A stretch of DNA of 64,000 bases, taken from assembly GCF_009931435.1 (NCBI RefSeq), contig NZ_CP043414.1; one strand, 5' to 3'. The translations under genes and the position numbers were made by a program. This document shows, piece after piece, positions 1 through 64,000 of the stretch. The stretch is from Escherichia coli (lineage in GTDB: Bacteria; Pseudomonadota; Gammaproteobacteria; Enterobacterales; Enterobacteriaceae). Position 1 is the stretch's first letter. Each line of letters starts with the position of its first letter. The notes under the pieces were generated by a model, which ran no database searches, was not told the DNA's origin, and was given only the letters and a program-made list of their open reading frames with translations.

Positions 1-55
1 AACTCACTTCGTACGCTACAGCGAAATGAAGTTCCCGCAGAACGATAAGAAATAA
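1..55 (+). CDS. lysP: 3' end of an upstream permease gene (partial; frame 2 reads ...THFVRYSEMKFPQNDKK*), probably lysine permease LysP
   Basis: Open frame running off the 5' window edge, stop at 53-55; followed by a hairpin terminator; K-12 synteny places lysP next to cirA. Identity recalled, not searched. Confidence 0.4.
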   Translation, partial: THFVRYSEMKFPQNDKK

Positions 56-76
56 GTTTCCTCCCTTCCTTGCTAA

Positions 77-102
77 GCCCTCTCAACCGAGAGGGCTTTT
101 TC
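77..102 (+). terminator. Rho-independent terminator (gccctctc-aacc-gagagggc + TTTTT)
   Basis: Perfect 8-bp stem, 4-nt loop, T-run, seen directly in sequence. Confidence 0.6.
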
Positions 103-151
103 AATTCTATTTCCCTGACAAATCATGCGGATATAAATTTTAACATTTGGA

Positions 152-170
152 TTGATAATTGTTATCGTTT
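152..170. promoter_or_regulatory. Fur box-like inverted repeat (GATAATTGTTATC) in cirA promoter/leader
   Basis: Match to GATAAT-n-ATTATC Fur consensus; cirA is a classical Fur-repressed gene (established). Confidence 0.5.
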
Positions 171-347
171 GCATTATCGTTACGCCGAAATCAAAAAAGG
201 CTGACAAATCAGGGGCTGTTCCGGCTTTCTGGGATGATCACCTGCATACAAATAAGTCCACCGCGATGCTGCCGTACGCAAGGGGACGTGAAGAAGATGT
301 GAGCGATAACCCATTTTATTTTCGTAGTTACCTCATGGAGATATGGA

Positions 348-2327
348 ATGTTTAGGTTTAACCCCTTCGTACGGGTCGGGCTGTGTTTGTCCGCTATTTC
401 TTGTGCATGGCCTGTGTTAGCGGTCGATGATGATGGCGAAACGATGGTTGTCACCGCATCTTCCGTTGAACAAAACCTGAAAGATGCACCCGCCAGTATC
501 AGCGTCATTACCCAGGAAGACCTGCAGCGAAAACCGGTACAGAATCTGAAGGATGTCCTCAAAGAAGTGCCTGGCGTACAACTGACGAACGAAGGGGATA
601 ACCGTAAGGGCGTTAGTATTCGTGGTCTGGACAGCAGTTACACCCTGATTCTTGTCGATGGTAAACGCGTTAACTCCCGCAATGCCGTTTTCCGCCATAA
701 TGATTTCGATCTGAACTGGATCCCTGTCGATTCCATCGAACGTATTGAAGTGGTCCGTGGCCCGATGTCGTCGCTGTACGGTTCCGATGCGCTCGGCGGT
801 GTCGTGAATATCATCACCAAAAAAATCGGTCAGAAATGGTCGGGTACCGTTACTGTCGATACCACCATTCAGGAACATCGCGATCGCGGTGATACCTATA
901 ACGGTCAGTTCTTTACCAGCGGGCCATTAATTGACGGTGTGCTGGGAATGAAAGCTTACGGCAGCCTGGCAAAACGTGAAAAGGATAACCCGCAAAACTC
1001 AACTACCACCGATACCGGAGAAACGCCGCGTATTGAAGGATTCTCCAGCCGCGACGGCAATGTGGAATTTGCCTGGACGCCGAATCAAAATCACGATTTT
1101 ACTGCCGGATACGGTTTTGACCGTCAGGATCGTGATTCCGACTCGCTGGACAAAAACCGCCTGGAACGTCAGAACTACTCCGTCAGCCATAATGGGCGTT
1201 GGGATTACGGCACCAGCGAACTGAAATACTACGGTGAGAAAGTCGAAAACAAAAACCCTGGCAACAGCAGCCCGATTACTTCCGAAAGCAATACGGTCGA
1301 TGGTAAATACACGTTGCCACTGACGGCGATTAATCAGTTTGTTACGGTTGGCGGTGAATGGCGTCACGACAAACTTAGCGATGCAGTAAACCTGACCGGA
1401 GGAACAAGCTCCAAAACGTCTGCCAGCCAGTACGCGCTGTTTGTGGAAGATGAATGGCGGATCTTCGAGCCGCTGGCGCTGACGACCGGCGTGCGTATGG
1501 ACGATCACGAAACCTACGGTGAACACTGGAGTCCTCGTGCCTACCTGGTTTATAACGCCACCGACACCGTAACGGTGAAAGGGGGCTGGGCGACGGCATT
1601 TAAAGCGCCTTCTCTGTTGCAACTTAGCCCTGACTGGACGAGCAATTCCTGCCGTGGCGCATGCAAGATTGTGGGTAGCCCGGATCTGAAACCTGAAACC
1701 AGCGAAAGTTGGGAGCTGGGGCTTTACTACATGGGTGAAGAAGGCTGGCTGGAAGGGGTTGAATCCAGCGTGACCGTTTTCCGCAACGATGTAAAAGATC
1801 GTATCAGCATCAGCCGTACGTCTGACGTCAATGCTGCTCCGGGCTACCAAAACTTTGTCGGTTTTACAGCGGACGGTGTGCCAGTATTCAGCTACTACAA
1901 CGTTAACAAAGCACGTATTCAGGGCGTGGAAACCGAACTGAAAATTCCGTTCAACGATGAATGGAAACTGTCGATCAACTACACCTACAACGATGGTCGT
2001 GATGTCAGCAACGGCGAAAACAAACCGTTGTCCGATCTGCCGTTCCATACCGCTAACGGTACGCTGGACTGGAAACCGCTGGCGCTGGAAGACTGGTCAT
2101 TCTATGTTTCTGGTCACTATACCGGGCAGAAACGCGCCGACAGCGCGACGGCTAAAACTCCGGGCGGTTATACCATCTGGAATACCGGCGCGGCCTGGCA
2201 GGTGACCAAAGACGTCAAACTGCGTGCGGGTGTGCTGAACCTTGGCGACAAGGATCTCAGTCGTGACGACTACAGCTATAACGAAGACGGACGTCGTTAC
2301 TTTATGGCAGTGGATTATCGCTTCTGA
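348..2327 (+). CDS. cirA: TonB-dependent outer membrane receptor, colicin I / catecholate siderophore receptor CirA
   Basis: 659-aa ORF; N-terminus [25 protein letters not shown] with TonB box ETMVVTAS; C-terminal aromatic residue typical of TonB-dependent receptors. Confidence 0.95.
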
Positions 2328-2385
2328 TGCGAAGATGCCCGGCGTGGATCCCGCCGGGCATAATCCCAGAAATTCGCTTCTGGCT

Positions 2386-3708
2386 TTATAACCGATGAAA
2401 TTTTGCCAGTAAGGCCAGTGAAAATGTTGTCAGCAAAATGGTAATGACTGCGTAAATATACACTCCTGACCATTCCCAACTGTTTTTCACCATAATAACT
2501 GGAAGCCCTGCCATTGCCGCGCCTAAATAACTAAACAAGCCCCTGAATCCAGTAATGGAACCTGCCGCATCTTTATGCGTAACATCAAGACACCCGACAG
2601 CGAATAACATATGCGGTCCATACAATGCAAACCCCATGATTGTAAACAGAATAGCCGTTAATGTGTAGGAGACGTCCTGCACCAGCGGTACGAGAACGAT
2701 GCAAATACATAAAGCGATGGCAAAGATTAATCCTGTCATCCAGCGGTTACTTTTAAACATGAAATCGGACAAGTACCCCGCCAGTAATCCCCCAGCAAGT
2801 CCACCTGCTTCAAACCAGGATATAATGGAGTTCGCTTTAATCAGGCTCCAGTTATGAACCTGAGAATAATAAATTTGTGGCCAGTCATTGAGGATGGTGC
2901 GTGCAATATAGACCGACATATCCCCGAGGATAATGAGCCAAACTAATGGGTTGGTAAGAATATATTTAACGAATATTTGCCAAAAACTGAGATCAACCGG
3001 ACTTGCTTTAACTTGTGCAAGTTCTGTCGGGTCGTTGCGCCACTTACCGACGTTAGGCAAACCGAGCGTGCCGGGACGATCTTTTATCGTAAACAAGGCA
3101 ACAATCCCCATAATCAGTGAGATTACACCCGGAACATAAAAGCCCATCTTCCAGCTGCCACTAAAAGCAATAGCAAAGCTTGTCAGGAGAGGCGCAAGAC
3201 TACCGCCAATATTATGCGCAGCTTCAACAACTGCCCACCAGCGTCCGCGTTCATTTTTCGAGAACCACGAGGCCATAATTTTTGCCATTGGCGGAAAACT
3301 GGTACCCTGGAGAATAGCATTAAGGCTATACAGGATATAGAACGCAGCAACGCTGTCTGAAAAACCGAAAAGAATGTTAACAATACCGACGCCAATAAGT
3401 ACGGGGCCAGTCATCGCTCTTGGGTTAATTTTATCGACTAACATGCCACCTACAAACTTCATGGAGCCATAAAGAATGTAAAAGACCGACGACATGATAG
3501 CGAAATCTTGTGCGGTTAATGACGTATCCGTTAACATCGCTGGCATGGCCGCAGAGAAATTCTTGCGGGTTAAGTAAAATACGGCATAAGAGATAAATAC
3601 AGAGGTGATGATTTCAATGCGAAATTTTTTATAAGTATGATCAACTTCTTCTTTTGGTTTGACCACCGGTTGGTCGGCCTGGCTGAAAATAAATTTTTTC
3701 AAACTCAT
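2386..3708 (-). CDS. MFS organophosphate:phosphate antiporter (OPA family; GlpT/UhpT/PgtP-like)
   Basis: 440-aa ORF aligning by eye with GlpT along its length (YLTRKNF, WFSKNERG, GPHMLF-type motifs); RBS aagga 7 nt upstream; AT-rich codon usage. Confidence 0.85.
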   Translation of the reverse strand: MSLKKFIFSQADQPVVKPKEEVDHTYKKFRIEIITSVFISYAVFYLTRKNFSAAMPAMLTDTSLTAQDFAIMSSVFYILYGSMKFVGGMLVDKINPRAMTGPVLIGVGIVNILFGFSDSVAAFYILYSLNAILQGTSFPPMAKIMASWFSKNERGRWWAVVEAAHNIGGSLAPLLTSFAIAFSGSWKMGFYVPGVISLIMGIVALFTIKDRPGTLGLPNVGKWRNDPTELAQVKASPVDLSFWQIFVKYILTNPLVWLIILGDMSVYIARTILNDWPQIYYSQVHNWSLIKANSIISWFEAGGLAGGLLAGYLSDFMFKSNRWMTGLIFAIALCICIVLVPLVQDVSYTLTAILFTIMGFALYGPHMLFAVGCLDVTHKDAAGSITGFRGLFSYLGAAMAGLPVIMVKNSWEWSGVYIYAVITILLTTFSLALLAKFHRL

Positions 3709-3740
3709 TGTGAGTTTCCTTTTCTGTGAACCTTATGGCG

Positions 3741-4628
3741 CTATAATTTTTCTTCTATAAAAAAGAGAAGCGACTCGAAACCATTAAAATTAATCTGGTC
3801 AGCAATTTTTTCCCGGGTTTTAGGTTTTGCTTTCCATGCCACGCCATTTCCGGCATGCAAAAGCATAGGAATATCATTGGCACCATCTCCACAGGCAATG
3901 ATGTTTTCACGGCAGATAGCTAACTCTGTCGCTAAATTTATCAGGGTTTGCTTTTTCTTTTCTGCATTCATAATAGGTAAGGTAATTGTATCAGTTAACA
4001 GATCTTCCTTAATGCGCACAGAGTTAGAAAATGCAAAATCAAGTTGATATTTTTCCTTCAATCGCTCAGTAAAAATATCCAAACCTCCAGATATAATTGC
4101 CGTCTTGAATCCTTTTTCTTTTAGTATGGGAAGAATAGTTTCAAGACCTGGTGAAAGAGTCATCTGTTCACAAACTTTATGCAATATATCTTTATGCGTT
4201 CCTTTAAGCATGGCAATTCGCCGGGTAAAACTGGCATCAAAATCGATTTTCCCTTCCATCGCTTCACGGGTCAGTGCGGTGATTTTTTCAGAGATGCCGA
4301 GTCTACGGGCTATTTCATCGACACCTTCTTCTTCAACAAAGGTGGAATCCATATCAAAGGCAATAATTCCCTGATCCGGTAAGACCTTGGGTTTACGGAA
4401 AAAATCAAACTGATGATTATCAGCACGGTGACGTAAACCAGCATAAAAAGCAGGGTTGGTAACATCATCTGGTAATACTAGCTTTAGATACTCTTTATTT
4501 ATTTGCCCACTGTAATTCGTTGTTAGCGAAAACACCGAGGGGGAAATCTTTAAATGTTGCAGATAATCTTCCAGACATTTTTGGGTGATGTCGATGCCTG
4601 TTGGCGACAAGAAATAAATAATCGTCAT
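3741..4628 (-). CDS. HAD-superfamily phosphatase, phosphoserine phosphatase (SerB)-like
   Basis: 295-aa ORF with HAD motif I FDMDST and motif IV GDGANDIPM; RBS aaggag upstream. Confidence 0.8.
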   Translation of the reverse strand: MTIIYFLSPTGIDITQKCLEDYLQHLKISPSVFSLTTNYSGQINKEYLKLVLPDDVTNPAFYAGLRHRADNHQFDFFRKPKVLPDQGIIAFDMDSTFVEEEGVDEIARRLGISEKITALTREAMEGKIDFDASFTRRIAMLKGTHKDILHKVCEQMTLSPGLETILPILKEKGFKTAIISGGLDIFTERLKEKYQLDFAFSNSVRIKEDLLTDTITLPIMNAEKKKQTLINLATELAICRENIIACGDGANDIPMLLHAGNGVAWKAKPKTREKIADQINFNGFESLLFFIEEKL

Positions 4629-4722
4629 TTACCGCTCCTTTTTATCTGCAATGATTATAATAAGATTTCATAGAGGCTGATGTATCTGACAATCACAGTT
4701 GTGAATGTTAAATAAAAGATAA

Positions 4723-4785
4723 AAAAGTACTTTTTTTGATACTTTGAAATAATAAGATACTAAAAGTACCATTTTTGATATCTTT
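4723..4785. promoter_or_regulatory. Two ~24-bp direct repeats (AAAAGTACnnTTTTTGATAyyTT) in the divergent promoter region of the island
   Basis: Repeat 1 at 4723-4745, repeat 2 at 4762-4785, 16 bp apart, between the divergently oriented phosphatase/transporter and dehydratase/XRE genes. Confidence 0.35.
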
Positions 4786-4838
4786 ACCAGGATATAAAGA
4801 ATAACTATTTTTCAACGTTGAAGGAATCATTTACAAAT

Positions 4839-6191
4839 ATGGAAAGCTGCATAGATATATTCAAGATAGTTATTGGTCCATCCAGTTCCCGCACAGTCGG
4901 GCCAATGCGTGCGGCTTATAATTTTGTGTCACAATTGAAACAGCAAGAAATGTTACCTTTGTTGCGGAAAATTGATGTCGAACTTTATGGTGCGCTGTCA
5001 TTAAGCCGCAAGTGCCATAATGTTGATGTGGCGATTTATCTCGGTTTGCAAGGACACTTACCTGACAGCGTTGACATTCGCATGGAAATGTCCGCCATCA
5101 GGCGTGCAGAAACTGAGGCGACGCTGGAAGTTATGCCTGGTGTCAACGTCAGTGTATCCATTCTTTCTAATCTACAAGCGCATCCGGGGCACCCTTATGC
5201 GATGACATTTCGTGCCAGAGATGACTGGTTTACACTTTATGAAGAAACCTGGTTTTCTATCGGCGACGGTCAAGTGCTAAAAGCAGGAGAGGCGATTATT
5301 CCTCCATCAGTCACTCCACATCCTTTTGAATTCCAGAACGCAAACGAATTATTAAAACTTTGTCAGCAAAACGGATTATCTGTCGCGGCATTAATGATGA
5401 AAAACGAACTGCACTGCCAGACAGCAGCTTTTTTGCATGACGATCTTCATAAAAAATGGGAAGTAATGAAGGATGCGGTTTATCGCGGGATGCATACAGA
5501 AGGATTACTTCCAGGTCCGTTTCAGGTTAACCGTCGTGCCTGTGCTTTATATAAATCGTTGCAGTCAAAGGGGTTTTCCAATGACTTCCTGACTACGCTC
5601 AATTGGGTCAATACTTTTGCCATTGCGGTGAGCGAAGAAAATGCTGCGGGTGGACGTGTCGTGACAGCACCCACCAACGGCGCGAGCGGTATTATCCCGG
5701 CTGTACTGTGCTGGTATGATAAATTCATTCACGAGCTTGATACATACTCCGTTACCCGCTTTTTACTGACCGCTGGTGCCATCGCCATTCTGTTCAAAAA
5801 AAATGCCTCTATTCTGGGTTCTGAAGTTGGATGTCAGGGGGAAATAGGTGTTGCCAGTTCAATGGCGGCAGCAGGATTAGCAGAACTTATGGGCGGGTCA
5901 GTGGCTCAGGTACTTAGCGCGGCAGAAATTGCGATGGAGCATCATTTAGGTTTGACCTGTGATCCAGTTGGCGGGCAGGTACAAATTCCTTGTATTGAAC
6001 GAAATGCTATTTCAGCTGTGAAAGCTATCAACGCAACGACGATGGCGTTGAGTCGCATAAGCGAGCCGTGCATTACGCTGGATGAGATAATTTCCGCGAT
6101 GTATGAAATCGGAAAGGATATGAGCGCTAAATACCGTGAAACTTATCATGGCTGTCTGAGCAAATTGCAGCCAAGAAAAAAGGATGCGTAA
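4839..6191 (+). CDS. Fe-S L-serine dehydratase (SdaA/SdaB/TdcG family)
   Basis: N-terminal [17 protein letters not shown] and internal [31 protein letters not shown] match SdaA signature blocks. ATG at 4839 chosen over the track's TTG at 4818 because of the aagga RBS. Confidence 0.85.
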
Positions 6192-6192
6192 G

Positions 6193-6582
6193 ATGAAATA
6201 TAATACGATGAATAACAACGAAATTATTTTATCACTGTGCGCTCGCATTAAAGAAACGCGTATCTCATTATCATTGACCCAACAGCAGTTAGCCGAGCGT
6301 GCATTGGTGGGCATAGCAACGGTCAAGCGGATTGAAAAGGGGGGAAGTTTAAATCTTGATACTCTCATTTCTCTTCTGCGCGCGCTGAATAAATTGCAAA
6401 ATCTCGATGCCATATTGTTCGAAGCAGAAATGCGTAATTTCAACGAAAATAGTTCCAGCGGCGAAGGGGCAGGGCGACTACAGGTACGCCAGCAACTGAC
6501 AGATTTAAACCAGAAGTCTCCAGCCCCGCACGCAGATGACCATAATTTTAGTACGGCGCTGGAAAATACCCTCTGCTGGTGA
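6193..6582 (+). CDS. XRE-family helix-turn-helix transcriptional regulator
   Basis: 130-aa ORF with HTH block LSLTQQQLAERALVGIATVKRIEKG; aagga RBS 8 nt upstream of ATG at 6193; last gene of the island. Confidence 0.7.
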   Translation: MKYNTMNNNEIILSLCARIKETRISLSLTQQQLAERALVGIATVKRIEKGGSLNLDTLISLLRALNKLQNLDAILFEAEMRNFNENSSSGEGAGRLQVRQQLTDLNQKSPAPHADDHNFSTALENTLCW

Positions 6583-7452
<870 letters not shown>

Positions 7453-7676
7453 TCATCATACCGTTTATTCAATGTGCTGTGAGTAACTTTCACTTCCGTA
7501 TATACATAACGATGTTTTAACATCTGCTGATGAAAGGCAGCGGCAATTACAATAATTATCGCTGTGAATACTGGATTATGTGCGCCGCCTCACGCACAAT
7601 AATCAGGCTGTAAATCAGCTTAATAACTTTGCCCCCACGCAGGGCGGAGGCGTCACACCTGCAGGAGAAATCATAA

Positions 7677-8345
7677 ATGCCATCACTCAGTAAAGAAGCG
7701 GCCCTGGTTCATGAAGCGTTAGTTGCGCGAGGACTGGAAACACCGCTGCGCCCGCCCGTGCATGAAATGGATAACGAAACGCGCAAAAGCCTTATTGCTG
7801 GTCATATGACCGAAATCATGCAGCTGCTGAATCTCGACCTGGCTGATGACAGTTTGATGGAAACGCCGCATCGCATCGCTAAAATGTATGTCGATGAAAT
7901 TTTCTCCGGTCTGGATTACGCCAATTTCCCGAAAATCACCCTCATTGAAAACAAAATGAAGGTTGATGAAATGGTCACCGTGCGCGATATCACCCTGACC
8001 AGTACCTGTGAACACCATTTTGTTACCATCGATGGCAAAGCGACGGTGGCTTATATCCCGAAAGATTCGGTGATCGGTCTGTCAAAAATTAACCGTATCG
8101 TGCAGTTCTTTGCCCAGCGTCCGCAGGTGCAGGAACGTCTGACGCAGCAAATTCTCATTGCGCTACAAACGCTGCTGGGCACCAATAACGTGGCTGTCTC
8201 TATCGATGCGGTACATTACTGCGTGAAGGCGCGTGGCATCCGCGATGCAACCAGTGCCACGACAACGACCTCTCTTGGTGGATTGTTCAAATCCAGTCAG
8301 AATACGCGCCACGAATTTCTGCGCGCTGTGCGTCATCACAACTGA
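7677..8345 (+). CDS. folE: GTP cyclohydrolase I
   Basis: 222-aa [28 protein letters not shown]-terminus, STCEHH active-site block. Confidence 0.95.
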
Positions 8346-8361
8346 TTAAAAGGCAGGAACC

Positions 8362-9519
8362 ATGGAGCGCAACGTCACGCTCGATTTTGTTCGCGGCGTC
8401 GCCATTCTGGGGATCCTGCTATTAAACATCAGCGCCTTTGGGCTACCAAAGGCGGCTTATCTCAATCCCGCCTGGTACGGCACTATTACGCCGCAGGATG
8501 CATGGACCTGGGCATTTCTCGATCTCATCGGCCAGGTGAAATTCCTCACGCTTTTTGCGCTGCTGTTTGGTGCTGGCCTGCAAATGTTGCTGCCCCGTGG
8601 CAGACGCTGGATCCAGTCGCGGTTAACGCTGTTAGTCTTGCTGGGCTTTATTCACGGTTTATTGTTCTGGGACGGCGATATTCTGCTGGCTTACGGGCTG
8701 GTGGGCTTAATCTGCTGGCGGCTGGTGCGCGATGCGCCATCGGTAAAAAGCCTGTTTAATACAGGCGTCATGCTTTATCTGGTGGGGCTTGGCGTTTTGC
8801 TGTTATTGGGGCTGATTTCCGACAGCCAGACCAGCCGCGCCTGGACGCCGGATGCATCGGCTATTTTGTATGAAAAATACTGGAAGCTTCACGGCGGCGT
8901 TGAAGCGATCAGTAATCGTGCCGATGGTGTTGGCAACAGTTTACTGGCACTGGGCGCACAGTATGGCTGGCAACTGGCAGGGATGATGCTCATTGGTGCG
9001 GCGCTGATGCGCAGCGGCTGGCTGAAAGGGCAGTTCAGCTTACGTCACTATCGTCGTACTGGTTTTGTGCTGATGGCGATTGGGGTGATCATTAACCTTC
9101 CTGCCATCGCCCTGCAATGGCGGCTGGACTGGGCCTATCGCTGGTGCGCCTTTTTACTTCAGATGCCGCGGGAACTGAGTGCGCCGTTTCAGGCGATTGG
9201 CTATGCGTCGCTATTTTATGGCTTCTGGCCGCAATTAAGCCGCTTTAAGCTGGTTCTGGCAATCACCTGCGTCGGACGGATGGCGCTGACCAACTATCTA
9301 TTGCAAACGCTGATTTGTACCACGCTTTTTTACCACCTCGGTTTGTTTATGCATTTTGACCGCCTGGAGCTGCTGGCGTTTGTTATTCCGGTATGGCTGG
9401 CGAATATCCTCTTCTCTGTTATCTGGCTGCGTTACTTCCGCCAGGGGCCGGTGGAATGGCTCTGGCGTCAGTTAACTTTACGTGCTGCCGGACCTGCATT
9501 ATCTAAAACATCAAGATAA
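8362..9519 (+). CDS. yeiB: DUF418 inner membrane protein YeiB
   Basis: 385-aa hydrophobic ORF in the conserved position after folE. Confidence 0.85.
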   Translation: MERNVTLDFVRGVAILGILLLNISAFGLPKAAYLNPAWYGTITPQDAWTWAFLDLIGQVKFLTLFALLFGAGLQMLLPRGRRWIQSRLTLLVLLGFIHGLLFWDGDILLAYGLVGLICWRLVRDAPSVKSLFNTGVMLYLVGLGVLLLLGLISDSQTSRAWTPDASAILYEKYWKLHGGVEAISNRADGVGNSLLALGAQYGWQLAGMMLIGAALMRSGWLKGQFSLRHYRRTGFVLMAIGVIINLPAIALQWRLDWAYRWCAFLLQMPRELSAPFQAIGYASLFYGFWPQLSRFKLVLAITCVGRMALTNYLLQTLICTTLFYHLGLFMHFDRLELLAFVIPVWLANILFSVIWLRYFRQGPVEWLWRQLTLRAAGPALSKTSR

Positions 9520-9549
9520 CGATCTGGATCACATTCATTAACAAAATGG

Positions 9550-9584
9550 TTGTAACCGTTTCCATTGCTGTGACTCGATTCACG
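9550..9584. promoter_or_regulatory. galS promoter: GalR/GalS-type operator (ttgtaaccgtttccat, 9550-9565) next to a CRP site (TGTGActcgatTCACg, 9569-9584)
   Basis: Match to gal operator consensus GTGTAAnCGnTTnCAC and to CRP TGTGA-N6-TCACA; galS is known to be autoregulated and cAMP-CRP dependent. Confidence 0.45.
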
Positions 9585-9660
9585 AAGTCCTGAATTCAGT
9601 GCTGACAAAATAGCCGCCAGCAAGCAGGCATTTACTGCAATCTCATAACAGGTAGTGAAT

Positions 9661-10701
9661 ATGATCACCATTCGTGATGTAGCGCGTCAGGCTGGCGTCT
9701 CTGTGGCAACGGTTTCCCGGGTGCTCAATAACAGCACGCTGGTCAGTGCCGACACGCGTGAAGCAGTAATGAAAGCAGTGAGCGAGCTGGATTATCGGCC
9801 AAACGCCAATGCCCAGGCGCTGGCAACTCAGGTTAGCGATACCATTGGCGTGGTGGTAATGGACGTTTCTGATGCGTTTTTCGGCGCGCTGGTAAAAGCG
9901 GTGGATCTCGTCGCCCAGCAGCACCAGAAATATGTGCTAATAGGTAATAGCTATCATGAAGCGGAAAAAGAGCGTCATGCCATTGAGGTGTTAATTCGCC
10001 AGCGTTGTAACGCGTTGATTGTTCATTCAAAAGCGTTAAGCGATGATGAATTAGCGCAGTTTATGGATAACATCCCCGGTATGGTGTTAATCAACCGCGT
10101 TGTGCCAGGTTACGCCCATCGTTGCGTTTGCCTGGATAATCTCAGTGGTGCCCGAATGGCCACGCGCATGTTGCTCAATAATGGTCATCAACGTATTGGT
10201 TATCTTTCTTCCAGCCACGGTATTGAAGATGATGCCATGCGCAAAGCAGGCTGGATGAGTGCGTTGAAAGAGCAGGATATTATTCCGTCGGAAAGCTGGA
10301 TTGGCACTGGCACCCCGGACATGCCAGGCGGTGAGGCGGCGATGGTTGAACTGCTGGGGCGCAATCTACAACTTACCGCTGTATTTGCATACAACGACAA
10401 TATGGCCGCTGGCGCACTGACGGCATTAAAAGATAATGGTATTGCGATTCCGTTACATCTCTCAATCATCGGTTTCGATGATATTCCCATCGCTCGTTAC
10501 ACCGACCCACAATTAACGACCGTGCGTTATCCTATTGCTTCGATGGCAAAATTAGCTACCGAACTGGCCTTACAAGGGGCAGCAGGCAACATTGATCCTC
10601 ACGCCAGCCACTGTTTTATGCCGACGTTAGTGCGTCGACATTCTGTCGCAACACGCCAGAATGCGGCGGCGATCACTAACTCAACAAATCAGTCGATGTA
10701 A
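9661..10701 (+). CDS. galS: LacI/GalR-family repressor GalS (mgl isorepressor)
   Basis: N-terminus [25 protein letters not shown] (HTH); start trimmed to the native-like ATG. Confidence 0.9.
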
Positions 10702-10729
10702 CCGCTTTCAATCTGTGAGTGATTTCACA
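10696..10729. promoter_or_regulatory. mgl control region: GalR/GalS operator-like site (atgtaaccgctttcaa) adjacent to a perfect CRP half-site pair TGTGAgtgattTCACA (10714-10729)
   Basis: Consensus matches seen directly; mglBAC is known to be CRP-activated and GalS/GalR-repressed. Confidence 0.5.
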
Positions 10730-10980
10730 GTATCTTAACAATGCGATAGCTATGATTGCACCGTTTTAACGTTGTAACCCGTATGTAACAGTGAATAATC
10801 ACTTTCACCGAGGTAATAGCGTCATAACAACAATTAAAGCCGTTTTCTGGAGCGTTACCGGGCATGGAAGAACGAATTTTAAAAAGTGAGCTTCGGCGTT
10901 CAGTAACACTTCATTAACTCTACTGCCCCGCCGAGCATTTATCTCAAGCACTACCCTGCATAAGAAAAACCGGAGATACC

Positions 10981-11979
10981 ATGAATAAGAAGGTGTTAAC
11001 CCTGTCTGCTGTAATGGCCAGTATGTTATTCGGTGCCACTGCACACGCTGCTGATACCCGTATTGGTGTAACAATCTATAAGTACGACGATAACTTTATG
11101 TCTGTTGTGCGCAAGGCTATCGAACAAGATGCGAAAGCCGCGCCAGATGTTCAGCTGCTGATGAATGATTCTCAGAATGACCAGTCCAAGCAGAACGATC
11201 AGATCGACGTATTGCTGGCGAAAGGGGTGAAGGCACTGGCGATCAACCTGGTTGACCCGGCAGCTGCGGGTACGGTGATTGAGAAAGCGCGCGGGCAAAA
11301 CGTGCCGGTGGTTTTCTTCAACAAAGAACCGTCTCGTAAGGCGCTGGATAGCTACGATAAAGCCTACTATGTCGGCACTGACTCCAAAGAGTCCGGCATT
11401 ATTCAGGGCGATTTGATTGCTAAGCATTGGGCGGCAAACCAGGATTGGGATCTCAACAAAGACGGTCAGATTCAATTCGTACTGCTGAAAGGTGAACCGG
11501 GCCATCCGGATGCAGAAGCACGCACCACTTACGTGATTAAAGAGCTGAACGACAAAGGCATCAAAACTGAACAGTTACAGTTAGATACCGCTATGTGGGA
11601 TACCGCTCAGGCGAAAGATAAGATGGACGCCTGGCTGTCTGGCCCGAACGCCAACAAAATCGAAGTGGTTATCGCCAACAACGATGCGATGGCAATGGGC
11701 GCAGTAGAAGCACTGAAAGCACACAACAAGTCCAGCATTCCAGTGTTTGGTGTCGATGCGCTGCCAGAAGCTCTGGCACTGGTGAAATCCGGTGCACTGG
11801 CGGGCACCGTATTGAACGACGCTAACAACCAGGCGAAAGCGACTTTTGATCTGGCGAAAAACCTGGCCGATGGCAAAGGTGCGGCTGATGGTACCAACTG
11901 GAAAATCGACAACAAAGTGGTCCGCGTACCTTATGTTGGCGTAGATAAAGACAACCTGGCTGAATTCAGCAAGAAATAA
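10981..11979 (+). CDS. mglB: Periplasmic D-galactose/D-glucose-binding protein
   Basis: 332-aa ORF with signal peptide [23 protein letters not shown] followed by [16 protein letters not shown]. Confidence 0.95.
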
Positions 11980-12039
11980 GACTGATTGGGCGCAGTCATT
12001 TACTGCGCCCTTATTGTATGGCCAACAAGGTAAAATTAT

Positions 12040-13560
12040 ATGGTCAGCTCAACGACTCCGTCTTCCGGGGAATACTTGTTGGAAATGAGCGGTATCAACA
12101 AGTCTTTTCCGGGTGTTAAGGCACTTGATAACGTTAATTTAAAAGTCCGGCCACATTCTATCCATGCATTAATGGGGGAAAACGGCGCAGGAAAATCAAC
12201 ATTATTAAAATGCCTGTTTGGTATTTATCAAAAAGACTCCGGCACCATTTTGTTCCAGGGTAAAGAGATCGATTTCCATTCTGCCAAAGAAGCACTGGAA
12301 AATGGTATTTCGATGGTACACCAGGAATTAAACCTGGTATTGCAACGTTCGGTGATGGACAACATGTGGCTGGGGCGGTATCCCACCAAAGGCATGTTTG
12401 TCGATCAGGACAAAATGTACCGCGAAACCAAAGCGATTTTTGATGAGCTGGATATTGATATCGATCCGCGTGCGCGCGTCGGCACATTATCCGTTTCGCA
12501 AATGCAGATGATCGAAATCGCCAAAGCGTTTTCCTATAACGCGAAAATTGTGATTATGGATGAACCGACATCTTCGTTAACTGAAAAAGAGGTCAATCAT
12601 CTTTTCACTATTATTCGTAAATTAAAAGAGCGCGGCTGCGGTATTGTTTATATCTCGCATAAAATGGAAGAAATCTTCCAGTTATGTGATGAAGTCACCG
12701 TATTGCGCGACGGTCAGTGGATCGCTACCGAACCGCTGGCAGGGCTAACGATGGACAAGATCATCGCCATGATGGTTGGACGCTCTCTTAACCAGCGTTT
12801 CCCTGACAAAGAAAACAAGCCGGGCGAAGTGATTCTGGAAGTGCGTAATCTGACGTCGCTGCGCCAGCCGTCGATTCGCGATGTCTCGTTTGATCTGCAT
12901 AAAGGGGAGATCCTCGGTATTGCCGGTCTGGTGGGGGCGAAACGTACCGATATTGTTGAGACGTTATTTGGTATTCGCGAGAAATCGGCTGGCACCATTA
13001 CGTTGCACGGCAAAAAGATCAATAACCATAACGCTAACGAAGCCATAAACCACGGATTTGCACTGGTAACTGAAGAGCGCCGCTCAACGGGAATTTATGC
13101 CTATCTGGATATTGGCTTTAACTCGTTAATTTCCAATATCCGCAACTACAAAAATAAAGTTGGCTTGCTGGATAACTCGCGGATGAAAAGCGATACCCAG
13201 TGGGTAATTGATTCGATGCGGGTAAAAACGCCGGGACATCGTACGCAAATTGGTTCACTCTCCGGCGGTAATCAGCAAAAGGTAATTATTGGGCGCTGGC
13301 TGCTTACGCAACCAGAAATATTAATGCTCGATGAACCAACGCGCGGTATTGATGTCGGAGCGAAGTTTGAAATTTATCAGTTAATTGCCGAACTGGCGAA
13401 GAAAGGCAAGGGGATTATTATTATTTCCTCCGAAATGCCAGAGTTGTTAGGGATAACAGACCGTATTCTGGTCATGAGCAATGGTCTCGTTTCCGGAATT
13501 GTCGATACAAAAACAACAACGCAAAACGAAATTCTGCGTCTTGCGTCTTTGCACCTTTAA
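12040..13560 (+). CDS. mglA: Galactose/methyl-galactoside ABC transporter ATPase (two ATP-binding cassettes)
   Basis: 506-aa ORF; Walker [10 protein letters not shown] and signature LSGGNQQK. Confidence 0.95.
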
Positions 13561-13575
13561 GATTAGGGGCCTCCC

Positions 13576-14586
13576 ATGAGTGCGTTAAATAAGAAAAGTT
13601 TTCTTACTTACCTGAAAGAGGGCGGTATTTACGTCGTTCTTTTAGTTTTGCTGGCGATTATTATTTTCCAGGACCCAACTTTTTTAAGTCTGTTGAACTT
13701 AAGTAATATTCTCACCCAGTCATCGGTGCGTATTATTATCGCGCTTGGTGTGGCAGGATTAATTGTCACCCAGGGGACCGACCTTTCTGCGGGACGTCAG
13801 GTAGGGCTGGCAGCCGTGGTGGCAGCGACGTTATTGCAGTCCATGGATAACGCTAACAAAGTATTCCCGGAAATGGCGACGATGCCGATTGCGCTGGTAA
13901 TTCTGATTGTCTGTGCCATTGGTGCGGTGATCGGTTTGATCAACGGCCTGATTATCGCTTATCTCAACGTGACGCCATTCATTACCACGCTCGGCACGAT
14001 GATTATCGTCTACGGCATCAACTCGCTCTATTACGACTTTGTCGGGGCGTCGCCAATTTCTGGTTTTGACAGTGGCTTCTCTACCTTTGCTCAGGGCTTT
14101 GTTGCGCTGGGGAGCTTCCGTCTCTCTTACATCACTTTCTACGCGTTGATTGCGGTGGCATTCGTCTGGGTGTTGTGGAACAAAACCCGCTTCGGCAAGA
14201 ACATTTTTGCCATTGGCGGTAACCCGGAAGCGGCGAAAGTTTCTGGTGTCAACGTTGGCCTGAACCTGCTGATGATCTACGCGTTGTCTGGTGTGTTCTA
14301 TGCCTTTGGCGGGATGTTAGAAGCCGGACGTATCGGCTCTGCCACCAACAACCTCGGCTTTATGTATGAGCTGGATGCTATCGCAGCGTGCGTGGTGGGC
14401 GGCGTATCGTTTAGCGGCGGTGTGGGGACGGTACTTGGTGTAGTGACAGGGGTAATTATCTTTACCGTTATCAACTATGGCCTGACGTACATCGGCGTAA
14501 ACCCGTACTGGCAGTACATCATCAAAGGGGCGATTATTATCTTCGCCGTGGCGCTGGATTCACTGAAATACGCGCGTAAGAAGTGA
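13576..14586 (+). CDS. mglC: Galactose/methyl-galactoside ABC transporter permease
   Basis: 336-aa polytopic membrane ORF directly after mglA. Confidence 0.95.
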   Translation: MSALNKKSFLTYLKEGGIYVVLLVLLAIIIFQDPTFLSLLNLSNILTQSSVRIIIALGVAGLIVTQGTDLSAGRQVGLAAVVAATLLQSMDNANKVFPEMATMPIALVILIVCAIGAVIGLINGLIIAYLNVTPFITTLGTMIIVYGINSLYYDFVGASPISGFDSGFSTFAQGFVALGSFRLSYITFYALIAVAFVWVLWNKTRFGKNIFAIGGNPEAAKVSGVNVGLNLLMIYALSGVFYAFGGMLEAGRIGSATNNLGFMYELDAIAACVVGGVSFSGGVGTVLGVVTGVIIFTVINYGLTYIGVNPYWQYIIKGAIIIFAVALDSLKYARKK

Positions 14587-14599
14587 TGTGAATGTGGGT

Positions 14600-14656
14600 A
14601 TTGCCGGATGCGCCGCATCCGGCAATCGGTGCCAAATGCCGGATGCGACGCTGGTG
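14600..14656. repeat. REP-like palindromic units (tgccggatgcgccgcatccggca, gccggatgcgacgc)
   Basis: Characteristic GCCGGATGCG REP core in the convergent mglC/preA intergenic region. Confidence 0.5.
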
Positions 14657-15892
14657 CTACAACGTTACCGGGTGTTCTTTCTCTCCCTTCTTAAACTTCA
14701 CTTCCCCGAGATCAATACAACCAACCGGGCAAACATGACCACAAAGCAGACAACCAACGCACTTCTCGGTATTACAATGCGGTGTGCGCGTTTTCTCGCT
14801 CCATTCCATCGCCTGGTGACCGCCGTCGTAACAGGAAATATAACAGCGTCCACAGCCAACACATTTATCGAGATTGATATGGGGATAGACGATATAGCTA
14901 CGGTCTAAATCTTCCGCCGGGACAATATTGTGATTCGCCAGACCTACCATCTCCTGCAACGAATCAAATCCCTGATCGGCGAGATAATGCGATAACCCGC
15001 TTGCCATATCTTCCACTATCCGATACCCGTACTGCATAATGCCGGTGGTCACCTGTAACGTTGCTGCGCCGAGCAATAAAAACTCTGCTGCATCTTCCCA
15101 GGTTTCAATACCGCCGATACCGCTAATCGGGAAATCGCGCAGCTCTGGATGGGTGCGCATTTGCTGAATAAAGCGTAGGGCGATCGGTTTTACCGCTTTA
15201 CCGGAATATCCGGAAATACTCGATTTACCGTTAACGATCGGCATACCAATTTTCTGATTAAGATCGATATTGGTGATGGATTTAACGGTATTAATCGCCG
15301 CAATGCCATCTGCGCCGCCGCGCTTCGCAGCCAGCGCCACTTCGCACATATCACCGATATTCGGCGTCATCTTCGCCAGCATCGGCAGCGTAGAACCACG
15401 TTTCACTGCCCGACAATATTTTTCTACCAGCTCCGGGCTTTGCCCGACATCACTACCCATCGCATGAGAAGTCATTTGCGGACAGGAGAAGTTACACTCG
15501 ATCATATCCGCACCAGCTTCTTGCACTAGCCGCGCCAGATCCTCCCACTGCTGTTCATTTTCGCCCATGATCGAAGCTATCAATACTTTGTCCGGATAAT
15601 CTTCTTTCAGCCGACGCAGGGCGGCCAGATTCTCCTCCAGAGGATGTTCGGCAATCTGCTCCATATTTTTGAAGCCGATAAAACCGGTATCTTCTTTCAC
15701 CAGATGATCAAAACGTGGTGAGACTTCGTTGGCGATAAAAAAGCCGATCGTTTTAAATACCACGCCACCCCAGCCCGTGTCGTAGGCTTTGGCGCACATC
15801 TCATAGCAATTGCCTACCGGCGAAGAAGAGAGGCAGAACGGGTTGGGAAACTTCACGCCGCAAAAGGTAATCGAAAGATCTTTCGTTAACAT
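14657..15892 (-). CDS. preA: NAD-dependent dihydropyrimidine dehydrogenase subunit PreA (dihydroorotate dehydrogenase-like + 4Fe-4S ferredoxin domains)
   Basis: N-terminus [19 protein letters not shown]; C-terminal CxxCxxCxxxCP ferredoxin motifs; start overlaps the end of preT. Confidence 0.9.
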
Positions 15893-17124
15893 GAGCAAGC
15901 TCCCTCTAAATAGTGATGAATTGCCTCAGCGGCTTCTTTCCCGGTTTTCACGGCATAAACCACGGTTTTGTCACCCTCAACAATATCGCCAGCAGCAAAG
16001 ACTTGCGGGTCGCGGGTCTGGTAATTTTTTGTTTTGATGGTGTTACGCTGTGGCTCTAACTCCGCAAAGGCATCCAGTCTGGCATGCTGACCGACGGCGA
16101 GAATAATTTTATCTGCCGCCATCGTCAGTTCGCCCGGTAAGCGTACATGCTTAAACGTGACTTTATTGCCTTCCACGGCCACTGGTGTGAATCCATCGAT
16201 GATCGAAACGCCCAACTCCCGGGCGCTGGCAAACTCTTTTTCGCTTGCCGGAAACTCATCTAACTCTTCACGTGCTACGCAGGTTACCGCCTGACAGCCG
16301 AGAACTTTCAGCGTGCTGGCAACGTCCATCGCGACATCACCGCCGCCGATAATTAATGCGCTTTGTGGAATGCTGATATCGCCCTGCGCCTGCCGTGCAC
16401 GTTGCAAGAAGTCGACGGCAATCTCAACGTCGCTATGCTCAAACAGCGGTAGCCCGGAACCGCCCGACAACCCTACGGTGACAAGTACTGCGCGGTTTTC
16501 CGCTTTCAGTTGCTCCAGGGTGAGTACTTTACCGATTTCGTTATTGCACTTAATGGTCACCCCCATTTTTTCGATACGGGCGATCTCTGCATCCAGCACG
16601 GTTTGCGGCAAACGAAATTGCGGAATACCGTTACACAGCCAGCCACCGGGTTGCGCTTCTTTTTCATAAATAGTGACGTCGTACCCCATATTTGTCAGCG
16701 TCACGCTGGCCTGCAATCCAGCAGGACCTGCGCCAATAATGGCGACTTTGCCGAGCGTTTTAGTACCAGGCTGATAAATTTCCATCCCGGTTTGTTGTTC
16801 AAAATCAGTGATAAAACGCTGTAAGCGACCGATATCAATGGGATCATCAACACCGGCACGGGTACAACCGCTTTGACATAATTTCTCCGTTGGGCAAACT
16901 CTGGCGCATACAGCACCTAAGGCATTATTTTCGCGAATTGTCTCGGCAGCGCCTTTAAAATTACGAAAGTAGATTGAGCGTATAAATTTCCCCGGATCGG
17001 TTTGTGCCGGGCAAGCCTGACTACAGGGAGCGTCGTGACATAATAAACAGCGAGAGGCTTCTTTAATCGCCAGTAAAGGCGTAAAAGCCGGAGTGAGTTC
17101 ATCCAGATAATTTTGTTGCGGCAT
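15886..17124 (-). CDS. preT: Dihydropyrimidine dehydrogenase subunit PreT (GltD-like FAD/NAD oxidoreductase)
   Basis: 412-aa ORF; N-terminal Fe-S cysteine cluster and GAGPAG dinucleotide-binding motif. Confidence 0.9.
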
Positions 17125-17309
17125 GTGATCTTCCTTAATGCTATGAGTAATTAAGGCGAACGCTAAATATACTCGTCATACTTCAAGTTGCATGTGCTGC
17201 GTCTGCGTTAGCTCACCCCAGTCACTTGTCGCCTTCCTGCAACTCGAATTATTTAGAGCATAAATATTGCTTGCTGATATTAAGGCTAAGCGTGTGGGGA
17301 AATTTAAAC

Positions 17310-17325
17310 TGTGAAAGAATTCACA
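17310..17325. promoter_or_regulatory. Perfect CRP-consensus palindrome TGTGAaagaatTCACA upstream of preT
   Basis: Exact TGTGA-N6-TCACA seen in sequence about 190 bp upstream of the preT start; function not established. Confidence 0.35.
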
Positions 17326-17327
17326 AA

Positions 17328-17360
17328 TAGCTGCGGTTCAGAATGTTATATCCGCAGCTT
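17328..17360 (-). terminator. Hairpin (tagctgcgg...ccgcagct) downstream of yeiS, candidate terminator of sanA-yeiS
   Basis: 9-bp stem seen in sequence; the following U-tract on the minus strand is weak. Confidence 0.35.
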
Positions 17361-17410
17361 ATTGACTGAAGTAATAATTATTCTCAATAATTAACAGGGG
17401 AGGGACAATA

Positions 17411-18487
<1,077 letters not shown>

Positions 18488-18519
18488 TGATGCGACGTTT
18501 ATCAGTGTGTCAGACCTGA

Positions 18520-19446
<927 letters not shown>

Positions 19447-19505
19447 GGCGTTGCCTCATAATCATGTAATGGGATAACAGTTTACGAACCCGTTATGGCT
19501 TTATA

Positions 19506-19521
19506 TGTGATCTGAATCTCA
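19506..19521. promoter_or_regulatory. CRP-like site (TGTGAtctgaaTCtCA) in the cdd promoter region
   Basis: Motif seen in sequence; the cdd promoter is known to be CRP/CytR controlled. Exact site assignment is inference. Confidence 0.4.
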
Positions 19522-19575
19522 TTAATTGTGCAACGAATGAAACTTACATCAAAAATGCGCGACGCATCGCAAATT

Positions 19576-20702
<1,127 letters not shown>

Positions 20703-20796
20703 TTAATTCGTAAAACGTGCTACCGATCACATTAAGAATTCTCAGCATAGTTGAATTACAGGGAAGTAACATCGGGCGAGTGCCCAGTTCAGCACA

Positions 20797-21705
20797 CTAA
20801 TTCTGCTGTAAAAAGTGCAGAAACTGACTTAAAGCATAAGAAGGCGTTTCGTTATTACGCCAAAACACACCGACGCTGCCTTTCTGTTCAATCTTTGGCA
20901 GGTTGAGGATCACCAGTTGCCCCTGGCTGGCATAACGTTGCGCCAGGCGTAATGACAAAATAGAGATCATATTGCTGCTTTGTAACAGGTTGGTACTGAC
21001 GTTCATCGACGCCGACTCAATCGTGTTTTCTGGCAGCATCACGCCGTGGTCTACCAGCGCATTATCAATGCTGATGCGGATGGGGGTACCTGTCGGCCAG
21101 ACTATCCACCGCCAGTTAGCAAGATCATTCCAGCTGAGGGTGGCGTATTTCGCCAGTGGATGCTCAGGACGGGCGACAAAGCATACCGGCTCGGTGTAGA
21201 GCACGCGATAATTCAGCGGCAACTGCAACGCGCGACCGCCAATTCGCCCAACCACCACATCGACAGAACCTGCCAACAGATCTTGCAGCAATGGGGTCAT
21301 CACCTTCTCTTCGATATTCAGGTGTAGAGTTGGCATCTCCTTGAGCAAATGCAAAATCGCCTGGGATACGCAGTCAGTGGCGACGGGAGAACAGCCAATT
21401 TTCAGACTGCCGACCAGTCCACCTTGTTTAAAGCGAGCCAGTTCATATTGCGATCTTTCCATGTCATTGATTAACCGTTGGGCATGTTGCAATAACAATT
21501 TGCCGCCTTCGGTCGGACGAAGCCCTTTGCTGTGCCGCTCAAAAAGTGTGAGTCCGATCTCATCTTCCAGTTGTGACAACCATTTCGAAAGCGCGGGTTG
21601 GGTGATATTCATCATCCGTGCGACATGGGTTAGATTGCCCTGTTCACCCAGCGCCACCAGCATTTGCAGGTGATGTAGTTTTAGTTTTTGCGCCCAGTTC
21701 GCCAT
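20797..21705 (-). CDS. LysR-type transcriptional regulator of the gentisate cluster (MhbR-like)
   Basis: N-terminal HTH (LTHVARMMNITQPALSKWLSQLE); strong RBS tggagg 9 nt upstream of the ATG at 21705; divergent from the transporter gene. Confidence 0.85.
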   Translation of the reverse strand: MANWAQKLKLHHLQMLVALGEQGNLTHVARMMNITQPALSKWLSQLEDEIGLTLFERHSKGLRPTEGGKLLLQHAQRLINDMERSQYELARFKQGGLVGSLKIGCSPVATDCVSQAILHLLKEMPTLHLNIEEKVMTPLLQDLLAGSVDVVVGRIGGRALQLPLNYRVLYTEPVCFVARPEHPLAKYATLSWNDLANWRWIVWPTGTPIRISIDNALVDHGVMLPENTIESASMNVSTNLLQSSNMISILSLRLAQRYASQGQLVILNLPKIEQKGSVGVFWRNNETPSYALSQFLHFLQQN

Positions 21706-21831
21706 TTGCCATAACCTCCAGGTTATCTCTCTGCCCGAAATGCCATTGTACATCTCATCTCTTTAATCACATTATCGCAACATATACAAAACAAAAGAAA
21801 CATCTACCTTACCTGCACTGAGGCATTTACT

Positions 21832-23190
21832 ATGACTCAACGACGTGATTTACAAGCACTTATCGATGCCGCTCCGGTCGGCAAGATGCAGTGGCGCGTT
21901 ATCATCTGCTGTTTTCTGGTGGTAATGCTCGATGGTTTTGACACCGCGGCTATCGGCTTTATCGCCCCTGATATTCGCACTCACTGGCAGCTCACCGCAG
22001 GCGATCTCGCCCCGCTTTTTGGTGCGGGTCTGCTGGGATTAACCGCAGGCGCACTGCTTTGTGGCCCGTTGTCCGATCGCTTTGGTCGCAAGCGGGTGAT
22101 TGAGCTGTGCGTCTTTTTGTTTGGCGCGTTAAGCCTCGCCTCGGCTTTCTCACCGGATCTGCAAACGCTGGTCTTCCTGCGCTTTCTCACCGGCCTGGGT
22201 CTGGGCGGCGCGATGCCGAACACCATCACCATGACCTCGGAGTATCTGCCTGCCCGCCGCCGCGGCGCGCTGGTGACGCTGATGTTTTGCGGCTTTACGC
22301 TGGGTTCGGCGTTTGGCGGGATTGTCAGTGCGCAGCTGGTGCCGGTGATTGGCTGGCACGGCATTCTGGTGTTGGGGGGCGTGTTACCGCTGATGCTGTT
22401 TGTCGCACTGCTGGTAGTTCTGCCGGAATCGCCACGCTGGCAGGTGCGCCGCCAGCTACCGCAGGCGGTGATTGCGAAAACCGTCAGCGCCATCACCCGC
22501 GAGCGTTATGTCGATACCCACTTTTATCTCATTGAATCAGCCTCCGTTACAAAAGGCAGCATTCGTCAACTGTTTATGGGACGTCAGTTACCCATTACGT
22601 TGATGTTGTGGGTAGTGTTCTTTATGAGCCTGCTGATTATTTACCTGCTCTCAAGCTGGATGCCAACGCTGTTGAACCATCGCGGCATAGACCTGCAACA
22701 CGCGTCCTGGGTCACCGCCGCGTTCCAGATTGGCGGTACGTTGGGCGCGCTGGCGCTGGGCGTGCTGATGGATAAGTTCAATCCTTTCCGCGTGCTGGCG
22801 CTGAGCTATGCCGTAGGCGCTGTATGCATCGTGATGATTGGCTTAAGCCAGGATGGATTATGGCTGATGGCGCTGGCGATTTTCGGCACCGGCATTGGCA
22901 TTAGCGGATCTCAGGTGGGGTTGAACGCGTTGACCGCAACGCTCTACCCAACGCAAAGCCGCGCCACGGGCGTGAGCTGGTCAAACGCCGTAGGCCGCTG
23001 CGGCGCGATTGTCGGCTCGCTTTCTGGCGGCCTGATGATGGCGATGAATTTCTCTTTTGACACCCTGTTTTTCATTATCGCTGTGCCCGCGGCGATCAGT
23101 GCGGTGATGTTAAGCCTGCTGATCACCGTGGTTCGCCAGTCGACCTCTGTCCCTGACTCACTGCCTCGCGCAGGCGTTGTGAACGAATAA
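21832..23190 (+). CDS. MFS aromatic acid:H+ symporter (3-hydroxybenzoate transporter MhbT-like)
   Basis: 452-aa ORF, 12 predicted transmembrane segments, MFS motif [11 protein letters not shown]. Confidence 0.85.
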
Positions 23191-23201
23191 GGAGCATCCT
23201 A

Positions 23202-24230
23202 ATGACTGATAACAATCAAAAAAGCCGCGAGCAATTTTATCAGCATATTTCCGGGCAAAACCTGACCCCGCTGTGGGAGTCACTGCACCACCTGGTGCCG
23301 AAAACGCCCAACGCTAACTGTGCGCCAGCGTACTGGAATTATCAGGAGATCCGCCCGCTGCTGCTGGAGAGCGGCAGCCTGATTGGCGCGAAAGAAGCTG
23401 TGCGTCGTGTGCTGGTACTGGAAAACCCGGCGCTGCGCGGGCAGTCTTCCATTACCGCGACTTTATATGCCGGTTTGCAACTGATCATGCCGGGCGAAGT
23501 GGCACCGAGTCATCGTCATAATCAGTCGGCGCTGCGTTTTATTGTTGAAGGCAAAGGGGCATTTACCGCCGTTGATGGCGAACGCACGCCAATGAATGAG
23601 GGCGATTTTATCCTGACCCCACAATGGCGCTGGCACGATCACGGTAACCCTGGCGACGAACCGGTTATCTGGCTCGATGGACTGGATCTGCCATTAGTGA
23701 ACACTCTGGGCTGCGGTTTTGCCGAAGATTACCCGAAAGAGCAACAACCGGTAACGCGTAAAGAGGGGGATTATCTGCCGCGTTATGCCGCCAATATGTT
23801 GCCGCTGCGCCATCAGACGGGTAACTCCTCACCGATCTTTAACTATCGTTATGACCGTAGCCGCGAAGTGCTGCACGATTTAACCCGCCTGGGCGATGCC
23901 GACGAGTGGGATGGCTACAAAATGCGCTATGTCAACCCGGTCACCGGCGGCTATCCGATGCCGTCGATGGGCGCCTTCCTGCAACTGCTACCGAAAGGGT
24001 TCGCCTCCCGCGTGGCGCGTACCACTGACAGCACTATCTACCATGTAGTGGAAGGTAGCGGACAAGTCACCATCGGCAATGAAATCTTCACCTTTAGTGC
24101 AAAAGATATCTTTGTGGTGCCGACCTGGCACGGCGTGTCATTCCAGACTACGCAAGATACCGTTTTATTCAGTTTTTCGGACAGACCGGTACAAGAAGCC
24201 CTGGGGCTGTTCCGCGAAGCGCGTTATTAA
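23202..24230 (+). CDS. Gentisate 1,2-dioxygenase (bicupin)
   Basis: 342-aa ORF; cupin His motifs ([10 protein letters not shown]...WRWHDHGN) match the recalled gentisate dioxygenase family. Confidence 0.85.
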
Positions 24231-24245
24231 TTTGGGAGAGAGAAA

Positions 24246-24947
24246 ATGACTCAATATGTATTCGAACCACAAGCGCCCGTTACCGTACCGGTTGTTGGCA
24301 GTGATGAACAATTCCCCGTGCGCCGCGTTTACTGCGTTGGGCGTAACTATGCCGCCCACGCCCGCGAAATGGGCTTTGATCCGGATCGTGAACCCCCCTT
24401 CTTCTTCTGCAAACCAGCAGATGCCGTTGTTCCGGTCGCCGCTGGCGAAACGCTGGCGCTGCCGTATCCGGCGCAGACCGATAACTATCATTACGAAATT
24501 GAACTGGTGGTGGCGATTGGTAAAAAGGGCAGCGATATCCCACTGGAAAAGGCCCATGAATATGTCTGGGGTTATGCCACAGGCCTTGATATGACGCGCC
24601 GGGACCGTCAAATGGAAATGCGTCAGATGGGCCGCCCGTGGGAAATCGGCAAAGCATTTGATCTCTCGGCCCCCATCGCACCGCTGCACAAAGCCAGCGA
24701 AACCGGCGGTATTGATAACGCACCAATCTGGTTACAGGTAAACGGTGAAGATCACCAGCGCAGCGATATTCGGCATTTGATCTGGTCGGTGAATGAAACC
24801 ATCAGCTACCTGTCAGGCTTCTTTGAGCTGCAACCGGGCGATCTGATCTTCACTGGTACGCCAGAAGGGGTGGGCCCGGTAGTGAAAGGTGATGTGATCA
24901 CGGGCAACGTCGAGGGCTTAACCCCTATCGCGGTGAAGATTGTCTGA
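24246..24947 (+). CDS. Fumarylpyruvate hydrolase (FAH family)
   Basis: 233-aa ORF with fumarylacetoacetate hydrolase-family blocks ([21 protein letters not shown]). Confidence 0.8.
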
Positions 24948-24955
24948 GGTGCATG

Positions 24956-25600
24956 ATGAAGCTGTACAGTTTTTTTAATAGTTCAGCATCGTACCGGGTA
25001 CGCATTGCGCTGGCGCTGAAAGGCATTAATTACCAGACCGAAGGGGTGAATATCCGTATTGGTCAGCAAAATGAACTGGCCTATCGGCGGATGAATCCTG
25101 TCGGGCTGGTGCCGACGCTGCTGACTGACGAGGGCGAGTCACTCGGTCAGTCGCTGGCGATTATTGACTGGCTGGATCGTCACTACCCGCAAGTTCCGCT
25201 GGTGCCGCAGGAAGAACCGGCCCGCAATAAGGTGCTGGAAATTGTCTATGCCATCGCCTGTGATATTCATCCATTGAATAACCTGCGCGTGCTGCGCTAC
25301 CTGACCGAAGAGCTGAATGTCAGTGAAGAAGAGAAAAAACGCTGGTATGCGCACTGGATCCAGCAAGGGTTAAGCGCGGTGGAACAGCTACTGCGCCAGA
25401 GCCAGTCGGGGCAATTTTGTGTGGGTGAGACGCCGACGCTGGCAGACTGCTGCCTTGTTCCGCAGTGGGCGAACGCGCTACGTATGAACTGCGATCTGAG
25501 TGGATATCCGCGCTGCAAAGCGGTGTACGACGCCTGCACACAACTGCCAGCGTTCATTGCCGCAGCGCCAGAAAATCAACAAGATAAAATTTCAGCCTGA
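24956..25600 (+). CDS. Maleylpyruvate isomerase (GST zeta / maleylacetoacetate isomerase family)
   Basis: N-terminus MKLYSFFNSSASYRVRIALALKGI typical of zeta-class GST; second ATG chosen for RBS spacing. Confidence 0.8.
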   Translation: MKLYSFFNSSASYRVRIALALKGINYQTEGVNIRIGQQNELAYRRMNPVGLVPTLLTDEGESLGQSLAIIDWLDRHYPQVPLVPQEEPARNKVLEIVYAIACDIHPLNNLRVLRYLTEELNVSEEEKKRWYAHWIQQGLSAVEQLLRQSQSGQFCVGETPTLADCCLVPQWANALRMNCDLSGYPRCKAVYDACTQLPAFIAAAPENQQDKISA

Positions 25601-25614
25601 CCAGGAGAACCATA

Positions 25615-26808
25615 ATGACTAAAGTGACACGCGCAGTAATTGTGGGAGGCGGGATCGGCGGTGCGGCAACTGCGCTGTCACTGGCCCGCCAGGGGATCAA
25701 AGTGGTGCTGCTGGAAAAGGCGCATGAGATCGGTGAGATTGGCGCAGGTATCCAGTTGGGGCCAAATGCGTTTTCGGCGTTGGATAGTCTTGGTGTTGGC
25801 GAAATCGCCCGCCAACGTGCAGTATTCACCGATCACATCACCATGATGGACGCGGTGAACGCCGAAGAAGTGGTGCGTATTGAAACCGGGCAGGCCTTTC
25901 GTGACCATTTCGGCGGCCCTTACGCGGTGATCCACCGCGTTGATATTCATGCCTCGGTGTGGGAAGCGGTACTGACGCATCCGAACGTGGAGTATCACAC
26001 CTCCACAAACGTCGTTGATATTCGCGAGACGCCGGACGATGTCACCGTTTTCGACGATCGAGGTAATAGCTGGAGCGGCGATATTTTGATTGGCTGTGAT
26101 GGCGTGAAGTCAGTGGTGCGCCAGAGCTTATTAGGCGATGCGCCGCGCGTCACCGGTCATGTGGTCTACCGTGCGGTTATCGATTGTGCGGATATGCCGG
26201 AAGATTTACGTATTAATGCGCCGGTATTGTGGGCGGGTCCGCACTGTCACCTGGTGCATTATCCTTTGCGCGGCGGCAAGCAGTATAACCTGGTGGTGAC
26301 ATTCCACAGTCGCCACCAGGAAGAGTGGGGCGTGAAGGATGGCAGTAAAGAGGAAGTGCTTTCCTATTTTGAAGGCATTCACCCGCGTCCTCGCCAGATG
26401 CTGGATAAACCGACGTCATGGCGACGCTGGTCAACGGCCGATCGTGAACCGGTAGGGAAATGGGGGACTAACCGCATTACGCTGGTGGGCGATGCGGCCC
26501 ATCCGGTGGCGCAGTATATGGCACAAGGTGCCTGTATGGCGCTGGAAGATGCAGTCACGCTGGGTAAGGCGCTGGCGCAGTGTGAGGGTGATGCGGCGCA
26601 AGCTTTTGCGCTGTATGAGTCGGTACGTATTCCGCGTACCGCGCGCATCGTCTGGTCGACCCGTGAAATGGGGCGGGTTTATCACGCCGCAGGGGTAGAA
26701 CGTCAGGTACGTAACCTGCTGTGGAAAGGGAAATCGCAGGCAGAGTTTTATCGCGGCATGGAGTGGCTGTACGGCTGGAAAGAAGATAACTGTCTGCAAC
26801 CACGCTGA
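25615..26808 (+). CDS. FAD-dependent aromatic monooxygenase (3-hydroxybenzoate 6-hydroxylase-like)
   Basis: N-terminal GGGIGG FAD-binding fold and GDAAHP motif; final gene of the gentisate cluster. Confidence 0.85.
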   Translation: MTKVTRAVIVGGGIGGAATALSLARQGIKVVLLEKAHEIGEIGAGIQLGPNAFSALDSLGVGEIARQRAVFTDHITMMDAVNAEEVVRIETGQAFRDHFGGPYAVIHRVDIHASVWEAVLTHPNVEYHTSTNVVDIRETPDDVTVFDDRGNSWSGDILIGCDGVKSVVRQSLLGDAPRVTGHVVYRAVIDCADMPEDLRINAPVLWAGPHCHLVHYPLRGGKQYNLVVTFHSRHQEEWGVKDGSKEEVLSYFEGIHPRPRQMLDKPTSWRRWSTADREPVGKWGTNRITLVGDAAHPVAQYMAQGACMALEDAVTLGKALAQCEGDAAQAFALYESVRIPRTARIVWSTREMGRVYHAAGVERQVRNLLWKGKSQAEFYRGMEWLYGWKEDNCLQPR

Positions 26809-26837
26809 GTACTTCTTACCCAATCAGGTGCACGGAC

Positions 26838-26880
26838 GGTCCCCTCGCCCCTTTGGGGAGAGGGTTAGGGTGAGGGGAAA
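26838..26880. repeat. GC-rich compound palindrome (cccctcgcccctttggggagagggttagggtgagggg), terminator-like
   Basis: Nested inverted repeats seen directly after the monooxygenase stop. Confidence 0.4.
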
Positions 26881-26967
26881 AATCTTGCCCGAATTAATCA
26901 GTAAGTCAGTTTGTCTGCAAACACCAGAGGCGCTAACATAGCGCCTCATTTTTTTGCGGGTGATGAT

Positions 26968-27915
26968 ATGCGTGTGTTACTGGCGCCGATGGAGGGTGTA
27001 CTCGACTCTCTGGTGCGTGAATTGCTGACCGAAGTTAACGACTACGATCTGTGCATCACCGAGTTTGTCCGCGTGGTGGATCAACTGCTGCCGGTAAAAG
27101 TTTTTCATCGCATTTGCCCGGAGCTACAAAACGCCAGCCGAACGCCATCCGGTACGCTGGTGCGCGTGCAATTGCTGGGTCAGTTCCCACAATGGCTGGC
27201 AGAGAACGCCGCCCGTGCGGTGGAGTTAGGTTCCTGGGGCGTGGATCTTAATTGCGGCTGTCCGTCGAAAACGGTTAACGGTAGCGGCGGCGGGGCGACA
27301 CTACTCAAAGATCCTGAACTCATCTACCAGGGTGCAAAAGCGATGCGTGAAGCTGTACCGGCGCATTTGCCCGTCAGTGTGAAAGTGCGCCTGGGCTGGG
27401 ACAGCGGTGAGAAGAAATTTGAAATCGCCGATGCGGTTCAACAGGCTGGCGCTACGGAGTTGGTGGTGCATGGGCGGACAAAAGAGCAGGGTTACCGCGC
27501 GGAGCATATTGACTGGCAGGCGATTGGCGAGATTCGCCAACGGCTGAATATTCCGGTGATTGCCAACGGTGAAATCTGGGACTGGCAGAGCGCGCAACAG
27601 TGTATGGCGATAAGCGGCTGTGACGCGGTGATGATTGGTCGCGGAGCGCTCAATATTCCCAATCTGAGCCGAGTGGTAAAATATAACGAACCGCGAATGC
27701 CGTGGCCGGAGGTGGTTGCTTTGCTACAAAAATATACCCGTCTGGAAAAGCAGGGCGATACCGGGTTATATCACGTTGCGCGGATTAAACAGTGGTTGAG
27801 TTATTTGCGTAAAGAATACGATGAAGCAACAGAATTATTTCAGCATGTTCGGGTGTTGAATAATTCCCCTGATATTGCAAGGGCTATTCAGGCAATTGAT
27901 ATCGAGAAACTCTAA
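26968..27915 (+). CDS. dusC: tRNA-dihydrouridine(16) synthase DusC
   Basis: N-terminus [33 protein letters not shown]; start trimmed from the track ORF. Confidence 0.9.
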
Positions 27916-27960
27916 GAAACCATAGTGATGTTTTTTGACAATGTCTTAGCTCTTTATCAA

Positions 27961-28200
27961 TAGGCCGCACGGTTGTTTGGTGGCGTCAAAATCGCCGAGG
28001 CGTTCCCTGAAGGCCGGGGCAGCCCACATGGATGTGGGCTGAGGGCGCGTTTTACAGGGATGTTACCTCGCGCCCGACCCGGTAGCCGTAAGGGATAAGC
28101 CGAGGGCACCGCGCAGCGGCGATTTTGTTCGCCAGAGCCCGGGGGTGCAGGGGGCGGCGGCGACTGGTCGCCCCTTGCGCGCTCCTTGCGCTAGTGATTA
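27961..28200. other. GC-rich non-coding element with long-range inverted repeats and a perfect internal palindrome
   Basis: tggcgtcaaaatcgccg (27983-27999) pairs with cggcgattttgttcgcca (28118-28135); palindrome gcccacatggatgtgggc at 28022-28039; no ORF of 60 aa or more. Confidence 0.3.
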
Positions 28201-28287
28201 TATGAAGCAATGCACATGACAGGAGCGCAACAGGATGAGAGACTGAAATATTCTCGTTATTTTCGGATCTGATGACGTTAATTAATT

Positions 28288-28371
28288 TTAAAATATCATC
28301 TTAAATACGCCAGTCACCACCAGTAGTCCAATCAGGAAAATAATCAATACAGCCCAGAGTATAATTTTCAT
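28288..28371 (-). CDS. yohP: Small membrane protein YohP (27 aa, MKIILWAVLIIFLIGLLVVTGVFKMIF)
   Basis: Hand-translated minus-strand ORF identical to my recollection of YohP; single transmembrane helix. Confidence 0.7.
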   Translation of the reverse strand: MKIILWAVLIIFLIGLLVVTGVFKMIF

Positions 28372-28594
28372 TGGCGTTCCTTTATTTGTGAGTGTCGAAT
28401 AAGTATAGGAAAAAACGAAGCCCTTTGCCGTTACTCATAAGTGATTAAGATAAATCGGAGAATATCATTCACTTACTGTATATTTTTCTGAATATGTCGT
28501 TTTATTGCCACTGATGTATTGCCACGCGAAACTAAAAAATATATTGCATCACACGGTAATCTCCGCGCACCTTTTCTTACCTGACTATTCCTCC

Positions 28595-30031
28595 ATGAAT
28601 CGTGATTCCTTTTACCCAGCCATCGCCTGTTTTCCTCTGTTACTGATGCTGGCCGGGTGTGCACCTATGCATGAAACCCGCCAGGCGTTAAGCCAGCAAA
28701 CACCCGCTGCGCAAGTTGACACCGCATTACCCACGGCGCTGAAAAATGGTTGGCCAGACAGCCAATGGTGGCTGGAGTATCACGATAATCAACTTACTTC
28801 ATTAATTAACAATGCACTGCAGAACGCACCGGATATGCAGGTGGCTGAACAGCGCATTCAGCTGGCTGAAACCCAGGCGAAGGCAGTTGCCACTCAGGAT
28901 GGCCCTCAGATCGATTTTTCTGCGGATATGGAGCGGCAAAAAATGTCGGCAGAAGGGCTAATGGGGCCGTTTGCTCTGAACGATCCTGCCGCAGGTACGA
29001 CCGGTCCGTGGTACACCAATGGTACTTTTGGCTTAACGGCGGGCTGGCATCTTGATATTTGGGGAAAGAATCGGGCGGAGGTTACTGCTCGCCTCGGTAC
29101 GGTTAAAGCACGGGCGGCGGAACGCGAGCAAACCCGCCAATTGCTGGCTGGCAGCGTAGCCCGCCTGTACTGGGAGTGGCAAACCCAGGCAGCGTTAAAC
29201 ACTGTTTTGCAGCAAATCGAAAAAGAGCAGAACACCATTATCGCGACCGATCGCCAGCTATATCAGAACGGGATTACTTCTTCAGTTGAAGGTGTGGAAA
29301 CCGATATTAATGCCAGCAAGACCCGGCAGCAGCTCAACGATGTCGTGGGAAAAATGAAAATTATTGAGGCACGGTTAAGCGCACTTACAAATCACCAGAC
29401 AAAGGCATTGAAGCTTAATCCGGTCGCGTTGCCGAAAGTGGCAAGCCAGCTTCCTGATGAACTGGGGTACTCCTTACTGGCCCGGCGGGCAGATTTGCAG
29501 GCGGCGCACTGGTACGTTGAGTCATCGCTAAGCACCATTGATGCGGCAAAAGCGGCATTTTATCCTGACATCAACCTGATGGCCTTCCTGCAACAGGATG
29601 CGTTGCACTTAAGCGATTTGTTCCGTCATTCCGCGCAGCAAATGGGCGTTACGGCAGGCCTGACGCTACCCATTTTCGATAGTGGTCGTCTTAACGCCAA
29701 CCTGGATATCGCGAAAGCCGAAAGCAACTTGTCGATCGCCAGCTACAACAAAGCGGTGGTTGAAGCGGTGAATGATGTGGCGCGGGCTGCCAGTCAGGTT
29801 CAGACATTGGCCGAGAAAAACCTGCATCAGGCGCAAATTGAACGCGATGCCTTACGTGTGGTAGGTCTTGCACAGGCGCGCTTTAACGCGGGCATCATTG
29901 CCGGTTCCCGCGTCAGCGAAGCCAGAATCCCGGCGCTGCGTGAGCGTGCCAATGGCCTGTTATTGCAAGGGCAGTTGCTGGATGCCTCCGTTCAACTAAC
30001 CGGGGCGCTGGGCGGGGGGTACAAACGTTGA
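28595..30031 (+). CDS. mdtQ: Outer membrane efflux lipoprotein, NodT/OprM family (MdtQ), apparently intact
   Basis: 478-aa frame from MNRDSFYPAIACFPLLLMLAGC (lipobox LAGC) with no internal stops. Confidence 0.85.
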   Translation: MNRDSFYPAIACFPLLLMLAGCAPMHETRQALSQQTPAAQVDTALPTALKNGWPDSQWWLEYHDNQLTSLINNALQNAPDMQVAEQRIQLAETQAKAVATQDGPQIDFSADMERQKMSAEGLMGPFALNDPAAGTTGPWYTNGTFGLTAGWHLDIWGKNRAEVTARLGTVKARAAEREQTRQLLAGSVARLYWEWQTQAALNTVLQQIEKEQNTIIATDRQLYQNGITSSVEGVETDINASKTRQQLNDVVGKMKIIEARLSALTNHQTKALKLNPVALPKVASQLPDELGYSLLARRADLQAAHWYVESSLSTIDAAKAAFYPDINLMAFLQQDALHLSDLFRHSAQQMGVTAGLTLPIFDSGRLNANLDIAKAESNLSIASYNKAVVEAVNDVARAASQVQTLAEKNLHQAQIERDALRVVGLAQARFNAGIIAGSRVSEARIPALRERANGLLLQGQLLDASVQLTGALGGGYKR

Positions 30032-30083
30032 TGATATGCGCCTTCTATACTTAACGTTTATTCAGCGTTAAGTGGAGAACTCG

Positions 30084-30845
30084 ATGGCACAGGTCGCGAT
30101 TATTACCGCTTCCGATTCGGGGATCGGCAAAGAGTGCGCGTTATTACTGGCGCAGCAGGGTTTTGATATTGGTATTACCTGGCACTCAGATGAAGAAGGG
30201 GCAAAAGATACCGCGCGTGAGGTGGTTAGCCACGGCGTACGTGCGGAGATGGTGCAGCTCGATCTCGGTAAACTGCCAGAGGGGGCACTGGCGCTGGAGA
30301 AACTTATTCAACGGCTGGGGCGCATCGATGTGCTCGTGAATAATGCGGGCACAATGACCAAAGCACCGTTTCTTGATATGGCTTTCGATGAGTGGCGCAA
30401 GATTTTTACCGTTGATGTTGATGGTGCATTTTTATGCTCGCAAATTGCGGCCCGCCAGATGGTGAAACAAGGGCAGGGCGGTCGCATCATCAACATTACG
30501 TCGGTACATGAGCATACGCCGCTGCCGGATGCCAGCGCCTATACAGCCGCTAAACATGCACTCGGTGGGCTAACCAAAGCGATGGCGCTGGAGCTGGTCA
30601 GGCATAAGATTTTGGTGAATGCAGTCGCGCCTGGGGCTATCGCCACGCCAATGAATGGCATGGATGACGGCGACGTGAAGCCCGACGAGGAGCCTTCGAT
30701 TCCCCTGCGGCGTTTCGGCGCAACGCATGAGATTGCCAGCCTGGTGGCGTGGTTATGCTCTGAAGGCGCAAATTACACCACCGGGCAGTCGTTAATTGTC
30801 GATGGTGGCTTTATGCTGGCGAATCCGCAGTTCAACCCAGAATAG
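30084..30845 (+). CDS. yohF: Short-chain dehydrogenase/reductase YohF
   Basis: N-terminus MAQVAIITASDSGIGKE (Rossmann TASxxGIG) and NNAG motif. Confidence 0.9.
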   Translation: MAQVAIITASDSGIGKECALLLAQQGFDIGITWHSDEEGAKDTAREVVSHGVRAEMVQLDLGKLPEGALALEKLIQRLGRIDVLVNNAGTMTKAPFLDMAFDEWRKIFTVDVDGAFLCSQIAARQMVKQGQGGRIINITSVHEHTPLPDASAYTAAKHALGGLTKAMALELVRHKILVNAVAPGAIATPMNGMDDGDVKPDEEPSIPLRRFGATHEIASLVAWLCSEGANYTTGQSLIVDGGFMLANPQFNPE

Positions 30846-30886
30846 CGCAGTGAGGTGCGTGGTTGTTTCAATGGGTAATCTTTGGT

Positions 30887-30966
30887 AGGCATGATAAGAC
30901 GTGCAAGCGTCGCATCAGGCATGGTGCGACGGATGTCGGATGCGGCGCAAACGCCTTATTCTAGGC
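30887..30966. repeat. BIME/REP cluster
   Basis: Multiple gcatcaggc/ggatgcggcg REP cores between convergent yohF and yohD. Confidence 0.5.
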
Positions 30967-30973
30967 AATGGTT

Positions 30974-31552
30974 TTACGCCTGATCATCCGGCTTTTTCTT
31001 CCCGCGTCGTTTCAGCCACCAGCGCACGCCAACCACCAGAACCACGACCAGAATCAACCAGACCCAGTGCTTCAAATGCTGGTCGAGATTGTGCAACCAC
31101 GGCGCAATCACCTGACCACCAGCATAACCGATAGTGGTAAAAATCAACGCCCAGGCAAATGCGCCGAGAATATTCAGCGGCAGAAAGATTTTCGGCGGCA
31201 GCTGGCTGGCACCAATCAGCGTCGGGCCAATGACCCGAAAGCCATACATAAAACGCGTACCAATGACAAACAGATACGGATGGCGTTGGATAAGTTTCTG
31301 CGCCCGCTCAATTTTATCCTGATGTTTCGAGAAACGGCGTAATAGCTTGCCGCCAAAGCGCCGCCCGCACAGATAAAGCACCTGGTCGCCAATCATGCCG
31401 CCAAGCGCCACAGAAAGTACCACCAGCGGGAACTTTAATAGTCCCTGATGTGCCGCAACGCCTCCCAGCAAAGTCACGGTTTCACCTTCCGCCAGGCTAC
31501 CGATCACCAGCGCGGCATAACCATATTGTGAGATGAGTGTATTGAGATCCAT
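30974..31552 (-). CDS. yohD: DedA-family inner membrane protein YohD
   Basis: 192-aa product starting MDLNTLISQYGYAALVIGSLAEGE. Confidence 0.9.
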   Translation of the reverse strand: MDLNTLISQYGYAALVIGSLAEGETVTLLGGVAAHQGLLKFPLVVLSVALGGMIGDQVLYLCGRRFGGKLLRRFSKHQDKIERAQKLIQRHPYLFVIGTRFMYGFRVIGPTLIGASQLPPKIFLPLNILGAFAWALIFTTIGYAGGQVIAPWLHNLDQHLKHWVWLILVVVLVVGVRWWLKRRGKKKPDDQA

Positions 31553-31721
31553 AGGCCCGTCTGTCTCCCTTTGGTTGCTTGTAAGCATACACCCTGTGAA
31601 TCATTCACGCTGAAAAAGGACGCTCATCAGACGGTGCAAATTCTATGAATGCACAAAAAATAATCACAAGCTGACTTATACTTGAACTGTCAGGTTCATG
31701 AACTCACAACAAGGGGGCGGT

Positions 31722-32309
31722 ATGAGCCATGTCTGGGGACTGTTTTCCCATCCCGATCGTGAAATGCAGGTGATTAATCGCGAAAACGAAACGATTTCTC
31801 ATCACTACACCCACCACGTTTTGCTGATGGCGGCAATTCCGGTGATTTGCGCCTTCATTGGCACCACGCAAATTGGCTGGAATTTTGGCGATGGCACTAT
31901 CCTGAAGTTATCCTGGTTCACCGGACTGGCGCTGGCCGTCTTGTTTTATGGCGTTATGCTGGCTGGGGTCGCGGTGATGGGGCGGGTCATTTGGTGGATG
32001 GCACGCAATTACCCGCAGCGTCCGTCGCTTGCGCACTGTATGGTCTTCGCGGGCTACGTTGCGACGCCGCTGTTTTTAAGCGGTCTGGTGGCGCTTTACC
32101 CGCTGGTCTGGTTGTGTGCGCTGGTCGGCACGGTGGCGCTGTTTTACACCGGCTACCTGCTTTACCTCGGTATTCCAAGCTTCCTGAATATCAACAAAGA
32201 GGAAGGCCTTAGCTTCTCCAGTTCGACGCTGGCGATTGGCGTGCTGGTACTGGAAGTGCTGCTCGCCCTTACCGTTATACTATGGGGTTACGGTTATCGT
32301 TTGTTCTAG
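31722..32309 (+). CDS. yohC: Yip1-family inner membrane protein YohC
   Basis: 195-aa product starting MSHVWGLFSHPDREMQ. Confidence 0.85.
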   Translation: MSHVWGLFSHPDREMQVINRENETISHHYTHHVLLMAAIPVICAFIGTTQIGWNFGDGTILKLSWFTGLALAVLFYGVMLAGVAVMGRVIWWMARNYPQRPSLAHCMVFAGYVATPLFLSGLVALYPLVWLCALVGTVALFYTGYLLYLGIPSFLNINKEEGLSFSSSTLAIGVLVLEVLLALTVILWGYGYRLF

Positions 32310-32482
32310 AAAGTTCTTTTGTGTTGCATTGCTGGCGTAAATGTCAGCAATGCAGCATTTCCTCACGATTCTCCTTTGACGATCGCACTTTTTGCTCGTT
32401 ATGATGGCGTCGCTAGCCTCAGTAAATCCTTACTCCGGCGGTGCGCAACCCGTGCGCGTGAACCACTATCTGAATGCTCATC

Positions 32483-33415
32483 ATGCCGAAATTTCGAGTT
32501 TCTTTATTTAGCCTGGCCCTGATGCTGGCTGTGCCTTTTGCACCACAGGCCGTTGCGAAAACGGCAGCCGCTACCACCGCTTCACAGCCGGAAATTGCCT
32601 CCGGTAGCGCGATGATTGTTGATCTGAATACCAACAAAGTGATCTATTCGAACCACCCGGATTTGGTGCGTCCGATTGCGTCTATCAGTAAATTAATGAC
32701 CGCGATGGTTGTGCTGGATGCACGATTGCCGCTGGATGAAAAACTGAAAGTGGATATCAGCCAGACGCCGGAGATGAAAGGGGTCTATTCGCGCGTACGA
32801 CTGAACAGCGAAATCAGCCGTAAAGAGATGCTGTTGCTGGCGCTGATGTCTTCAGAAAACCGCGCGGCGGCAAGCCTTGCGCACCATTATCCCGGTGGTT
32901 ACAAAGCCTTTATTAAGGCGATGAATGCGAAAGCGAAATCGCTCGGAATGAACAACACGCGCTTTGTTGAACCGACCGGATTGTCGGTGCATAACGTTTC
33001 AACTGCCCGTGACTTAACCAAACTGCTCATTGCCAGCAAACAATATCCGTTGATTGGTCAGTTAAGTACTACCAGGGAAGATATGGCAACCTTCTCTAAC
33101 CCGACGTATACGCTGCCGTTCCGCAATACTAACCATCTGGTGTATCGCGATAACTGGAATATTCAGTTAACCAAAACCGGCTTTACCAATGCGGCGGGCC
33201 ATTGTCTGGTGATGCGTACGGTTATCAATAATAAACCGGTGGCGCTGGTAGTGATGGATGCGTTTGGCAAATATACCCATTTTGCCGATGCCAGCCGCCT
33301 GCGTACCTGGATTGAAACCGGTAAAGTGATGCCTGTTCCGGCAGCAGCGTTGAGCTATAAAAAACAAAAAGCCGCCCAGATGGCGGCGGCGGGGCAGACG
33401 GCGCAGAACGATTAA
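32483..33415 (+). CDS. pbpG: D-alanyl-D-alanine endopeptidase PBP7
   Basis: Signal peptide [25 protein letters not shown]; SISKLMT (SxxK) active-site motif. Confidence 0.9.
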
Positions 33416-33416
33416 G

Positions 33417-33590
33417 GGTAGGCAGGATAAGGCGTTTACGCCGCATCAGGCATTCGGAGCACAATGCCTGATGCGATGCTTGCGCATCTTATCAGGCCTA
33501 CAAACGTGACGCGTCCGTAGGCAGGATAAGGCGTTCACGCCGCATCCGGCATTCGGTGCACGATGCCTGATGCGATGCTTCTATTTGCAT
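33417..33590. repeat. BIME: at least three REP units
   Basis: Repeated ggataaggcgtt(t/c)acgccgcatc and gcctgatgcgatgct cores seen directly. Confidence 0.6.
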
Positions 33591-33607
33591 CAGACATCCA
33601 GCCGTAT

Positions 33608-35323
33608 TTACTCCACTTCCTGCCAGTTTTTCCGCTTACTGGTTTTACCGATCCCCGGATTCATGCTGTTGGTCGGATCGTTCTCGCGATAGAACTTCTG
33701 CAACGTCTCCGGTGCTTTATACAAATGACCGACGTTATGCTCGGCAGGGTATTGCGCGCCGCGCTGCTGTAGCAGTTCCAGCATCTGTTCTTTCAACGCA
33801 TGCACATCCACGCCTTTTTTAACGATGTAATCCTGATGGAAGACATAGCACATAAAATGGCCGTAATAGAGCTTGTGCACCAACTGACTGTCGATCTCCG
33901 GCGGTAAATGCTCATACCATTCGGTGTCGTTACGCCGCAGAGCGATATCCAGCGCCAGAATGTCTTCGACTTCATCGGAATGCACGGCCTGATAACGAAT
34001 TGCTGCGCCCGCAGCGGCGAAACGGTGTAAAAACGCTTTGCTGCCTTCCTCCGGCGTACAGACAAAGAAATCGCCCTCGGCCTGTTTGAAATAATCCACC
34101 AGCCACGATTTAGCTTCGCCGACGCCATCGCCCGCCATTTTTAACAGCAGATGATGTTCATATTTATCGCGCCAGCTTTTCATACGCGGTGGTAAATGGC
34201 TGGGGAACAGGTGACCGAATTTTTGCATCGCACGGTCGGTAAAATGCGGACGGAAGAATTTCACTTTCTCCAGCATCGCATCGGTGCGTCCCTTGAGATT
34301 AAAGAAGAACGGCATCTTGTCGGTGCCTAACTTATCAATCATCAGGAAGGTGTCTTTGCCGTATTTTTCCGCGATATCGTAGATATCCCGGTGCATATAT
34401 TCCCCGGCAACCGGCAGGTTCTCGAAATTAGCCAGGATATGGCGGCGGATTTCGGTCAGTACTTCCGGCTGGTTGGTGCCGATATAAAACACCTGCTGAT
34501 TTTTTTCTGCTTCGAAGGTATCAAGACGTACCGCAAAGACGGCCAGTTTACCGGCGCAACCGGAGGATTCAAACAGGCGATCCGGGTCGGCGTTATAACG
34601 TGCGGGTGTGTCGGCTTCAATATCACGAACGCGGTGGACATAGTCATAATCGTGGGCGTGACGACCATCGTGGCGCACATCGTCATCTTTGATGCGATCG
34701 TCATCCAGCTTGCTAAGGATCTGCTCCGGCGTTTCGCCGAGATCAATCCCCAGATGGTTCACCAGCGTCAGTTTGCCGTCTTCATTTATACGCGCGAATA
34801 ACGACATTTCGGTATACGCCGGGCCACGCTGCACCAGCGAGCCGCCGGAGTTGTTACAAATACCGCCGATGACCGATGCGCCTATACACGATGAGCCAAT
34901 CACCGAGTGCGGTTCGCGTCCCAGCGGTTTGAGGGCTTTTTCCAGCGAATAAAGCGTGGTGCCCGGATAGGCCAGCACCTGTTCGCCCTTGCCAAGAACG
35001 TGCAGCTTGTCGAGACGCAGGGTGCTGATGATCACGATATCGCGATCATAGTCGTTACCGTTTGGCGTCGAGCCTTCGGTCAGACCTGTATTGGCAGCCT
35101 GCATCAGAATAATTTTGTCGGCGGTGACGCAGGCTTTCAGCACCCGCCACAATTCCAGTAGTGAGCCAGGGAAAACGACAGCCAGCGCGTCGCCCTGACC
35201 AGAACGGAAGCCCTTGCGATAGCGGGCCGTTTTTGCGGGATCGGTGAGCAGGTGTGAATGACCGACCAGACGGGCAAGTTCATTCAAAAAGGCTTTATTA
35301 TCAGTTGTTGTCATGGAAGACAT
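33608..35323 (-). CDS. dld: FAD-dependent respiratory D-lactate dehydrogenase
   Basis: 571-aa product starting MSSMTTTDNKAFLNELARLVG; matches recalled Dld. Confidence 0.95.
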   Translation of the reverse strand: MSSMTTTDNKAFLNELARLVGHSHLLTDPAKTARYRKGFRSGQGDALAVVFPGSLLELWRVLKACVTADKIILMQAANTGLTEGSTPNGNDYDRDIVIISTLRLDKLHVLGKGEQVLAYPGTTLYSLEKALKPLGREPHSVIGSSCIGASVIGGICNNSGGSLVQRGPAYTEMSLFARINEDGKLTLVNHLGIDLGETPEQILSKLDDDRIKDDDVRHDGRHAHDYDYVHRVRDIEADTPARYNADPDRLFESSGCAGKLAVFAVRLDTFEAEKNQQVFYIGTNQPEVLTEIRRHILANFENLPVAGEYMHRDIYDIAEKYGKDTFLMIDKLGTDKMPFFFNLKGRTDAMLEKVKFFRPHFTDRAMQKFGHLFPSHLPPRMKSWRDKYEHHLLLKMAGDGVGEAKSWLVDYFKQAEGDFFVCTPEEGSKAFLHRFAAAGAAIRYQAVHSDEVEDILALDIALRRNDTEWYEHLPPEIDSQLVHKLYYGHFMCYVFHQDYIVKKGVDVHALKEQMLELLQQRGAQYPAEHNVGHLYKAPETLQKFYRENDPTNSMNPGIGKTSKRKNWQEVE

Positions 35324-35518
35324 TTTCCACTCCTTGTGGTGGCGAAAAAATATCACAAACTAGCATAGCGCCTTGTATGACAATTCAGCGAGTGAATATT
35401 TTGAAAATTCAGACAATAAACTGAGCATTCTTTTTCTCTCTCCATCATGCTTATGGCAAACTACGGTTTTTGCACCATTTTCGCTGCCTCGTCGGGCAAC
35501 AGAGGAAGAATAATCCAT

Positions 35519-37816
35519 ATGAAATGGCTATGTTCAGTAGGTATCGCGGTGAGTCTGGCCCTGCAACCAGCACTGGCGGATGATTTATTCGGTAACCATC
35601 CATTAACGCCTGAAGCGCGTGATGCGTTCGTCACCGAACTGCTCAAGAAAATGACAGTTGATGAGAAAATTGGTCAGCTGCGCTTAATCAGCGTCGGCCC
35701 GGATAACCCGAAAGAGGCGATCCGCGAGATGATCAAAGACGGGCAGGTTGGAGCGATTTTCAACACCGTAACCCGTCAGGATATCCGCGCCATGCAGGAT
35801 CAGGTGATGGAACTGAGCCGCCTGAAAATTCCTCTTTTCTTTGCTTATGACGTGCTGCACGGTCAACGCACGGTGTTCCCGATTAGCCTCGGTCTGGCCT
35901 CTTCTTTTAATCTTGATGCGGTGAAAACGGTCGGGCGTGTCTCTGCTTATGAAGCCGCAGATGATGGCCTGAACATGACCTGGGCACCGATGGTCGATGT
36001 CTCGCGCGATCCGCGCTGGGGACGTGCTTCCGAAGGTTTTGGGGAAGATACGTATCTCACTTCGATTATGGGTAAGACTATGGTGGAAGCGATGCAGGGT
36101 AAAAGCCCGGCAGATCGCTACTCGGTGATGACCAGCGTCAAACACTTTGCCGCTTACGGCGCGGTAGAAGGCGGTAAAGAGTACAACACCGTCGATATGA
36201 GTCCGCAGCGCCTGTTTAACGACTATATGCCGCCGTACAAAGCGGGGCTGGATGCAGGCAGCGGTGCGGTAATGGTGGCGCTGAACTCGCTGAATGGCAC
36301 GCCAGCAACTTCCGACTCCTGGCTGCTGAAAGATGTGCTGCGCGATCAGTGGGGCTTTAAAGGCATTACCGTTTCCGATCATGGCGCAATCAAAGAGCTG
36401 ATTAAACATGGCACGGCGGCAGACCCGGAAGATGCGGTGCGCGTGGCGCTGAAATCCGGCATCAACATGAGTATGAGCGATGAGTATTACTCGAAGTATC
36501 TGCCTGGGTTGATCAAATCCGGCAAAGTGACGATGGAAGAGCTGGACGACGCTGCCCGCCACGTGCTGAACGTCAAATATGATATGGGGCTGTTCAACGA
36601 CCCATACAGCCACCTTGGACCGAAAGAGTCTGACCCGGTGGATACTAATGCTGAAAGCCGCCTGCACCGCAAAGAAGCGCGTGAAGTGGCACGCGAAAGC
36701 CTGGTGTTGCTGAAAAACCGTCTCGAAACGTTACCGCTGAAAAAATCAGCCACCATTGCGGTGGTTGGGCCACTGGCGGACAGCAAACGTGACGTGATGG
36801 GCAGCTGGTCCGCAGCCGGTGTTGCCGATCAATCCGTGACCGTACTGACCGGGATTAAAAATGCCGTCGGTGAAAACGGTAAAGTGCTGTACGCCAAAGG
36901 GGCGAACGTTACCAGTGACAAAGGCATTATCGATTTCCTGAATCAGTATGAAGAGGCGGTCAAAGTCGATCCGCGTTCGCCCCAAGAGATGATTGATGAA
37001 GCGGTGCAAACCGCGAAACAATCTGATGTGGTGGTGGCTGTGGTCGGTGAAGCTCAGGGGATGGCGCACGAGGCTTCCAGCCGTACCGATATTACTATTC
37101 CGCAAAGCCAACGTGACTTGATTGCGGCGCTGAAAGCCACCGGTAAACCGCTGGTGCTGGTGCTGATGAACGGACGTCCACTGGCGCTGGTGAAAGAAGA
37201 TCAGCAGGCTGATGCGATTCTGGAAACCTGGTTTGCGGGGACTGAAGGCGGTAATGCGATTGCCGATGTGTTGTTTGGCGATTACAACCCGTCGGGCAAG
37301 CTGCCGATGTCCTTCCCGCGTTCTGTCGGGCAGATCCCGGTGTACTACAGCCATCTGAATACCGGTCGGCCGTATAATGCCGACAAGCCGAACAAATACA
37401 CTTCGCGTTATTTTGATGAAGCTAACGGGGCGCTGTATCCGTTCGGCTATGGTCTGAGCTATACCACCTTCACCGTCTCTGATGTGAAACTTTCTGCGCC
37501 GACCATGAAGCGTGACGGCAAAGTGACCGCCAGTGTGCAGGTGACGAACACCGGTAAGCGCGAAGGGGCGACGGTAGTGCAGATGTACTTGCAGGATGTG
37601 ACGGCTTCCATGAGTCGCCCGGTGAAGCAGCTGAAAGGCTTTGAGAAAATCACCCTGAAACCGGGCGAAACTCAGACCGTCAGCTTCCCGATTGATATCG
37701 AGGCGCTGAAGTTCTGGAATCAACAGATGAAATATGACGCCGAGCCTGGCAAGTTCAATGTCTTTATCGGCACTGATTCCGCACGCGTTAAGAAAGGCGA
37801 GTTTGAGTTGCTGTAA
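35519..37816 (+). CDS. bglX: Periplasmic beta-glucosidase (GH3)
   Basis: 765-aa product with signal peptide MKWLCSVGIAVSLALQPALA and GH3 blocks. Confidence 0.95.
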   Translation: MKWLCSVGIAVSLALQPALADDLFGNHPLTPEARDAFVTELLKKMTVDEKIGQLRLISVGPDNPKEAIREMIKDGQVGAIFNTVTRQDIRAMQDQVMELSRLKIPLFFAYDVLHGQRTVFPISLGLASSFNLDAVKTVGRVSAYEAADDGLNMTWAPMVDVSRDPRWGRASEGFGEDTYLTSIMGKTMVEAMQGKSPADRYSVMTSVKHFAAYGAVEGGKEYNTVDMSPQRLFNDYMPPYKAGLDAGSGAVMVALNSLNGTPATSDSWLLKDVLRDQWGFKGITVSDHGAIKELIKHGTAADPEDAVRVALKSGINMSMSDEYYSKYLPGLIKSGKVTMEELDDAARHVLNVKYDMGLFNDPYSHLGPKESDPVDTNAESRLHRKEAREVARESLVLLKNRLETLPLKKSATIAVVGPLADSKRDVMGSWSAAGVADQSVTVLTGIKNAVGENGKVLYAKGANVTSDKGIIDFLNQYEEAVKVDPRSPQEMIDEAVQTAKQSDVVVAVVGEAQGMAHEASSRTDITIPQSQRDLIAALKATGKPLVLVLMNGRPLALVKEDQQADAILETWFAGTEGGNAIADVLFGDYNPSGKLPMSFPRSVGQIPVYYSHLNTGRPYNADKPNKYTSRYFDEANGALYPFGYGLSYTTFTVSDVKLSAPTMKRDGKVTASVQVTNTGKREGATVVQMYLQDVTASMSRPVKQLKGFEKITLKPGETQTVSFPIDIEALKFWNQQMKYDAEPGKFNVFIGTDSARVKKGEFELL

Positions 37817-37825
37817 TGCTTTAGT

Positions 37826-37950
<125 letters not shown>

Positions 37951-38088
37951 ACGCCGGGCAAAATATGCCCTTTAAGTATTTATCTGATTCTGCAACTGAA
38001 TCCTTCCGCTCAGGCTAACCCCGCCATTATCAACTATGCTTTTCTCTTAATTCGCTGAAAACAACAGTAAAAGAATGAGGAAAGCATC

Positions 38089-39006
38089 ATGCCACTCTCA
38101 AAGCTCTGGGCAGGTTCACTGGTTTTGTTGGCAGCCGTGAGCCTGCCGCTACAGGCGGCTTCCCCCGTTAAAGTCGGTTCGAAAATCGATACCGAAGGCG
38201 CGCTACTCGGCAACATTATTTTGCAAGTGCTGGAAAGCCACGGCGTACCGACGGTGAATAAAGTCCAGTTGGGAACCACGCCGGTGGTGCGCGGGGCGAT
38301 TACTTCCGGTGAACTGGATATCTATCCGGAATATACCGGCAATGGCGCGTTTTTCTTTAAAGATGAAAACGATGCGGCGTGGAAAAATGCCGGGCAAGGC
38401 TACGAGAAAGTCAAAAAGCTCGATGCAGAACAAAACAAGTTAATCTGGCTGACGCCTGCGCCTGCAAATAACACCTGGACCATCGCCGTGCGTCAGGATG
38501 TTGCAGAGAAAAACAAACTCACTTCGCTTGCCGACCTGAGTCGTTATCTGAAAGACGGTGGCACCTTCAAACTGGCGGCCTCAGCAGAGTTTATCGAACG
38601 CGCCGATGCCTTACCCGCTTTTGAAAAAGCCTATGGCTTTAAGCTCAGTCAGGATCAGTTGCTGTCACTGGCCGGTGGCGACACTGCGGTGACAATCAAA
38701 GCTGCTGCCCAGCAAACATCCGGCGTTAATGCGGCGATGGCTTACGGCACCGACGGCCCGGTCGCGGCGCTGGGGCTGCAAACCTTAAGCGATCCGCAAG
38801 GCGTGCAACCTATCTACGCGCCTGCACCAGTGGTGCGTGAATCGGTGTTGAAGGAGTATCCGCAAATGGCACAGTGGCTACAGCCAGTCTTCGCCAGCCT
38901 CGATGCAAAAACATTGCAGCAACTGAATGCCAGCATTGCTGTGGAAGGACTGGATGCCAAAAAAGTGGCTGCCGACTACCTGAAACAAAAAGGGTGGACG
39001 AAGTAA
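38089..39006 (+). CDS. osmF: Periplasmic glycine betaine/osmoprotectant-binding protein OsmF (YehZ)
   Basis: 305-aa ORF with signal peptide; first gene of the yehZYXW ABC operon. Confidence 0.9.
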   Translation: MPLSKLWAGSLVLLAAVSLPLQAASPVKVGSKIDTEGALLGNIILQVLESHGVPTVNKVQLGTTPVVRGAITSGELDIYPEYTGNGAFFFKDENDAAWKNAGQGYEKVKKLDAEQNKLIWLTPAPANNTWTIAVRQDVAEKNKLTSLADLSRYLKDGGTFKLAASAEFIERADALPAFEKAYGFKLSQDQLLSLAGGDTAVTIKAAAQQTSGVNAAMAYGTDGPVAALGLQTLSDPQGVQPIYAPAPVVRESVLKEYPQMAQWLQPVFASLDAKTLQQLNASIAVEGLDAKKVAADYLKQKGWTK

Positions 39007-39012
39007 TTTCCC

Positions 39013-40170
39013 GTGACTTATTTCCGTATTAATCCTGTTCTGGCGCTGCTACTGTTGCTGACGGCAATCGCAGCGGCGCTGCCGTTTATCAGTTACGCGC
39101 CTAATCGTTTAGTCTCGGGTGAGGGGCGTCATCTCTGGCAGCTGTGGCCGCAAACGATCTGGATGCTGGTGGGCGTTGGTTGCGCCTGGCTGACCGCCTG
39201 TTTTATTCCCGGTAAAAAAGGCAGCATTTTTGCACTCATTCTGGCGCAATTCGTCTTCATATTGCTGGTGTGGGGCGCGGGAAAGGCGGCGACACAACTG
39301 GCGCAAAATGGCAGTGCGCTGGCGCGTACCAGCCTCGGCAGTGGTTTCTGGCTGGCTGCGGCGCTGGCATTGCTGGCCTGTAGCGATGCCATCCGCCGAA
39401 TCTCCACGCATCCGCTGTGGCGCTGGTTGTTGCATATGCAGATTGCCATTATTCCGCTGTGGTTGCTGTATTCCGGCGCGCTTAACGATCTCTCGCTAAT
39501 GAAAGAATACGCCAACCGTCAGGATGTATTTAATGACGCGCTGGCGCAACATCTGACGTTGCTGTTTGGTGCGGTGCTGCCTGCGTTAGTGATTGGTGTG
39601 CCGCTGGGCGTCTGGTGCTACTTTTCCACTGCGCGGCAGGGGGCGATTTTTTCTCTGCTGAATGTCATTCAGACCGTGCCTTCGGTGGCGCTCTTTGGCC
39701 TGTTGATTGCGCCGCTTGCCGCGCTGGTTACGGCCTTTCCGTGGCTGGGTAAGCTCGGCATAGCAGGAACCGGAATGACACCCGCACTGATTGCGCTGGT
39801 GCTCTATGCCTTGCTGCCGCTGGTGCGCGGTGTGGTAGTCGGCTTGAACCAGATCCCGCGCGATGTGCTGGAGAGCGCCAGAGCGATGGGCATGAGCGGG
39901 GCGCAGCGATTCCTGCATGTTCAGTTACCGCTGGCGTTACCGGTATTTCTGCGCAGCCTGCGGGTGGTGATGGTGCAAACCGTCGGCATGGCGGTGATTG
40001 CGGCGTTAATCGGCGCAGGTGGTTTTGGTGCGCTGGTTTTCCAGGGGCTGCTAAGCAGTGCCATTGATTTAGTGTTGCTGGGGGTGATCCCGGTAATCGT
40101 ACTGGCGGTGCTGATCGACGCACTGTTCGATCTGGTTATCGCACTGCTGAAGGTGAAAAGTAATGATTGA
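39013..40170 (+). CDS. yehY: ABC transporter permease YehY
   Basis: 385-aa membrane ORF with permease EAA-like loop. Confidence 0.9.
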
Positions 40171-41089
40171 ATTTAGCCATGTCAGCAAACTGTTCGGCAC
40201 ACAAAAAGCCGTTAACGATCTCAATCTCAATTTTCAGGAGGGGAGTTTTTCGGTGCTGATTGGTACATCAGGCTCCGGTAAATCCACCACATTGAAAATG
40301 ATCAACCGTCTGGTAGAGCATGACAGCGGAGTGATCCGCTTTGCCGGAGAAGAAATTCGCTCGCTGCCAGTGCTGGAGTTGCGCCGCCGGATGGGCTATG
40401 CCATTCAATCTATTGGCCTGTTTCCCCACTGGAGCGTGGCGCAAAACATTGCCACTGTGCCGCAATTACAAAAATGGCCTCGGGCGCGGATCGACGACCG
40501 TATTGACGAATTAATGGCGCTACTGGGGCTGGAGCCAAATTTGCGTGAGCGTTATCCGCATCAGCTTTCCGGCGGTCAGCAGCAACGTGTGGGAGTGGCG
40601 CGCGCACTGGCTGCCGATCCGCAAGTCTTATTGATGGATGAACCCTTTGGCGCACTGGACCCGGTAACGCGCGGTGCGTTGCAACAAGAGATGACGCGCA
40701 TTCACCGTTTGCTGGGGCGTACCATTGTGCTGGTCACTCATGATATTGATGAGGCGCTACGGCTGGCAGAACATCTGGTATTGATGGATCACGGTGAAGT
40801 GGTGCAGCAGGGTAATCCTCTGGCGATGCTGACTCGTCCGGCGAATGATTTCGTCCGCCAGTTTTTTGGCCGTAGTGAACTGGGTGTGCGCCTGCTTTCG
40901 TTACGTAGCGTGGCGGATTATGTGCGTCGCGAAGAGCGGGCTGAAGGTGAGGCGCTGGCAGAAGAGATGACGCTACGCGATGCGCTCTCCCTGTTTGTCG
41001 CGCGGGGATGCGAAGTGCTGCCGGTGGTGAACACGCAGGGCCAGCCTTGCGGTACGCTGCATTTTCAGGATCTGCTGGTGGAGGCGTAA
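40163..41089 (+). CDS. yehX: ABC transporter ATPase YehX (with C-terminal CBS-like region)
   Basis: Walker [10 protein letters not shown], signature LSGGQQQRV; 8-nt overlap with yehY. Confidence 0.9.
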
Positions 41090-41093
41090 GCGT

Positions 41094-41825
41094 ATGAAGA
41101 TGTTGCGCGATCCGCTGTTCTGGCTCATTGCTCTGTTTGTGGCACTGATTTTCTGGCTGCCTTACAGCCAGCCGCTGTTTTCTGCCTTGTTCCCACAACT
41201 GCCACGCCCCGTTTATCAGCAAGAAAGTTTTGCTGCTCTGGCACTGGCTCATTTCTGGCTGGTGGGAATTTCGAGTTTGTTTGCGGTGATCATTGGCACA
41301 GGTGCCGGAATTATTGTTACTCGCCCGTGGGGCGCGGAATTTCGCCCACTGGTGGAAACTATTGCCGCCGTTGGGCAGACTTTTCCGCCCGTTGCGGTGC
41401 TGGCGATTGCTGTTCCGGTGATGGGGTTTGGTCAGCAACCGGCGATTATCGCCTTGATCCTGTACGGTGTGCTGCCCGTCCTGCAGGCGACACTTGCCGG
41501 GCTGGGATCGATTGATGCCAGCGTGACAGAAGTTGCTAAGGGTATGGGAATGAGCCGTGGACAGCGACTGCGTAAGGTTGAGCTACCGCTGGCAGCTCCA
41601 GTGATTCTGGCGGGTGTACGAACTTCGGTGATTATCAACATTGGCACGGCGACGATCGCCTCAACGGTAGGGGCCAACACGCTGGGTACGCCCATCATCA
41701 TCGGACTTAGCGGATTTAATACTGCGTATGTGATCCAGGGAGCGTTACTGGTGGCACTGGCGGCGATCATCGCAGACCGCCTGTTTGAAAGGCTGGTGCA
41801 GGCGCTTAGCCAGCACGCAAAATAA
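41094..41825 (+). CDS. yehW: ABC transporter permease YehW
   Basis: 243-aa membrane ORF. Confidence 0.9.
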
Positions 41826-41913
41826 AGGTATAACCTGCGAGCATGACGCCACCAATTCCGCCTAACGCCATAAAAAGGAACAGGGCGATGACCCCAATTT
41901 TAGCTATGCGCAT
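41806..41913 (-). CDS. yohO: Small membrane protein YohO (35 aa, [35 protein letters not shown])
   Basis: Hand-translated minus-strand ORF matching my recollection of YohO; its 3' end overlaps the 3' end of yehW by about 20 nt on the opposite strand. Confidence 0.65.
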
Positions 41914-41972
41914 AATGCACTCCTTATGTTAACGAAAGGATTGTACAGTAAAGCGCATTTGTTAACGAATCA

Positions 41973-42704
41973 TTAAATGCCGAGTGGGAAAATATCATGG
42001 CCTTGTTCCTGCCAACTGGTAAGTTGCTGCTGTTGGGCAGAGGTTCGATTTTCACCGCACCACACCAGCAATGTACGGCCTTCGAACAGTTCAGGGCGTA
42101 GTTGATTGAGCGAGTGGGCGAGGACATCAATGCGCCATCCTTGTTGACTGGCAATCCAGCCCTCTAGCCACAGACGGGTGGTATCCTGAATATTCCAGCC
42201 AACCACCAGCGCATCTTTACCCTGTTTTTTACGTGCCGAAGCCAGACAAATGGCGATGTAGTTGATCAGTACGCCGTCGAGGATCGCCAGCAGCGCCTGG
42301 AGAGTCGGTTGTTGGCACTGAAGCCGTCGGCGCAGAGGAATAAACAGGTGCGTGGTGAGTGTCTGGGCGGGGTAATCCTGACCGCGCTCTTTGATCCACG
42401 TTCGCAGGCTATGCAGATTGCCACTTTGCAGGTAAGTCAGTAATGTTTCTTGCTGATCGCGCCAGCCGTTCTGCACATCAACATTTTCATTACTGAGCAG
42501 CATTTTAACTTTGCTGACCTGCACGCCGTTGTCGATCCAGCGTTTGATCTCGCGGATCCGGTCAATATCGGCATCATTGAACAGCCGATGACCGCCGTCT
42601 GTCCGTTGCGGTTTCAGCAATCCGTAACGCCTCTGCCACGCGCGTAACGTGACAGGGTTAATATCACAAAGCAACGCCACTTCACCAATTGTGTAAAGCG
42701 CCAT
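41973..42704 (-). CDS. mlrA: MerR-family regulator MlrA (csgD activator)
   Basis: N-terminal MerR HTH MALYTIGEVALLCDINPVTLRAWQRRYGLLKPQRTDGGHRLF. Confidence 0.9.
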   Translation of the reverse strand: MALYTIGEVALLCDINPVTLRAWQRRYGLLKPQRTDGGHRLFNDADIDRIREIKRWIDNGVQVSKVKMLLSNENVDVQNGWRDQQETLLTYLQSGNLHSLRTWIKERGQDYPAQTLTTHLFIPLRRRLQCQQPTLQALLAILDGVLINYIAICLASARKKQGKDALVVGWNIQDTTRLWLEGWIASQQGWRIDVLAHSLNQLRPELFEGRTLLVWCGENRTSAQQQQLTSWQEQGHDIFPLGI

Positions 42705-42925
42705 CGTCTCACCCTTGCTCGCGAGGTCCCAGTTTAACTTTAGACGCAGTTTTGCGAACCAGGTAGTTTTGCCCGTTTTTTGTTCATCTATAGGGTGATT
42801 TTATTTTTGCCAGGCGATTTTGAGTGATCGTACTCACGAATTCTCATTTTTCTGCAAGAGTTCAAAGAAAGTTAAACGCAGGCAATGTATGTTACGCGTT
42901 TTAAAGGGAAGTGTGGTTTGCGGGT

Positions 42926-44611
42926 ATGTACGATTTTAATCTGGTGTTGCTGCTGCTTCAGCAGATGTGCGTTTTTTTAGTCATTGCGTGGTTAATGAGT
43001 AAAACGCCATTATTCATACCGTTAATGCAGGTCACGGTTCGTCTGCCGCATAAATTTCTCTGCTACATCGTCTTTTCCATTTTCTGCATCATGGGCACCT
43101 GGTTTGGGCTGCATATTGACGATTCTATTGCCAATACCCGTGCGATAGGCGCGGTAATGGGCGGCTTACTCGGCGGTCCGGTCGTCGGTGGGCTGGTTGG
43201 TCTGACCGGCGGGTTACATCGATATTCGATGGGGGGCATGACCGCGCTAAGTTGCATGATCTCGACCATCGTTGAAGGATTGCTCGGCGGCCTGGTACAC
43301 AGCATCCTGATCCGTCGCGGGCGCACTGATAAAGTCTTTAACCCCATTACCGCCGGTGCCGTCACGTTCGTCGCTGAAATGGTGCAAATGTTGATCATCC
43401 TGGCGATCGCCCGACCTTATGAAGATGCGGTGCGTCTGGTGAGTAATATTGCTGCGCCAATGATGGTCACCAATACCGTCGGCGCGGCGCTGTTTATGCG
43501 TATATTGCTCGATAAACGCGCGATGTTTGAAAAATACACTTCGGCTTTTTCTGCTACTGCGCTGAAAGTGGCTGCCTCGACGGAAGGCATTTTGCGCCAG
43601 GGGTTTAACGAAGTGAACAGCATGAAAGTGGCACAGGTGCTGTATCAGGAGCTGGATATTGGTGCAGTCGCGATTACCGATCGAGAGAAATTGCTGGCCT
43701 TTACCGGAATTGGTGACGACCACCATTTACCCGGCAAACCGATTTCTTCGACTTATACCTTAAAAGCGATTGAAACCGGTGAAGTGGTCTACGCCGATGG
43801 CAACGAAGTGCCTTACCGTTGCTCGTTGCATCCGCAATGCAAACTGGGTTCGACGCTGGTGATTCCGTTGCGTGGTGAAAATCAGCGGGTGATGGGCACC
43901 ATCAAATTGTATGAAGCCAAAAACCGTTTGTTCAGTTCAATCAATCGCACGCTGGGCGAGGGGATTGCGCAATTGCTTTCGGCGCAGATTCTCGCTGGGC
44001 AATATGAGCGGCAAAAAGCGATGCTCACCCAGTCAGAGATCAAACTACTTCACGCCCAGGTGAACCCCCATTTTCTGTTCAATGCGCTTAACACCATTAA
44101 AGCGGTGATCCGCCGCGACAGCGAACAGGCCAGTCAGCTGGTGCAGTATCTTTCCACTTTTTTCCGTAAAAACTTAAAGCGGCCTTCGGAGTTTGTTACT
44201 CTCGCCGACGAAATTGAACATGTGAATGCTTATCTGCAAATTGAAAAGGCGCGCTTCCAGTCGCGGTTGCAGGTCAACATTGCTATTCCGCAAGAATTAT
44301 CCCAGCAGCAATTGCCCGCGTTTACCCTGCAACCGATTGTGGAAAACGCTATTAAACATGGGACATCACAACTGCTCGATACAGGGCGAGTGGAAATCAG
44401 CGCCCGACGTGAGGGGCAACATTTGATGCTGGAGATCGAAGACAATGCTGGTTTGTATCAACCGGTAACCAATGCCAGTGGGCTGGGGATGAATCTGGTG
44501 GATAAGCGTTTACGTGAACGGTTTGGCGATGACTATGGGATAAGCGTCGCCTGTGAGCCTGATAGTTACACCCGAATAACGTTACGACTACCATGGAGGG
44601 ACGAGGCATGA
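42926..44611 (+). CDS. btsS: LytS-type sensor histidine kinase BtsS (YehU)
   Basis: 561-aa product; 5TM-LytS N-terminus, GAF-like region, HisKA_3 (HFLFNAL) and HATPase blocks. Confidence 0.9.
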
Positions 44612-45327
44612 TTAAAGTCTTAATTGTCGATGATGAGCCGTTAGCACGGGAGAACCTGCGCGTATTTTTGCAGGAGCAGAGTGATATTGAAATTGTCGGC
44701 GAGTGTTCAAACGCTGTAGAAGGGATCGGCGCGGTGCATAAACTGCGCCCGGACGTGCTGTTTCTTGATATCCAGATGCCGCGTATTAGCGGTCTGGAAA
44801 TGGTGGGGATGCTCGACCCGGAACATCGTCCGTATATCGTTTTTCTCACCGCGTTTGACGAATACGCCATTAAAGCCTTTGAAGAACATGCATTTGATTA
44901 TCTCCTGAAGCCAATTGATGAAGCGCGGCTGGAGAAAACGCTGGCGCGTTTGCGTCAGGAGCGCAGCAAGCAGGATGTTTCGCTGTTACCGGAAAATCAA
45001 CAGGCGCTGAAATTTATCCCTTGTACGGGGCATAGTCGGATTTATTTGCTGCAAATGAGAGATGTAGCATTTGTCAGCAGTCGGATGAGCGGTGTCTACG
45101 TTACCAGCCACGAAGGGAAAGAAGGTTTTACCGAACTGACTTTGCGCACCCTGGAGAGCCGTACACCACTACTGCGCTGCCATCGTCAGTACCTGGTTAA
45201 CCTCGCGCATTTACAGGAGATTCGTCTGGAAGATAACGGCCAGGCCGAGTTGATTTTACGTAATGGCTTAACTGTTCCGGTCAGCCGCCGCTATCTGAAA
45301 AGTTTAAAAGAGGCGATTGGCCTGTAA
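44608..45327 (+). CDS. btsR: LytTR-family response regulator BtsR (YehT)
   Basis: N-terminus [16 protein letters not shown]; 4-nt overlap with btsS. Confidence 0.9.
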
Positions 45328-45373
45328 AAGACTGCTAAAATGGTTTTTTGCCTCATCAACACCTGAAGGCCTC

Positions 45374-45844
45374 ATGCTAAGTAACGATATTCTGCGCAGC
45401 GTGCGCTACATTTTGAAAGCCAATAATAACGACCTGGTGCGCATTCTGGCGCTGGGTAATGTCGAAGCCACTGCGGAACAGATCGCCGTCTGGCTACGCA
45501 AAGAAGACGAAGAAGGGTTTCAGCGTTGTCCGGACATTGTTCTGTCTTCATTCCTGAATGGCCTGATTTATGAAAAACGTGGCAAGGATGAGTCAGCGCC
45601 GGCACTGGAGCCGGAACGTCGCATTAATAACAACATCGTGCTGAAAAAATTACGTATCGCGTTTTCGCTGAAAACTGATGATATTCTGGCGATCCTTACC
45701 GAACAGCAGTTCCGCGTTTCGATGCCGGAAATTACGGCGATGATGCGTGCACCGGATCATAAAAACTTCCGCGAATGCGGCGATCAATTTTTACGTTATT
45801 TTTTGCGTGGACTGGCAGCGCGCCAGCATGTGAAGAAAAGCTAA
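45374..45844 (+). CDS. yehS: DUF1456 protein YehS
   Basis: 156-aa product starting MLSNDILRSVRYILK. Confidence 0.8.
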   Translation: MLSNDILRSVRYILKANNNDLVRILALGNVEATAEQIAVWLRKEDEEGFQRCPDIVLSSFLNGLIYEKRGKDESAPALEPERRINNNIVLKKLRIAFSLKTDDILAILTEQQFRVSMPEITAMMRAPDHKNFRECGDQFLRYFLRGLAARQHVKKS

Positions 45845-45849
45845 GACGG

Positions 45850-45885
45850 GCATGGCGGCCATGCGAAAAACATGGCCGCCGACAG
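45850..45885. terminator. Bidirectional hairpin (ggcggccat-gcgaaaaac-atggccgcc) between convergent yehS and yehR
   Basis: 9-bp perfect stem seen in sequence. Confidence 0.45.
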
Positions 45886-45886
45886 A

Positions 45887-46348
45887 TTATTTCACTTCTT
45901 TAAAACCAGCGGCTTTCATCACCAGTTCCATTTGCGCCATAGTGATACCTTTTTTGGCATCTTCAGCAGAAACGTTGATACCTGAAATACCCTGCAGGGC
46001 TTTAAAATCAACTTTTTCCATATCGATAGTCACGTTTTCCTGAGCATAAGTATCGGTAAAGGTTAATTTTTCTTCAACGCCAGGGATGTTTTTATATTTG
46101 GCACTTAACGGCTCAAGTGTCTTGGCAGCATCTTCTTTGGTGGTTGCACCAATGGAAGCAAATTGAATTTTGGTTTCAGAAGATTGCTTAAGAACCTTGT
46201 CACCTTTGTAGACATAGGTAATAGCAATTTCAGTACCGTTCAGATTAGCGCTAAATTTCTTCGATTCTTCTTTGTCACCGCAGCCAGCAAGAGAGAAAAC
46301 CAGAACAGATGCAACAACAAGGGAAAACAGCTTATTGAAAGCCTTCAT
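45887..46348 (-). CDS. yehR: Lipoprotein YehR (DUF1307)
   Basis: Signal peptide plus lipobox MKAFNKLFSLVVASVLVFSLAGC. Confidence 0.85.
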   Translation of the reverse strand: MKAFNKLFSLVVASVLVFSLAGCGDKEESKKFSANLNGTEIAITYVYKGDKVLKQSSETKIQFASIGATTKEDAAKTLEPLSAKYKNIPGVEEKLTFTDTYAQENVTIDMEKVDFKALQGISGINVSAEDAKKGITMAQMELVMKAAGFKEVK

Positions 46349-46479
46349 GTAAAACTCCATTTTATTTAATCAAGGAACTGGTGACCACACCAGGGGCCAT
46401 ATAGGATATGCCTAATACCTTGGCGTGAGCAGTCCGGAACTGGAGTAGAACTCTTTGTAAAAAGCACTATTTGTTCTTG

Positions 46480-48471
46480 TTACTCAAGCAAGGTTAATAA
46501 TTGTTCGCAAAGCAAAACGCAGTTATTCATTGCTTCTCCCCGTGCCTCGCCTTCTGTATTACGAAATTGTCCCAACACATGTGCCAGCCGATAAAAACCC
46601 ATCGCGGTGAGTTCATTGACCAGCAACTCTGACTGACTAATGGCACTCTGTTCCTGATAGCGCCAGCCATTATGGAGCAGTTGAATAAGCAACGCCTGAC
46701 AGCGCATCAGTAACTGATGAGTGGTAGACGGTACAGGCAGAACGCTGGCAGAAGGTAGCGGTGTCACAGGCGCAGTTTCTGCGTCCAGTGCCCAGGCGCG
46801 GGTTTGCGTCATCATTACTCGTGGTTCCAGTGTCAATTGCCCCTCAGCAAAATTGATAAACCCAGAAACCAGACTAACGGGATCTTCTGTTTGTTGTAAT
46901 AGAGCTGCCATGCGTTCAACAGCAAAGGGCGCACTGGCTGAAGCTGGCAGTGATAACGTCAGCACATTATCTTCACCTTCGCCACTGATTACCTGCGCAT
47001 CCAGTGTCTGCCGACTGCTGTCCCAACCGAGTGAAATGCACTCTTCTACTGGCAGAATAAATAAGTTATCGACCTGGTTAAGCGGTCGTATGGCGGCTGG
47101 CGGACGTTGGCGTAAATATTCCCGCAAAGCCACAATGCCCGGCTGGCGCAGTGGTGCGCTCAACATTTGCCAGGCATCAGGCGACAGCGGAACAACACTG
47201 CTTAAGCGGTTGCGGGTAGCTAATAGCAACTCGCCATCGGCACTGCGTTTTGCTGCTTGTGAAACAATTTGCCCACCCGCCAGCGCGCCAGCCTGAAAAC
47301 TAAACAGCCGCCGTTTTGCCGCTGGAGAGTTATCCTGTTCACTTCTCGGCCAACTGCGCGAAAGATGCAAAATACTGCCGGTGTCGGGATCGGTGAACCA
47401 GATGCGTAAACCATACCGCTCATTATCCTGCCAGCAACGCATACCTAGTGACACCAGCCGCAAATGATCAAGCTTTGCTTCGCCAGCAATGCCTGCGCCA
47501 ACGACCGTGCGCCACGGTATGGGCGGTACTTCACCGACACTGTCACGTCGCGCTATCTCTTGTGCACTGTTCAAGCGACTGGTTAACGCCGCAAGCTGGC
47601 ACAAGCATTTTCCGGCATGATAGTGGCTGGCGCGGGCGTGGAAGGCATCAACGCTTGCCCGTAGCTGTCGTAGTGATTCACTTACCCAACGCCAGTTGCA
47701 GCGTTCCGCCGCTTGCTGCGCGCGGCTGAAAGCAGCCTCGTAATGAATAAGCGGCTGGCTGATCCCGCCCAGCCATAATGCCTGACTTAATTGCTGAACA
47801 TAGTGACGACATGCTTTACCTTCGTCGCTGGAAAACGGATCGTCAGATGATGTGACGTGTTCACTGTGCATCTGCCAGATCAAATGAGTAAATTCTGCTT
47901 GTTGATTTTTGGCCTCGACGAAGGCCTGCACAGCCAGTACTACGTGTTCACACAGCGTTCCTTCAATACAGTCACAACGGGCGAAACGAATGCTGCTGCG
48001 GGAATAAAAACGCACATCGCTCATCGGTAAGCGGGCAGAGGGAATTTCGCCCGGGGTGCAGAACAACTCAATGGTGATGCCTTTAGCGACCAGCGCCTGC
48101 GCGCGTTTGCGCGTGGTATTGGGCAGGGTAGCCAGTTCTTCCTGCCAGATTGCCGGATCCCACTCTTCTTCTTTTTCCGTAGGCTGGGCGGTGGCACAAA
48201 GTCGTTGATAACTTAACACCAGCATCACGCGATGACGGCACATGCCGCTGGCCCCGCAGCTGCATTGAGCCTCTTTCAGTGCCTGACTGTTCGCCAGCCG
48301 GGTACGGACACCGTCACTGAACGTGGCGATTAAAGCGCCGTTCTCATGGCAGATTTCCGGGACATTGCCATTTTCCAGTTCCTTAAGGCTGCGCTTCACA
48401 AAACCAGCATTGCTTAACGCCGTCAGGGCCTGCGGTGTCAGTTCTAATAATTCCGGACGTAGTGAATTCAT
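46480..48471 (-). CDS. yehQ: YehQ: protein with two SWIM-type zinc fingers (CxC-x5-C-x-H)
   Basis: Motifs CSCGASGMCRH and CDCIEGTLCEH seen in the translation; ATG overlaps the yehP stop. Confidence 0.8.
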   Translation of the reverse strand: MNSLRPELLELTPQALTALSNAGFVKRSLKELENGNVPEICHENGALIATFSDGVRTRLANSQALKEAQCSCGASGMCRHRVMLVLSYQRLCATAQPTEKEEEWDPAIWQEELATLPNTTRKRAQALVAKGITIELFCTPGEIPSARLPMSDVRFYSRSSIRFARCDCIEGTLCEHVVLAVQAFVEAKNQQAEFTHLIWQMHSEHVTSSDDPFSSDEGKACRHYVQQLSQALWLGGISQPLIHYEAAFSRAQQAAERCNWRWVSESLRQLRASVDAFHARASHYHAGKCLCQLAALTSRLNSAQEIARRDSVGEVPPIPWRTVVGAGIAGEAKLDHLRLVSLGMRCWQDNERYGLRIWFTDPDTGSILHLSRSWPRSEQDNSPAAKRRLFSFQAGALAGGQIVSQAAKRSADGELLLATRNRLSSVVPLSPDAWQMLSAPLRQPGIVALREYLRQRPPAAIRPLNQVDNLFILPVEECISLGWDSSRQTLDAQVISGEGEDNVLTLSLPASASAPFAVERMAALLQQTEDPVSLVSGFINFAEGQLTLEPRVMMTQTRAWALDAETAPVTPLPSASVLPVPSTTHQLLMRCQALLIQLLHNGWRYQEQSAISQSELLVNELTAMGFYRLAHVLGQFRNTEGEARGEAMNNCVLLCEQLLTLLE

Positions 48472-49604
48472 GACTGAAGATTCTCCGCAAGCCAGGTCGC
48501 CAGTTCGCCTGGCGTCATCGCGGCTATTTGTGCGCCGACATTTACCAGCGCCTGGGCTGTATCGCGGTCGTAGCAAGGTGTTGCGGTGCTATCGAGCGCT
48601 GCCAGTCCCAGCACTTTGATGCCGCTCTGGACACACTTTTTCACCTGATGCGTCAGCAATGATGATGAACCCCCTTCATAGAAATCGCTCACGAGGATAA
48701 TGACGCTTTTCGCTGGTTGTTCAATAAGTTGCCGACCATACTCCACGGCACTGGCGATATTGGTCCCGCCGCCCAGTTGTACTTTCATTAATAACTCTAC
48801 CGGATCAGCAACGTCTGCCGTGAGATCAACGACGCTGGTGTCAAAAGCGACCAGATGGGTGCGGATACCGGGTAACTGCCATAAACAGGCCGCCATCACC
48901 GCTGAGTGGATCACCGAATCGACCATTGATCCGCTTTGATCAACCAGTAACACCAGCTGCCATTGTTCGCTATGGCGTTTAATTCGGCTGTTAAAGCGGG
49001 GGGATTCGATATACAACTTGCCGTGTTGCGGGTGCCAGTGTTGCAGGTTGGCGCGCAGAGTACTTTTGAAATCGAAATTACGCGCCAGTGGAATAAATGA
49101 GCGGCGACGGCGATCGCGTACACCTGAAAAAGCCTGACGAACTTCCTTTGCCAGTCGCGCCATAATTTCTTCAACAACCTGGCGCACTATCCGGCGGGCG
49201 GCAGCCAGCACTTCGGGATTCATCAGATGTTTGGTGTGCAAAACGGCGCGTAGCAGGCTTTCAGAGGGCTGCATACGTTCCAGCACGTCGAGATTCGTCA
49301 CCACATCTTCAATGCCGTAGCGCAGTACGGCATCGCTTTCCAGCCGCTCAATCACCTGTTGCGGGAACAGCGTGTGAATACTGTTGATCCAATCAGGGGT
49401 GGTGAGATTTGAGCCACCTAATCCACCGGAGCGTTCACCACGCTGGAGCCGTTCAGGGTCGCGCCCGTACAGCCACTCCAGCGCGTGGTCTATCCGCCGG
49501 GCGTTGTCATCCAGCCCACAAAGCGTCGTTTCTGCCGCTTCGCCAAGAATTAATCGCCAGCGTTGTAGCTCACGAGTGGTCAGAAGATCGTTCAGTTCAG
49601 ACAT
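48468..49604 (-). CDS. yehP: YehP: von Willebrand factor A (vWA) domain protein
   Basis: 378-aa product from MSELNDLL; MIDAS motif DQSGSMVDS; overlaps yehM by 8 nt. Confidence 0.85.
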   Translation of the reverse strand: MSELNDLLTTRELQRWRLILGEAAETTLCGLDDNARRIDHALEWLYGRDPERLQRGERSGGLGGSNLTTPDWINSIHTLFPQQVIERLESDAVLRYGIEDVVTNLDVLERMQPSESLLRAVLHTKHLMNPEVLAAARRIVRQVVEEIMARLAKEVRQAFSGVRDRRRRSFIPLARNFDFKSTLRANLQHWHPQHGKLYIESPRFNSRIKRHSEQWQLVLLVDQSGSMVDSVIHSAVMAACLWQLPGIRTHLVAFDTSVVDLTADVADPVELLMKVQLGGGTNIASAVEYGRQLIEQPAKSVIILVSDFYEGGSSSLLTHQVKKCVQSGIKVLGLAALDSTATPCYDRDTAQALVNVGAQIAAMTPGELATWLAENLQS

Positions 49605-51876
49605 GGAAAACTCCCCAGTGTTGCAGTGATGCCAGTGCCTGCTGTTCGAGTTGTTGATGATGTGCAATGGCTTGCGGTGGGCAATGCAACGGCATTTGCA
49701 GCGCCGAAACGGGAAGCTGAGCGAGCTGGTAATGCTCAAGCACCTGATGCGCCAGCGTCCCGCGTTCTCGTGGCGGTAGCCAGGCCATCGCCGCGCGCAA
49801 ATCGGGCAGGGCGTTAATAAAATCGGCGTCACTCAGTTGATTCAAATGGCTGCTGAAACCGGCGATAAATGCAGGCTGACTGGCCAGTTGATGGCGGGCT
49901 AATGCCAGCAAACCGTGCAGCGCCTCGCCAGATTGTGCCGGGGATAATTGTGCCAGCATCGTCAGCGCCGCTTCGGCACTGGCGTTGGGATGTTCCAGAC
50001 GCATCAGCGCGCCAAGGGCCGCACCGCGATCCAGCGCTGGGGCATGAATCGCCTGACTGCGACGTTCCAGTAAGGCTACCGCCGCAGAAAGCGAAACGCC
50101 GGGTAAATTAACGCCGCTATTTAGATCGCGCAGGATATGGCAAAGCGCCTGCCAGCTATGCAGGTGAGCGTGAAACTCCTTCTCATCCGGCCTGCCGTTG
50201 GATTCACATAGCCACAGTGTGCGATCGATAGCCGCGTATAACGTCGTCTGTAATATCTGCGCGCCTTGCATACCGCTGATTTCATCGAGCTGCCACAAGG
50301 CGTAAAGCACTTCCAGCGCCTGGCCCATTTCGGCAAACTGATTTTCCTGGGCGATTAATAATGTGAGTTGTTCCAGTAATTGCTGACTGAAGGACGCCAG
50401 ACCCGCTAACGCTGCCTGGCTAAGACATGTGGTGATGCCGCTGATTCCACCCGCGTCCAGCATATCGGCTTCTAATTTATTGCGTGCGGCCTCCTGGAGT
50501 GTGGCACCAAAGCAGGCGGCTTCAATCAATGCCGCATGTTGGCTAAGTGGCTGGGTTAATGTCCAGCGTTCTTCACCGTTGCCCGCCAGCGTCAGTGTAC
50601 TTCCGTGCTGGCGCACAATGCCGGGAATCTCCAGTATTGCCAACCGATGTAGCACCTGACTTTGCGCCAGTCCATCGGGGGTAAAGCGATTTAAGGTAAG
50701 CTCCGCCGGAAGAGAGATTCCGGTACGTTCCAGTTCGCAGGTGACATCTTTTGGCAGAGGTGGCTGTGGCGTCGAGGGGGCAAGTTTACCGAATCCGTCA
50801 CCTGCTAATGTGTCTATCAACGTTACCAGTATCGGATCGGTATCGGGATGAATAACGCCGCGATAGCTCCACGGCAACGGCGCGTTCAGGGCTTCTTTGA
50901 TCAGCGAGCCTGCTATAGCATCCAGCCAGTCAGTGCGTAACGGTAGTGTATGACCGCGCAACTGTGCCAGTGCCATCGCATGCAGATGAGCGGCAGCCAT
51001 ATCCGCTGTTGAAGCAGGCAAGTGGTGCTGGCGCAAACGGGTAAGAACCGTTTTTAGTAGTTGTTCACCTGCCTGCTGCAAGCCCCACCGCCAGCACCAG
51101 TTTTGCCAGACCGGGGCAGGCATTCCTGAAAGGTATCCTGCCAGCACATCAAGGCGCTTTTCACTGTATGGCGTGAGATAGCAACCTGTAACGGCATCAT
51201 CCTGTGAGAGCAATTCTGGCTTGTTAATTTCTTGCGGGCATTCGCGCCACATTTTTGCAAGTGCCGGAGCGTGCCAGCCTCCGCAGACGACTAATACGTC
51301 GCCATTATTTTGCTGCATCGCCCATGCAATCCAGCGGGCCATAAAGGCTTCGCGCTGACGATTGAGTGCATCGCCGGAGGCGTCGCCCCGCAGTTGTGCA
51401 AAATAGTGCGCCAGTGCAGAGGGTAATATAGTTTGCTGGCTTTCATCTTCGAACAGGTGATCCCACAGAGTGTCGCTGTTATCCATACGAGTGGCACGCA
51501 GCAACAAAGCCTGGCTTTCCTCTTGCGTACCGGGTGACTCGTCCTCTTCTTCACTCTGCGCCCAGCAAGGCAAATCGATGAAGTAAGTTTGTGCCTGAAT
51601 ACGACGTGCGGCTTGTAGCGCCTGCCACTCCGGCGAAAATTCAGCAAATGGCGTCCAGGCACCACGCCCGGGGGCCGCACCGTCCTGATACTGGCAATAA
51701 CTGTAAATAGCTACCGGAAGCTGGTGGGCTAACAACAGTTCGTCTACCCGGTCATTAAAATCAGCCGGGCCTTCAATCAACACGTATCGTGGCCGCTGGC
51801 TTTCGATTAACGATTTCACCAGCCGGGCGCAGGCCGGACTATGATGCCGGATGCCGACAATTAACGGCTCGCTCAT
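49597..51876 (-). CDS. yehM: YehM: large protein of unknown function
   Basis: 759-aa product from MSEPLIVGIRHH; no recognisable catalytic motif by eye. Confidence 0.8.
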   Translation of the reverse strand: MSEPLIVGIRHHSPACARLVKSLIESQRPRYVLIEGPADFNDRVDELLLAHQLPVAIYSYCQYQDGAAPGRGAWTPFAEFSPEWQALQAARRIQAQTYFIDLPCWAQSEEEDESPGTQEESQALLLRATRMDNSDTLWDHLFEDESQQTILPSALAHYFAQLRGDASGDALNRQREAFMARWIAWAMQQNNGDVLVVCGGWHAPALAKMWRECPQEINKPELLSQDDAVTGCYLTPYSEKRLDVLAGYLSGMPAPVWQNWCWRWGLQQAGEQLLKTVLTRLRQHHLPASTADMAAAHLHAMALAQLRGHTLPLRTDWLDAIAGSLIKEALNAPLPWSYRGVIHPDTDPILVTLIDTLAGDGFGKLAPSTPQPPLPKDVTCELERTGISLPAELTLNRFTPDGLAQSQVLHRLAILEIPGIVRQHGSTLTLAGNGEERWTLTQPLSQHAALIEAACFGATLQEAARNKLEADMLDAGGISGITTCLSQAALAGLASFSQQLLEQLTLLIAQENQFAEMGQALEVLYALWQLDEISGMQGAQILQTTLYAAIDRTLWLCESNGRPDEKEFHAHLHSWQALCHILRDLNSGVNLPGVSLSAAVALLERRSQAIHAPALDRGAALGALMRLEHPNASAEAALTMLAQLSPAQSGEALHGLLALARHQLASQPAFIAGFSSHLNQLSDADFINALPDLRAAMAWLPPRERGTLAHQVLEHYQLAQLPVSALQMPLHCPPQAIAHHQQLEQQALASLQHWGVFHV

Positions 51877-51886
51877 GCATCTTTCC

Positions 51887-52975
51887 TCACGGCAGGCGGT
51901 GGCGAGCTTGATAATAAGCCTGCCAGTGAGCTTCTTTATGTGTAGCGACACGTTGTTCGAAGTAACGGCGCAGACGTGCGCGATCTTCTTCGTTATCTTT
52001 GACGATGGTTCCGGCAATACAGTCCACCAGGTCGGCTGGCTCCCCCGCGCGATTCGCTAAAAACCAGGCGCGGACGCCCACGGCGTGGGCCACGTTAACG
52101 GCTTCAGCGGTGGACATAATCGCTGTAAAGGTATCCATTGAGGTTTTCTTTTCGCCGTTGGCACGCAGATCGCGGAAGGTGCGGACCAGTAACTCCAGTA
52201 CCGCGTCAGGCACTTTATGCGGAATGCCACTATGGGCCAATAAACGCGCCGAAGCACTGGCGACCAGTTCCAGTTCCTGGGCGAAATCCATAATCGGAAA
52301 GACAGTTTCAAAATCGAATCGACGTTTTAGTGCCGCGCTCATTTCATTAACGCCGCGATCGCGGGTATTGGCAGTGGCAATAATATTAAAGCCTTCTCGC
52401 GCATAGAGCTGACTGGCTTCACCAGTGAGTTCCGGCACCGTCATAACCCTGTCAGAAAGCATACCTAACAGACAGTCTTGTACTTCCAGTGGTGTACGCG
52501 TTATCTCTTCAAAACGGACAATTTTGCCGTCGCGCATTCCCTGGTAGAGCGGGGCAGGGACCAGCGCTTCCGTTGACGGACCATGATTAATAAGCAGGGC
52601 GTAGTTCCAGCCGTACTTGATTTGATCTTCGGTGGTAGATGCGCCGCCCTGGATAGTTAACCCAGCATCGCCGCTAATAGCGGTTGCCAGTAATTCAGAC
52701 AGGAGCGATTTTGCGGTGCCTGGTTCCCCCACCAACATCAAACCGCGCCCGGTAGCAAGAGTGACTAACATGCGTTCGACAGCGGAGGGACTAATCACGA
52801 CTTTACGGCTGATATTTTGCGCGCTATCGCCAAGAATAAAAGAACGGGCCGCAGGCAAACTTAACTGCCAACCGGGCGGGCAAGGTGCGTGATCATTTTG
52901 TTTTAATTTTGCCAGTTCATCGGCGTATAACACAGCGGCAGGTGGACGCTGCAGATGATTATTCTGCGGTGACAT
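51887..52975 (-). CDS. yehL: YehL: MoxR-type AAA+ ATPase
   Basis: 362-aa product from MSPQNNHL; Walker A GEPGTAKS; first gene of the yehLMPQ operon. Confidence 0.85.
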   Translation of the reverse strand: MSPQNNHLQRPPAAVLYADELAKLKQNDHAPCPPGWQLSLPAARSFILGDSAQNISRKVVISPSAVERMLVTLATGRGLMLVGEPGTAKSLLSELLATAISGDAGLTIQGGASTTEDQIKYGWNYALLINHGPSTEALVPAPLYQGMRDGKIVRFEEITRTPLEVQDCLLGMLSDRVMTVPELTGEASQLYAREGFNIIATANTRDRGVNEMSAALKRRFDFETVFPIMDFAQELELVASASARLLAHSGIPHKVPDAVLELLVRTFRDLRANGEKKTSMDTFTAIMSTAEAVNVAHAVGVRAWFLANRAGEPADLVDCIAGTIVKDNEEDRARLRRYFEQRVATHKEAHWQAYYQARHRLP

Positions 52976-53086
52976 ATATTCATCCCTGAAATGTATTAAT
53001 GAAATAAAAGATATTTTACGCGCAATAAATGTTTGGCGCATTAGTTGTTTGAGCGGAAAATATCTGGAAAGCAGATCACAGTAAAT

Positions 53087-53169
53087 AAAAAAACCTGCTG
53101 GTGAGGCAGGTTCTTTTATTTACTACTTTCAGGCCTAACACCACGGCCTGTGCAACATCGTGTTCCAAC
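53087..53169 (-). ncRNA. orzO: Predicted antitoxin sRNA (OrzO-like), about 83 nt
   Basis: Minus-strand -10 TATAAT at 53176-53181 and -35 TTGCAA at 53199-53204; intrinsic terminator hairpin plus U7 at 53087-53111; 5' region (53151-53169) is near-complementary to the zorO 5' UTR (53317-53335). Boundaries inferred. Confidence 0.4.
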
Positions 53170-53175
53170 GAACGA

Positions 53176-53226
53176 ATTATAACCACCGCTGGACCCCGTT
53201 GCAATTAAGATAATGAGATTTATAAT
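53176..53226. promoter_or_regulatory. Back-to-back divergent sigma70 promoters sharing a palindromic -35 TTGCAA (53199-53204): rightward -10 TATAAT 53221-53226 (zorO), leftward -10 53176-53181 (orzO)
   Basis: Spacers of 16 and 17 bp seen directly; predicted zorO transcription start near 53234 gives a 174-nt leader. Confidence 0.5.
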
Positions 53227-53407
53227 CCTGACAGTTGGGAGGTTGCGCCGGATCGAACCAATTTCAAGTCCTGGCTACCGGACGGGTGGTGCTGCAGGTG
53301 GTGCCCTGATCCGGAGTGCAACATCGTGGTCCAACATACGTAAACCAGTATCGACAGGCAGTGTAAGGGTAAGGTGCTGGTGTTGCGCTCCTTAATAAGG
53401 AGAGCGG

Positions 53408-53497
53408 ATGGACACGCTGACACAAAAGTTAACCGTGCTCATTGCCGTACTGGAGTTATTAGTGGCTCTGTTACGGTTGATTGATTTGTTGAAGTAA
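53408..53497 (+). CDS. zorO: Type I toxin, 29-aa hydrophobic peptide MDTLTQKLTVLIAVLELLVALLRLIDLLK (ZorO-like, Ldr-related)
   Basis: Hand-translated small ORF with a single transmembrane helix, long structured leader and intrinsic terminator; matches my recollection of ZorO. Confidence 0.7.
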   Translation: MDTLTQKLTVLIAVLELLVALLRLIDLLK

Positions 53498-53518
53498 CGG
53501 GCAAATTGAAACGCATCT

Positions 53519-53550
53519 AAGGGGGAAAATACCGCTTCCCCCTTTAATAA
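53519..53550 (+). terminator. Intrinsic terminator of zorO (aagggggaa-aataccgc-ttccccctt + T-rich)
   Basis: 9-bp G/C-rich stem seen in sequence. Confidence 0.6.
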
Positions 53551-53683
53551 AATGATTACTGTTTTTAATAATTCATCATATAACTCATTTTTATTTATAA
53601 ATTCATCGATTTTATATTCAACGCACCATTTGACCGGGATGTAAATATTTATGGTGGGCTATTGGCAAAAAATATCTGGAAAG

Positions 53684-53779
53684 TAGATCGCAGAAAATAA
53701 AAGAACCTGCTGGTGAGGCAGGTTCTTTTATTTACTACAGTGACGCTAACTTGCTGATTGTGCAACATTTCGTACCAAC
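53684..53779 (-). ncRNA. orzP: Predicted antitoxin sRNA, second copy (OrzP-like)
   Basis: Same architecture as copy 1: -10 at 53786-53791, shared -35 at 53809-53814, terminator hairpin 53694-53714; pairing region 53762-53779 matches the zorP leader 53928-53945. Confidence 0.4.
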
Positions 53780-53785
53780 GAATAA

Positions 53786-53836
53786 ATTATAACCATATCC
53801 ACACTCCATTGCAATTCAGTGAATGAGATTTATAAT
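53786..53836. promoter_or_regulatory. Divergent promoter pair of copy 2 (shared -35 TTGCAA 53809-53814; -10 elements 53831-53836 and 53786-53791)
   Basis: Identical geometry to copy 1. Confidence 0.5.
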
Positions 53837-54017
53837 CCTGCCCGTTGGGAGGTTGTGCCGGATCGGACCAATTTTAAGTCCTGGCTGCCGGACGGGTGGT
53901 GCCGCAGGCGGTGCCCTGATCCGGAGAGCAACGTTTCGTACCAACATACGTAAACCAGTATCGACAGGCAGTGTAAGGGTAAGGTGCTGGTGTTGCGCTC
54001 CTTAATAAGGAGAGCGG

Positions 54018-54107
54018 ATGGACACGCTGACACAAAAGTTAACCGTGCTCATTGCTGTACTGGAGCTATTAGTGGCTCTGTTACGGTTGATTGATTTGTT
54101 GAAGTAA
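54018..54107 (+). CDS. zorP: Type I toxin, second copy; identical 29-aa peptide with synonymous changes (ZorP-like)
   Basis: Hand-translated; 174-nt leader from the predicted transcription start near 53844. Confidence 0.7.
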   Translation: MDTLTQKLTVLIAVLELLVALLRLIDLLK

Positions 54108-54128
54108 CGGGCAAATTGAAACGCATCT

Positions 54129-54160
54129 AAGGGGGAATACCGTTTCCCCCTTTAATAAAG
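54129..54160. terminator. Bidirectional hairpin terminator (aagggggaa...ttccccctt) between zorP and convergent yehK
   Basis: Stem-loop seen in sequence, flanked by T-rich tracts on both strands. Confidence 0.55.
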
Positions 54161-54481
54161 CTATTTTTCTATTTGTTGGATGAATATATTTTGTAGTTCA
54201 CGATTAAAAATTGCTATTACAGTTTTAGGTGATTCACCTCGTAATTTACGCTCATCAATAAATTCATCTCTTATATAAATCAACGCATCATTTATTAGCG
54301 GGTCGACATCTTCTCGATCACGTTGATGAAATGTTGGATGTAGCCGGAATCGCTCCAACCGGTAGACGGAACCAGTAAATAATTCAGAGCGTTTATGGAC
54401 CTCAAGTCTGAAGGAAAACGGATCTTCAGGTACAGGGTCCTCATAATCGTAAATAGCGACCAGCTCTTTTTGCACGATCAT
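54161..54481 (-). CDS. yehK: Small hypothetical protein (106 aa), probably YehK
   Basis: ORF at the position expected for yehK between yehL and yehI; identity by synteny and size only. Confidence 0.55.
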   Translation of the reverse strand: MIVQKELVAIYDYEDPVPEDPFSFRLEVHKRSELFTGSVYRLERFRLHPTFHQRDREDVDPLINDALIYIRDEFIDERKLRGESPKTVIAIFNRELQNIFIQQIEK

Positions 54482-54540
54482 CGCTTTCCCGTTGGTAAGT
54501 CGTGTTGAAAACGGGCAGTCGCATCACTGCCCGTTGTGTT

Positions 54541-57500
54541 TTAATGGAAAATGACGTCGGGTGCGCTTAACGCCTCACTCAAATCAAACACATCAAGTGC
54601 GGCAAAAGTGACAGATTTATTGTCACGGTACACTCGAAGAGAACGGAAGCTCATTAGCGCTTTGCTATCAGCACTGTAGTGGTTAAAACCGGGTGAAAAC
54701 TTAAGGACCAGCCGATACTCGCCCAGGTCATAGACACATGCGTCCTCAAAACCTGACTCCCAGCCTTTGTATCGCATTCCCATAAGTTGCCCAACGGTTG
54801 CGGATTTACCTTCCCAGCGAGTCAGGCTGTTACTGGCTGACTCGTCAGGTGTGAGCAGCACTGTGCGCCGCATCAACTGGCGAAAAGGCGGCATAATTTC
54901 GTAATCGGCAAAAACCTGTGCAAATTCACTGCGCATTTCTGCTGTCATTTCTAACGGGTGGGCAATGCCAATCAGATCATCCGCAGGCAGGTCAATTGGC
55001 TCATCTTGTGCGTTGCAGAATTCCCCCTCTGCGGCCACACGAAAGGCGTTGAGTAAACGACGCGGTTCATTTGCCGGATAAACCGCCCATATTAATCGCT
55101 GAGTAACCAGGCGGGTAAAGGGATGATTAACAAACAGAGAATGAAAATCTGCCAGCGACCAGCGTCGGGTGGTGCGCAGGGCAGTTTCAAGACGTGGGAG
55201 CAGGTTTTTGCTCACCTGAGTGGCATCTTTTTTTAGCCCTTTTAGTCGGGCCAGTGCCTCGGGTGCTTTCAGTTGATCGTCATCGGCGCGCAACCGGGGA
55301 ACGCTTTTCTGGCGAACGTTTTGCTGATCAAAGATAACCGGGTTGAGGTTTTCATCGAAGCGAACGGTAAACTGCCGGGGTCCAAAATCAAATATCAACG
55401 CCTGCGGATCATCCAGGCCCAGTGTTGGGACTAATCTGTCCGCTAACTCTTCCTGGCTTAGTCCACGATTTTCTGCGACCACCTGAAGAAATTCCGCCGC
55501 GTTATCACGTAAGGGACGGGATTTCGCCCGTTGCGATATATGATGCAGCTGTATCAGCGCCATATCATTATTCATCAGGGTAAGTATGTTCAGGCCACTG
55601 ACGGCACGGGCAGATTTGCCTTCCTGTGGCCAGGCGAGGATCTGTGTTGTCAGATCCCGAGCCGTGCTTTCGTCACCAAAGAGACTTAACGCCAAAAAAG
55701 CCCAGTTGTCTTTTGCGGGGGCGCCAGCCTGTTGCCAGGCGGTGAAGAGATCCCTGGCAAAAGCGGCCAGCGTTTGTGGCTGGCAGAACGTTTTCAGTTG
55801 TTCCAGCCCACAATAAAAACGTCCGCCCTGGGTAAAGCGCAGCATTTCGCCGATAATTTCCAGAGCATCATCAGTAACAGGTTGATTATTCGTGATAATT
55901 CTCGGTCTGGACCACATTGTCGGATGCCAGAAATCAGGGGCTTTGGGAATGCGTGCCGGGTAAATGTCCATTGGACCCTGTTTAAGTAATTGCTCTAGGG
56001 AAGGCCATACATCTGTACGCTGCCAACGATTGGCTACAGTTTGTAGCAATTCGCCATGTCCTTGTTCGTAAAGTAAACGCAGGGCAAGTAATGCAGCTTC
56101 GCTATTATCGCTGGATTTGGTGTAGACAAGAGGGATAAGTGCCGTAGCCGTATGCTCCGGCCATTGTAAAATCCACTGGCGAGCCAGATTACGCTGGCCC
56201 GCAAAACGATGCCAGACGCGGGCAACGGGCAGAGCCAGTTCTGTTGCGCCAAAATGAATCAGCAGCGGAAATATCTCTTTGGGATGTCGGGCAAAGGCGG
56301 TGATTAATCCGGGCAAAGCATCGGTACCCAGGACACTTAACAGATATTCTACCCCGGTGTAATGAAAATCAGCCGCGACAATTTGTTGCCAGCACGATAC
56401 CGCCATTTCGCGCGGCATCTGCGCGATAAGGTACAGATTCCAAATCCCCCAACGCTTTTCATTACCATAGTAAAATCCGTGCTGAAAAGTTCGCCACCCT
56501 CCCATCAACGCAATGCTATCTTGTGCCAGTAATGATTTGGTGGCTTCTTCCCGGTACTGTTTAGATTTGGCCTGATGCGCGTGATAAGTATGCAAAAGTC
56601 CTATTGATGTGTATTCTTGCAGTTGCTGAGTATCAAAGGCATCCAGCTGTCCATTAAGAAGACGCTTATTAAATTCCAGGCTATGAACGTCAAAACCTAA
56701 TTCCCGCAAGAAGGTATCCGCCCCTCTGTTAGCAAGACGTTCGTCAAAAGACATGGCGCTAAAATGGTCAATTGCAGTTTGCTGTTCCGGCGTCCAGTGT
56801 TTATTCGGCGACTTGTACGCTTGCGGTACAAGCGTAAGTTCAGGTAGCGAAAAGTGAGTTATGGAAGTCTTTTTCCTGCCACGCCATGGTGGTGAAACGA
56901 GGATTTCAGGCAGACTGCTGTTATTGGTGCTATCAATAACCGGTTTTGGCGAAGCCGATAAATAACTATTCACCACTGCCCGGGCTTGAGTACTTAACGA
57001 CGGGATCACCTCTTCTGCCAGTTGTGGCTGCGATGCCATCAGCGTTTGTAACAGCGTATGCCAGTATTCATCACGTGCTTTTTGCTGTGCAGGCAGCTTT
57101 TTGTCTTCGATGATAGGATAACCAGGGCGCGCAGGGGGGGCTTTTAACGCCAGCAGTTCTGCCAGTGCGGCGAGCGTCGCATGGGGGAAGTTTTTACTGT
57201 ATTTAGCCACACGTTGCAGGCTGGGTTTGTTTTTATCAGCCACCAGTAGCAAGGTGCGGATGACTTGCGGATGGTTAATTTGTACCAGCAGACTGCCGCA
57301 ATCTTCTTTATGTGCATACATCGCGAGGCGCGGAACGGCTGCCAGTCCTTGTTCGCGCAAAAGGGCAGCGCAGGCCGCGTAGCCGAAGTGGTTTTCATGC
57401 GACATGTAGCTGGCTTCGCGATCGCTAAATATATCCTGACTCCAGTAGTGATCGAGTTTTCTGACCGCGCTGGGGTCATTAGCAACAACTTTTAACCACT

Positions 57501-58191
57501 CCTTAGAATGATAATGAGTCCGTGGGCATTCAAGGCCTATCAACTCATTGGCGATTTCTGGTTTCTCCGGGAGGATGAGTGCAATAAAAGGACGGCGAAC
57601 TTTGGGTATTCCTGGCAGTGCGGCAATGAGTTTGTCGGCGCAACGCTGCCAGCAGCTTTCCTCTGCCAGAGAGAGATGCTTACGCAGTCGGAGATCGAAT
57701 TCGTTATAGGTTTCTGAGCGATAACCATAGCCATAGCCATAGTCCTCCTTCTGATACTGCAATGTTACTACCAGAGGATCACTCTCATAACACCGTACAA
57801 TAAACTGGCGTGCAATCACCACCTCAGTCGCATATTCCAGCCCCTCTTGTTGGACGATTTCGTCGAGTAACTGTTGGCTATCATTTTGCGCGATACAGGC
57901 TAGCGCCGCCATTGTCCGGGCCGGAATTGAGGGTTTGTGCTCGCCGATCAAGTTGATGGCTTGCGTAATGGCCGACTGCCACTCCAGTGAAAAATTTTCA
58001 TAACGCCAGACAATGTTTTTTTTCTTCTCAGCAATGTGTAGCAATTTATCACCCAGTGTCTGGATGAGGCTTTCAGTGATAACAGGCACCGGTTCGCCCG
58101 GCCAATTGCGATGGCTGAGTGGTGTTTTGCCTTTTTTATATTTCAGTTCCAGTTGGGCGTTATCCGCCAGCCACGGTAATTCCTTGTCCAT
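54541..58191 (-). CDS. yehI: Large DUF4132-family protein YehI (about 1216 aa)
   Basis: Long uninterrupted ORF; C-terminal half is paralogous to the two upstream genes. Confidence 0.85.
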   Translation of the reverse strand: MDKELPWLADNAQLELKYKKGKTPLSHRNWPGEPVPVITESLIQTLGDKLLHIAEKKKNIVWRYENFSLEWQSAITQAINLIGEHKPSIPARTMAALACIAQNDSQQLLDEIVQQEGLEYATEVVIARQFIVRCYESDPLVVTLQYQKEDYGYGYGYRSETYNEFDLRLRKHLSLAEESCWQRCADKLIAALPGIPKVRRPFIALILPEKPEIANELIGLECPRTHYHSKEWLKVVANDPSAVRKLDHYWSQDIFSDREASYMSHENHFGYAACAALLREQGLAAVPRLAMYAHKEDCGSLLVQINHPQVIRTLLLVADKNKPSLQRVAKYSKNFPHATLAALAELLALKAPPARPGYPIIEDKKLPAQQKARDEYWHTLLQTLMASQPQLAEEVIPSLSTQARAVVNSYLSASPKPVIDSTNNSSLPEILVSPPWRGRKKTSITHFSLPELTLVPQAYKSPNKHWTPEQQTAIDHFSAMSFDERLANRGADTFLRELGFDVHSLEFNKRLLNGQLDAFDTQQLQEYTSIGLLHTYHAHQAKSKQYREEATKSLLAQDSIALMGGWRTFQHGFYYGNEKRWGIWNLYLIAQMPREMAVSCWQQIVAADFHYTGVEYLLSVLGTDALPGLITAFARHPKEIFPLLIHFGATELALPVARVWHRFAGQRNLARQWILQWPEHTATALIPLVYTKSSDNSEAALLALRLLYEQGHGELLQTVANRWQRTDVWPSLEQLLKQGPMDIYPARIPKAPDFWHPTMWSRPRIITNNQPVTDDALEIIGEMLRFTQGGRFYCGLEQLKTFCQPQTLAAFARDLFTAWQQAGAPAKDNWAFLALSLFGDESTARDLTTQILAWPQEGKSARAVSGLNILTLMNNDMALIQLHHISQRAKSRPLRDNAAEFLQVVAENRGLSQEELADRLVPTLGLDDPQALIFDFGPRQFTVRFDENLNPVIFDQQNVRQKSVPRLRADDDQLKAPEALARLKGLKKDATQVSKNLLPRLETALRTTRRWSLADFHSLFVNHPFTRLVTQRLIWAVYPANEPRRLLNAFRVAAEGEFCNAQDEPIDLPADDLIGIAHPLEMTAEMRSEFAQVFADYEIMPPFRQLMRRTVLLTPDESASNSLTRWEGKSATVGQLMGMRYKGWESGFEDACVYDLGEYRLVLKFSPGFNHYSADSKALMSFRSLRVYRDNKSVTFAALDVFDLSEALSAPDVIFH

Positions 58192-58200
58192 GCTCATTCC

Positions 58201-61200
58201 TTATTCAAACAGGGCTTCGATGTCGTTAATTAACTCGCTAGCGGTGATGTCATCGAGTGCGGAGAACTGCGCTTCCTGTGTTGAATCAATCCCCCAGCCA
58301 TAGCTTTCTGCTTTGCCTTCCCATAGCCACAGCTTGCTTAAGAGTTGCTCGGCACTGAGTTCGGCTGGCGACATACCAACTGCAAATCCTTCATCGATTT
58401 CCATGATTAATGACCAGCGGCCCAGAGGTTTGATCATCCAGCCGATCCAGCCACCGTCCTGCGGTTCACCACGCATCCAGCCTTTATTCGCCAGCCCCAT
58501 TACCCGACCGCTCGGGCATTTTCTGCCTGCCCAGCGGGTCAATTCGCTGGCATTGCGCTCGGTTTCTGTCAGGGCGTAACTGTTACGGTCGAGCTGGCGG
58601 AACGGCGGTAGCAGTTCGTAGTCGGCAAAAAGCTGACCAAAGGCGGCAGCATCCGTGGGTGATATTTCCAGAACGTGAGGAATGCCAACAGAGATATCGC
58701 CTTCCGGCAGGGTGAAAAGATCATCGTCAGCGGTGCTGTAGCTGTTATCTTCCGCCACACGGAAGCACGCCAGTAACTGGTTGTCTGCGCTATAAATGCC
58801 CCAAATCAGACGGCGGGTTAAGTGGCAGACCAGCGGATGCTCAACCAGAAAGAGCTGAAAGTTTTCTGGCGACCAGCGGCGGCGCAGGCACATGGCGGAT
58901 TCCAGCCTTGCCACCTGCTGGGCGGCAACGGTACGCGCATCTTTTTTCAGCAGTTTGTAGCGGTTAACTGCATCGTTCGCTTGAGTTTCATCATCGCTTT
59001 TGTTCGGTTTAGGCAAGTCTTTCAGGCGGCTGCCGGAAGCATCACGCACAAACGGTTTTAAGGTTTCATCAAAGCTGACGGTGAACTGCCGTGGCCCGAA
59101 ATCCAGCAGCAGCGAACCGTTATCATCCAGACCGAGATCCGGTGCTAACCGGTCTTCAAGCTCCGCCACCGTGAGTTCGCGGCTCTCGGCAATGTCGGCA
59201 ATTTTTTCTTTTGCCCGCTCCTGTAATGCTTTGAATTTCAGTTTCTGGGCGATGCCGTTAAGCTGCATCAGGGCGATATCACTACCGATAGCAGCGAGAA
59301 TATCCAGCCCGACGGTGGCGCGTTTATGCTGGGATTCACCAGGCCAGGCGCGAATCAAAGGCGTCAGTTTGCGGGCGGTATCATCGTTGCCGAGAACACC
59401 TAACGCAGTGAACGCCCAGCTTTCTTTCGACGGTGCGCCAGCGGTCTGCCAGGCGGTAAACAGATCCCAGGCAAATTCAGCCAGTGAGTCGGCGGTACAG
59501 GCATCTTTCACCTGCAATAATCCCGCATACAGAGCCTCTTCCTGAGGGAAGCGGAGCATTTCACCGAGGTGGAGGAGGGCGTTATCTGGCAGTGATTGGG
59601 CGTTTGCTTTTAATACCGGGCGTGTCCAGAGCGATGGCTGATAAAAGGCCGGAAGTGTCGGGATTTTAGTCGGGTGATTATCTAAGGGATCGAGCGCAAG
59701 TAGAGCGTTCACCGCATCGGTTACTTCCGGCTGGTTATAACGCTGGGCGATTTCTTGCAGTAATGACGGATAACCACTTTCAATCAACATACGTAAGGCG
59801 GCGCGGGCGTTATCCTGGGCTTCACCAGCTTTGCCGAGTGCCGCAGGCAACAGGCCGATAATGGCATGTTCCGGATATTTCAGCAGCCAAGTGCGGGCGT
59901 CTTGTCGTAGAGTTTTGAGTTTGTTAAAGGCGCGGGCGACGGCAGGAGCCAGTTCCGTTGCGGCAAAATAATTAGCAACCGCAAAACCTTCTTGAGGGTA
60001 GCGTGAAAACGAGTGTAGAAAACCACTCATACCTGCCAGTCGCAAATAAAGCATGACAGGTTTTACCGCGGTATGCGGCTCTTTGCTGAGAAACTCCCAT
60101 AGTTTAATCGCTTTTTGCATAGGTAAAAAGGGAAGTGAGTTGAGATGCCACTCCCCCTGATACGGTGCATGGTGGGCTTTAAACATTTGGATGAGTGTAG
60201 CGAAGTCCTCACGTTCCCATGCGTCAATTGCCGAGTCAGAAGCGCCGATATATTTATATGTGTCAAAATCCCAGCGGCGATACCCCAGCGAGTAAAGGAA
60301 ATCTTTAGCACCTTCACCTGGCTTATGCGATTCCCAGTCCCAATGAGTTTGAAACTCTTTTGCTTCTGTGTCGGTTATTGTGCATATGGATTTGAGTTTG
60401 AGCGGTGCTAAATCCAACACCGGAATCGTCGATTTTTTCTTTTTCGAAAGCCAGGGAGGTAAGACTAATACGGCTGGCAGTAGAGCGGCGCAGGCATGGT
60501 TTGACGGTTGTATCAGTTGTTGCTGGCATGATTTCAGCACTTCAACTGCGGCTGTCGAGAGCCAGGGAGTGACCTGTTCTGCCAGTGCCGGTTGCGAGAT
60601 AAGCATCGTCATTAGCATAATGCGCCAACTATTCTCTTCTTTTTGCGCAAGAAGTTCCGCCAGTGCTGCCAGTGCTGCGTGTGGGAACGCAGCGCAGGCT
60701 TTCGTCATTCGATCGTGACAGCGTTTAGTAAGCCCGGCTACACGTATAAGCAGTGTTAATGCGAACGGATGATTGATATGACGCAACACATCGGCGCAGT
60801 AGTCACTTGCGGCATAGGGAGCAAATCGGGGCAGGGCTGCAACACCTTGCTCCTGTAATACGGTGGCTGACAATATCGCACCACAATAGTAATCATCAAA
60901 AATGGCATATGGCTCGTGATATTTTTCTAATGAGGCAAGAATGTGCTCATCAGTCGCCACTATTTTTAGCCACTCAAGCGAGGGTAATTTTTTTTTCCCC
61001 AGTAGACGCTGGGCAATTTCATGTGCAATTTCTGGTTTTTCGGGTAATAACAAAGCAATTAATGGTTGCCGCCATTCTGGAATATGTGGAATTGCGGCAA
61101 TAAGTTTTTGTGCACATTTTTGCCAGAGAGACTCTTCCGCCAGTGATAAATGTTTCCGTAGGCGTAATTCAAAACTGGAATATTGCTGCAGGTTATCAGG

Positions 61201-61989
61201 TGCAATACCAGACGGCAGAATAATAATGGTATTATTCGCATAATCCCATTCAATATCAATCTGTTGAAGATGTATTACTACATCAGTAGCATATTCCAGG
61301 CCACCTTCCTGAACGAGCTGATCCATAACATCCTCACGCTCTTTATATCTCGTGCACTTCAGTTCAAGTGCCGTGAGTACAGCCATTACTGGTGATGGTA
61401 ACTGTGTTGTTTTCAGGCAGTCGATCTGACTGAGCGCCTGGGAGATGGCGTTTTGCCATTCTAAAGAACAGGCGCTGAAATCAAATGTGGCTGTTTTATT
61501 ATCCCGTTGCGACACGCTACAGGCTAAGCGACGTAACTGGGTCAAGTTGTCTGCTTGCTGAACAGGAACTCCGGGAAAGCGGCGATGGCTTAACGTGGTG
61601 TGTACAACTTCGGGCGGAAAAACGACAGCAATATCTTTCGCCAGCCACGGTAAAACATCATCTGTATTTTTGTCAGCCACACGGGCTTCTGCTACGCAAA
61701 AGGGTTGTTCCTGAATAATGGTGGATAAGGCCGCTACCTTGAGAGAATCCGTTACCGTTTGGGAAGGTTGCAAAGAATTATCCTTCGCTTGCCCCACATA
61801 CCCCTTCTTCACCTTCTCCGCAATCAGCCTCAGTTCCGCTTTTTCCGCCGCCGCAGCATCAGCAAAGCTTTTTACCTGGCTTTGCCCGTTGGTACTGACT
61901 TTGCCCCAACTAATATGCAGCTCGTTTCCCTGTTGCTCCACTGCCCAGAATTTATGTGATTTTTCGTCCTGATAAATATAGGTTTTCAT
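58201..61989 (-). CDS. molR: MolR-like protein: N-terminal WGR domain plus DUF4132 (1262 aa, intact)
   Basis: N-terminus MKTYIYQDEKSHKFWAVEQQGNELHISWGKV is a WGR domain; paralogous to yehI and to the downstream partial gene. Confidence 0.85.
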   Translation of the reverse strand: MKTYIYQDEKSHKFWAVEQQGNELHISWGKVSTNGQSQVKSFADAAAAEKAELRLIAEKVKKGYVGQAKDNSLQPSQTVTDSLKVAALSTIIQEQPFCVAEARVADKNTDDVLPWLAKDIAVVFPPEVVHTTLSHRRFPGVPVQQADNLTQLRRLACSVSQRDNKTATFDFSACSLEWQNAISQALSQIDCLKTTQLPSPVMAVLTALELKCTRYKEREDVMDQLVQEGGLEYATDVVIHLQQIDIEWDYANNTIIILPSGIAPDNLQQYSSFELRLRKHLSLAEESLWQKCAQKLIAAIPHIPEWRQPLIALLLPEKPEIAHEIAQRLLGKKKLPSLEWLKIVATDEHILASLEKYHEPYAIFDDYYCGAILSATVLQEQGVAALPRFAPYAASDYCADVLRHINHPFALTLLIRVAGLTKRCHDRMTKACAAFPHAALAALAELLAQKEENSWRIMLMTMLISQPALAEQVTPWLSTAAVEVLKSCQQQLIQPSNHACAALLPAVLVLPPWLSKKKKSTIPVLDLAPLKLKSICTITDTEAKEFQTHWDWESHKPGEGAKDFLYSLGYRRWDFDTYKYIGASDSAIDAWEREDFATLIQMFKAHHAPYQGEWHLNSLPFLPMQKAIKLWEFLSKEPHTAVKPVMLYLRLAGMSGFLHSFSRYPQEGFAVANYFAATELAPAVARAFNKLKTLRQDARTWLLKYPEHAIIGLLPAALGKAGEAQDNARAALRMLIESGYPSLLQEIAQRYNQPEVTDAVNALLALDPLDNHPTKIPTLPAFYQPSLWTRPVLKANAQSLPDNALLHLGEMLRFPQEEALYAGLLQVKDACTADSLAEFAWDLFTAWQTAGAPSKESWAFTALGVLGNDDTARKLTPLIRAWPGESQHKRATVGLDILAAIGSDIALMQLNGIAQKLKFKALQERAKEKIADIAESRELTVAELEDRLAPDLGLDDNGSLLLDFGPRQFTVSFDETLKPFVRDASGSRLKDLPKPNKSDDETQANDAVNRYKLLKKDARTVAAQQVARLESAMCLRRRWSPENFQLFLVEHPLVCHLTRRLIWGIYSADNQLLACFRVAEDNSYSTADDDLFTLPEGDISVGIPHVLEISPTDAAAFGQLFADYELLPPFRQLDRNSYALTETERNASELTRWAGRKCPSGRVMGLANKGWMRGEPQDGGWIGWMIKPLGRWSLIMEIDEGFAVGMSPAELSAEQLLSKLWLWEGKAESYGWGIDSTQEAQFSALDDITASELINDIEALFE

Positions 61990-62001
61990 TGCTAATTCCT
62001 T

Positions 62002-64000
62002 TTAATTAAACAGTGATTCAATGTCGTTAATCAGCTCGCTGGCGGTGATGTCGTCGAGTACGGAGAAAGTGGGTGAGGATTGCTTACCATAGCGATCATA
62101 AGGGGCGGTGATTTTTACGCTTTCGACAGGCAGCAGGTCGCTATACCCCGTTTCGCCATAAATTAATGAAAAAGGTTCTGTTTCAAGTTCGAGAGCGCCA
62201 TAAGGGGTAGATTTGCGCATCGCATAGACGCTGCCGCTTTCTTCCAGACGTTGCCAGCCTCGGCGCTCTAGCCCGACAATACGTCCGGCCTGACAGAGCT
62301 GTCCTTGCCAGCGTGTCAGGTCGTGGGTATTCCGTTCATTATCAGCAAGACGATAACTACCACGATCGAGCTGTTGGAAGGGGGGAAGCAGTTCGTAATC
62401 AGCGTAAATTTGCCTGAATGCAGCGGCAGATTCAGGGGGGATTTCCAGCACATGCGGTATACCGATGTTTCCTGCTGGCAGCGTGAATAACTCATCCTGC
62501 ATATCGCTGTAAGTGCTGTCTTCTGCGACCCGGAAGCAGGCAATCAGCGTGTTTTCCTCAGTATATACTCCCCATAACAGCCGTCGGGTTAAGTGACGTA
62601 CCAGCGGATGCTCCACCAGAAACAGGCGGAACTGTTCTGCCGTCCAGCGTCTGCGCTGGCACATAGCCTGCTCCAGACGATCAATCTGCTGACTGGCAAT
62701 GGCGCGCACATCTTTCTTCAATTGTTTGAAGAGGTTAACGGCGTCAGTTGCCAGTGTTTTATCATCGCTCTGATTTGGTTTGGGTAAATCTTTCAGGACT
62801 TTGCCGTTTGCATCGCGCACTACAGGTTTTAAGGTTTCGTCAAAACCAACGGTGAATTGACGTGGGCCGAAATCCAGTATCAGCGAGCCACTGCTATCAA
62901 GCCCTAAATCTGAAGCCAGGCGGTCTTCCAGTTCAGCCATTGTCAGTCCGCGATTTTCGGCGACCATATTGATTTTGTCGCGGGCGTGTTCCTGCAATGC
63001 TTTGAATTTAATCTTTTGTGCAATGCCATTAAGCAGCATCAGCGCAATATCGCTACCGATACTGGCTAACACATCCAGCCCAGAAACCGCACGTTTATGC
63101 TGGGATTCACCCGGCCAGACCCGGATAAGCGGGGTTAGTTTACGCGCGGTGTCGTCATTGCCTAAAATCCCCAGCGAGGTAAATGCCCAGTTTTCTTTTG
63201 CGGGCGCGCCAGATTCCATCCATGCCGTGTAGAGATCCCAGCCAAAGTCAGCCAGTGATTCCCGGGTGAAGATTTCTCTAATGATATCCAGTCCAGCGTA
63301 GGCGGTAATGTCGCGAGGGAAGCTCAACATAGTGCCCAGGTGGCGCATAGCGTCATCGGACAGAGGCAGATTGTTACTTTTAAGCCGTGGTCTGCGCCAT
63401 AAGGTGAACTGATAAAAGCCGGGCAGTGGGGCGATTTTTGCGGGATATTCTTCCAGCGGATCGCTATCGAACAATGTTGCCAGCGCAGCTAAAACATCTG
63501 GTTGATTATATCCTTGGGCAATTTCCTCAATCGTTTCTCGCTGGTTTAAATTCACCAGCAGGCGAAGCGCCTGGCGGGCACAATCACGATCTTTTCCTTG
63601 TTTGCCCAGTGCCACAGGAAGTAGCCCGGCGGTGGCATGGCGTGGGTAATCAGTTAGCCAGTTTCGCGTATCTTCATAAGACATTTTTTTCTGTAATTGT
63701 TGCGCCATCGGTAAGGCCAGGTCACTGACACCGAGGAAAAAGGGGAAGAAGCACAGACGTCGTGGATCACGTTGCAGGCAGGTCATAAATGAAGGTATGG
63801 CGGCGCTACCAAAAATTGCCAGAATATTTCCCTCATCAGAGTAGTTATCTTCTTTGACTATCTGGTTAAGAAAAGAAATGGCCTGTTGACCAGGCAGGTA
63901 ACAGAGGGCAATGAGATTCCAGCTTTTGTATGCATTGTTATGGTATTGCACAAATTCAGCATTGAGTGCTGGAAAATCGAAGCGTAGCAGGGCATCAACG
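62002..64000 (-). CDS. Third DUF4132/MolR-family paralog, 5'-truncated by the window edge
   Basis: Frame stays open to position 64000 (the track start is an internal GTG); C-terminal about 450 aa are about 70% identical by eye to the molR-like gene. Confidence 0.8.
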   Translation of the reverse strand, partial: VDALLRFDFPALNAEFVQYHNNAYKSWNLIALCYLPGQQAISFLNQIVKEDNYSDEGNILAIFGSAAIPSFMTCLQRDPRRLCFFPFFLGVSDLALPMAQQLQKKMSYEDTRNWLTDYPRHATAGLLPVALGKQGKDRDCARQALRLLVNLNQRETIEEIAQGYNQPDVLAALATLFDSDPLEEYPAKIAPLPGFYQFTLWRRPRLKSNNLPLSDDAMRHLGTMLSFPRDITAYAGLDIIREIFTRESLADFGWDLYTAWMESGAPAKENWAFTSLGILGNDDTARKLTPLIRVWPGESQHKRAVSGLDVLASIGSDIALMLLNGIAQKIKFKALQEHARDKINMVAENRGLTMAELEDRLASDLGLDSSGSLILDFGPRQFTVGFDETLKPVVRDANGKVLKDLPKPNQSDDKTLATDAVNLFKQLKKDVRAIASQQIDRLEQAMCQRRRWTAEQFRLFLVEHPLVRHLTRRLLWGVYTEENTLIACFRVAEDSTYSDMQDELFTLPAGNIGIPHVLEIPPESAAAFRQIYADYELLPPFQQLDRGSYRLADNERNTHDLTRWQGQLCQAGRIVGLERRGWQRLEESGSVYAMRKSTPYGALELETEPFSLIYGETGYSDLLPVESVKITAPYDRYGKQSSPTFSVLDDITASELINDIESLFN

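Follow-up and report, generated by a model that had tools for sequence, protein, structure and literature searches.

The region between cirA and yeiG in the 64-kb Escherichia coli window (the whole stretch of DNA that was analysed) carries a block of four genes, which is best explained, with a probability of about 60%, as a self-contained catabolic cassette for O-phospho-L-serine. In the proposed pathway, an OPA-family antiporter would exchange external phosphoserine for internal phosphate, and a co-transcribed SerB-type phosphatase would convert the imported phosphoserine to L-serine and phosphate, the latter leaving again through the antiporter. A divergently transcribed dehydratase would then convert serine to pyruvate and ammonium, giving carbon and nitrogen and averting serine overload. 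An XRE protein probably represses both promoters via two 18-bp operator-like sites, and the repression may be lifted by an inducer, either phosphoserine or serine. Gene content, protein families, the conservation of catalytic and specificity residues, purifying selection, conserved linkage, and the conserved operator-like sites are directly established. The phosphoserine reading itself is supported as a prediction; it has survived all the in silico tests applied and has been strengthened by the residue-level and comparative evidence. A literature search found no paper on the cassette or testing a phosphoserine role, and no activity report for any of the four proteins was found in the papers and datasets covered.

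The block is bordered by cirA (348-2327) and yeiG (6583-7419). The first-pass annotation gave these genes as neighbours in K-12, and they do lie just 31 bp apart there, with a hairpin within the spacing. Because the K-12 gap is only 31 bp, the DNA from ~2345 to 6582 is extra. cirA and the transporter gene converge on a G+C-rich hairpin at 2335-2361 (arms ATGCCCGGCG-loop-CGCCGGGCAT, read directly from the sequence), which is likely a bidirectional terminator. Its left arm is common to the K-12 cirA-yeiG hairpin, and in the K-12 junction comparison the similarity stops at ~2344; the hairpin is the left boundary of the DNA additional to K-12.

The four genes form two divergent operons. On the minus strand, the phosphatase gene (3741-4628, 295 aa) ends 32 nt upstream of the start of the transporter gene (2386-3708, 440 aa), so co-transcription of the two is likely. 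On the plus strand, the gene of a single-chain Fe-S L-serine dehydratase (4839-6191, 450 aa) is followed by that of an XRE/HTH_3 regulator (6193-6582, 129 aa), whose start lies 1 nt past the dehydratase stop and whose stop codon directly adjoins that of yeiG. The operons are separated by a divergent promoter and control region with 33% GC (4629-4838). The divergent arrangement and the families named earlier are upheld by intact ORFs and profile matches. The coordinates first given for the four ORFs also stand, except for two starts: the dehydratase begins at ATG 4839 and not at TTG 4818, as is kept across orthologs and used by RefSeq, and the regulator begins at 6193 and not at 6184. GC in the genes of the block is 0.39-0.46 and GC3 0.34-0.47, compared with 0.51-0.54 and 0.56-0.63 in cirA, yeiG, folE, and yeiB, which confirms that the block is more AT-rich than its flanks. 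Each of the four genes shows purifying selection, in comparisons within E. coli as well as between genera (dN/dS 0.03-0.27).

The fold of the transporter and its similarity to GlpT, UhpT, and PgtP place it in the OPA family (TC 2.A.1.4). It matches the GlpT structure 1PW4 over its full length (E 5e-69) as well as SLC37A4, and the UhpC, PgtP, GlpT, and UhpT models at E 1e-127 to 1e-58. Orthology to UhpC, GlpT, UhpT, or PgtP has been rejected since the protein falls below every curated NCBIfam cut-off, scoring 426 bits against the UhpC-like model (cut-off 564), 343 against the PgtP subfamily (408), 217 against PgtP (750), 279 and 266 against two GlpT models (633 and 748), and 198 against UhpT (497). 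In a 50%-identity cluster library its own cluster is 68% identical and the next full-length relative just 38%. By these comparisons the transporter forms an OPA subfamily of its own. Its gene has a dN/dS of 0.03-0.05.

The transporter retains the phosphate-site residues of GlpT and UhpT as R48, K49, K84, H165, and R270 (R45, K46, K80, H165, and R269 in GlpT), and the TM1/TM7 arginine pair R48 and R270, together with K84 and H165, is invariant in 9/9 orthologs. Besides the common OPA/MFS fold, the glpTQ-glpACB locus resembles the cassette in that an organophosphate:Pi exchanger adjoins the enzymes using the imported compound, in divergent operons. On the other hand, GlpT and the cassette transporter are 31% identical, and the neighbours of the binding site change from N162 to E, N262 to D, V365 to H, and T388 to R. 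The glp system is regulated by GlpR, whereas the cassette has an XRE-type regulator, with a phosphoserine phosphatase and a serine dehydratase as partners. The nearest characterised relative by sequence is UhpC (39% identity), which has a valine at the position of R389. The D388-K391 salt bridge of UhpT is absent; these positions are T386 and R389 in the transporter, i.e., an uncompensated cation. The two-component partners UhpA/UhpB are likewise absent near the transporter gene. E162, D263, H366, and R389 are invariant in the nine orthologs, unlike in UhpC, UhpT, and GlpT, all three of which have asparagine in place of E162. The full residue signature is unique in a set of 121 full-length representatives drawn from the nearest OPA clusters, and E162 is confined to the cassette-transporter subfamily.

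Within the same 121 representatives, R389, R156, and D263 are common only to a PgtP-like protein (P0204), which has the same uncompensated arginine at the UhpT-K391 position. The shared residues suggest a carboxylate-bearing phosphoester as the substrate. According to the summary in PMC12483993, UhpT without D388 transports PEP and 3-phosphoglycerate, the change to an uncompensated cation at D388/K391 moving selectivity away from sugar phosphates and towards these two compounds. Since the three residues are held in common with a PgtP-like carrier, phosphoglycerate or PEP is possible for the transporter taken alone. The protein could then be a PgtP-like carrier of 3-phosphoglycerate, 2-phosphoglycerate, and PEP, with the phosphatase and dehydratase merely tuning serine-pathway flux downstream of imported 3-phosphoglycerate. 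The Gallibacterium transporter (77-82% identical), which has neither the phosphatase nor the dehydratase nearby, agrees with such a role. We consider it unlikely, however, because the PgtP equivalog score is far short of its cut-off and UhpC is closer, E162 and H366 are missing from the PgtP-like protein, and the phosphatase is the constant operon partner of the transporter in three independent arrangements. The two transporters are ~31% identical, and the pgtABC regulators are not found at the cassette. Also, 3-phosphoglycerate and PEP feed glycolysis directly, and therefore neither a phosphoserine phosphatase nor a serine dehydratase would be needed.

The residue pattern of the transporter fits a phospho-carboxylate substrate which additionally bears an amine, and we propose the protein as a candidate phosphoserine:Pi exchanger. 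The odds appear about even for the broader proposal that it founds a new OPA subfamily as the first dedicated bacterial phosphoserine:phosphate antiporter, in which R389 (as in PgtP-like proteins) would serve the carboxylate and E162 the ammonium group of the zwitterion. In that case the cassette would open an overlooked nutrient niche to Salmonella, Citrobacter, and a minority of E. coli strains, namely free phosphoserine from host cells, from phosphoproteins (casein, phosvitin), or from the action of phospholipase C on phosphatidylserine. The role of E162 is one that we infer purely from the alignment.

The phosphatase passes the SerB equivalog TIGR00338 with 208.4 bits (cut-off 144.15). Against the model of the housekeeping enterobacterial SerB it reaches 201 bits (cut-off 413), and it is 32% identical to K-12 SerB. 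With the housekeeping enzyme it shares the HAD-IB fold and the catalytic and phosphoserine-binding residues, but its N-terminal domain, which is lineage-specific and 80 residues long, is different and shorter. It is also linked to a transporter, and its proposed direction is catabolic instead of biosynthetic. D92, D94, E101, M124, F130, R137, S180, G181, K225, D248, N251, and D252 are invariant among the cassette enzymes, E. coli SerB, and M. jannaschii PSP, where the aligned residues are D11, D13, E20, M43, F49, R56, S99, G100, K144, D167, N170, and D171. In the PSP structure papers, E20, R56, M43, and F49 of the M. jannaschii enzyme reportedly bind the amino and carboxyl groups of serine. 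With the HAD catalytic motifs and the serine-binding cap residues both present, assignment to SerB (HAD-IB, EC 3.1.3.3) is supported, and the enzyme is predicted to be a SerB-type phosphoserine phosphatase paralog that prefers O-phospho-L-serine. The substrate screen of HAD enzymes by the Enzyme Function Initiative may include the Salmonella ortholog. The gene has a dN/dS of 0.16-0.27. The earlier statement that the cassette is uncharacterised as a unit agrees with the literature search. The structure of the Salmonella phosphatase has already been solved: PDB 4EZE, deposited merely as a 'haloacid dehalogenase-like hydrolase', shares 98% identity with the phosphatase encoded by the S. enterica cassette and gives a 398-bit match to the E. 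coli phosphatase.

The dehydratase passes the equivalog TIGR00720 with 545.7 bits (cut-off 345.1) over residues 10-448. It lies below the cut-offs of two other equivalog models, each specific to a paralog, at 509 (873) and 462 (942) bits. A structure match was obtained to 4RQO, the L-serine dehydratase of Legionella (E 6e-108), and the three cluster-binding cysteine motifs of the cassette enzyme, CQGE, TCDP, and PCIERN, align with the 4Fe-4S ligands of that structure. The Pfam domains SDH_beta and SDH_alpha are fused in its orthologs, and its dN/dS is 0.11-0.15. Judged by sequence, it is a single-chain L-serine ammonia-lyase and adds a fourth paralog to SdaA, SdaB, and TdcG. In established enzymology, the Fe-S L-serine dehydratase class defined by TIGR00720 is specific for L-serine and inactive on threonine and D-serine.

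This specificity bears on the identity of the imported compound. SerB-family enzymes can take related phosphoesters, and the cassette phosphatase, already distant from the housekeeping SerB, is evolving fast: between genera it is 59-63% identical at the amino-acid level, compared with 88-92% for the transporter, a difference which could reflect relaxed or shifted specificity. Another phospho-amino compound, such as O-phospho-L-threonine, O-phospho-D-serine, or phosphohomoserine, could thus be the substrate. This is improbable, however, as the phosphatase keeps every phosphoserine-recognition residue and, given that threonine and D-serine are not substrates of the dehydratase class, the presence of the dehydratase is understandable only if L-serine is the product. 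As a catabolic unit for phosphoserine, the cassette resembles sdaCB, tdc, and dsdCXA, which are compact and have a transporter adjoining a serine deaminase; dsdCXA is also strain-variable in its presence, as the cassette is. These systems use an amino-acid symporter, while the cassette would use an OPA antiporter for the proposed phosphoester and an extra dephosphorylation step.

The regulator is of the XRE/Cro-C1 type, with a Pfam HTH_3 domain (PF01381, E 3.5e-9) at residues 19-66; the same Pfam search gave no domain match for its C-terminal ~60 residues. It has a dN/dS of ~0.1 and accompanies the cassette in every enterobacterial version. In an 8-taxon alignment, conservation in the control region is restricted to four blocks and the rest of the spacer has diverged. 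The region carries a conserved ATTATAAT at 4654-4661 and the palindrome TCACAGTTGTGA at 4693-4704. Two operator-like sites are found on the plus strand, O1 (AAGTACTTTTTTTGATAC, 4725-4742), with a GTAY-N7-GATAC inverted-repeat core, and O2 (AAGTACCATTTTTGATAT, 4764-4781), 39 bp from O1. The motif AAGTAYNNTTTTTGATAY has just two occurrences in the whole 64 kb, namely O1 and O2, against an expectation of 0.00 from shuffles. O1 is kept in Citrobacter, Salmonella, E. whittamii, Scandinavium, and the contigs L016 and L035, and O2 overlaps both sigma-70-like promoter matches of the dehydratase operon. The XRE protein is presumed to act as a repressor at these candidate operators. The divergent promoter region has no consensus sites for CRP, PhoB, or FNR, and the control region has no Rfam match.

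The lack of a Pho box in the promoter region is also relevant to another possible role of the locus, in which phosphate or serine would chiefly be scavenged from phosphoserine and the dehydratase would act as a safety valve against serine toxicity. Outside the Escherichia-Salmonella-Citrobacter group, the conserved core consists of the transporter and phosphatase without the dehydratase, as in two arrangements. On contig L016, the phosphatase is 52% and the transporter 85% identical, and the regulator adjoins the transporter. In Photobacterium lutimaris the gene order is reversed, with a 68%-identical transporter preceding a different SerB paralog. The absence of the dehydratase from both means that the catabolic arm is not universal. 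Nevertheless, the net phosphorus gain would be small with a Pi-exchanging antiporter, and in the enterobacterial version purifying selection has preserved the dehydratase and regulator at one and the same locus in four genera, making scavenging an unlikely chief role. The adjacency of phosphatase and transporter, on which the phosphoserine catabolic reading also draws, is kept in every version, including those of L016 and Photobacterium lutimaris.

Among 5,426 complete genomes of E. coli, 85 have the full block and 89 have at least part of it; the carriers have it on the chromosome without exception, and every time at the cirA-yeiG locus. In a few E. coli the cassette is broken by IS1 or frameshifts, including a frameshifted dehydratase, and in S. 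enterica the transporter gene has been inactivated independently in several lineages by nonsense or frameshift mutations. These disruptions indicate that the function of the cassette is dispensable. Taken with its absence from ~98% of E. coli, they could even mean that it is a decaying remnant with no present function in this species. That seems very improbable, given that the four ORFs are intact in this window, dN/dS is far under 1 for every gene, and the promoter elements are conserved.

The same four genes adjoin yeiG-folE-yeiB in E. whittamii, many Citrobacter, Scandinavium, and S. enterica, the carriers of the last including subspecies enterica, arizonae, and diarizonae. The four-gene unit is also found away from the cirA-yeiG context, on the metagenomic contig L035 (39.5% GC). 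The cassette is an old syntenic island missing from most E. coli, and its presence beside yeiG in these other taxa contradicts its initial description as an insert into E. coli. No integrase, transposase, or IS element is found among the four ORFs, and comparison of the junction sequence with K-12 gave no flanking repeats. A genomic island formed by site-specific insertion has been rejected on these grounds, and because the same locus is filled in four genera. Of the horizontal acquisition suggested earlier, the movement holds and the insertion does not. The yeiG allele accompanying the cassette in this window is divergent, sharing only ~90% identity with the usual E. coli allele, and the route of movement looks like homologous recombination.

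Four intact open reading frames lie between cirA (348-2327, plus strand) and yeiG (6583-7419, minus strand), arranged as two divergent operons with a 210-bp spacer between them, which agrees with the divergent four-gene cassette described in the first-pass annotation. The minus strand encodes an MFS transporter of the OPA family (2386-3708) and a HAD phosphatase (3741-4628), separated by 32 nt. On the plus strand, the L-serine dehydratase gene starts with an ATG at 4839 and is followed, after a gap of 1 nt, by the HTH (XRE) regulator gene, which starts at 6193; both starts have been taken from orthologs and the RefSeq annotation. The two flanking genes are indeed adjacent in K-12, where the 31-bp interval between them contains a hairpin and nothing else, and the extra DNA relative to K-12 corresponds to about 2345-6582. 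The cassette is also more AT-rich than its flanks, as had been noted, with gene GC of 0.39-0.46 against 0.51-0.54 in the flanking genes and the lowest GC3 (0.34) in the phosphatase gene. The regulator stop codon abuts the convergent yeiG stop (6580-6585) with no spacer or terminator between them, and the S. enterica pair shares a 12-nt overlap; transcription from either side must therefore enter the neighbouring gene.

The four products had been read as an OPA-family antiporter, a SerB-like HAD phosphatase, a single-chain Fe-S L-serine dehydratase and an XRE regulator, and each of these assignments stands. At 208 bits, the phosphatase clears the cut-off of the SerB equivalog model (144), and at 201 bits it misses that of the model for the housekeeping enzyme of enterobacteria (413); it is 32% identical to K-12 SerB. 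The positions aligned to the catalytic Asp pair, Ser/Gly, Lys and Asp/Asn/Asp of the M. jannaschii phosphoserine phosphatase are all invariant, as are those aligned to its E20, M43, F49 and R56. The latter four hold the serine moiety in that enzyme. The S. enterica ortholog in the cassette shares 98% identity with a solved structure, PDB 4EZE, whose deposit title reads only "haloacid dehalogenase-like hydrolase". The dehydratase scores 546 bits with the model for single-chain Fe-S L-serine ammonia-lyases (cut-off 345) and keeps the three cluster cysteines of the Legionella structure 4RQO. Two equivalog models specific to other paralogs score it under their cut-offs, which marks it as a separate paralog.

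The transporter matches the GlpT structure 1PW4 (E 5e-69) and keeps the phosphate-site residues R48, K49, K84, H165 and R270. At the same time, it scores below the curated cut-off for every characterised OPA group, forms its own cluster in a library clustered at 50% identity, and has as its next full-length relative a UhpC-like protein at 38% identity. A sensor role like that of UhpC was rejected, as UhpA/UhpB partners are absent and the gene is in an operon with an enzyme. Nine orthologs, drawn from three bacterial families, all keep six residues (E162, D263, H366, R389, R156 and D380) that set them apart from UhpC, UhpT and GlpT. T386 and R389 occupy the positions of D388 and K391 in UhpT. 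According to a passage in PMC12483993, loss of D388 leaves K391 of UhpT uncompensated and shifts selectivity from glucose-6-phosphate to PEP and 3-phosphoglycerate. When 121 full-length proteins representing the nearest OPA clusters were compared, the combination of a neutral 386 and Arg at 389 turned up in only one other, a PgtP-like carrier that scores 639 bits to the PgtP model. By these residues, the transporter, a relative of UhpC by descent, appears to bear the charge signature of a phospho-carboxylate carrier.

The cassette protein could itself be a PgtP-like phosphoglycerate/PEP carrier, and R156 and D263 are also common to it and the PgtP-like protein. This alternative is weakened by the obligatory phosphatase partner and by E162, which is absent from all the other representatives compared. 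The PgtP-like carrier, moreover, has Gln at the position of H366, where His is rare (5 of the 121). E162 adds an acidic side chain three positions away from the His that binds phosphate, and we infer from the alignment that this residue and the charge signature together are what a phospho-amino-acid substrate would call for.

Phosphoserine import, dephosphorylation and deamination, as proposed in the first-pass annotation, is the most economical reading of the cassette, and we consider it probable at roughly 60%. Phosphoserine would enter the cell in exchange for phosphate, the phosphatase would free L-serine with recycling of the phosphate, and the dehydratase would turn the serine into pyruvate and ammonium, averting serine accumulation. 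Handling of another phospho-amino compound is a weaker proposal, since the dehydratase belongs to an L-serine-specific class and the phosphoserine pocket of the phosphatase is intact. A further rival is a role in scavenging rather than in catabolism.

The components come from known families, and the design of the cassette mirrors that of glpT/glpQ and sdaCB. What would be new is an OPA subfamily, probably with a new substrate class, that is coupled to its own two-step route of catabolism. A full-text literature search of incomplete coverage returned no work on the cassette, nor any on the import or breakdown of phosphoserine by bacteria, in line with the earlier remark that the cassette had not been characterised as a unit; its only hits were the UhpT summary in PMC12483993 and a table that lists STM2195, the probable Salmonella regulator gene. 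The finding would overturn nothing; it gives a testable function to a conserved Salmonella and Citrobacter locus and offers specific residues and operators as targets for testing. If phosphoserine catabolism is correct, a conserved locus of four genes in Salmonella enterica, Citrobacter and some E. coli gains a function, phospho-amino acids become a new substrate class for the well-studied OPA antiporters, and phosphoserine becomes a carbon and nitrogen source that could add to niche differences among enteric bacteria. It could also provide a dedicated importer for genetic-code-expansion work in which phosphoserine is fed to E. coli.

The whole block is present in 85 of 5,426 complete E. coli genomes, and some part of it in 89. 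All these copies are chromosomal and located at the cirA-yeiG locus, and the alleles are 94.8-99.8% identical to that of the window. The block had been described as an insert in E. coli; it is absent from K-12, but the same four genes stand in the same order beside yeiG-folE-yeiB in Escherichia whittamii, at least eight Citrobacter species, Scandinavium, and S. enterica subspecies arizonae, diarizonae and enterica. The cassette presumably corresponds to STM2195-STM2198 in Salmonella LT2. In a table of PMC3487940, STM2195 (Typhi t0660) is entered as a putative DNA-binding protein, which fits this numbering.

Other arrangements have been found outside this set. A metagenome contig (L035, 39.5% GC) carries all four genes with different neighbours, and another contig (L016) carries the phosphatase, transporter and XRE genes without the dehydratase. 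In Photobacterium lutimaris, a transporter with 68% identity is followed by a different SerB paralog, in reversed order. Three Gallibacterium loci (L010, L011 and L014; 7001-8320) have the transporter alone, adjoining a xanthine/uracil permease and ffh, neighbours that are uninformative. Based on these arrangements, the invariant core is the transporter plus a phosphoserine phosphatase, and the version with all four genes, which behaves as a unit, is an enterobacterial elaboration. The 77-82% amino-acid identity of the Gallibacterium (Pasteurellaceae) transporter looks high for families so far apart, and transfer between families may account for it. The avian oviduct, which Gallibacterium colonises, has abundant phosvitin, a phosphoserine-rich egg-yolk protein; a link between this niche and the transporter is speculation.

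The horizontal acquisition suggested earlier holds in the sense of probable homologous recombination and not as site-specific insertion. No flanking repeats, IS element or integrase were found in or around the extra DNA, and insertion of a mobile element was rejected on the lack of these features; the locus is an old syntenic island. The window yeiG shares ~90% identity with the allele usual in E. coli (5,394 of 5,426 genomes), and an allele at least 99% identical to it occurs in only 17 of the 5,426, the same number as carry a cassette allele at least 99% identical. The divergent stretch covers most of the gene (6583-7332), and identity to K-12 returns to 98-100% at ~7333, inside the yeiG 5' end. 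Because the rare alleles match in count, identity returns at this point and ordinary yeiG alleles are present in the other E. coli that carry the cassette, the cassette together with most of yeiG looks, in this lineage, like a single homologous-recombination import from a divergent relative. The identity of the yeiG segment to E. whittamii is only ~85-95%.

Pairwise dN/dS values between the window and other E. coli alleles or E. whittamii are 0.03-0.05 for the transporter, about 0.1 for the regulator, 0.11-0.15 for the dehydratase and 0.16-0.27 for the phosphatase, for which one very close pair gives 0.56 with few substitutions behind the value. Purifying selection acts on all four genes, which contradicts the view that the cassette is a decaying remnant. 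The phosphatase has changed far more quickly than the transporter encoded beside it, with identities of 59-63% between genera and 82% to E. whittamii against 88-92% and 95% for the transporter.

The cassette is nevertheless dispensable, as disruptions by IS1, frameshift and nonsense mutations occur in E. coli and Salmonella. IS1 (IS1A) removes parts of it in three E. coli genomes (MB53, CFS3246 and strain 35); the damaged E. coli records are H83, H84, H85 and H78 (strain 90-3040), the last with a frameshifted dehydratase. In S. enterica subsp. enterica, at least three independent mutations (a 1-bp deletion, K234stop and W223stop) have inactivated the transporter gene in different lineages (loci L027, L028 and L029, where it lies at about 5262-6585); L030, among others, has an intact copy. 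If the proposed function is right, its patchy distribution in E. coli and the repeated transporter loss in Salmonella make the cassette a natural experiment in the gain and loss of a metabolic trait. A further compared locus, L026, has a broken cirA and homopolymer indels, probably assembly errors.

A simple promoter and terminator scan performed no better than on shuffled sequences, no CRP, PhoB or FNR consensus site occurs in the control region, and no Rfam match for a structured RNA or riboswitch was found at E <= 1. The spacer is highly diverged between genera apart from four blocks, namely ATTATAAT (4654-4661), the perfect palindrome TCACAGTTGTGA (4693-4704) and two operator-like copies of AAGTAY-NN-TTTTTGATAY (4725-4742 and 4764-4781). 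Escherichia and Citrobacter retain the palindrome, and Salmonella and L016 do so in part; it is distinct from the operator-like repeats and fits no CRP spacing. The repeats lie 39 bp apart, and each contains a GTAY...GATAC inverted repeat. The motif is found nowhere else in the 64-kb window (0.00 expected by chance), but both L016 and L035 have it upstream of their phosphatase gene. Copy 2 overlaps sigma-70-like matches for the dehydratase operon, from the scan that did no better than shuffles. The XRE protein, with HTH_3 as its sole domain and ~60 further residues without a domain match, would be the obvious candidate for binding these sites. A role in anti-phage defence was rejected, as PADLOC gave weak HTH matches only.

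In the left flank, CirA has 659 residues, compared with 663 in K-12 and other cassette-positive strains, and cirA identity to K-12 falls locally to ~91% around 1801-1950. This divergence may come from diversifying selection on a colicin and phage receptor.

Follow-up and report, generated by a model that had tools for sequence, protein, structure and literature searches.

The question raised by this locus is whether a pair of repeats between two divergent operons of Escherichia coli serves as the operator of a small regulator encoded beside them. The locus is a four-gene cassette between cirA and yeiG, within a 64-kb stretch of chromosomal DNA that was analyzed as a whole and is called the window here. 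The first-pass annotation had described two near-identical direct repeats, 16 bp apart in the 210-bp AT-rich region between the operons, as a likely operator for the XRE protein of the cassette. We propose that the two repeats, R1 and R2, are very probably dyad-symmetric operators, each bound by a dimer of the cassette's own HipB-like XRE protein, a reading that rests on comparison of sequences.

The cassette and its genes

The cassette consists of a leftward and a rightward operon.

2386-3708, minus strand: OPA (organophosphate:phosphate antiporter)-type MFS transporter gene, second gene of the leftward operon (Pfam MFS_1)
3741-4628, minus strand: SerB-like phosphoserine phosphatase gene, first gene of the leftward operon (TIGR00338, 208 bits; cut-off, 144)
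4839-6191, plus strand: L-serine ammonia-lyase (dehydratase) gene, first gene of the rightward operon (Pfam SDH_alpha and SDH_beta)
6193-6582, plus strand: gene for a 129-aa XRE/HTH_3 regulator (Pfam HTH_3; PGAP annotation)

The transporter is UhpC/PgtP/GlpT-like and matches the NCBIfam UhpC, PgtP, and GlpT models, in each case below the cut-off. The dehydratase is of the one-chain type, starts with the ATG at 4839, and scores 546 bits against TIGR00720 (cut-off, 345). With an OPA antiporter, a SerB-type phosphatase, and an L-serine dehydratase, the cassette reads as a phosphoserine import-and-burn pathway; a literature search for bacterial phosphoserine uptake or catabolism found no paper. 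The phosphatase has an additional N-terminal region of ~80 aa. No mobility genes were seen.

The XRE gene, flanked by the dehydratase gene and yeiG, starts one base past the dehydratase stop codon and is therefore probably cotranscribed with it. The description of the XRE protein as the sole regulator of the cassette held up: Pfam HTH_3 was found only in the 129-aa product of 6193-6582.

The control region of the cassette was found in 86 of 5426 complete E. coli genomes. The cassette is also present between cirA and yeiG in Citrobacter koseri, C. freundii, C. portucalensis, Scandinavium, Escherichia whittamii, and Salmonella enterica subsp. arizonae and diarizonae. Rather than a mobile island, it seems to be an old locus that was lost, or else exchanged through homology of its flanks.

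Two conserved palindromes in the divergent control region

R1 and R2 lie in the intergenic region at 4629-4838, between the divergent serB-like and L-serine dehydratase genes. Its GC content is 25.7%, compared to 51% for the window and 42.7% for the cassette.

4723-4745: predicted operator O1 (R1), containing the palindrome AAAGTACTTTTTTTGATACTTT at 4724-4745, dyad center 4734.5, matrix score 25.2
4762-4785: predicted operator O2 (R2), containing the palindrome AAAGTACCATTTTTGATATCTT at 4763-4784, dyad center 4773.5, matrix score 26.8

R1 reads aaaagtactttttttgatacttt and R2 reads aaaagtaccatttttgatatcttt, with a gap of 16 bp, and a repeat search of the region returned 19-nt copies of 89% identity, 39 bp from start to start. 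The top ungapped 19-mer match between them (17/19) was reached by none of 1000 dinucleotide-preserving shuffles of the 210 bp, and the match value of the 23-mers was reached in 1 of 1000 such shuffles. The coordinates, the match, and the shuffles thus bear out the first-pass description of the repeats and their setting. The annotation had also called for a search for the motif elsewhere; across the 64-kb window, with up to 3 mismatches allowed, the core AAAGTACNNTTTTTGATA occurs twice, at R1 and R2.

The term "direct repeats" is correct in that the copies are repeated, but it understates their symmetry, as O1 and O2 are each an imperfect 22-bp palindrome. The family consensus is AAAGTATCA-N4-TGATACTTT, and the dyad centers of O1 and O2 are 39 bp apart. 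Within the site core, GTATC-N6-GATAC, the half-site centers are 11 bp apart, or one helical turn, as expected for a helix-turn-helix (HTH) dimer on one face of the helix. The right halves of the sites in the window are good (TGATACTTT and TGATATCTT); the left halves retain AAAGTA and are degenerate beside the T-rich center. Sites in Pectobacterium score on both strands and point to an underlying palindrome with the halves AAAGTATCAAT and ATTGATACTTT.

We aligned the intergenic regions of nine cassettes from at least five genera, whose XRE proteins are 65 to 75% identical to that of the window. Four conserved islands stand out amid diverged sequence: ATTATAAT at 4654-4661, TATCACAG-TGTGAATG at 4691-4707, R1, and R2. 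Mean column identity was 0.79 in R1 and 0.84 in R2, compared to 0.60 in the spacer between them and 0.52 to 0.57 in the flanks, and the consensus from the alignment is AAARGTATYRTTTTTDATAY. Both cores are also kept among E. coli strains that are 94 to 99.7% identical in this region. Only the sdaCB and hipBA contexts described below provide independent evidence from the co-occurrence of sites and regulator; co-occurrence among orthologous cassettes does not.

The XRE protein resembles HipB

The XRE protein belongs to the XRE/Cro-C1 family by its match to Pfam PF01381 (HTH_3) over residues 19 to 66 (37.6 bits; cut-off, 23). Its score against the curated HipB model TIGR03070 (Y4mF/HipB), 41.2 bits, falls below the cut-off of 71.65, and no hipA gene adjoins it in the window. 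Two other traits of HipB antitoxins are present: a flexible tail with a conserved Trp, and repeated palindromic operators upstream of the protein's own operon, in the form of two 22-bp palindromes, predicted to be operators, ahead of the dehydratase-XRE operon.

An AlphaFold2 model has five confident helices (residues 8 to 88) followed by a disordered tail (residues 89 to 129; pLDDT, ~40 to 54), and it contains no ligand-binding domain. The last residue of the protein is a Trp, found without exception in 22 of 22 homologues. Across the XRE family, the recognition helix retains the motif G(I/T)AT(I/V)KR, in keeping with the conservation of the half-site. The nearest solved structure is 4GHJ, an uncharacterized Vibrio regulator, followed by HipB proteins of Shewanella, Legionella, and Pseudomonas and then by controller proteins of restriction-modification systems. 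Shewanella HipB shares 34% identity with the XRE protein, with a TM-score of 0.8. A model of the dehydratase fused to XRE through a (G4S)5 linker, built from a paired 22-sequence alignment, gave a tail pLDDT of ~30 and no support for docking of the tail on the dehydratase, in what is a weak test (monomer, no Fe-S cluster, no PAE).

The motif accompanies the regulator family in other genomes

An exhaustive HMMER search recovered XRE homologues down to ~35% identity. A Pantoea homologue, 47% identical, has ggt on one side and a pirin gene on the other and is convergent with an sdaC-sdaB-type operon; two copies of AAGGTATCA(N)TGAT(A/G)CC, 38 bp apart, are found upstream of that sdaC. A scan of a genome collection with the XRE family alignment yielded 66 loci. 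Eight of these are the cassette, and in ~52 the XRE homologue is convergent with a dehydratase gene that comes after sdaC. Altogether, homologues of 32 to 57% identity adjoin sdaC-sdaB-type operons in ~50 genomes of Enterobacterales and Orbales; the genera include Mangrovibacter, Limnobaculum, Budvicia, Leminorella, Dickeya, Pectobacterium, Brenneria, Samsonia, Edaphovirga, Symbiopectobacterium, Pantoea, Zophobihabitans, and Gilliamella.

A matrix of 20 positions, built solely from the 18 sites of the cassettes, detects site pairs upstream of sdaC in most of the sdaC-linked XRE loci. With the symmetric consensus, the best pair of each ~12-kb locus fell within 650 bp upstream of sdaC, an interval that makes up ~5% of the locus, in 46 of 47 loci. 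Pair spacing at these loci is 33 to 40 bp, mostly 37 to 40. The XRE gene itself lacks an operator in the sdaCB context. Limnobaculum, Budvicia, and Leminorella have extra operator-like sites and a much longer gap, 136 to 147 bp, between operator and CRP-type site.

A third gene context was found in Pokkaliibacter plantistimulans, where the XRE homologue is the HipB of a hipB-hipA operon; the next gene encodes both N- and C-terminal HipA domains, and there is no dehydratase nearby. Four sites with an ATCA-N4-TGAT core, spaced 40, 35, and 41 bp, lie directly upstream of hipB, the last one reaching the hipB start (L062, 5851-5988 and 6001-7739), much as the operators of Shewanella hipBA are reported to run up to the start of hipB. 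This is the only homologue with HipA next door, compared to the ~50 that adjoin sdaB-type genes.

As a control, the sdaC and sdaA regions of E. coli K-12, which have no XRE neighbor, contained no site pair; their best pair scores were 22 to 23 of 36, compared to 26 to 33 at the sdaC loci. The motif therefore goes together with the XRE family in three gene contexts that are unrelated to one another (cassette, sdaCB, and hipBA) and is absent from a K-12 dehydratase promoter that lacks the regulator, which supports the reading of the sites as XRE operators. The claim that R1 and R2 are operators for this protein thus gains support from the nine cassettes, the sdaC loci, Pokkaliibacter hipBA, and the K-12 control, all comparative, and we infer from them that the protein would bind the sites physically. 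In the locus of a distant GC-rich homologue (L016), no motif was seen by eye in the short upstream region and no pair reached the threshold of the symmetric scan.

A single site is not diagnostic. A metagenome scan with the perfect palindrome AAAGTATCA-N4-TGATACTTT returned 115 matches, and among 80 of the matching loci that were retrieved, none had an XRE-family, dehydratase, SdaC, or HipA homologue; these matches are chance occurrences or belong to other systems in AT-rich DNA, which makes the scan uninformative.

Several further matches were recorded in passing. Upstream of sdaC in K-12 (L084, 5895-5914), AAAAGTATTGATTTTTTCAG scores 8.2 with the operator matrix and resembles a single left half-site; it could be an operator relic in a lineage that lost the XRE gene, or chance. 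Two weak matrix matches lie in coding sequence: GGAATTATTGCCTTTGATAT at 4351-4370 on the minus strand, where the SerB-like gene specifies the HAD motif GIIAFDMD, and GAAGGGATCCTGTTTGATAC near ~6214, which recurs in many XRE loci and encodes EGILFD of the XRE gene. Both are probably codon coincidences and were left out of the site counts. On metagenome contig PDWI01001161.1 (L125, 2093-2163; L126, 3354-3916), five perfect copies of AAAGTATCATTGATGATACTTT, including two pairs 48 to 49 bp apart, occur in an AT-rich element near a 301-aa open reading frame and a gene for a small Cro/C1-like HTH protein with no detectable relationship to the XRE family. Here the same palindrome may have come into use by convergence.

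Predicted promoters and a CRP-type element

Promoters were assigned as consensus matches only, in AT-rich DNA, and their positions are to be read as predictions.

4682-4697, minus strand: TGTGA element, reading TGTGATTGTCAGATAC on the minus strand, center 4689.5, 45 bp from the O1 center
4654-4659, minus strand: predicted leftward -10 element TATAAT from a matrix scan, the recurrent minus-strand match across orthologues, with a weak -35
4744-4772, plus strand: candidate rightward promoter, -35 TTGAAA (4744-4749) and -10 TACCAT (4767-4772) inside O2, top-scoring and uncertain

At a class II CRP-dependent promoter, a TGTGA-N6-TCACA site is centered near -41.5. The TGTGA element is probably the CRP-type left half-site of the leftward promoter, and a separate factor is also possible. 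Its left half is perfect, its right half (GATAC) is poor, and its center lies at approximately -42.5 relative to the predicted start. All nine cassettes keep the TCACA half unchanged. The leftward -10 starts 22 nt after the TGTGA core, as in the sdaC promoters, and is conserved in the nine-cassette alignment. Leftward transcription would start near 4647, which would place O1 at about -87.5 and O2 at about -126.5. An overlapping sequence, TCACAGTTGTGA at 4693-4704, is a perfect palindrome (TCACA-N2-TGTGA) whose right half is lost in Salmonella and in two metagenome cassettes, so that only the TCACA half is invariant across genera.

The sdaC promoters have the same arrangement. The proximal operator is followed by a TGTGA element and, 21 to 22 nt on, by a -10 (TATCAT, TAGAAT, or TAAAAT), which is the class II CRP layout; the Gilliamella promoters have a full TGTGA-N6-TCAC(T/A) site. 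The distance from operator center to TGTGA center clusters at 44, 54 to 56, and 63 to 65 bp, in steps of about one helical turn (for example, L041, 9737-9795, and L071, 9458-9519).

Matrix scoring, which gave a consistent leftward -10, gave no consistent rightward promoter. The hexamers of the top rightward candidate are kept in five aligned E. coli strains; E. whittamii has CTGGAA and TATCGT in their place, and other genera do not conserve the -35. Further candidates take the TTGATA of O2 as their -35 or are placed a little downstream of it; the pairs TTGATA 4775/AAGAAT 4797 and TTTACC 4783/TATTTT 4806 vary even among E. coli strains. Whichever candidate is taken, O2 is in contact with the rightward core promoter. 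A perfect 12-bp palindrome, TTCAACGTTGAA at 4811-4822, also lies just ahead of the dehydratase ribosome-binding site (GAAGGA, 4821-4826); it is kept in five aligned E. coli strains and is absent from E. whittamii and other genera.

Proposed mechanism and alternative explanations

We postulate that two XRE dimers, on O1 and O2, would set both divergent operons and XRE itself from one input. On the leftward side, the pair would lie upstream of, and in helical register with, the CRP-type element and a class-II-like promoter, as at the sdaC promoters; on the rightward side, O2 would abut or overlap the dehydratase promoter. For the sign of regulation, we lean toward repression with negative autoregulation. 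Repression is favored because the characterized relatives, the HipB proteins, are repressors, with strong DNA bending reported for HipB, because the sites of the hipBA homologue run into its start codon, and because O2 overlies the predicted rightward promoter. A point against is that simple repressors do not usually act from -87 and -126, where the sites would lie at the leftward promoter. As the XRE protein has no ligand-binding domain, control through the tail appears likeliest: relief might come from proteolysis of the disordered, Trp-terminated tail or from its capture by a partner protein, rather than from a small-molecule pocket.

An alternative hypothesis, which we consider unlikely but worth keeping in view, is that the same protein on the same sites acts as a co-activator (or in anti-activation) and not as a repressor. 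The XRE protein, at about -87 and -126 and on the same face as CRP at about -42, would aid RNA polymerase through the alpha C-terminal domain at the leftward promoter, and would act on the rightward promoter from about -40. Upstream activators act likewise at tandem-site (class III) CRP promoters. This hypothesis would account for the position of the operators upstream of a TGTGA element and promoter in every sdaC locus, for operator distances of 44, 55, and 64 bp that differ by about one turn and so suggest face-of-helix contacts, and for the weak leftward -35; it also agrees with the lack of an operator at the XRE gene in the sdaCB context, where the protein is thus unlike an autorepressed antitoxin. 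However, a bare HTH domain with a disordered tail offers no known activation surface, the sites of the hipBA homologue extend to the start codon in the manner of a repressor, and the closest characterized relatives, the HipB proteins, are repressors (PMC4150777).

The two other explanations we weighed leave the XRE protein with no part at R1 and R2. It is improbable that these are sites for a regulator encoded elsewhere (CRP, FNR, Fur, Lrp, ArcA, or a serine-responsive factor) while the XRE protein binds, for instance, TCACAGTTGTGA. The AT-rich region does hold a second conserved block, TATCACAG-TGTGAATG, but its TCACA/TGTGA sequence is palindromic only in some orthologues, with only the left half invariant. 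The motif, moreover, accompanies an XRE homologue into a hipBA operon without a dehydratase and is absent from the K-12 sdaC and sdaA promoters, which are exposed to the same global factors, and R1 and R2 fit no CRP, FNR, Lrp, Fur, or ArcA layout when compared by eye with the consensus layouts. Still more improbable is a nonregulatory origin, by chance or slippage duplication in low-complexity AT-rich DNA or as duplicated promoter hexamers. Each repeat does contain promoter-like hexamers (TTGATA, like a -35, and TATCAT, like a -10), and the region is 26% GC; against this, none of the 1000 shuffles reached the match, the repeats are conserved while their flanks diverge, and the same paired layout recurs in distant genera. 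The region also matches no Rfam family: models searched against 4400-5000 for a riboswitch or leader gave no match at E values up to 1.

A more specific version of the XRE-operator reading is that the protein is a domesticated HipB antitoxin that lost its toxin and retained a Trp-tipped docking tail, with operator occupancy set by capture or proteolysis of that tail. We regard this as doubtful. The captor would be a kinase or pathway protein encoded elsewhere, or else the tail would be a Lon-type degradation signal. If true, a partner switch derived from a toxin-antitoxin system would, together with CRP, gate serine and phosphoserine catabolism in Enterobacterales and Orbales.

Comparison with known systems

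Local XRE regulators that work through paired palindromic operators are well known as a kind. In Shewanella oneidensis, HipB recognizes four operators of the form GTGTA-N6-TACAC and introduces a DNA bend of ~125 degrees, and its C-terminal Trp inserts into a HipA pocket (PMC4150777). Like the HipB proteins of Shewanella and of E. coli hipBA, the XRE protein is a small HTH_3 protein with several palindromic operators of 5-N6-5 layout, the dimer and the sites being predicted here, and in both cases the C-terminal tail is flexible and carries a conserved Trp (PMC4150777). The systems differ in that both the cassette and the sdaCB loci lack hipA; the half-site is GTATC rather than GTGTA or TATCC; and the sites in the window number two, at a distance of 39 bp, instead of four, with metabolic operons as the targets.

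The Cro and cI proteins of phages 434 and lambda share the HTH fold class (434 Cro and 434 repressor, E of ~1e-5 to 6e-3). They bind as dimers to imperfect palindromes repeated in a divergent control region, where they autoregulate and switch two promoters, as would be expected of the XRE protein. Phage operators are ~14 to 17 bp long and 20 to 25 bp apart, with cooperative contacts between dimers, whereas the sites here are 22 bp long and 37 to 40 bp apart, and there is no phage context.

The controller (C) proteins of restriction-modification systems are small HTH_3 dimers, and their structures match the XRE model (C.Esp1396I, C.AhdI, and C.BclI). Each recognizes a pair of adjacent palindromes, one serving for activation and the other for repression, and is autoregulatory. 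C-box sites abut within ~35 bp, in contrast to the 39 bp found here. We considered and rejected the possibility that the XRE protein is itself such a controller, given sites 39 bp apart and no restriction-modification genes in the cassette.

CRP promoters with an upstream partner regulator include tandem-site class III activation and CytR-type anti-activation. The likeness to these lies in a TGTGA element at the class II distance from the predicted -10 (21 to 22 nt past the 16-bp core) and in predicted regulator sites one or more helical turns further upstream. In the window, however, the right half-site is poor, and the partner is the XRE protein and not CRP or CytR.

A full-text literature search found nothing on this XRE regulator or cassette, on sdaC or sdaB with an XRE protein or repressor, or on HipB with serine dehydratase. 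The XRE subfamily, its motif, its tight link to L-serine dehydratase operons across two orders, and its kinship with HipB appear to be undescribed in the literature searched. If confirmed, the findings would give a motif, a target set, and a name to an uncharacterized XRE subfamily that lies beside L-serine dehydratase operons in many gut and plant bacteria, among them many Enterobacterales (Pantoea, Pectobacterium, Dickeya, Brenneria, and Budvicia) and the bee-gut Gilliamella. They would likewise supply the control logic for a rare E. coli, Citrobacter, and Salmonella cassette, apparently for phosphoserine import and burning, and a clear example of a DNA-binding protein of the antitoxin type that was taken over for metabolic regulation. 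Serine catabolism is important for gut colonization and for fitness during inflammation, and a dedicated regulator of it would therefore be a useful handle. Some E. coli strains encode a second protein of the XRE subfamily, of 135 aa (P0062), with 37% identity and a Trp-containing tail.

Follow-up and report, generated by a model that had tools for sequence, protein, structure and literature searches.

PreTA is the bacterial dihydropyrimidine dehydrogenase, and recent work ties it to the inactivation of 5-fluorouracil by gut Escherichia coli. Its operon, preT-preA (formerly yeiT-yeiA), already figures in the catalogue of cAMP-CRP targets. RegulonDB, as reproduced in Table S4 of Shimada 2011, curates CRP as an activator of yeiTA acting at -57.5 on the sequence TGTGAATCTTTTCACA—the exact K-12 sequence at positions 2925-2940 of our K-12 locus (L002), that is, NC_000913.3 2,233,924-2,233,939. 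Genomic SELEX-chip with purified CRP placed a cAMP-CRP peak in the yeiS/yeiTA spacer, its box being TGTGAAAAGATTCACA (Shimada 2011, Table S3), and yeiT is included in that study's list of known CRP targets also recovered by SELEX (Table 1). PhyloScan had ranked b2146 within the top 20 of its CRP predictions (PhyloScan 2007; PMC1794230). These two sources and a sigma-factor SELEX table were all that a search of the literature for CRP together with preT, preA or yeiA returned.

The best-described promoters with which this site may be compared fall into two groups. At lac P1, the type case of class I, a single strong CRP site lies upstream of a weak -35 region and is centred at -61.5. At mglB, galS and cdd, documented CRP targets that lie less than 10 kb apart, CRP binds with its centre at -41.5 or -42.5; mglB and galS belong to class II, and cdd combines tandem CRP sites with CytR. 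In general, class I promoters have CRP near -61.5, -71.5, -82.5 or -92.5, and class II promoters have it at -41.5, where it overlaps the -35 region.

Here we analyse the orthologous preT-preA site in the window, by which we mean the whole 64-kb stretch of E. coli DNA under study. With lac P1 the preT site shares the single strong upstream site, the weak -35 and, in Escherichia, candidate hexamers at the -61.5 spacing; it differs in that the 5’ end mapped in K-12 gives -54.5 or -57.5, and it lies nearer to the consensus than the lac site (13.85 vs 9.7 bits on the matrix described below). With mglB, galS and cdd it has the theme of sugar and nucleoside catabolism in common, but in contrast to cdd it is single and has no partner site. 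The palindrome is a site already on record, namely the conserved cAMP-CRP site of the preT-preA promoter in E. coli, and since the connection is in RegulonDB, the site itself brings no new biology. What we add is that it is invariant across three genera while the promoter context around it varies among E. coli strains—through an ERIC element, a patch at the -10 region and, in one strain, an IS1 insertion. Such variation matters when preTA expression is compared among isolates.

The strongest CRP match of the window lies between yeiS and preT

The window runs in reverse orientation relative to K-12, with preA, preT, yeiS, sanA and cdd all encoded on the minus strand (Table 1); the preT annotation was taken from RefSeq for a genome with an identical intergenic region. 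The core of the site reads TGTGAAAGAATTCACA on the plus strand and TGTGAATTCTTTCACA on the minus strand, which is the sense strand of preT, and matches TGTGA-N6-TCACA exactly. Two such matches occur in the window, where shuffles lead one to expect 0.05, and none of 100 window shuffles held two or more. The other exact match (10714-10729) is the sequence of the documented mglB CRP site. The preliminary description had spoken of a perfect palindrome: the exact TGTGA-N6-TCACA pattern is there, as are palindromic arms of 6 bp (TGTGAA/TTCACA), but the central 4 bp are asymmetric, so that “perfect” holds for the arms only.

Table 1 Features of the preT-preA region and nearby CRP sites, in coordinates of the window.
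Feature	Position	Strand	CRP-matrix score (bits)	Remarks
galS CRP site	9569		10.71	documented CRP target
mglB CRP site	10714		12.39	documented CRP target
preA	14657-15892	-		second operon gene, overlaps preT by 7 nt; RefSeq annotation mapped to the window and ORF list
preT	15886-17124	-		ATG at 17124; NAD-dependent dihydropyrimidine dehydrogenase subunit, first preT-preA gene; ORF list and RefSeq annotation
Conserved inverted repeat CCTTAAT-N10-ATTAAGG	17133-17156	-		overlaps, with its right arm, the preT Shine-Dalgarno AAGGAAG (17130-17136)
ERIC (IRU) repeat	17170-17260	-		91 bp, with a 32-bp internal deletion; at TA directly past the -10 candidate
Best -10 candidate, AATATT	17263-17268	-		at -12 to -7 it would set the start near 17256 and centre CRP at -61.5 (class I)
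Invariant block TAGCCTT	17282-17288	-		22-28 nt past the CRP core; columns T129-T134 of alignment A1
cAMP-CRP binding site, aacTGTGAAAGAATTCACAaat	17307-17328	.	13.85	22 bp; core 17310-17325, centre 17317.5; would serve the minus-strand preT promoter
Hairpin after yeiS, putative sanA-yeiS terminator	17329-17359	-		8-bp stem AGCUGCGG/CCGCAGCU, 15-nt loop
yeiS	17411-17650	-		ORF list and RefSeq annotation
sanA	17653-18372	-		ORF list and RefSeq annotation
cdd	18562-19446	-		ORF list and RefSeq annotation
cdd CRP site	19506		11.41	documented CRP target

We scored every 16-mer of the window with a symmetrised position weight matrix built from the 68 RegulonDB 16-mers that part 1 of Table S4 in Shimada 2011 lists, a training set to which the yeiTA entry does not belong. 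The preT site ranked first among all 16-mers of the window, on a scale on which an ideal palindrome reaches 14.6 bits and the training sites have a median of 6.9 and a maximum of 14.65 bits. The documented mglB, cdd and galS sites were recovered by the same matrix. At 14.27 bits, the K-12 orthologue is near-equal to the window site, from which it differs by two spacer bases (ATCTTT in K-12 vs ATTCTT); the two loci also share the yeiS and preT flanks, the half-sites, the upstream hairpin and the downstream TAGCCTT block. Within the yeiS-preT spacer (17125-17410) no second site was comparable, the next-best scores being at most 7.4 bits. The absence of a second site at any suitable spacing also led us to reject a CRP-CytR promoter of the cdd/deoP2 type, in which tandem sites lie ~52-53 bp apart and enclose CytR repeats.

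Two minor points concern the sequences scored here. The ATTCTT spacer allele gives rise to an EcoRI recognition sequence, GAATTC, at the centre of the CRP site (17317-17322), and it is rare: only five of 5423 records match the 89-bp segment that spans hairpin and CRP site at 99% identity or better. The fourth-best matrix match of the window (10.9 bits), TTTGGTATTTATCAAA at 12217-12232, falls in the mgl operon region, where we saw no documented site.

Half-sites are invariant across three genera

A species scan with the PreT protein as query, taking one genome per species, returned 19 enterobacterial loci, from E. coli, other Escherichia species, E. albertii, E. whittamii, many Citrobacter species and Pseudocitrobacter. 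All 19 carry an exact TGTGA-N6-TCACA upstream of preT, with five forms of the spacer (ATCCTT, ATCTTT, ATTCTT, AACCTT and ATAGAT) and diverging flanks. Within E. coli, the half-sites are invariant in 10 of 11 sequences (the window, K-12 and eight of nine other sampled genomes), and across all sampled sequences from Escherichia, Citrobacter and Pseudocitrobacter in 29 of 30, the one exception being due to an IS1 insertion. That ten half-site bases are held from Escherichia to Pseudocitrobacter while their neighbours change points to selection for binding. The 89-bp segment is present as a single copy in 5423 of 5426 complete E. coli genomes (at least 90% identity).

We aligned 17 yeiS-preT spacers free of large insertions (alignment A1; mean column identity 70%), which revealed three invariant islands: cTATtTGTGAA....TTCACAg, that is, the CRP site; the TAGCCTT block; and CCTTAAT...ATTAAGGAAG at the ribosome binding site. 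Taken with the RegulonDB activator entry, the SELEX peak and the scores of the window and K-12 sites (13.85 vs 14.27 bits), the cross-genus invariance of the half-sites supports the reading put forward in the preliminary description, namely that this is a CRP site which, judged from its sequence, would place preT-preA under catabolite control.

The single exception stems from E. coli EP91B (L027, NZ_CP149810.1), in which IS1 sits within the CRP core at about locus position 440 (tgtgaatctt|ggtgatgctgcc...), splitting the half-sites. This insertion is a natural knockout of the CRP site.

Spacing of the candidate preT promoter

Beyond the site, a -10-like hexamer with A at its second and T at its sixth position starts 42 nt past the core in every Escherichia allele, ERIC-bearing ones included (41 nt in E. 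whittamii, L016). It takes the forms TATTAT, AATATT or TATATT and implies a CRP site centred at -61.5 (-60.5 in E. whittamii). The -10-like hexamers of Citrobacter imply roughly -67.5 to -70.5.

For K-12, directed RACE mapped the 5’ end of b2146 to 47 nt before the ATG, where the sequence reads ‘Tttactaaacgctcgccttaa’ (Mendoza-Vargas 2009; PMC2760140, Table S1). Taken as mapped, this end lies downstream of the site and puts the CRP centre at -54.5; the value becomes -57.5, as in RegulonDB, if transcription starts at the A that follows the run of T, a shift that would fit the poly-A-tailing ambiguity described in PMC2760140. The hexamer that suits the mapped start is another one, TACATT, which is absent from the window. 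Neither -54.5 nor -57.5 is reportedly a spacing that normally allows activation. In a separate survey of start sites in K-12, the sole start credited to preT was weak and lay within yeiS. For the preT promoter we tentatively favour class I over class II.

The stretch of K-12 DNA that holds both TACATT and the mapped 5’ end is a patch of ~25 nt (L002 2969-2995). The window (17261-17281) and most E. coli have unrelated sequence there (cagcacgcaatattta...), while the DNA flanking the patch is ~95% identical. The K-12 version of the patch resembles the remnant of an ERIC end (tactaaa).

We consider it highly probable that the site is the cAMP-CRP operator of the preT-preA promoter and that it works as follows. 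As cAMP rises upon exhaustion of glucose, a dimer of CRP would occupy the 22-bp site and activate sigma-70 RNA polymerase at a weak minus-strand promoter directly downstream. The likeliest mode would be class I, with CRP ~61.5 bp upstream of the start and in contact with the alpha C-terminal domain of the polymerase, AATATT serving as the -10 hexamer. Dihydropyrimidine dehydrogenase would thereby come under catabolite control, as its neighbours cdd, mglBAC and galS are. The sequence, its matrix strength and its conservation are shown here, and for K-12 both the binding of cAMP-CRP in vitro and a 5’ end are on record; we infer that the window allele is bound by CRP and that activation takes place in vivo, and likewise the exact start and the promoter class. 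A promoter with one of the strongest CRP sites of the region should make expression of PreTA dependent on the carbon source.

An ERIC element lies between the CRP site and preT

The preliminary description located the site correctly between the sanA-yeiS hairpin and the preT start—it lies 3 nt past the former and upstream of the preT ATG—yet missed a 91-bp ERIC element between site and gene. The yeiS-preT spacer spans 286 bp in the window vs 193 bp in K-12, the extra DNA being this element, which begins 50 nt past the CRP core. With the ERIC in between, the centre of the CRP site is 193.5 bp from the preT ATG, as compared to 101.5 bp in K-12.

We judged the identity of the element by its matches to the ERIC1R and ERIC2 primers, having checked the ERIC2 primer sequence against the literature. 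Strain M9 carries a full copy of 123 bp at the same place, matching ERIC2 at 22 of 22 and ERIC1R at 21 of 22 positions; the window element equals that of M9 minus 32 internal bp and matches ERIC2 at 17 of 22. In strain 164 the same place is occupied by a form of ~200 bp. Alleles with an empty site (KOr019, O157 and others) read caatattTAtttagcg with a single TA, consistent with insertion of the ERIC at TA. A 321-bp query was covered to at least 80% in 2200 of 5426 complete E. coli genomes, so that ~40% of genomes carry an ERIC here; it found a median of five places per genome. Besides the primer-consensus match, the element thus shows the other marks of an ERIC, being an imperfect palindrome, multi-copy and intergenic, and it folds into a long hairpin (-30.5 kcal/mol, z = -2.63).

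Like ERIC/IRU elements known from transcribed intergenic regions, the preT copy combines the primer match and the imperfect palindrome with TA flanks and a position in the leader, and the short, full-length and long size forms known for such elements are all found at preT. It differs in lying directly past the -10 candidate of a CRP-dependent promoter. The preT leader probably begins with transcribed ERIC sequence. A start near 17256 is four bases inside the ERIC, so the whole ERIC hairpin would open the leader; in the window strain, the transcript would begin at the edge of the element and its leader would be ~91 nt longer than that of an otherwise identical ERIC-free allele. Whether by leader stability, translation or start-site choice, the polymorphic element (91, 123 or ~200 bp) might alter the PreTA level among strains at glucose exhaustion, a suggestion that we put forward only tentatively and regard as rather doubtful. 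If true, such an effect could contribute to strain differences in 5-fluorouracil inactivation.

No interaction between the ERIC and the Shine-Dalgarno region was predicted. Divergent ERIC-like elements occupy the same place in E. albertii and in E. coli E69. A search of the spacer for known RNA families brought up only V_AS5 (Rfam), which we rejected at 23.6 bits against a threshold of 96; the match covers the ERIC (17172-17263, minus strand) and hints that the model of this Vibrio antisense RNA family contains ERIC-like sequence.

Competing readings of the site

Activation from the same CRP site could instead follow the class II mode, with CRP at -41.5, TAGCCT (17288-17283) as a weak -10 hexamer and a start near 17276-17275; the variable downstream region, ERIC included, would then all be leader. 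The block speaks for this arrangement in several ways. TAGCCT, 22-27 nt past the core, falls exactly on -12 to -7 of a -41.5 site in 28 of 29 sequences (a single Citrobacter, L021, has the whole TAGCCTT block shifted by 1 nt) and keeps T-12, A-11 and T-7, and the class II spacing is the only geometry conserved in all three genera, the class I -10 region being variable, with indels, and tolerant of the ERIC insertion nearby. Against it stand the K-12 RACE 5’ end, which lies 13-16 nt further downstream, the RegulonDB position of -57.5 and the GCC in mid-hexamer, which is a poor match to a -10. As a -10 hexamer does not require an invariant GCC, its conservation suggests some other constraint. 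From its sequence, the block may be a promoter spacer or -35-proximal element, or else the -10 of the alternative class II promoter; with a GCC centre too conserved for a plain -10 or -35 hexamer, it could also be the site of a second regulator. Altogether, we hold a class II promoter at preT to be unlikely and retain class I activation as the favoured mode.

The other readings question whether the site is used at preT at all. CRP might bind it in vitro and yet leave it mostly unoccupied in cells, or without regulatory effect, through occlusion by nucleoid proteins or the demand for another signal, in which case catabolite control of preTA would be weak or absent. The high-confidence CRP ChIP-seq table for ETEC H10407 (Haycocks 2015), whose authors describe high-affinity CRP targets that stay unoccupied, lists no peak between cdd and yeiQ, and in the portion of the ChIP-exo supplement available to us (Latif 2018) there is no yeiT, preT or b2146 entry, the sanA-yeiS unit being the only mention. 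Publications on preTA and 5-fluorouracil make no mention of CRP or glucose; one of them reports lower preTA expression in anaerobic growth, a dependence on oxygen. However, the ETEC table also misses the bona fide mglB site, which implies limited sensitivity in this region and makes its silence weak evidence; RegulonDB curates the site as an activator, and the invariance of the ten half-site bases across genera indicates that binding is under selection. We deem this reading improbable. Much less probable still is that the palindrome serves something other than preT, be it the terminator tail, a plus-strand antisense promoter, another protein of the CRP/FNR family (FNR or YeiL) or CRP jointly with CytR. 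The site does start 3 nt past the hairpin, and its RNA can itself fold into a small one; the plus-strand element TTGACT-18-AATAAT (10/12) would put the site centre near -80.5; and the adjacent cdd is co-regulated by CRP and CytR. But Citrobacter keeps the site with a hairpin that is different and further away, promoter-scan matches were no more numerous than in shuffles, and the SELEX protein was purified CRP. An FNR site as such was rejected, the half-sites being TGTGA/TCACA, not TTGAT/ATCAA, with G-C at the discriminating position. Finally, AT-rich spacers hold many near-palindromes, and one might arise by chance with no protein partner; given 0.05 matches expected per window, the top matrix score, the invariance across genera and the selection in vitro by cAMP-CRP, that possibility is negligible, and we regard it as effectively refuted by the conservation and SELEX data. 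The reading as the cAMP-CRP operator of preT-preA is the one we favour.

Other elements of the spacer

The tail of the hairpin behind yeiS, AUUUGUGAAUUCUUU, continues into the CRP site. A segment of 71 nt around it (17305-17375, minus strand) folds at -19.5 kcal/mol (z = -4.27). A simple terminator scan did not call this hairpin, as its loop of 15 nt exceeds 8 nt, and a scan for consensus promoters and terminators gave no more matches than shuffles did. Citrobacter has a different hairpin in its place.

At the other end of the spacer, the arms of the inverted repeat CCTTAAT/ATTAAGG are invariant in alignment A1 across genera except for a C-to-T change in Pseudocitrobacter, with which a G-U pair would still form. 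We rejected this Shine-Dalgarno hairpin as a stable RNA structure: its predicted energy of -4.5 kcal/mol is weak and not better than that of shuffles.

Directly past the yeiS stop lies an AT-rich palindrome, AATTATT-CTC-AATAATT (17376-17392), which is partly kept in Citrobacter. It overlaps the plus-strand promoter-like element mentioned above (17362-17391), which would read antisense into yeiS, and by eye it looks like a possible Fur box.

Follow-up and report, generated by a model that had tools for sequence, protein, structure and literature searches.

The closest described relatives of the locus treated here are enterobacterial clusters for the degradation of 3-hydroxybenzoate and gentisate. 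The mhbRTDHIM genes are known from Klebsiella "pneumoniae" M5a1 (Jones & Cooper 1990; Robson et al. 1996; Lin et al. 2010, cited in PMC3572157), in which MhbR is a LysR-type activator (PMC3572157), and a gentisate pathway has been described in Salmonella enterica (Goetz & Harmuth 1992, cited in PMC3572157); growth on 3-hydroxybenzoate or gentisate has been reported for both Klebsiella M5a1 and Salmonella (references in PMC3572157). The iron ligands and activity of the gentisate dioxygenase of E. coli O157:H7 have also been reported (PMC4585797, citing Adams 2006). The mhb genes, the pathway, the regulator and the structure of the O157:H7 dioxygenase are, as such, already published, and the genes already bear their names in RefSeq. 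In the window, by which we mean the whole 64-kb stretch of E. coli DNA analyzed, the segment between yohJ and dusC is very probably the enterobacterial mhbRTDHIM locus in its ancestral place, inherited vertically in this strain, and the K-12-type allele very probably arose by a deletion of ~6 kb.

The locus lies between two core genes, which were identified by their family models and by the RefSeq annotation of a 99%-identical genome. On the left, next to yohK (NF007983), is yohJ of the CidA/LrgA family (20268-20666, minus strand; NF002494, 218 bits), whose position as the left boundary agrees with the breakpoint mapping, and on the right is dusC, encoding tRNA dihydrouridine(16) synthase (26965-27915, plus strand; NF007838, 696 bits). 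Between them are six intact genes, all of which are full length relative to their models. The regulator gene mhbR (20797-21705, minus strand) is divergent from mhbT (21832-23190), mhbD, also called gtdA (23202-24230), mhbH (24246-24947), mhbI, also called maiA (24956-25600), and mhbM (25615-26808), all on the plus strand. The longest reading frame of mhbR extends to 21753, but the start at 21705 is favored by RefSeq and by cross-species alignment. The five plus-strand genes are separated by gaps of only 8-15 bp and form a single operon that ends in the intrinsic terminator at 26927-26955. The arrangement proposed in the first-pass annotation, a LysR regulator divergent from an operon for an MFS transporter, a dioxygenase, a hydrolase, an isomerase and a monooxygenase, is borne out by both the reading frames and the family models.

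The enzymes catalyzing the first two steps are the most firmly assigned. MhbD, an Fe(II) bicupin gentisate 1,2-dioxygenase, passed the curated model TIGR02272 (599 bits against a cut-off of 442) and is ~98% identical to the crystallized enzyme of E. coli O157:H7 (PDB 2D40; Adams et al. 2006), with which it shares the iron ligands, as His104, His106 and His145 of the three-histidine Fe(II) site are all present. MhbM, a class A flavoprotein assigned as 3-hydroxybenzoate 6-monooxygenase, passed NF006021 (757 bits against 459). Its closest structure is 3-hydroxybenzoate 6-hydroxylase (3HB6H) from Rhodococcus jostii (4BJY/4BJZ, 270 bits; the variants 4BK1-4BK3 appear as distinct sequences), and Tyr103, His212 and Gln300 of MhbM align with Tyr105, His213 and Gln301 of that enzyme, the roles of which Montersino et al. 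reportedly described in 2013. MhbI is a zeta-class glutathione S-transferase that passed TIGR01262 (309 bits against 171), an equivalog named for maleylacetoacetate isomerase, and it matched at 165 bits the maleylpyruvate isomerase NagL (2V6K, 2JL4) and 233 bits with 6JWK. The sequence by itself cannot separate maleylpyruvate from maleylacetoacetate as the substrate, but the operon context favors the former, and we assign MhbI as a glutathione-dependent maleylpyruvate isomerase on that ground. MhbH has a clear fumarylacetoacetate-hydrolase (FAH) fold by PF01557, and 6J5Y (381 bits) and 4MAQ, a "putative fumarylpyruvate hydrolase," are the nearest solved structures. The place of mhbH in the operon is constant across all syntenic loci, and its genomic context suggests that it encodes fumarylpyruvate hydrolase. 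[quoted passage not shown] MhbR contains HTH_1 (PF00126) and LysR_substrate (PF03466) domains, resembles PcaQ most closely among NCBIfam models (TIGR02424, 186 bits) and is 86% identical to its orthologue in K. michiganensis. The NCBIfam scores of MhbT, MhbH and MhbR all fall under the curated cut-offs.

From these assignments, the following route can be proposed. 3-Hydroxybenzoate would be brought into the cell by MhbT and hydroxylated at C6 by MhbM, using FAD and NADH, to give gentisate, the ring of which would be opened by MhbD to form maleylpyruvate. The glutathione-dependent action of MhbI would then yield fumarylpyruvate, and its hydrolysis by MhbH would release fumarate and pyruvate. 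The complete route from 3-hydroxybenzoate via gentisate claimed in the first-pass annotation thus stands as regards gene content and pathway logic, while the specificities of MhbT, MhbH and MhbI within it are putative. The strain, unlike K-12, is predicted to use 3-hydroxybenzoate and gentisate, and growth on the former would be expected. Both compounds are breakdown products of plant phenolics, gentisate also arises from salicylate, and the gut may contain them.

The elements likely to control the operon are also conserved. Between mhbR and mhbT is an inverted repeat, ATAACCTCCAGGTTAT (21711-21726), that occurs once in the 64-kb window and has half-sites that vary little or not at all among 21 sequences from about 15 genera. 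It has the form ATAACC-N4-GGTTAT, which resembles the PcaQ boxes ATAAC-N5-GTTAT and ATAACC...TAT (PMC3572157, PMC5002191), and this cross-genus conservation makes it a candidate PcaQ-type binding site through which MhbR probably activates the mhb operon and represses its own gene. Cross-species alignment also revealed an invariant block, CCATTGTAC (21743-21751). On the plus strand, its TTGTAC might correspond to the -35 element expected for mhbT if the box is centered near -65, and on the minus strand its TACAAT would make a good -10 element for mhbR. A simple consensus scan called no promoter at 21743-21751, as is usual for activator-dependent promoters. A Shine-Dalgarno sequence of mhbT, GAGGCA at 21820-21825, is conserved in the same alignment. 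At the other end of the operon, the terminator scan and folding identified a plus-strand hairpin, GAGGCGCTAACATAGCGCCTC, followed by a T-run at 26927-26955, and this hairpin just 3' of the mhbM stop codon is conserved in 13 species, and K-12 has it as well. In the stretch that separates mhbM from the hairpin, spacer comparison revealed a lineage-specific sequence (26809-26926), common to O157-type E. coli, which takes the place of the ~24-bp spacer of the divergent strain E69, Citrobacter and their relatives. It contains a GC-rich palindromic repeat (core 26842-26877), resembling a REP or boxC element, that is present as a single copy in the window, folds stably (z = -3.1) and has exact matches in other E. 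coli replicons. The six reading frames are full length, and neither the catalytic residues nor the Shine-Dalgarno sequence, the regulator box or the terminator shows any damage. It is therefore very unlikely that the cluster has ceased to function in this strain as a decaying or cryptic relic, even though it is gone from most E. coli and has suffered partial deletion elsewhere, as in the remnant in NCTC9100 and in a contig (L049) lacking mhbH and mhbI.

How the locus came to differ from that of K-12 is best judged from the breakpoints. Exact breakpoint comparison, alignments and spacer comparison delimit the differing segment to 6,189 bp (20739-26927), slightly wider than the span of the reading frames (20797-26808). 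The 72 bp upstream of yohJ (20667-20738) are common to K-12, and 126 bp stand in K-12 in place of the segment. yohJ directly adjoins dusC in the K-12 derivative EPI300, as stated for K-12 in the first-pass annotation. The last ~19 bp of the 126-bp filler match the spacer found 3' of mhbM in other species, and the remaining ~100 bp have no detectable similarity to the mhb cluster, so the deletion in K-12 was not a simple excision. The empty site of K-12 nevertheless keeps sequence 3' of mhbM including the terminator hairpin of the operon, although no upstream gene on the same strand remains there to be terminated. This retained sequence is a deletion scar. The event that gave rise to the K-12-type allele would be the loss of ~6 kb, bounded by the yohJ-mhbR spacer on the left and the mhbM stop codon on the right.

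The scar is difficult to reconcile with the first-pass view of the cluster as an island inserted between yohJ and dusC, that is, as a catabolic island acquired horizontally in this lineage. Some observations would suit an acquisition: the cluster is found in some E. coli and missing from others, it is slightly richer in GC than its immediate flanks, and elsewhere it is mobile, in IS-flanked form, in STEC genomic islands and plasmids. The GC content of the segment (0.549), however, falls within the range of 6.2-kb windows of the 64-kb sequence (0.455-0.560), and neither breakpoint comparison nor junction alignments found a target duplication or direct repeats at the two junctions, so neither base composition nor the junction analysis proposed in the first-pass annotation yielded a sign of insertion. 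The integrase and transposase that this annotation had found lacking are indeed absent in and beside the segment, and no mobility gene, tRNA gene or att site was detected, whether in the window or in the annotation of its near-identical genome; mobility genes are not expected for an ancestral locus that was lost from most E. coli.

The comparison across genera effectively refutes such an acquisition. The order cdd-yohK-yohJ, mhbR-mhbTDHIM, dusC is syntenic on both sides in loci of 27 species and on one side in five more, whose other side lies at a contig end or is broken in the assembly. The same site is occupied in at least 12 genera, including Salmonella enterica, Klebsiella aerogenes, E. 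albertii, many Citrobacter, the Klebsiella oxytoca group, Raoultella, Kluyvera, Pseudocitrobacter, Pluralibacter and Shimwellia, and the gene order mhbRTDHIM is common to at least 40 enterobacterial loci. Flank identity and cluster identity are correlated (r = 0.97 for 29 loci), and the nucleotide identities of the island and its flanks likewise move together, which means that the divergence of the cluster matches that of its surroundings. Independent acquisition at yohJ-dusC by each of the syntenic species was considered and judged implausible. With the scar in K-12 added to this evidence, an acquired island hardly deserves further consideration; the mhb locus is ancestral at yohJ-dusC in Enterobacteriaceae, and K-12 and ~90% of E. 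coli lost it.

Within E. coli, the cluster is accessory. Among 5,426 complete genomes, ~504 are occupied at the yohJ-dusC site and 4,918 are empty there, the two states (~9% and ~91%) together accounting for 5,422. The accessory status given in the first-pass annotation is thus correct, and presence in all E. coli is not the case. Deletion, however, accounts for this presence/absence polymorphism within the species equally as well as insertion does. Another possibility is that the E. coli ancestor lost the cluster and that homologous recombination through the conserved flanks later restored it at its old site, with another Escherichia lineage or a close relative as the donor. The presence of the cluster in only ~9% of genomes would fit such a history, as would its difference of ~5% from O157:H7, a little above that of the flanks, and the fact that island identity to the window reaches 98% in only two genomes among the matches listed (strain 2013C-4282 is the closest of these matches, at 98.8%). 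In comparison with an O157-like strain, identity is 92.5-97% for the island genes and 95.7-98% for the flanks, and this slight excess divergence leaves room for some recombinational exchange. The E. coli island alleles are, however, closer to one another (93-99%) than to E. albertii or E69 (88-94%), no imported tract with sharper boundaries is seen, and the flanks of the strain are equally diverged from K-12 and O157. Diversity is also seen among the empty alleles (95-100% identity), which indicates that both alleles are old. Loss followed by regain is therefore improbable, and vertical retention of the ancestral locus remains the preferred reading.

IS-flanked copies of the operon were also observed in genomic islands of STEC O145 and O103 and on plasmids, the latter being large and carried by isolates from lettuce, sprouts, beef and cattle. 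The retention of the operon at its ancestral site in O157:H7 and the capture of an E. coli-type copy by IS elements have led us to consider, tentatively, niche-specific positive selection in E. coli of cattle and plants, such that catabolism of 3-hydroxybenzoate/gentisate would be adaptive for STEC or environmental strains and not a neutral relic; we regard this as possible but doubtful. The main consequence of the present analysis is a correction of direction, from acquisition of an island to differential loss of an ancestral enterobacterial operon, and it is relevant wherever presence/absence patterns serve to infer horizontal transfer; beyond correct annotation, its importance is small.

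The M5a1-type cluster matches the locus in its six genes, in their order and orientation and in the divergent LysR regulator, and the comparison with Klebsiella suggested in the first-pass annotation accordingly turned out well. It was made on K. michiganensis as a proxy for M5a1, which we take to belong to the K. michiganensis group: the proteins of this K. oxytoca-group locus are 85-91% identical to those of the window, and it has the same yohJ and dusC flanks. The window differs from the M5a1-type cluster in an additional spacer, with the palindromic repeat, that separates mhbM from the terminator. The same comparison with Salmonella enterica showed an identical gene set and an identical neighborhood, preA-preT-yeiS-sanA-cdd-yohK-yohJ, the cluster and dusC-yohP-mdtQ-yohF, at ~80% nucleotide identity, in a record that is labeled as a 499-kb plasmid yet looks chromosomal. 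The clusters of Ralstonia sp. U2 (nag) and Pseudomonas aeruginosa share the chemistry, with a dioxygenase, a glutathione-dependent isomerase (NagL, 2V6K) and a FAH-family hydrolase, but their sequences are distant, and their gene order and regulator differ from those of the window. The gentisate pathway of Ralstonia sp. U2 is fed by naphthalene and salicylate, not by 3-hydroxybenzoate. The cluster of E. coli O157:H7 (EDL933) occupies the same yohJ-dusC site and has the same repeat-containing right-hand spacer, and the ~5% nucleotide divergence between the two islands indicates that the window represents a different E. coli lineage.

The mhb locus is a catabolic operon at an ancestral position, and it is an already known and already annotated textbook system. 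All six open reading frames that the first-pass annotation had placed between yohJ and dusC were found: mhbR (20797-21705, minus strand), encoding a LysR-type regulator, and, on the plus strand, mhbT (21832-23190), encoding an aromatic-acid transporter of the MFS, mhbD (23202-24230), encoding gentisate 1,2-dioxygenase, mhbH (24246-24947), encoding an FAH-family hydrolase, mhbI (24956-25600), encoding a zeta-class GST, and mhbM (25615-26808), encoding a flavoprotein monooxygenase. The genes cdd, yohK and yohJ lie to the left of the cluster and dusC to the right, the intergenic gaps in the operon are only 8-15 bp, and a terminator scan and folding placed a strong hairpin with a T-run at the end of the operon (26927-26955). 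Three of the products pass the cut-offs of curated NCBIfam equivalogs, namely the dioxygenase (TIGR02272, 599 bits against a cut-off of 442), the isomerase (TIGR01262, 309 against 171) and the monooxygenase (NF006021, 3-hydroxybenzoate 6-monooxygenase, 757 against 459), while the transporter, the hydrolase and the regulator each have a match to the family expected for them, with scores under the equivalog cut-offs. A decaying or cryptic locus is unlikely because all open reading frames and signals of the cluster are intact.

For each of the four enzymes there is a close solved structure. The dioxygenase is ~98% identical to that of E. coli O157:H7 (PDB 2D40). A later paper (PMC4585797), which cites Adams et al. 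2006, describes that enzyme as biochemically active and its iron ligands as His104, His106 and His145. All three histidines are kept in the dioxygenase of the window. The best structural relative of the monooxygenase is the 3-hydroxybenzoate 6-hydroxylase of Rhodococcus jostii (4BJY), and the positions aligned with its Tyr105, His213 and Gln301, which we take to be residues with a role in that enzyme, are conserved. The isomerase matches NagL (2V6K), a glutathione-dependent maleylpyruvate isomerase, and the hydrolase matches 6J5Y and 4MAQ, the latter described as a “putative fumarylpyruvate hydrolase.” The enzymes would thus convert 3-hydroxybenzoate via gentisate, maleylpyruvate and fumarylpyruvate into fumarate and pyruvate. 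The family matches, structural relatives, catalytic residues and operon structure make this pathway, which had been read from the gene content at the outset, well supported at the sequence level as the one encoded by the cluster.

The cluster is accessory in E. coli, as the first-pass annotation held. A query including the flanks found it between yohJ and dusC in 504 of the 5,426 complete genomes, and in all others yohJ and dusC are adjacent; 4,918 genomes have one copy of the empty, K-12-type allele, with its filler of ~126 bp, and the occupied and empty alleles together account for 5,422. Strain NCTC9100 retains only a 228-bp remnant of mhbM, cut by IS30. The genome nearest to the window is that of strain 2013C-4282 (98.8-99.0%); O157:H7 alleles are ~94.8% identical. 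Beyond dusC, mdtQ (28595-30031) is an intact open reading frame in the window and in 2013C-4282, and is annotated as a frameshifted pseudogene in a K-12 derivative.

Accessory status does not make the locus an inserted island, which was the other part of the original claim. In a synteny survey that probed one genome per species with the dioxygenase and then located the cluster genes and the flank genes of E. coli at each locus, the order cdd-yohK-yohJ/mhbR-mhbTDHIM/dusC(-mdtQ) was found in E69, a divergent “E. coli” species representative, in several Citrobacter, the Klebsiella oxytoca group, Raoultella, Kluyvera, Pseudocitrobacter, Pluralibacter, Pseudenterobacter, Shimwellia, Entomohabitans and others. 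Synteny was two-sided at 27 loci and one-sided at 5 further loci, where on the other side either the contig ends or the assembly is broken; in E. albertii the left side is syntenic as far as the contig end. The proposed comparison with the Klebsiella and Salmonella clusters gave the same arrangement in both, over 19 genes in Salmonella enterica and likewise between yohJ and dusC in Klebsiella aerogenes. Moreover, the mean protein identities of cluster and flanks are tightly correlated over 29 loci (Pearson r = 0.97), and their nucleotide identities likewise track each other. Compositional anomaly was rejected as evidence of transfer, since the island GC of 0.549 is inside the range of similar-sized windows of this sequence, and neither mobility genes nor target duplications were found among the open reading frames of the window, in an annotated near-identical genome or at the junctions. 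Loss of the cluster followed by its regain through flank-mediated homologous recombination is conceivable, given that divergence within E. coli is slightly higher in the island than in its flanks, but the E. coli alleles are nearer to each other than to those of E. albertii or E69, the flanks of the window strain are equally distant from K-12 and O157, and the empty allele is itself old and diverse.

The ancestral position of the operon leaves the K-12 allele to be explained. No more than ~25 bp after the mhbM stop codon, E69, Citrobacter, Pseudocitrobacter, Pluralibacter and others have a conserved hairpin, GAGGCGCTA(A/C)CATAGCGCCTC, with a T-run, and dusC comes next. The hairpin is still found in K-12 with nothing upstream on that strand to terminate, TTTAATCCGCTGACC, which precedes it in E69, is also kept, and on the left side K-12 has the opening ~72-86 bp of the yohJ-mhbR spacer in common. 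Because these three elements are retained, the K-12 allele is best read as a deletion that starts in the yohJ-mhbR spacer and stops where mhbM ends. A stretch of ~100 bp of the K-12 filler scored no higher than shuffle controls in local alignments with the clusters of five species, gave only chance 10-12-mers in blastn against the window, and nothing credible was found in Rfam for the K-12 intergenic region (E <= 1) or for 17-31 kb of the window (gathering threshold). This piece of the yohJ-dusC spacer (2664-2770 in L002, the K-12 derivative EPI300), of which 4,918 E. coli genomes each have one conserved copy, includes a hairpin, AGAGGGATTGC-N8-GCAATCCCTCT. Alleles of the window and O157 type depart from the minimal arrangement in having a 118-bp spacer between mhbM and its terminator, with a GC-rich palindromic repeat, CCCTCGCCCCTTTGGGGAGAGGGTTAGGGTGAGGGG (core 26842-26877), which resembles a REP or boxC element. 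The repeat occurs once in the window, recurs exactly on other E. coli replicons, and is missing from the matching spacer in E69 and Citrobacter.

Copies outside the native site also exist. An island-only query found the cluster in 611-614 genomes, the surplus above 504 being due to copies elsewhere: in O145 and O103:H2 STEC it lies within a genomic island with many insertion sequences, and it is also carried on large plasmids between IS1 and IS1414. The chromosomal genomic-island copies contain E. coli-type spacer sequence and so were probably captured from the native locus of E. coli. Off-site operons on O145 and O103:H2 STEC chromosomes (L003 and L087) and on plasmid p1RM9088 (L086) are 93-97% identical; the STEC genomic-island copies adjoin IS66, IS3, IS630 and ISEc60, and the IS1/IS1414-flanked copies are on plasmids that range from 47 to 242 kb, several of which were carried by isolates from produce, beef and cattle. 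Two records labeled as plasmids, L089 (NZ_CP148876.1, Salmonella Infantis, 499 kb) and L090 (LR134127.1, Klebsiella aerogenes, 278 kb), hold core chromosomal neighborhoods (preA/preT or mglA/mglC, then sanA, cdd, yohK, yohJ ... dusC) and are probably chromosome fragments or mis-assemblies. L049, a 9-kb contig of a “Collinsella sp.” MAG (JAIJJM010000061.1), encodes MhbR, MhbT and MhbM with 98-99% protein identity to those of E. coli, and almost certainly derives from E. coli and was misbinned into an actinobacterial MAG; with mhbH and mhbI absent and mhbD truncated, it displays an internal deletion of the operon. At loci of Serratia (L032, L034, L036, L042) and Trabulsiella (L007, L021, L045), the yohJ and dusC flanks are absent and the cluster proteins are 88-90% identical to those of the window, as close as those of Citrobacter. 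For Serratia, this identity of cluster proteins looks higher than might be expected for core genes and, if so, would point to a horizontal transfer from the Enterobacteriaceae.

Elsewhere in the window, four genes for an MFS transporter, a SerB-like phosphoserine phosphatase, an L-serine ammonia-lyase and an HTH protein lie between cirA and yeiG (2386-6582). We take cirA and yeiG to be adjacent in K-12, which makes the block a probable further case of accessory content or differential loss.

The mhbR-mhbT spacer suggests how the operon might be regulated. In an alignment of 21 sequences from ~15 genera, an inverted repeat, ATAACCTCCAGGTTAT (21711-21726), is kept throughout with half-sites that are invariant or nearly so, and the 64-kb window has no second copy of it; the block CCATTGTAC (21743-21751) is invariant, and a Shine-Dalgarno sequence, GAGGCA (21820-21825), is conserved. 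If the repeat, a candidate operator, is placed near -65, TTGTAC would fall at the -35 position of mhbT. On the opposite strand, TACAAT is a plausible -10 element of mhbR; the box would then lie downstream of the mhbR promoter, the classical LysR layout for autorepression. A consensus scan for sigma-70 promoters called none in this spacer, and the predicted promoters are therefore proposed from conservation alone. The repeat has the form reported for the operators of PcaQ-type LysR regulators, which is ATAAC-N5-GTTAT in Burkholderiales and ATAACC...TAT centered at -65.5 in S. meliloti (PMC3572157, PMC5002191), and this form fits with PcaQ being the best NCBIfam match of the regulator. The cluster as a whole is the counterpart of the mhbRTDHIM system published for Klebsiella M5a1, in which MhbR is a LysR-type activator (PMC3572157). 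The literature searched for a tie between gentisate and “O-island” or “phylogroup” in E. coli contained nothing relevant.

Follow-up and report, generated by a model that had tools for sequence, protein, structure and literature searches.

The 64,000-nt stretch of Escherichia coli DNA analyzed here (contig NZ_CP043414.1; hereafter the 64-kb window) contains a GC-rich palindrome in the 159-nt spacer between mhbM (25615-26808, plus strand) and dusC (26968-27915, plus strand). The first of these genes encodes 3-hydroxybenzoate 6-monooxygenase and is the last of the series mhbT-gtdA-hydrolase-maiA-mhbM; the second encodes tRNA dihydrouridine(16) synthase and is the right-hand backbone gene. Both were assigned from the RefSeq annotation of a 100% identical record, together with the list of open reading frames in the case of mhbM. 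The palindrome starts 33 nt past the mhbM stop codon, and its position raises the question of what it is, how it came to lie there and whether it does anything. The initial annotation had considered it either a terminator or one of a family of dispersed intergenic repeats, marking the insertion junction of a gentisate island. The explanation that best accounts for the evidence taken jointly, to which we assign a probability of roughly 85%, is that the palindrome is a copy of the BoxC repeat that arrived secondarily in this spacer, where it would form a non-terminating 3' UTR hairpin and be mostly a tolerated passenger.

The 37-nt sequence cccctcgcccctttggggagagggttagggtgagggg has a single exact occurrence in the window, at 26841-26877 on the plus strand, within the segment 26838-26880. 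Sequence and pairing analysis divides it into three plus-strand blocks: a C-rich arm, CCCCTCGCCCC (block 1, 26841-26851); a G-rich arm, GGGGAGAGGG (block 2, 26855-26864), whose pairing with block 1 includes one G.A mismatch; and a second G-rich arm, GGGTGAGGGG (block 3, 26868-26877), which is the other possible partner of block 1, with one G.U wobble, and which constitutes the third strand in a published triplex model (Holder et al., 2015, PMC4666352). The linkers are TTT between blocks 1 and 2 and TTA between blocks 2 and 3. Folded as RNA, the pairing of block 1 with block 2 reaches -16.7 kcal/mol and that of block 1 with block 3 reaches -18.8 kcal/mol, while the unconstrained optimum, at -21.0 kcal/mol, stacks both. 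Since block 1 can pair with either G-rich arm and the optimum combines the two, its earlier description as a compound palindrome with nested hairpins is a fair one.

Extended with its flanks to 61 nt, the element folds at -27.7 kcal/mol (z = -1.64), and 13 of 200 composition-matched shuffles fold as well. This folding energy is unexceptional for the base composition of the stretch, and energy alone does not prove significance; that the palindrome is not a product of chance follows instead from its recurrence across genomes, and no matches to the motif are expected in shuffles of the window. A scan of positions 26000-28000 against Rfam (E ≤ 10) returned only chance-level matches, the one overlapping the palindrome being Antizyme_FSE (18 bits, gathering score 40, E = 1.5), and Rfam contains no family for BoxC. 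Nine aligned BoxC copies contain no compensatory covariation because their core is nearly invariant, and this comparison gives no verdict either way on structure.

Judged by its sequence, the palindrome is a copy of BoxC, a repeat that has also been published as the PIT element, as TM_ECO (here of type 'A mm') and as the HPG1 G-quadruplex/hairpin motif. Its 36-nt core (26842-26877) is identical to entries 7, 11 and 15, all of type 'A mm', among the 23 TM_ECO copies tabulated for K-12 (Holder et al., 2015, PMC4666352, Table 1), and the HPG1 sequence GGGAGAGGGTTAGGGTGAGGG (Kaplan et al., 2016, PMC5100583) lies within the palindrome. The name BoxC follows the equation by Holder et al. (PMC4666352) of the TM_ECO motif with the BoxC repeat of the 1990s and with Hoyne and Maher's PIT element. 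BoxC is in any case an already described repeat, known since the 1990s, for which literature copy numbers under the names BoxC, PIT and TM_ECO run from 22 to 32 per genome, with 22 copies reported in K-12 by Petrillo et al. (2008). The mhbM-dusC locus is not among the 23 K-12 copies, as K-12 lacks the mhb cluster. The window copy shows the three-block core of the family, CCCTC(G/T)CCC(C) - loop - GGG(G)AGAGGG - TTA or CCG - GGGTGAGGG(G), 34-37 nt in length, and sits, as these copies always do, between genes.

A genome-wide search with a 55-nt query bore out the proposal that the palindrome belongs to a dispersed intergenic repeat family and is not unique to this locus. Of 5426 complete E. coli genomes, 5425 contain matches to the query, at 90,281 places in all, with a median of 18 per genome (range 1-33) and 20 in K-12 MG1655, set against the ~20-30 dispersed chromosomal copies expected of BoxC in an E. 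coli genome. The recurring copies are ~90-100% identical to the query, and those fetched from nine other loci, including yihR/yihS, recA/recX, tldD/aaeR, cpxA/yiiM, argE/ppc, thiQ/yabI and lptG/yjgR, are all intergenic. They share a near-invariant ~39-nt core plus the flanks GTGCACGGACGGT ... AAAA..GCNC (alignments A1 and A7, with copies from 7-9 intergenic loci). The conserved flanks agree with the description of BoxC as a unit of ~50-56 bp that reaches past the triplex core; in the window, the 5' flank GTGCACGGACGGT, the 37-nt core and the 3' flank AAAA..GCNC together occupy about 26828-26890 on the plus strand.

An association of BoxC with mobile elements was considered and rejected, the repeat being essentially absent from plasmids and phages. 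Only 59 of the 90,281 places lie on plasmids. Near-full-length matches number 27 in 72,556 plasmid records, several of these being megabase-sized records filed as plasmids, and 50,697 phage records yielded three matches. No BoxC was found in ~1.2 Mb of mhb loci from other genera, save for two partial matches elsewhere in one Serratia locus, a sample too small to define taxonomic range. A search of the 64-kb window for looser copies (20-mer, up to 3 mismatches) returned none.

BoxC entered the mhbM-dusC spacer secondarily, and in only part of the E. coli population. A 61-nt spacer without BoxC is present in E. coli strains Combat13F7 and E69, in several Citrobacter species, in Pseudocitrobacter and Pluralibacter, and in a metagenome-assembled genome (MAG) labelled Raoultella; an E. 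albertii contig that ends within the spacer matches the BoxC-less form as far as its sequence goes. When the window is aligned with these E. coli strains, Citrobacter and other genera (alignment A3), a BoxC-carrying segment of ~114 nt, with approximate boundaries at about 26813-26925, replaces ~16 nt (TTTAATCCGCTGACCG) of the ancestral 61-nt spacer, and empty-site genomes regain homology with the window at about 26923. mhbM adjoins dusC in 504 of the 5426 E. coli genomes, and the spacer carries BoxC in 364-378 of these 504. By subtraction, about 126-140 cluster-bearing genomes, or about a quarter, lack it, a direct count of the BoxC-less junction (154) being blurred by joined pieces. The window and strain 21B8 carry BoxC-bearing alleles whose mhbM sequences are only 92.1% identical and whose spacers differ by ~5%; the presence of BoxC in cluster alleles ~8% apart indicates that its addition is old and has been stably inherited.

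Filled and empty sites compared at mhbM-dusC, recA-recX and cpxA-yiiM differ by the replacement of unequal segments, with no target-site duplication at any of the three. At cpxA-yiiM, one E. coli strain carries an inverted BoxC pair (type B plus type A; locus L006, 860-1060), and K-12 has REP/BIME there (locus L095, 3420-3524). The mhbM-dusC spacer itself holds a REP-like insert (..GCGCCGCCATCCGGCA..) in Salmonella enterica subsp. diarizonae (locus L025, 2600-2711) and in Citrobacter sedlakii (locus L019, 9195-9304). Together with BoxC, these REP-like inserts imply independent colonization of the spacer by two repeat families.

The terminator proper of the mhb operon is a separate hairpin outside the BoxC element. 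A terminator scan identified an intrinsic terminator at 26927-26955 (plus strand), consisting of a 9-bp stem, GAGGCGCTA/TAGCGCCTC, with a 3-nt loop (hairpin 26927-26947) and a run of seven T at 26949-26955. It lies 50 nt downstream of the BoxC hairpin, and both hairpin and T-run are conserved in 14 of 14 aligned sequences from E. coli (K-12 included), Citrobacter, Salmonella, Pseudocitrobacter, Pluralibacter and the Raoultella-labelled MAG. The T-run ends only 12 nt before the dusC start codon, the arrangement is conserved across the genera aligned (loci L010, L011, L019, L021-L023, L025, L027, L035, L043, L046 and L063), and K-12 retains the hairpin even without a co-oriented upstream gene. 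The hairpin may therefore do more than end mhb transcription, for instance terminate transcripts from both directions or serve dusC as a leader or attenuator.

Published RNA 3' ends give an indication of what BoxC hairpins might do in transcripts. For MG1655, curated Term-seq 3' ends are tabulated by Adams et al. (2021, PMC7815308, supplementary files 1 and 3); these data, which the BoxC papers of 2015 and 2016 predate, were checked at the 23 K-12 copies. Ends fall past the hairpin at four of them: 164636(+), 4 nt past the BoxC hairpin; 3781065(+), the primary lldD 3' end, 3 nt past it; 3959467(-), which shares the orientation of the window copy, 4 nt past the inner block 1:block 2 hairpin; and 624567(-), 11 nt past the hairpin, at the margin of the conserved flank. 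One more curated end, the fifth, maps 4 nt upstream of copy no. 8, and the remaining K-12 BoxC loci have none, so that 4 of 23 copies are positive, or 5 with the end at copy no. 8. The one end among the four that is scored, that of lldD, rates 1.32 as an intrinsic terminator, under the cut-off of 3.0, and is located inside a significant Rho termination region. Ends positioned at BoxC hairpins are the pattern expected if transcripts that terminate further downstream are shortened as far as a stable stem-loop. Trimming by 3'-5' exonucleases is known to proceed to stable stem-loops, and REP elements define and stabilize RNA 3' ends in this manner.

By analogy, we infer an exonuclease-barrier role for BoxC in the mhb 3' UTR. 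The element would be transcribed within this 3' UTR, where pairing of block 1 to either G-rich arm would create a stable hairpin of about -21 to -28 kcal/mol. Rather than terminating transcription, the hairpin would act as a barrier to 3'-5' exonucleases, defining or stabilizing RNA 3' ends as REP elements do. Behind the true terminator it could be at most a second barrier, and its added stabilizing effect may be nil, since the terminator hairpin 50 nt downstream would be the first. Most probably, then, BoxC at mhbM-dusC is a passenger that the locus tolerates, and its influence on mhb mRNA stability is modest at most. As single-stranded DNA, the three blocks can also adopt a triplex or G-quadruplex, which others have demonstrated in vitro but not in vivo, and such folding may add to local intergenic variability. 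The locus forms a natural three-state series (no cluster, cluster without BoxC, cluster with BoxC) that, combined with the Term-seq 3' ends at several BoxC hairpins, makes a simple test of a 3'-UTR role feasible.

A more ambitious version of this role starts from the observation that the window copy extends beyond the usual unit. blastn with a 118-nt query matched positions 22-112 to the argE-ppc copy at 84.6% identity, including a 3' module, GTAAGTCAGTTTGTCTGCAAAC, located at 26901-26922 on the plus strand and delimited by this match, by alignment A6 and by a motif scan. The module, GTAAG..AGTTTGTC(A/T)GCAA, also occurs beside K-12 copy no. 6, as seen in the sequence given by the Term-seq table, and in looser form at recA-recX. 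These matches suggest a long form of BoxC of ~95 nt, reaching to ~26922 in the window. In the copies that have it (argE-ppc, loci L007 and L096; recA-recX, locus L004), the module (GTAAG..AGTTTGTCWGCAAWC) follows the BoxC core at ~32 nt; both the window copy and the recA-recX copy have a terminator hairpin directly 3' of the module. It is conceivable, though we consider it unlikely, that this long form (core plus GTAAG..AGTTTGTCWGCAAWC) is a discrete cassette that has repeatedly replaced stop-codon-to-terminator spacers, in competition with REP, and serves as an exonuclease-blocking 3'-UTR hairpin. Were this the case, BoxC would acquire a specific function at the level of RNA as well as a definite preference for certain targets; in thirty years neither has been established.

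A role at the level of DNA is less plausible. Oligonucleotides of this sequence adopt triplex and G-quadruplex structures in vitro, as detected by CD and NMR (Holder et al., PMC4666352; Kaplan et al., PMC5100583), the two alternative DNA hairpins of the palindrome are nearly equal in folding energy (-8.9 vs. -8.3 kcal/mol), and BoxC lies ~90 nt upstream of the dusC start codon. These features could be taken to indicate a functional switch between non-B DNA (triplex or G-quadruplex), hairpin and duplex, with control over dusC transcription or over replication and recombination nearby. Such a switch is nevertheless very improbable: in vivo DMS footprinting did not support a stable triplex (Holder et al., PMC4666352), published surveys found BoxC-type motifs unassociated with gene class, distance or orientation, and dusC functions behind a spacer devoid of BoxC in most E. 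coli and in every other genus examined. The greater intergenic variability reported around TM_ECO (Holder et al., PMC4666352) would argue for an effect at the DNA level, yet BoxC at this locus has been stably inherited over ~8% divergence. Our literature search on the function of BoxC, PIT and TM_ECO returned nothing further than Holder et al. (2015) and Kaplan et al. (2016).

A further idea, raised in part by the initial annotation, is that BoxC marked or mediated the gain or loss of a gentisate island as an att-like or recombinogenic junction element. BoxC does fall within the last ~115 bp of the DNA absent from K-12, and TM_ECO loci vary between strains more than control intergenic regions (Holder et al., PMC4666352). 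In E. coli SY033 (locus L012, NZ_CM185152.1, 2489-8600), moreover, the whole mhb cluster is found at a different chromosomal site, beside IS66, ISEc60 and prophage-like genes; its mhbM is followed by a degenerate BoxC-like hairpin lacking the third block, inside which homology to the window ends.

The distribution of the cluster nevertheless contradicts an insertion. In a scan for MhbM using one genome per species, the cluster was syntenic with yohJ and dusC in E. albertii, several Citrobacter, Klebsiella, S. diarizonae, Kluyvera, Pseudocitrobacter, Pluralibacter, Shimwellia and others, and MhbM and DusC identities fall in parallel with phylogenetic distance. Given this yohJ-dusC synteny across many genera, the 3-hydroxybenzoate/gentisate cluster is ancestral to the enterobacteria and the K-12 state is a deletion; the cluster has been deleted in most E. 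coli, not inserted, and the term island in the sense of an insertion does not apply. The empty yohJ-dusC junction of K-12, the comparison recommended at the outset by the initial annotation, gives BoxC no junction role. This 238-nt region consists of the yohJ-proximal 75-86 nt, an unrelated filler of ~95 nt and the terminal 58 nt of the BoxC-less spacer. As K-12 thereby keeps the BoxC-less ancestral spacer up to the mhbM stop codon, the deletion must have occurred in a BoxC-less background, with BoxC uninvolved. The ~95-nt filler matches nothing in the cluster-bearing loci, leaving no remnant of the cluster detectable in the K-12 empty site; it has a hairpin of its own, with an 11-bp stem (AGAGGGATTGC..GCAATCCCTCT; locus L010, about 9480-9575).

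The boundaries of the segment point the same way. Comparison with the K-12 yohJ-dusC intergenic region places the left boundary of the K-12-absent segment at 20738/20739, where there is neither BoxC nor any other repeat. No direct or inverted repeats bracket the segment, no second BoxC copy occurs at its left boundary or anywhere in the 64-kb window, and the annotation of the 100% identical record shows no integrase or other mobility gene over ~9 kb to each side. Among sampled matches from 5425 genomes, there is likewise no empty site that keeps BoxC and no deletion endpoint inside it. A part for BoxC in the gain or loss of the cluster is thus scarcely credible, and the palindrome cannot be read as the mark of an insertion.

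Within E. coli, mhbM alleles (window 25809-26808 compared with loci L011, L012, L013 and L043) are only 91.5-95.8% identical, and dusC alleles are 96-99.7% identical (E69 excluded), a difference that points to old polymorphism or to introgression of the cluster. In Serratia marcescens (loci L034 and L038), MhbM is 90% identical and its neighbours are neither yohJ nor dusC, which suggests transfer. An MhbM 98% identical to that of the window is encoded on a 9-kb contig of a MAG labelled Collinsella sp. (locus L014), probably misbinned Escherichia DNA.

The least credible proposal, that BoxC itself ends mhb transcription as a Rho-independent terminator or acts bidirectionally as a terminator between mhbM and dusC, can appeal to a GC-rich hairpin 33 nt past the last stop codon, to the coincidence of some K-12 copies with Term-seq 3' ends and to the speculation of Kaplan et al. 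(PMC5100583) on a terminator role of G-quadruplex forms, but it founders on the lack of a T-run after the hairpin (AAAAATC on the plus strand, ACCGTCC on the minus strand) and of any call by the terminator scan, on the conservation across genera of the canonical terminator at 26927-26955 as against the absence of BoxC from the corresponding spacer of every other genus examined and of about 126-140 cluster-bearing E. coli, on the sub-threshold score of the lldD 3' end, and on reporter assays in which, as relayed by Holder et al. (PMC4666352), Hoyne and Maher (2002) saw no promoter or terminator activity of PIT elements. The annotation of the window should accordingly read BoxC repeat at the palindrome and operon terminator at 26927-26955.

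Set against known systems, the element departs from several classes that it resembles. With intrinsic terminators it shares a GC-rich stem-loop 3' of a coding region, but it differs in having no 3' U-tract, no conservation at the orthologous position, a low published terminator score and, as cited above, negative reporter assays. It does not behave as an att-like junction repeat of an island, being present as a single copy in 64 kb with no bracketing repeats, next to a cluster that is present in related genera. MITE-like repeats such as ERIC/IRU, RUP and NEMIS/Correia are likewise short, non-coding, dispersed and palindromic, and are polymorphic in presence between strains. BoxC differs from these in its lack of target-site duplications and of clean insertion boundaries in three comparisons of filled and empty sites, and in a terminal inverted repeat of only ~4-6 nt, and we know of no partner transposase. 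Its assignment to the MITEs was rejected on account of the unequal segment replacement, free of duplications, at mhbM-dusC, recA-recX and cpxA-yiiM.

REP/BIME (PU) elements offer a closer parallel. They occupy the same niche, the spacer between stop codon and terminator or between convergent genes, where they form stable 3' UTR hairpins associated with RNA 3' ends, and the two families alternate at shared sites, with REP-like inserts in the mhbM-dusC spacer of S. diarizonae and C. sedlakii and REP/BIME in place of the BoxC pair at K-12 cpxA-yiiM. The BoxC sequence, however, is unrelated: it has no GCCGGATG..CGGC-type consensus, inspection of the window element revealed no similarity to the REP consensus palindrome (GCCGGATGCGGCG...-type), and its three blocks contrast with a simple palindrome. 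BoxC is also present in ~20 copies, as against several hundred for REP, and to our knowledge it has no link to a RAYT transposase. With the repeat described as BoxC, PIT, TM_ECO and HPG1, on the other hand, the window element differs in nothing essential. It shares the core, the three-block architecture, the TTA second loop, the flanks, the intergenic site and the chromosomal multi-copy dispersal of that family, and is distinguished within it as a long form whose 3' module is common to some copies only.

Follow-up and report, generated by a model that had tools for sequence, protein, structure and literature searches.

The stretch of Escherichia coli DNA analysed here (the window, 64,000 nucleotides in full) carries, in this order, dusC on the plus strand (26968-27915), yohP encoding a small membrane protein on the minus strand (28288-28371) and mdtQ on the plus strand. 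The mdtQ reading frame is intact here (28505/28598-30031); in K-12 it is annotated as a frameshifted pseudogene. The two genes dusC and yohP provide the context of the element described in this work and lie outside it.

The dusC-yohP intergenic region is occupied by a GC-rich block, with a GC fraction (100-nt windows) of 0.62-0.72 across 27950-28199 versus 0.31-0.42 in the flanks. As recognized in an earlier note on this DNA, made from the sequence alone, the block contains no open reading frame of 60 or more amino acids, the longest ones (50 and 52 amino acids) being located on the minus strand, and it represents a distinct non-coding structured element, outside the REP and ERIC families. The extent proposed there, 27961-28200, does hold the block but falls short of its true span of approximately 27959-28247, the terminal stem (28180-28186 / 28221-28227) lying partly beyond it.

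Identity and published function of the element

On the basis of its sequence the block has been securely identified as TRIP1c, alias RRS-dusC (the dusC "replication risk sequence"). The earlier note had called it unexplained, naming a BLAST match to a known repeat as the finding that would speak against this, and the BLAST check has revealed precisely such a dispersed repeat. TRIP1 was found by Rudd in 1999, and a survey covering 6725 genomes comes from Li et al. 2024 (PMC10888264), who define TRIP1c as a sequence of 273 bp that starts 43 bp after the stop codon of dusC (yohI) and lies between dusC and yohP/mdtQ. TRIP1 was rediscovered as the 222-bp Replication Risk Sequence (RRS) in the work of Pham, Cox, Goodman and co-workers (Pham et al. 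2023, PMC10287960; Pham et al. 2024, PMC10592627; Kusi-Appauh et al. 2026, preprint, bioRxiv 10.64898/2026.06.16.732529). The identity of the window copy is secure because it is 97.9% identical over 281 nt to the dusC-yohP intergenic region of E. coli K-12 MG1655 (megablast), because the dusC stop codon ends at 27915 and the element begins at approximately 27959, matching the 43-bp offset of TRIP1c, and because the published RRS motif GGGGGTGCAGGGGGCGGCGG is matched exactly on the plus strand at 28141-28160.

Mapped onto the window, the published TRIP1c definition corresponds to 27959-28231. Homology between copies begins at approximately 27966/27977 and ends at 28231-28247, the farther limit being reached by the reversed copy of strain CFT073. 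The K-12 identity, the TRIP1c description and these homology limits together place the whole element at 27959-28247, with its G-rich strand on the plus strand of the window. A second copy was sought elsewhere in the 64-kb window and none was found. When 27940-28220 was used as a megablast query, TRIP1 was present in 5425 of 5426 complete E. coli genomes, at a median of 3 places in each, and the further E. coli copies in the aqpZ-lysO and alx-sstT intergenic regions correspond to published TRIP1 loci. The element in the window is therefore real and unusual, but previously described and not new.

A GC-rich repeat, ggtcccctcgcccctttggggagagggttagggtgagggg, is found at 26836-26880, between the upstream gene and dusC; in strains without TRIP1d (L123, L124), the space between alx and sstT is filled by sequence of this type, which we take to be Box C-like. 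An 88-kb E. coli "plasmid", pMTY11352_3 (L003, 3805-4240), carries the chromosomal segment macA-ybjX-ybjD-aqpZ-lysO-hcp-hcr-poxB with a partial, reversed TRIP1a.

The demonstrated function of TRIP1/RRS is exerted at the DNA level, during replication, and has been shown for the K-12 copies. RecA and SSB ssGap-seq peaks have been observed on the lagging strand beside both K-12 copies and are lost when the copy is deleted (Pham et al. 2023, 2024; Kusi-Appauh et al. 2026), and relocated copies produce new peaks (PMC10592627). In vitro, the G-rich strand blocks Pol I, Pol II and Pol IV at the G-run site and reduces synthesis by Pol III in M13 (PMC10592627). In single-molecule experiments a gap was formed at nearly every encounter when the G strand served as the lagging-strand template, and at about two thirds of encounters with the complement (Pham et al. 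2023, 2024; Kusi-Appauh et al. 2026). The K-12 copies (lysO and dusC, located ~650 kb on each side of dif) could not both be deleted without a compensating 200-kb amplification, at least one of them is conditionally essential, and deletion or inversion of both alters supercoiling in the region between them and across the genome (Pham et al. 2023, 2024; Kusi-Appauh et al. 2026).

Conserved fold of the G-rich strand

Relatives of the element were collected by scanning a single genome of each species for a sequence pattern, which yielded 113 stretches; once redundancy was removed, 98 copies representing 11 genera (Escherichia, Citrobacter, Klebsiella, Raoultella, Enterobacter, Leclercia, Silvania, Atlantibacter, Pseudescherichia, Pseudocitrobacter and Kluyvera) were aligned, and the common structure was derived with RNAalifold and completed by hand. 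The bases GGCCGGG, CATGGATG and AGGG were fixed by the scan pattern, hence their invariance carries no information. Three pattern matches in Desulfovibrio and Hydrogenophaga MAGs were regarded as accidental, no similarity being present beyond the pattern. TRIP1 copies of 83-92% identity were also seen on contigs labelled Desulfacinum, "Proteobacteria bacterium", Bacillus and Sporobacter (L019, L034, L099, L122), which probably reflects contamination or mis-binning.

That the block is highly structured, as the earlier note had proposed, is borne out by folding: the plus strand has a minimum free energy of -131.1 kcal/mol (z = -4.43), equalled by none of 200 dinucleotide shuffles, and the minus strand folds more weakly (-106.1 kcal/mol, z = -2.97). 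A covariation check, which the same note had put forward, found the pairing segments to be conserved. Standard pairs fill 96.4% of the alignment cells over 49 pairs, as compared with 84.5% in column shuffles and 38-43% with slid partners, and both sides have changed in 31 of the 49 pairs (98 copies, 11 genera). Such strong compensatory covariation across 11 genera contradicts the suggestion that the block is a decayed remnant of foreign DNA. A tentative pair (columns 51/144) contained 64 A·C cells and was dropped. G·U combinations were found in 100 cells versus 12 for A·C, which identifies the G-rich strand as the folding strand. This result agrees with the published strand asymmetry, in which the G strand is the stronger block, and single-stranded DNA and RNA both fit it.

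In the predicted fold, helix P1 joins CAAAATCG (27987-27994) to CGATTTTG (28120-28127), with 99.1% of its cells paired and five of its eight pairs changed on both sides. The long-range inverted repeat of the earlier note exists at this place, a few bases away from where it had been put, in the form of two 16-nt segments, 88% complementary, at 27987-28002 / 28112-28127. A single 16-bp P1 helix was considered and rejected, since the alignment favours an 8-bp P1 together with a covarying P2 and a small hairpin. P2 is formed by CCGAGGCGTTC (27995-28005) and GATAAGCCGAGG (28094-28105) and covaries strongly (e.g. pair 35/164 is GC in 47 copies, AU in 31 and CG in 16); a near-invariant unpaired GG(G/A)ATAAG stands just before its 3′ arm. 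The small hairpin, P5 (CCGC GCA GCGG, 28109-28119), is paired in 99.5% of cells, with three of four pairs changed on both sides. P3, in which CGGG at 28015-28018 pairs with 28078-28081, closes the junction that bears hairpins 1 and 2; it is 99.5% paired and nearly invariant, being partly fixed by the search pattern.

Hairpin 1 (28020-28041) includes the sequence gcccacatggatgtgggc (28022-28039), previously taken for a perfect 18-bp palindrome, which in reality belongs to a hairpin with perfect 10-nt arms (28020-28029 / 28032-28041) around GG. In the family structure its arms are 28020-28028 / 28033-28041, with seven of nine pairs changed on both sides, and the loop motif CATGGATG presents AUGGAU at 28028-28033. 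Hairpin 2 (28043-28075) has the apical loop AGGGAT (28056-28061), the family consensus being CA-N-GGA-Y-G; none of the 98 copies deviates from its bases C, A, GGA and G, even though these lie outside the scan pattern, and the apical pair of the hairpin is AU in 65 copies and GC in 32. A ~75-nt insertion with a third ANGGAY-loop hairpin (GCCCCAGGGATGGGGC) was observed in L021, L059, L078 and L080 (alignment columns 173-247), as well as in L033, and hints that the family is assembled in modular fashion from hairpins of this kind. At the 3′ end the terminal stem P7 (28180-28186, CGCTCCT / 28221-28227, AGGAGCG) encloses a variable region (28180-28227 overall); 97.4% of its cells are paired and six of its seven pairs have changed on both sides, e.g. 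from CGCTCC/GGAGCG to CGTTCAC/GTGAACG.

According to the published model, the fold is a G-quadruplex at GGGGGTGCAGGGGGCGGCGG (PMC10592627). The quadruplex motif overlaps the 5′ arm of P6, the G-rich hairpin at 28145-28180 (GTGCAGGGGGCGGC, loop GGCGACTG, GTCGCCCCTTGCGC), whose 14-bp stem has a predicted energy of -28.7 kcal/mol. A hairpin of 11-14 bp occupies the quadruplex site in every complete copy (62 distinct sequences), with compensatory replacements such as GCAGGGGGCGGC/GCCGCCCCCTGC by GTAAAGGGCGT/ACGCCCTTTAC or GCCAGGGTGG/CCACCCTGGC. A canonical quadruplex (four runs of at least three G, loops of 1-7 nt) is present in three of the 98 copies and absent from the window copy; by G4Hunter the window copy peaks at 1.8, and 45 of the 98 copies attain at least 1.5. 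A structure of two tetrads could still arise from the two G5 runs of the window, and published work has recorded polymerase stops at this site (PMC10592627). Since the hairpin is retained in all complete copies through compensatory changes and the quadruplex potential is patchy, we infer that conservation favours the hairpin and the whole fold over the quadruplex. The covariation of the multi-helix G-strand fold across the family is a new result and supports the predicted "double-Y" fold.

Orientation and arrangement of the copies

In the K-12 chromosome the motif is located on the plus strand at 915191 and on the minus strand at 2229193. With oriC taken to lie near 3.93 Mb and dif near 1.59 Mb, both motifs are on lagging-strand templates, in agreement with the RRS authors. 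In the window the motif lies on the plus strand, which is the sense strand of dusC, and the GC skew is +0.0315, positive in seven of eight blocks; taken with the K-12 gene arrangement, this points to the plus strand as the lagging-strand template. Among E. coli genomes TRIP1c has been reported in the forward orientation in 2952 and in the reverse one in 2789 (Li et al. 2024, PMC10888264). The dusC copy of CFT073 is reversed and 88% identical to the window copy, with flanks of 96-97% identity. Over 91 family loci the flanking GC skew, a noisy proxy, was positive in 39, where the G strand would be the lagging-strand template, and negative in 52. The neighbouring long open reading frames were convergent in 31 cases, tandem and co-oriented with the element in 16, tandem and antisense in 14 and divergent in one; the K-12 lysO copy is antisense to aqpZ/lysO. 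As judged by skew and neighbouring reading frames, the orientation is not fixed relative to replication or transcription across the family, and the element shuns promoter regions with no preference for the direction of transcription.

Homology between the forward and reverse alleles ends ~4 nt before the dusC stop codon (window 27899-27915 versus L009 of CFT073, 800-818), so that DusC ends in ...IEKL* in the window and in ...IDKLR* in CFT073, with a stop codon that comes from the variable cassette. The two alleles were also considered as halves of an ancestral inverted dimer, but a pair of copies occurs on only one E. coli-like contig (L034), which seems to be chimeric and is uninformative.

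Where two copies adjoin, 23 pairs are arranged head-to-head (5′-to-5′), most of them 100-145 nt apart, none tail-to-tail and four in tandem. The head-to-head pairs (e.g. at L006, L010, L029, L045, L046, L067, L072, L074, L075, L081, L082, L108 and L109) are stereotyped, ~580-715 bp long and bounded by GTTCCGTTCAC...GTGAACGGAAC, and their inverted symmetry extends ~30 nt past these boundaries. Speculatively, an inverted pair would present one of its G strands on the lagging-strand template regardless of the direction in which the fork travels. Enterobacter sp. ENT03 has seven near-identical composites of ~650 bp, in each of which a forward type A copy comes after a reversed type B copy (L036-L042; in L042 at 6560-7340), three of them within ~20 kb of one contig. 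In Klebsiella, two tandem copies share one intergenic region (L005, 2028-2784), and copies are often flanked by REP-like GCCGGGTGGCGGCTGCGCCTTACCCGGCCTAC, including the K. pneumoniae loci L116-L121.

Interpretation and relation to known systems

The reading we prefer, with a probability of about 0.85, is that the window holds the dusC copy of the enterobacterial TRIP1/RRS element, that it acts as a replication-gap fold, and that the whole fold is under selection. As published for the K-12 copies, the G-rich strand folds on the lagging-strand template and stops DNA polymerases, leaving an Okazaki fragment unfinished and a gap of up to ~2 kb that becomes loaded with SSB and RecA. Selection would act on more than the quadruplex motif, keeping the entire multi-helix fold (P1-P3, the two ANGGAY hairpins, the small and the G-rich hairpins and the terminal stem). 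The window copy is oriented as in K-12, its G strand being the putative lagging-strand template.

An additional clue comes from TwoAYGGAY (RF01731), the only Rfam family responding to TRIP1. Its score is 30.2 bits (E 0.014) in the window and 29.9, 30.4, 32.7, 37.8 and 42.5 bits in other copies, the best one from Citrobacter, all below the gathering cut-off of 43; matches to AgvB, flavivirus and miRNA families at permissive thresholds were discarded as noise. A JUMPstart RNA (RF01707, 57.2 bits) found ~2.3 kb from a Citrobacter freundii copy (L092, 5083-5120, minus strand) is probably unrelated. TwoAYGGAY, for which Clostridia and gut metagenomes have been reported as sources, is classified as an RNA without known function and comprises two AYGGAY loops with a closing stem that is often very long (Weinberg et al. 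2010, PMC2864571). In TRIP1, loop 1 (AUGGAU) fits AYGGAY; loop 2 of the window (AGGGAU) has a purine at position 2, and a number of copies from Silvania, Leclercia and Citrobacter have AUGGAU as loop 2. The closing stem around both hairpins, P1, P2 and P3, amounts to 19 pairs with covariation, and the 12-mer CACAUGGAUGUG is common to TRIP1 and to the Psychromonas ingrahamii seed sequences, which are themselves multi-copy. The resemblance is specific, membership in the family not being established, and no mention of it was found in the TRIP1/RRS papers (PMC10888264; PMC10287960; PMC10592627; bioRxiv 10.64898/2026.06.16.732529). We regard it as a tentative proposal, with the odds rather against it, that TRIP1/RRS is an enterobacterial branch of TwoAYGGAY, i.e. 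a G-strand fold recognized by a factor, which blocks polymerases through a hairpin and not a G-quadruplex and spreads as an inverted-pair repeat; the putative factor may recognize the conserved ANGGAY, GGAUAAG and GGCGR loops.

The same data may be read as the mark of a primarily selfish intergenic repeat, similar to REP/BIME or MITE, with the gaps as a by-product or exaptation and the one-strand fold serving its own spread or retention, e.g. through a candidate enzyme that recognizes the folded single strand. The copies are numerous (a median of 3 for E. coli genomes, 13 on one K. pneumoniae chromosome and at least 7 for Enterobacter ENT03), near-identical within a single genome, located at loci that vary between genera and nearly restricted to the 3′ ends of genes (31 convergent, 30 tandem and 1 divergent); to this may be added the stereotyped inverted pairs, the REP sequences adjoining Klebsiella copies and the occurrence of both orientations at one locus, where the alleles are far less alike than their flanks. 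Copy number (at least 13 in Klebsiella) and genus-specific loci fit a spreading repeat better than a fixed Ter-flanking pair. However, neither target-site duplication nor a clean empty site was seen at alx-sstT and dusC-yohP, where the footprint of insertion is unreadable because the alleles differ by cassette replacement starting at the upstream stop codon; no transposase, reverse transcriptase or other associated gene was seen near the copies, phage genomes were without copies (distant BLAST), and plasmid matches were chromosomal fragments or mislabelled chromosomes. The published cellular phenotype, with two copies that are not cleanly deletable, also argues against a purely selfish repeat (Pham et al. 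2023, 2024; Kusi-Appauh et al. 2026). As the primary explanation selfishness seems to us possible and not probable; it is compatible with the replication-gap reading, and a selfish component alongside the published function is plausible.

An action at the RNA level, proposed in the earlier note as a structured sRNA or a long 3′ UTR element, is not established for either form. The G-rich strand would be transcribed into a structured RNA of the TwoAYGGAY class, and the ANGGAY loops, with GGAUAAG and GGCGR as further binding sites, would bind a dimeric RNA-binding protein, one candidate being CsrA, whose SELEX consensus, RUACARGGAUGU, they resemble. In its favour are the sole Rfam match, with the same topology and the shared CACAUGGAUGUG, the loop of hairpin 2, invariant without selection by the scan, the position of the element 43 nt past dusC on the same strand with no intervening terminator, and the covariation and excess of G·U over A·C, which suit RNA equally with ssDNA. 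Nevertheless, all scores stay under the Rfam threshold, the promoter scan gave nothing within the element or beside it, and the number of terminator-like sites on both strands of 27700-28500 was 0. The near equality of co-oriented (16) and antisense (14) tandem contexts weakens the RNA and 3′ UTR readings together with this lack of promoter or terminator; read-through into the K-12 lysO copy would yield the C-rich strand, as that copy is antisense to its neighbours. A CsrA sponge was suggested by GGA in both apical loops, but CLIP-seq tables for CsrA mark dusC and ybjE as unbound, and it has been kept as a low-probability branch. All experimental phenotypes, including in vitro replication with purified proteins, are at the DNA level, and we consider an RNA function improbable. 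More improbable still, to the point of being barely credible, is punctuation of transcripts or mRNA by a terminator, insulator or REP-like 3′-end stabilizer: the very stable hairpins and the almost exclusive location at gene 3′ ends would suit it, but no hairpin is followed by a U-tract, no terminator-like site was found in the scanned region, the gene-relative orientation is random, and a multi-junction fold of ~270 nt with conserved loops is far too elaborate.

The element has been named since 1999 and its replication phenotype has been known since 2023, therefore the window copy is not significant as a discovery. The published RRS mechanism centres on the G-quadruplex and on a conserved Ter-flanking position and orientation (Pham et al. 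2023, 2024; Kusi-Appauh et al. 2026). The comparative data suggest that the hairpin-rich fold, not the G-runs, is conserved, which could be relevant for RRS work, as could the many relatives without good quadruplex potential and the variable orientation within the family. What this analysis adds, and what may interest specialists, is the selection on the fold, the patchy retention of the quadruplex, the likeness to TwoAYGGAY and the inverted pairing of copies.

Among known systems, the TRIP1/RRS copy of K-12 has the same locus, motif and orientation as the window copy and differs from it in nothing substantive. REP units are simple palindromes of ~35-40 nt present in hundreds of copies. REP and BIME elements share with TRIP1 the GC-rich, hairpin-forming, multi-copy character, the location at gene 3′ ends, mosaic or inverted clusters and proposed roles in topology, but TRIP1 is ~270 nt long with at least 7 helices and 1-13 copies, and the sequences showed no similarity. 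The RRS papers mention the gyrase-binding BIME-2 elements (Pham et al. 2023, 2024; Kusi-Appauh et al. 2026). TwoAYGGAY resembles the left half of TRIP1 in its adjacent A-N-GGA-Y hairpins within a long closing stem, and is likewise multi-copy and intergenic; TRIP1 adds the 3′ half (G-rich hairpin and terminal stem), is GC-rich in composition, and has an effect demonstrated on DNA. The pilE G4 of Neisseria gonorrhoeae, which is short and canonical, has its role in antigenic variation and requires an sRNA transcribed in cis. It is like TRIP1/RRS in the programmed formation of gaps through a folded G-rich strand, but its sequence, size and genomic role are unrelated. The RRS authors state that apart from it no other bacterial sequence has been reported to trigger programmed gaps through a folded G-rich strand (Pham et al. 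2023, 2024; Kusi-Appauh et al. 2026). If the TwoAYGGAY relationship were true, a candidate RNA orphaned since 2010 would be linked to a DNA element with a replication phenotype, and if TwoAYGGAY elements elsewhere triggered gaps as well, programmed gap formation would be far wider than the two known cases.
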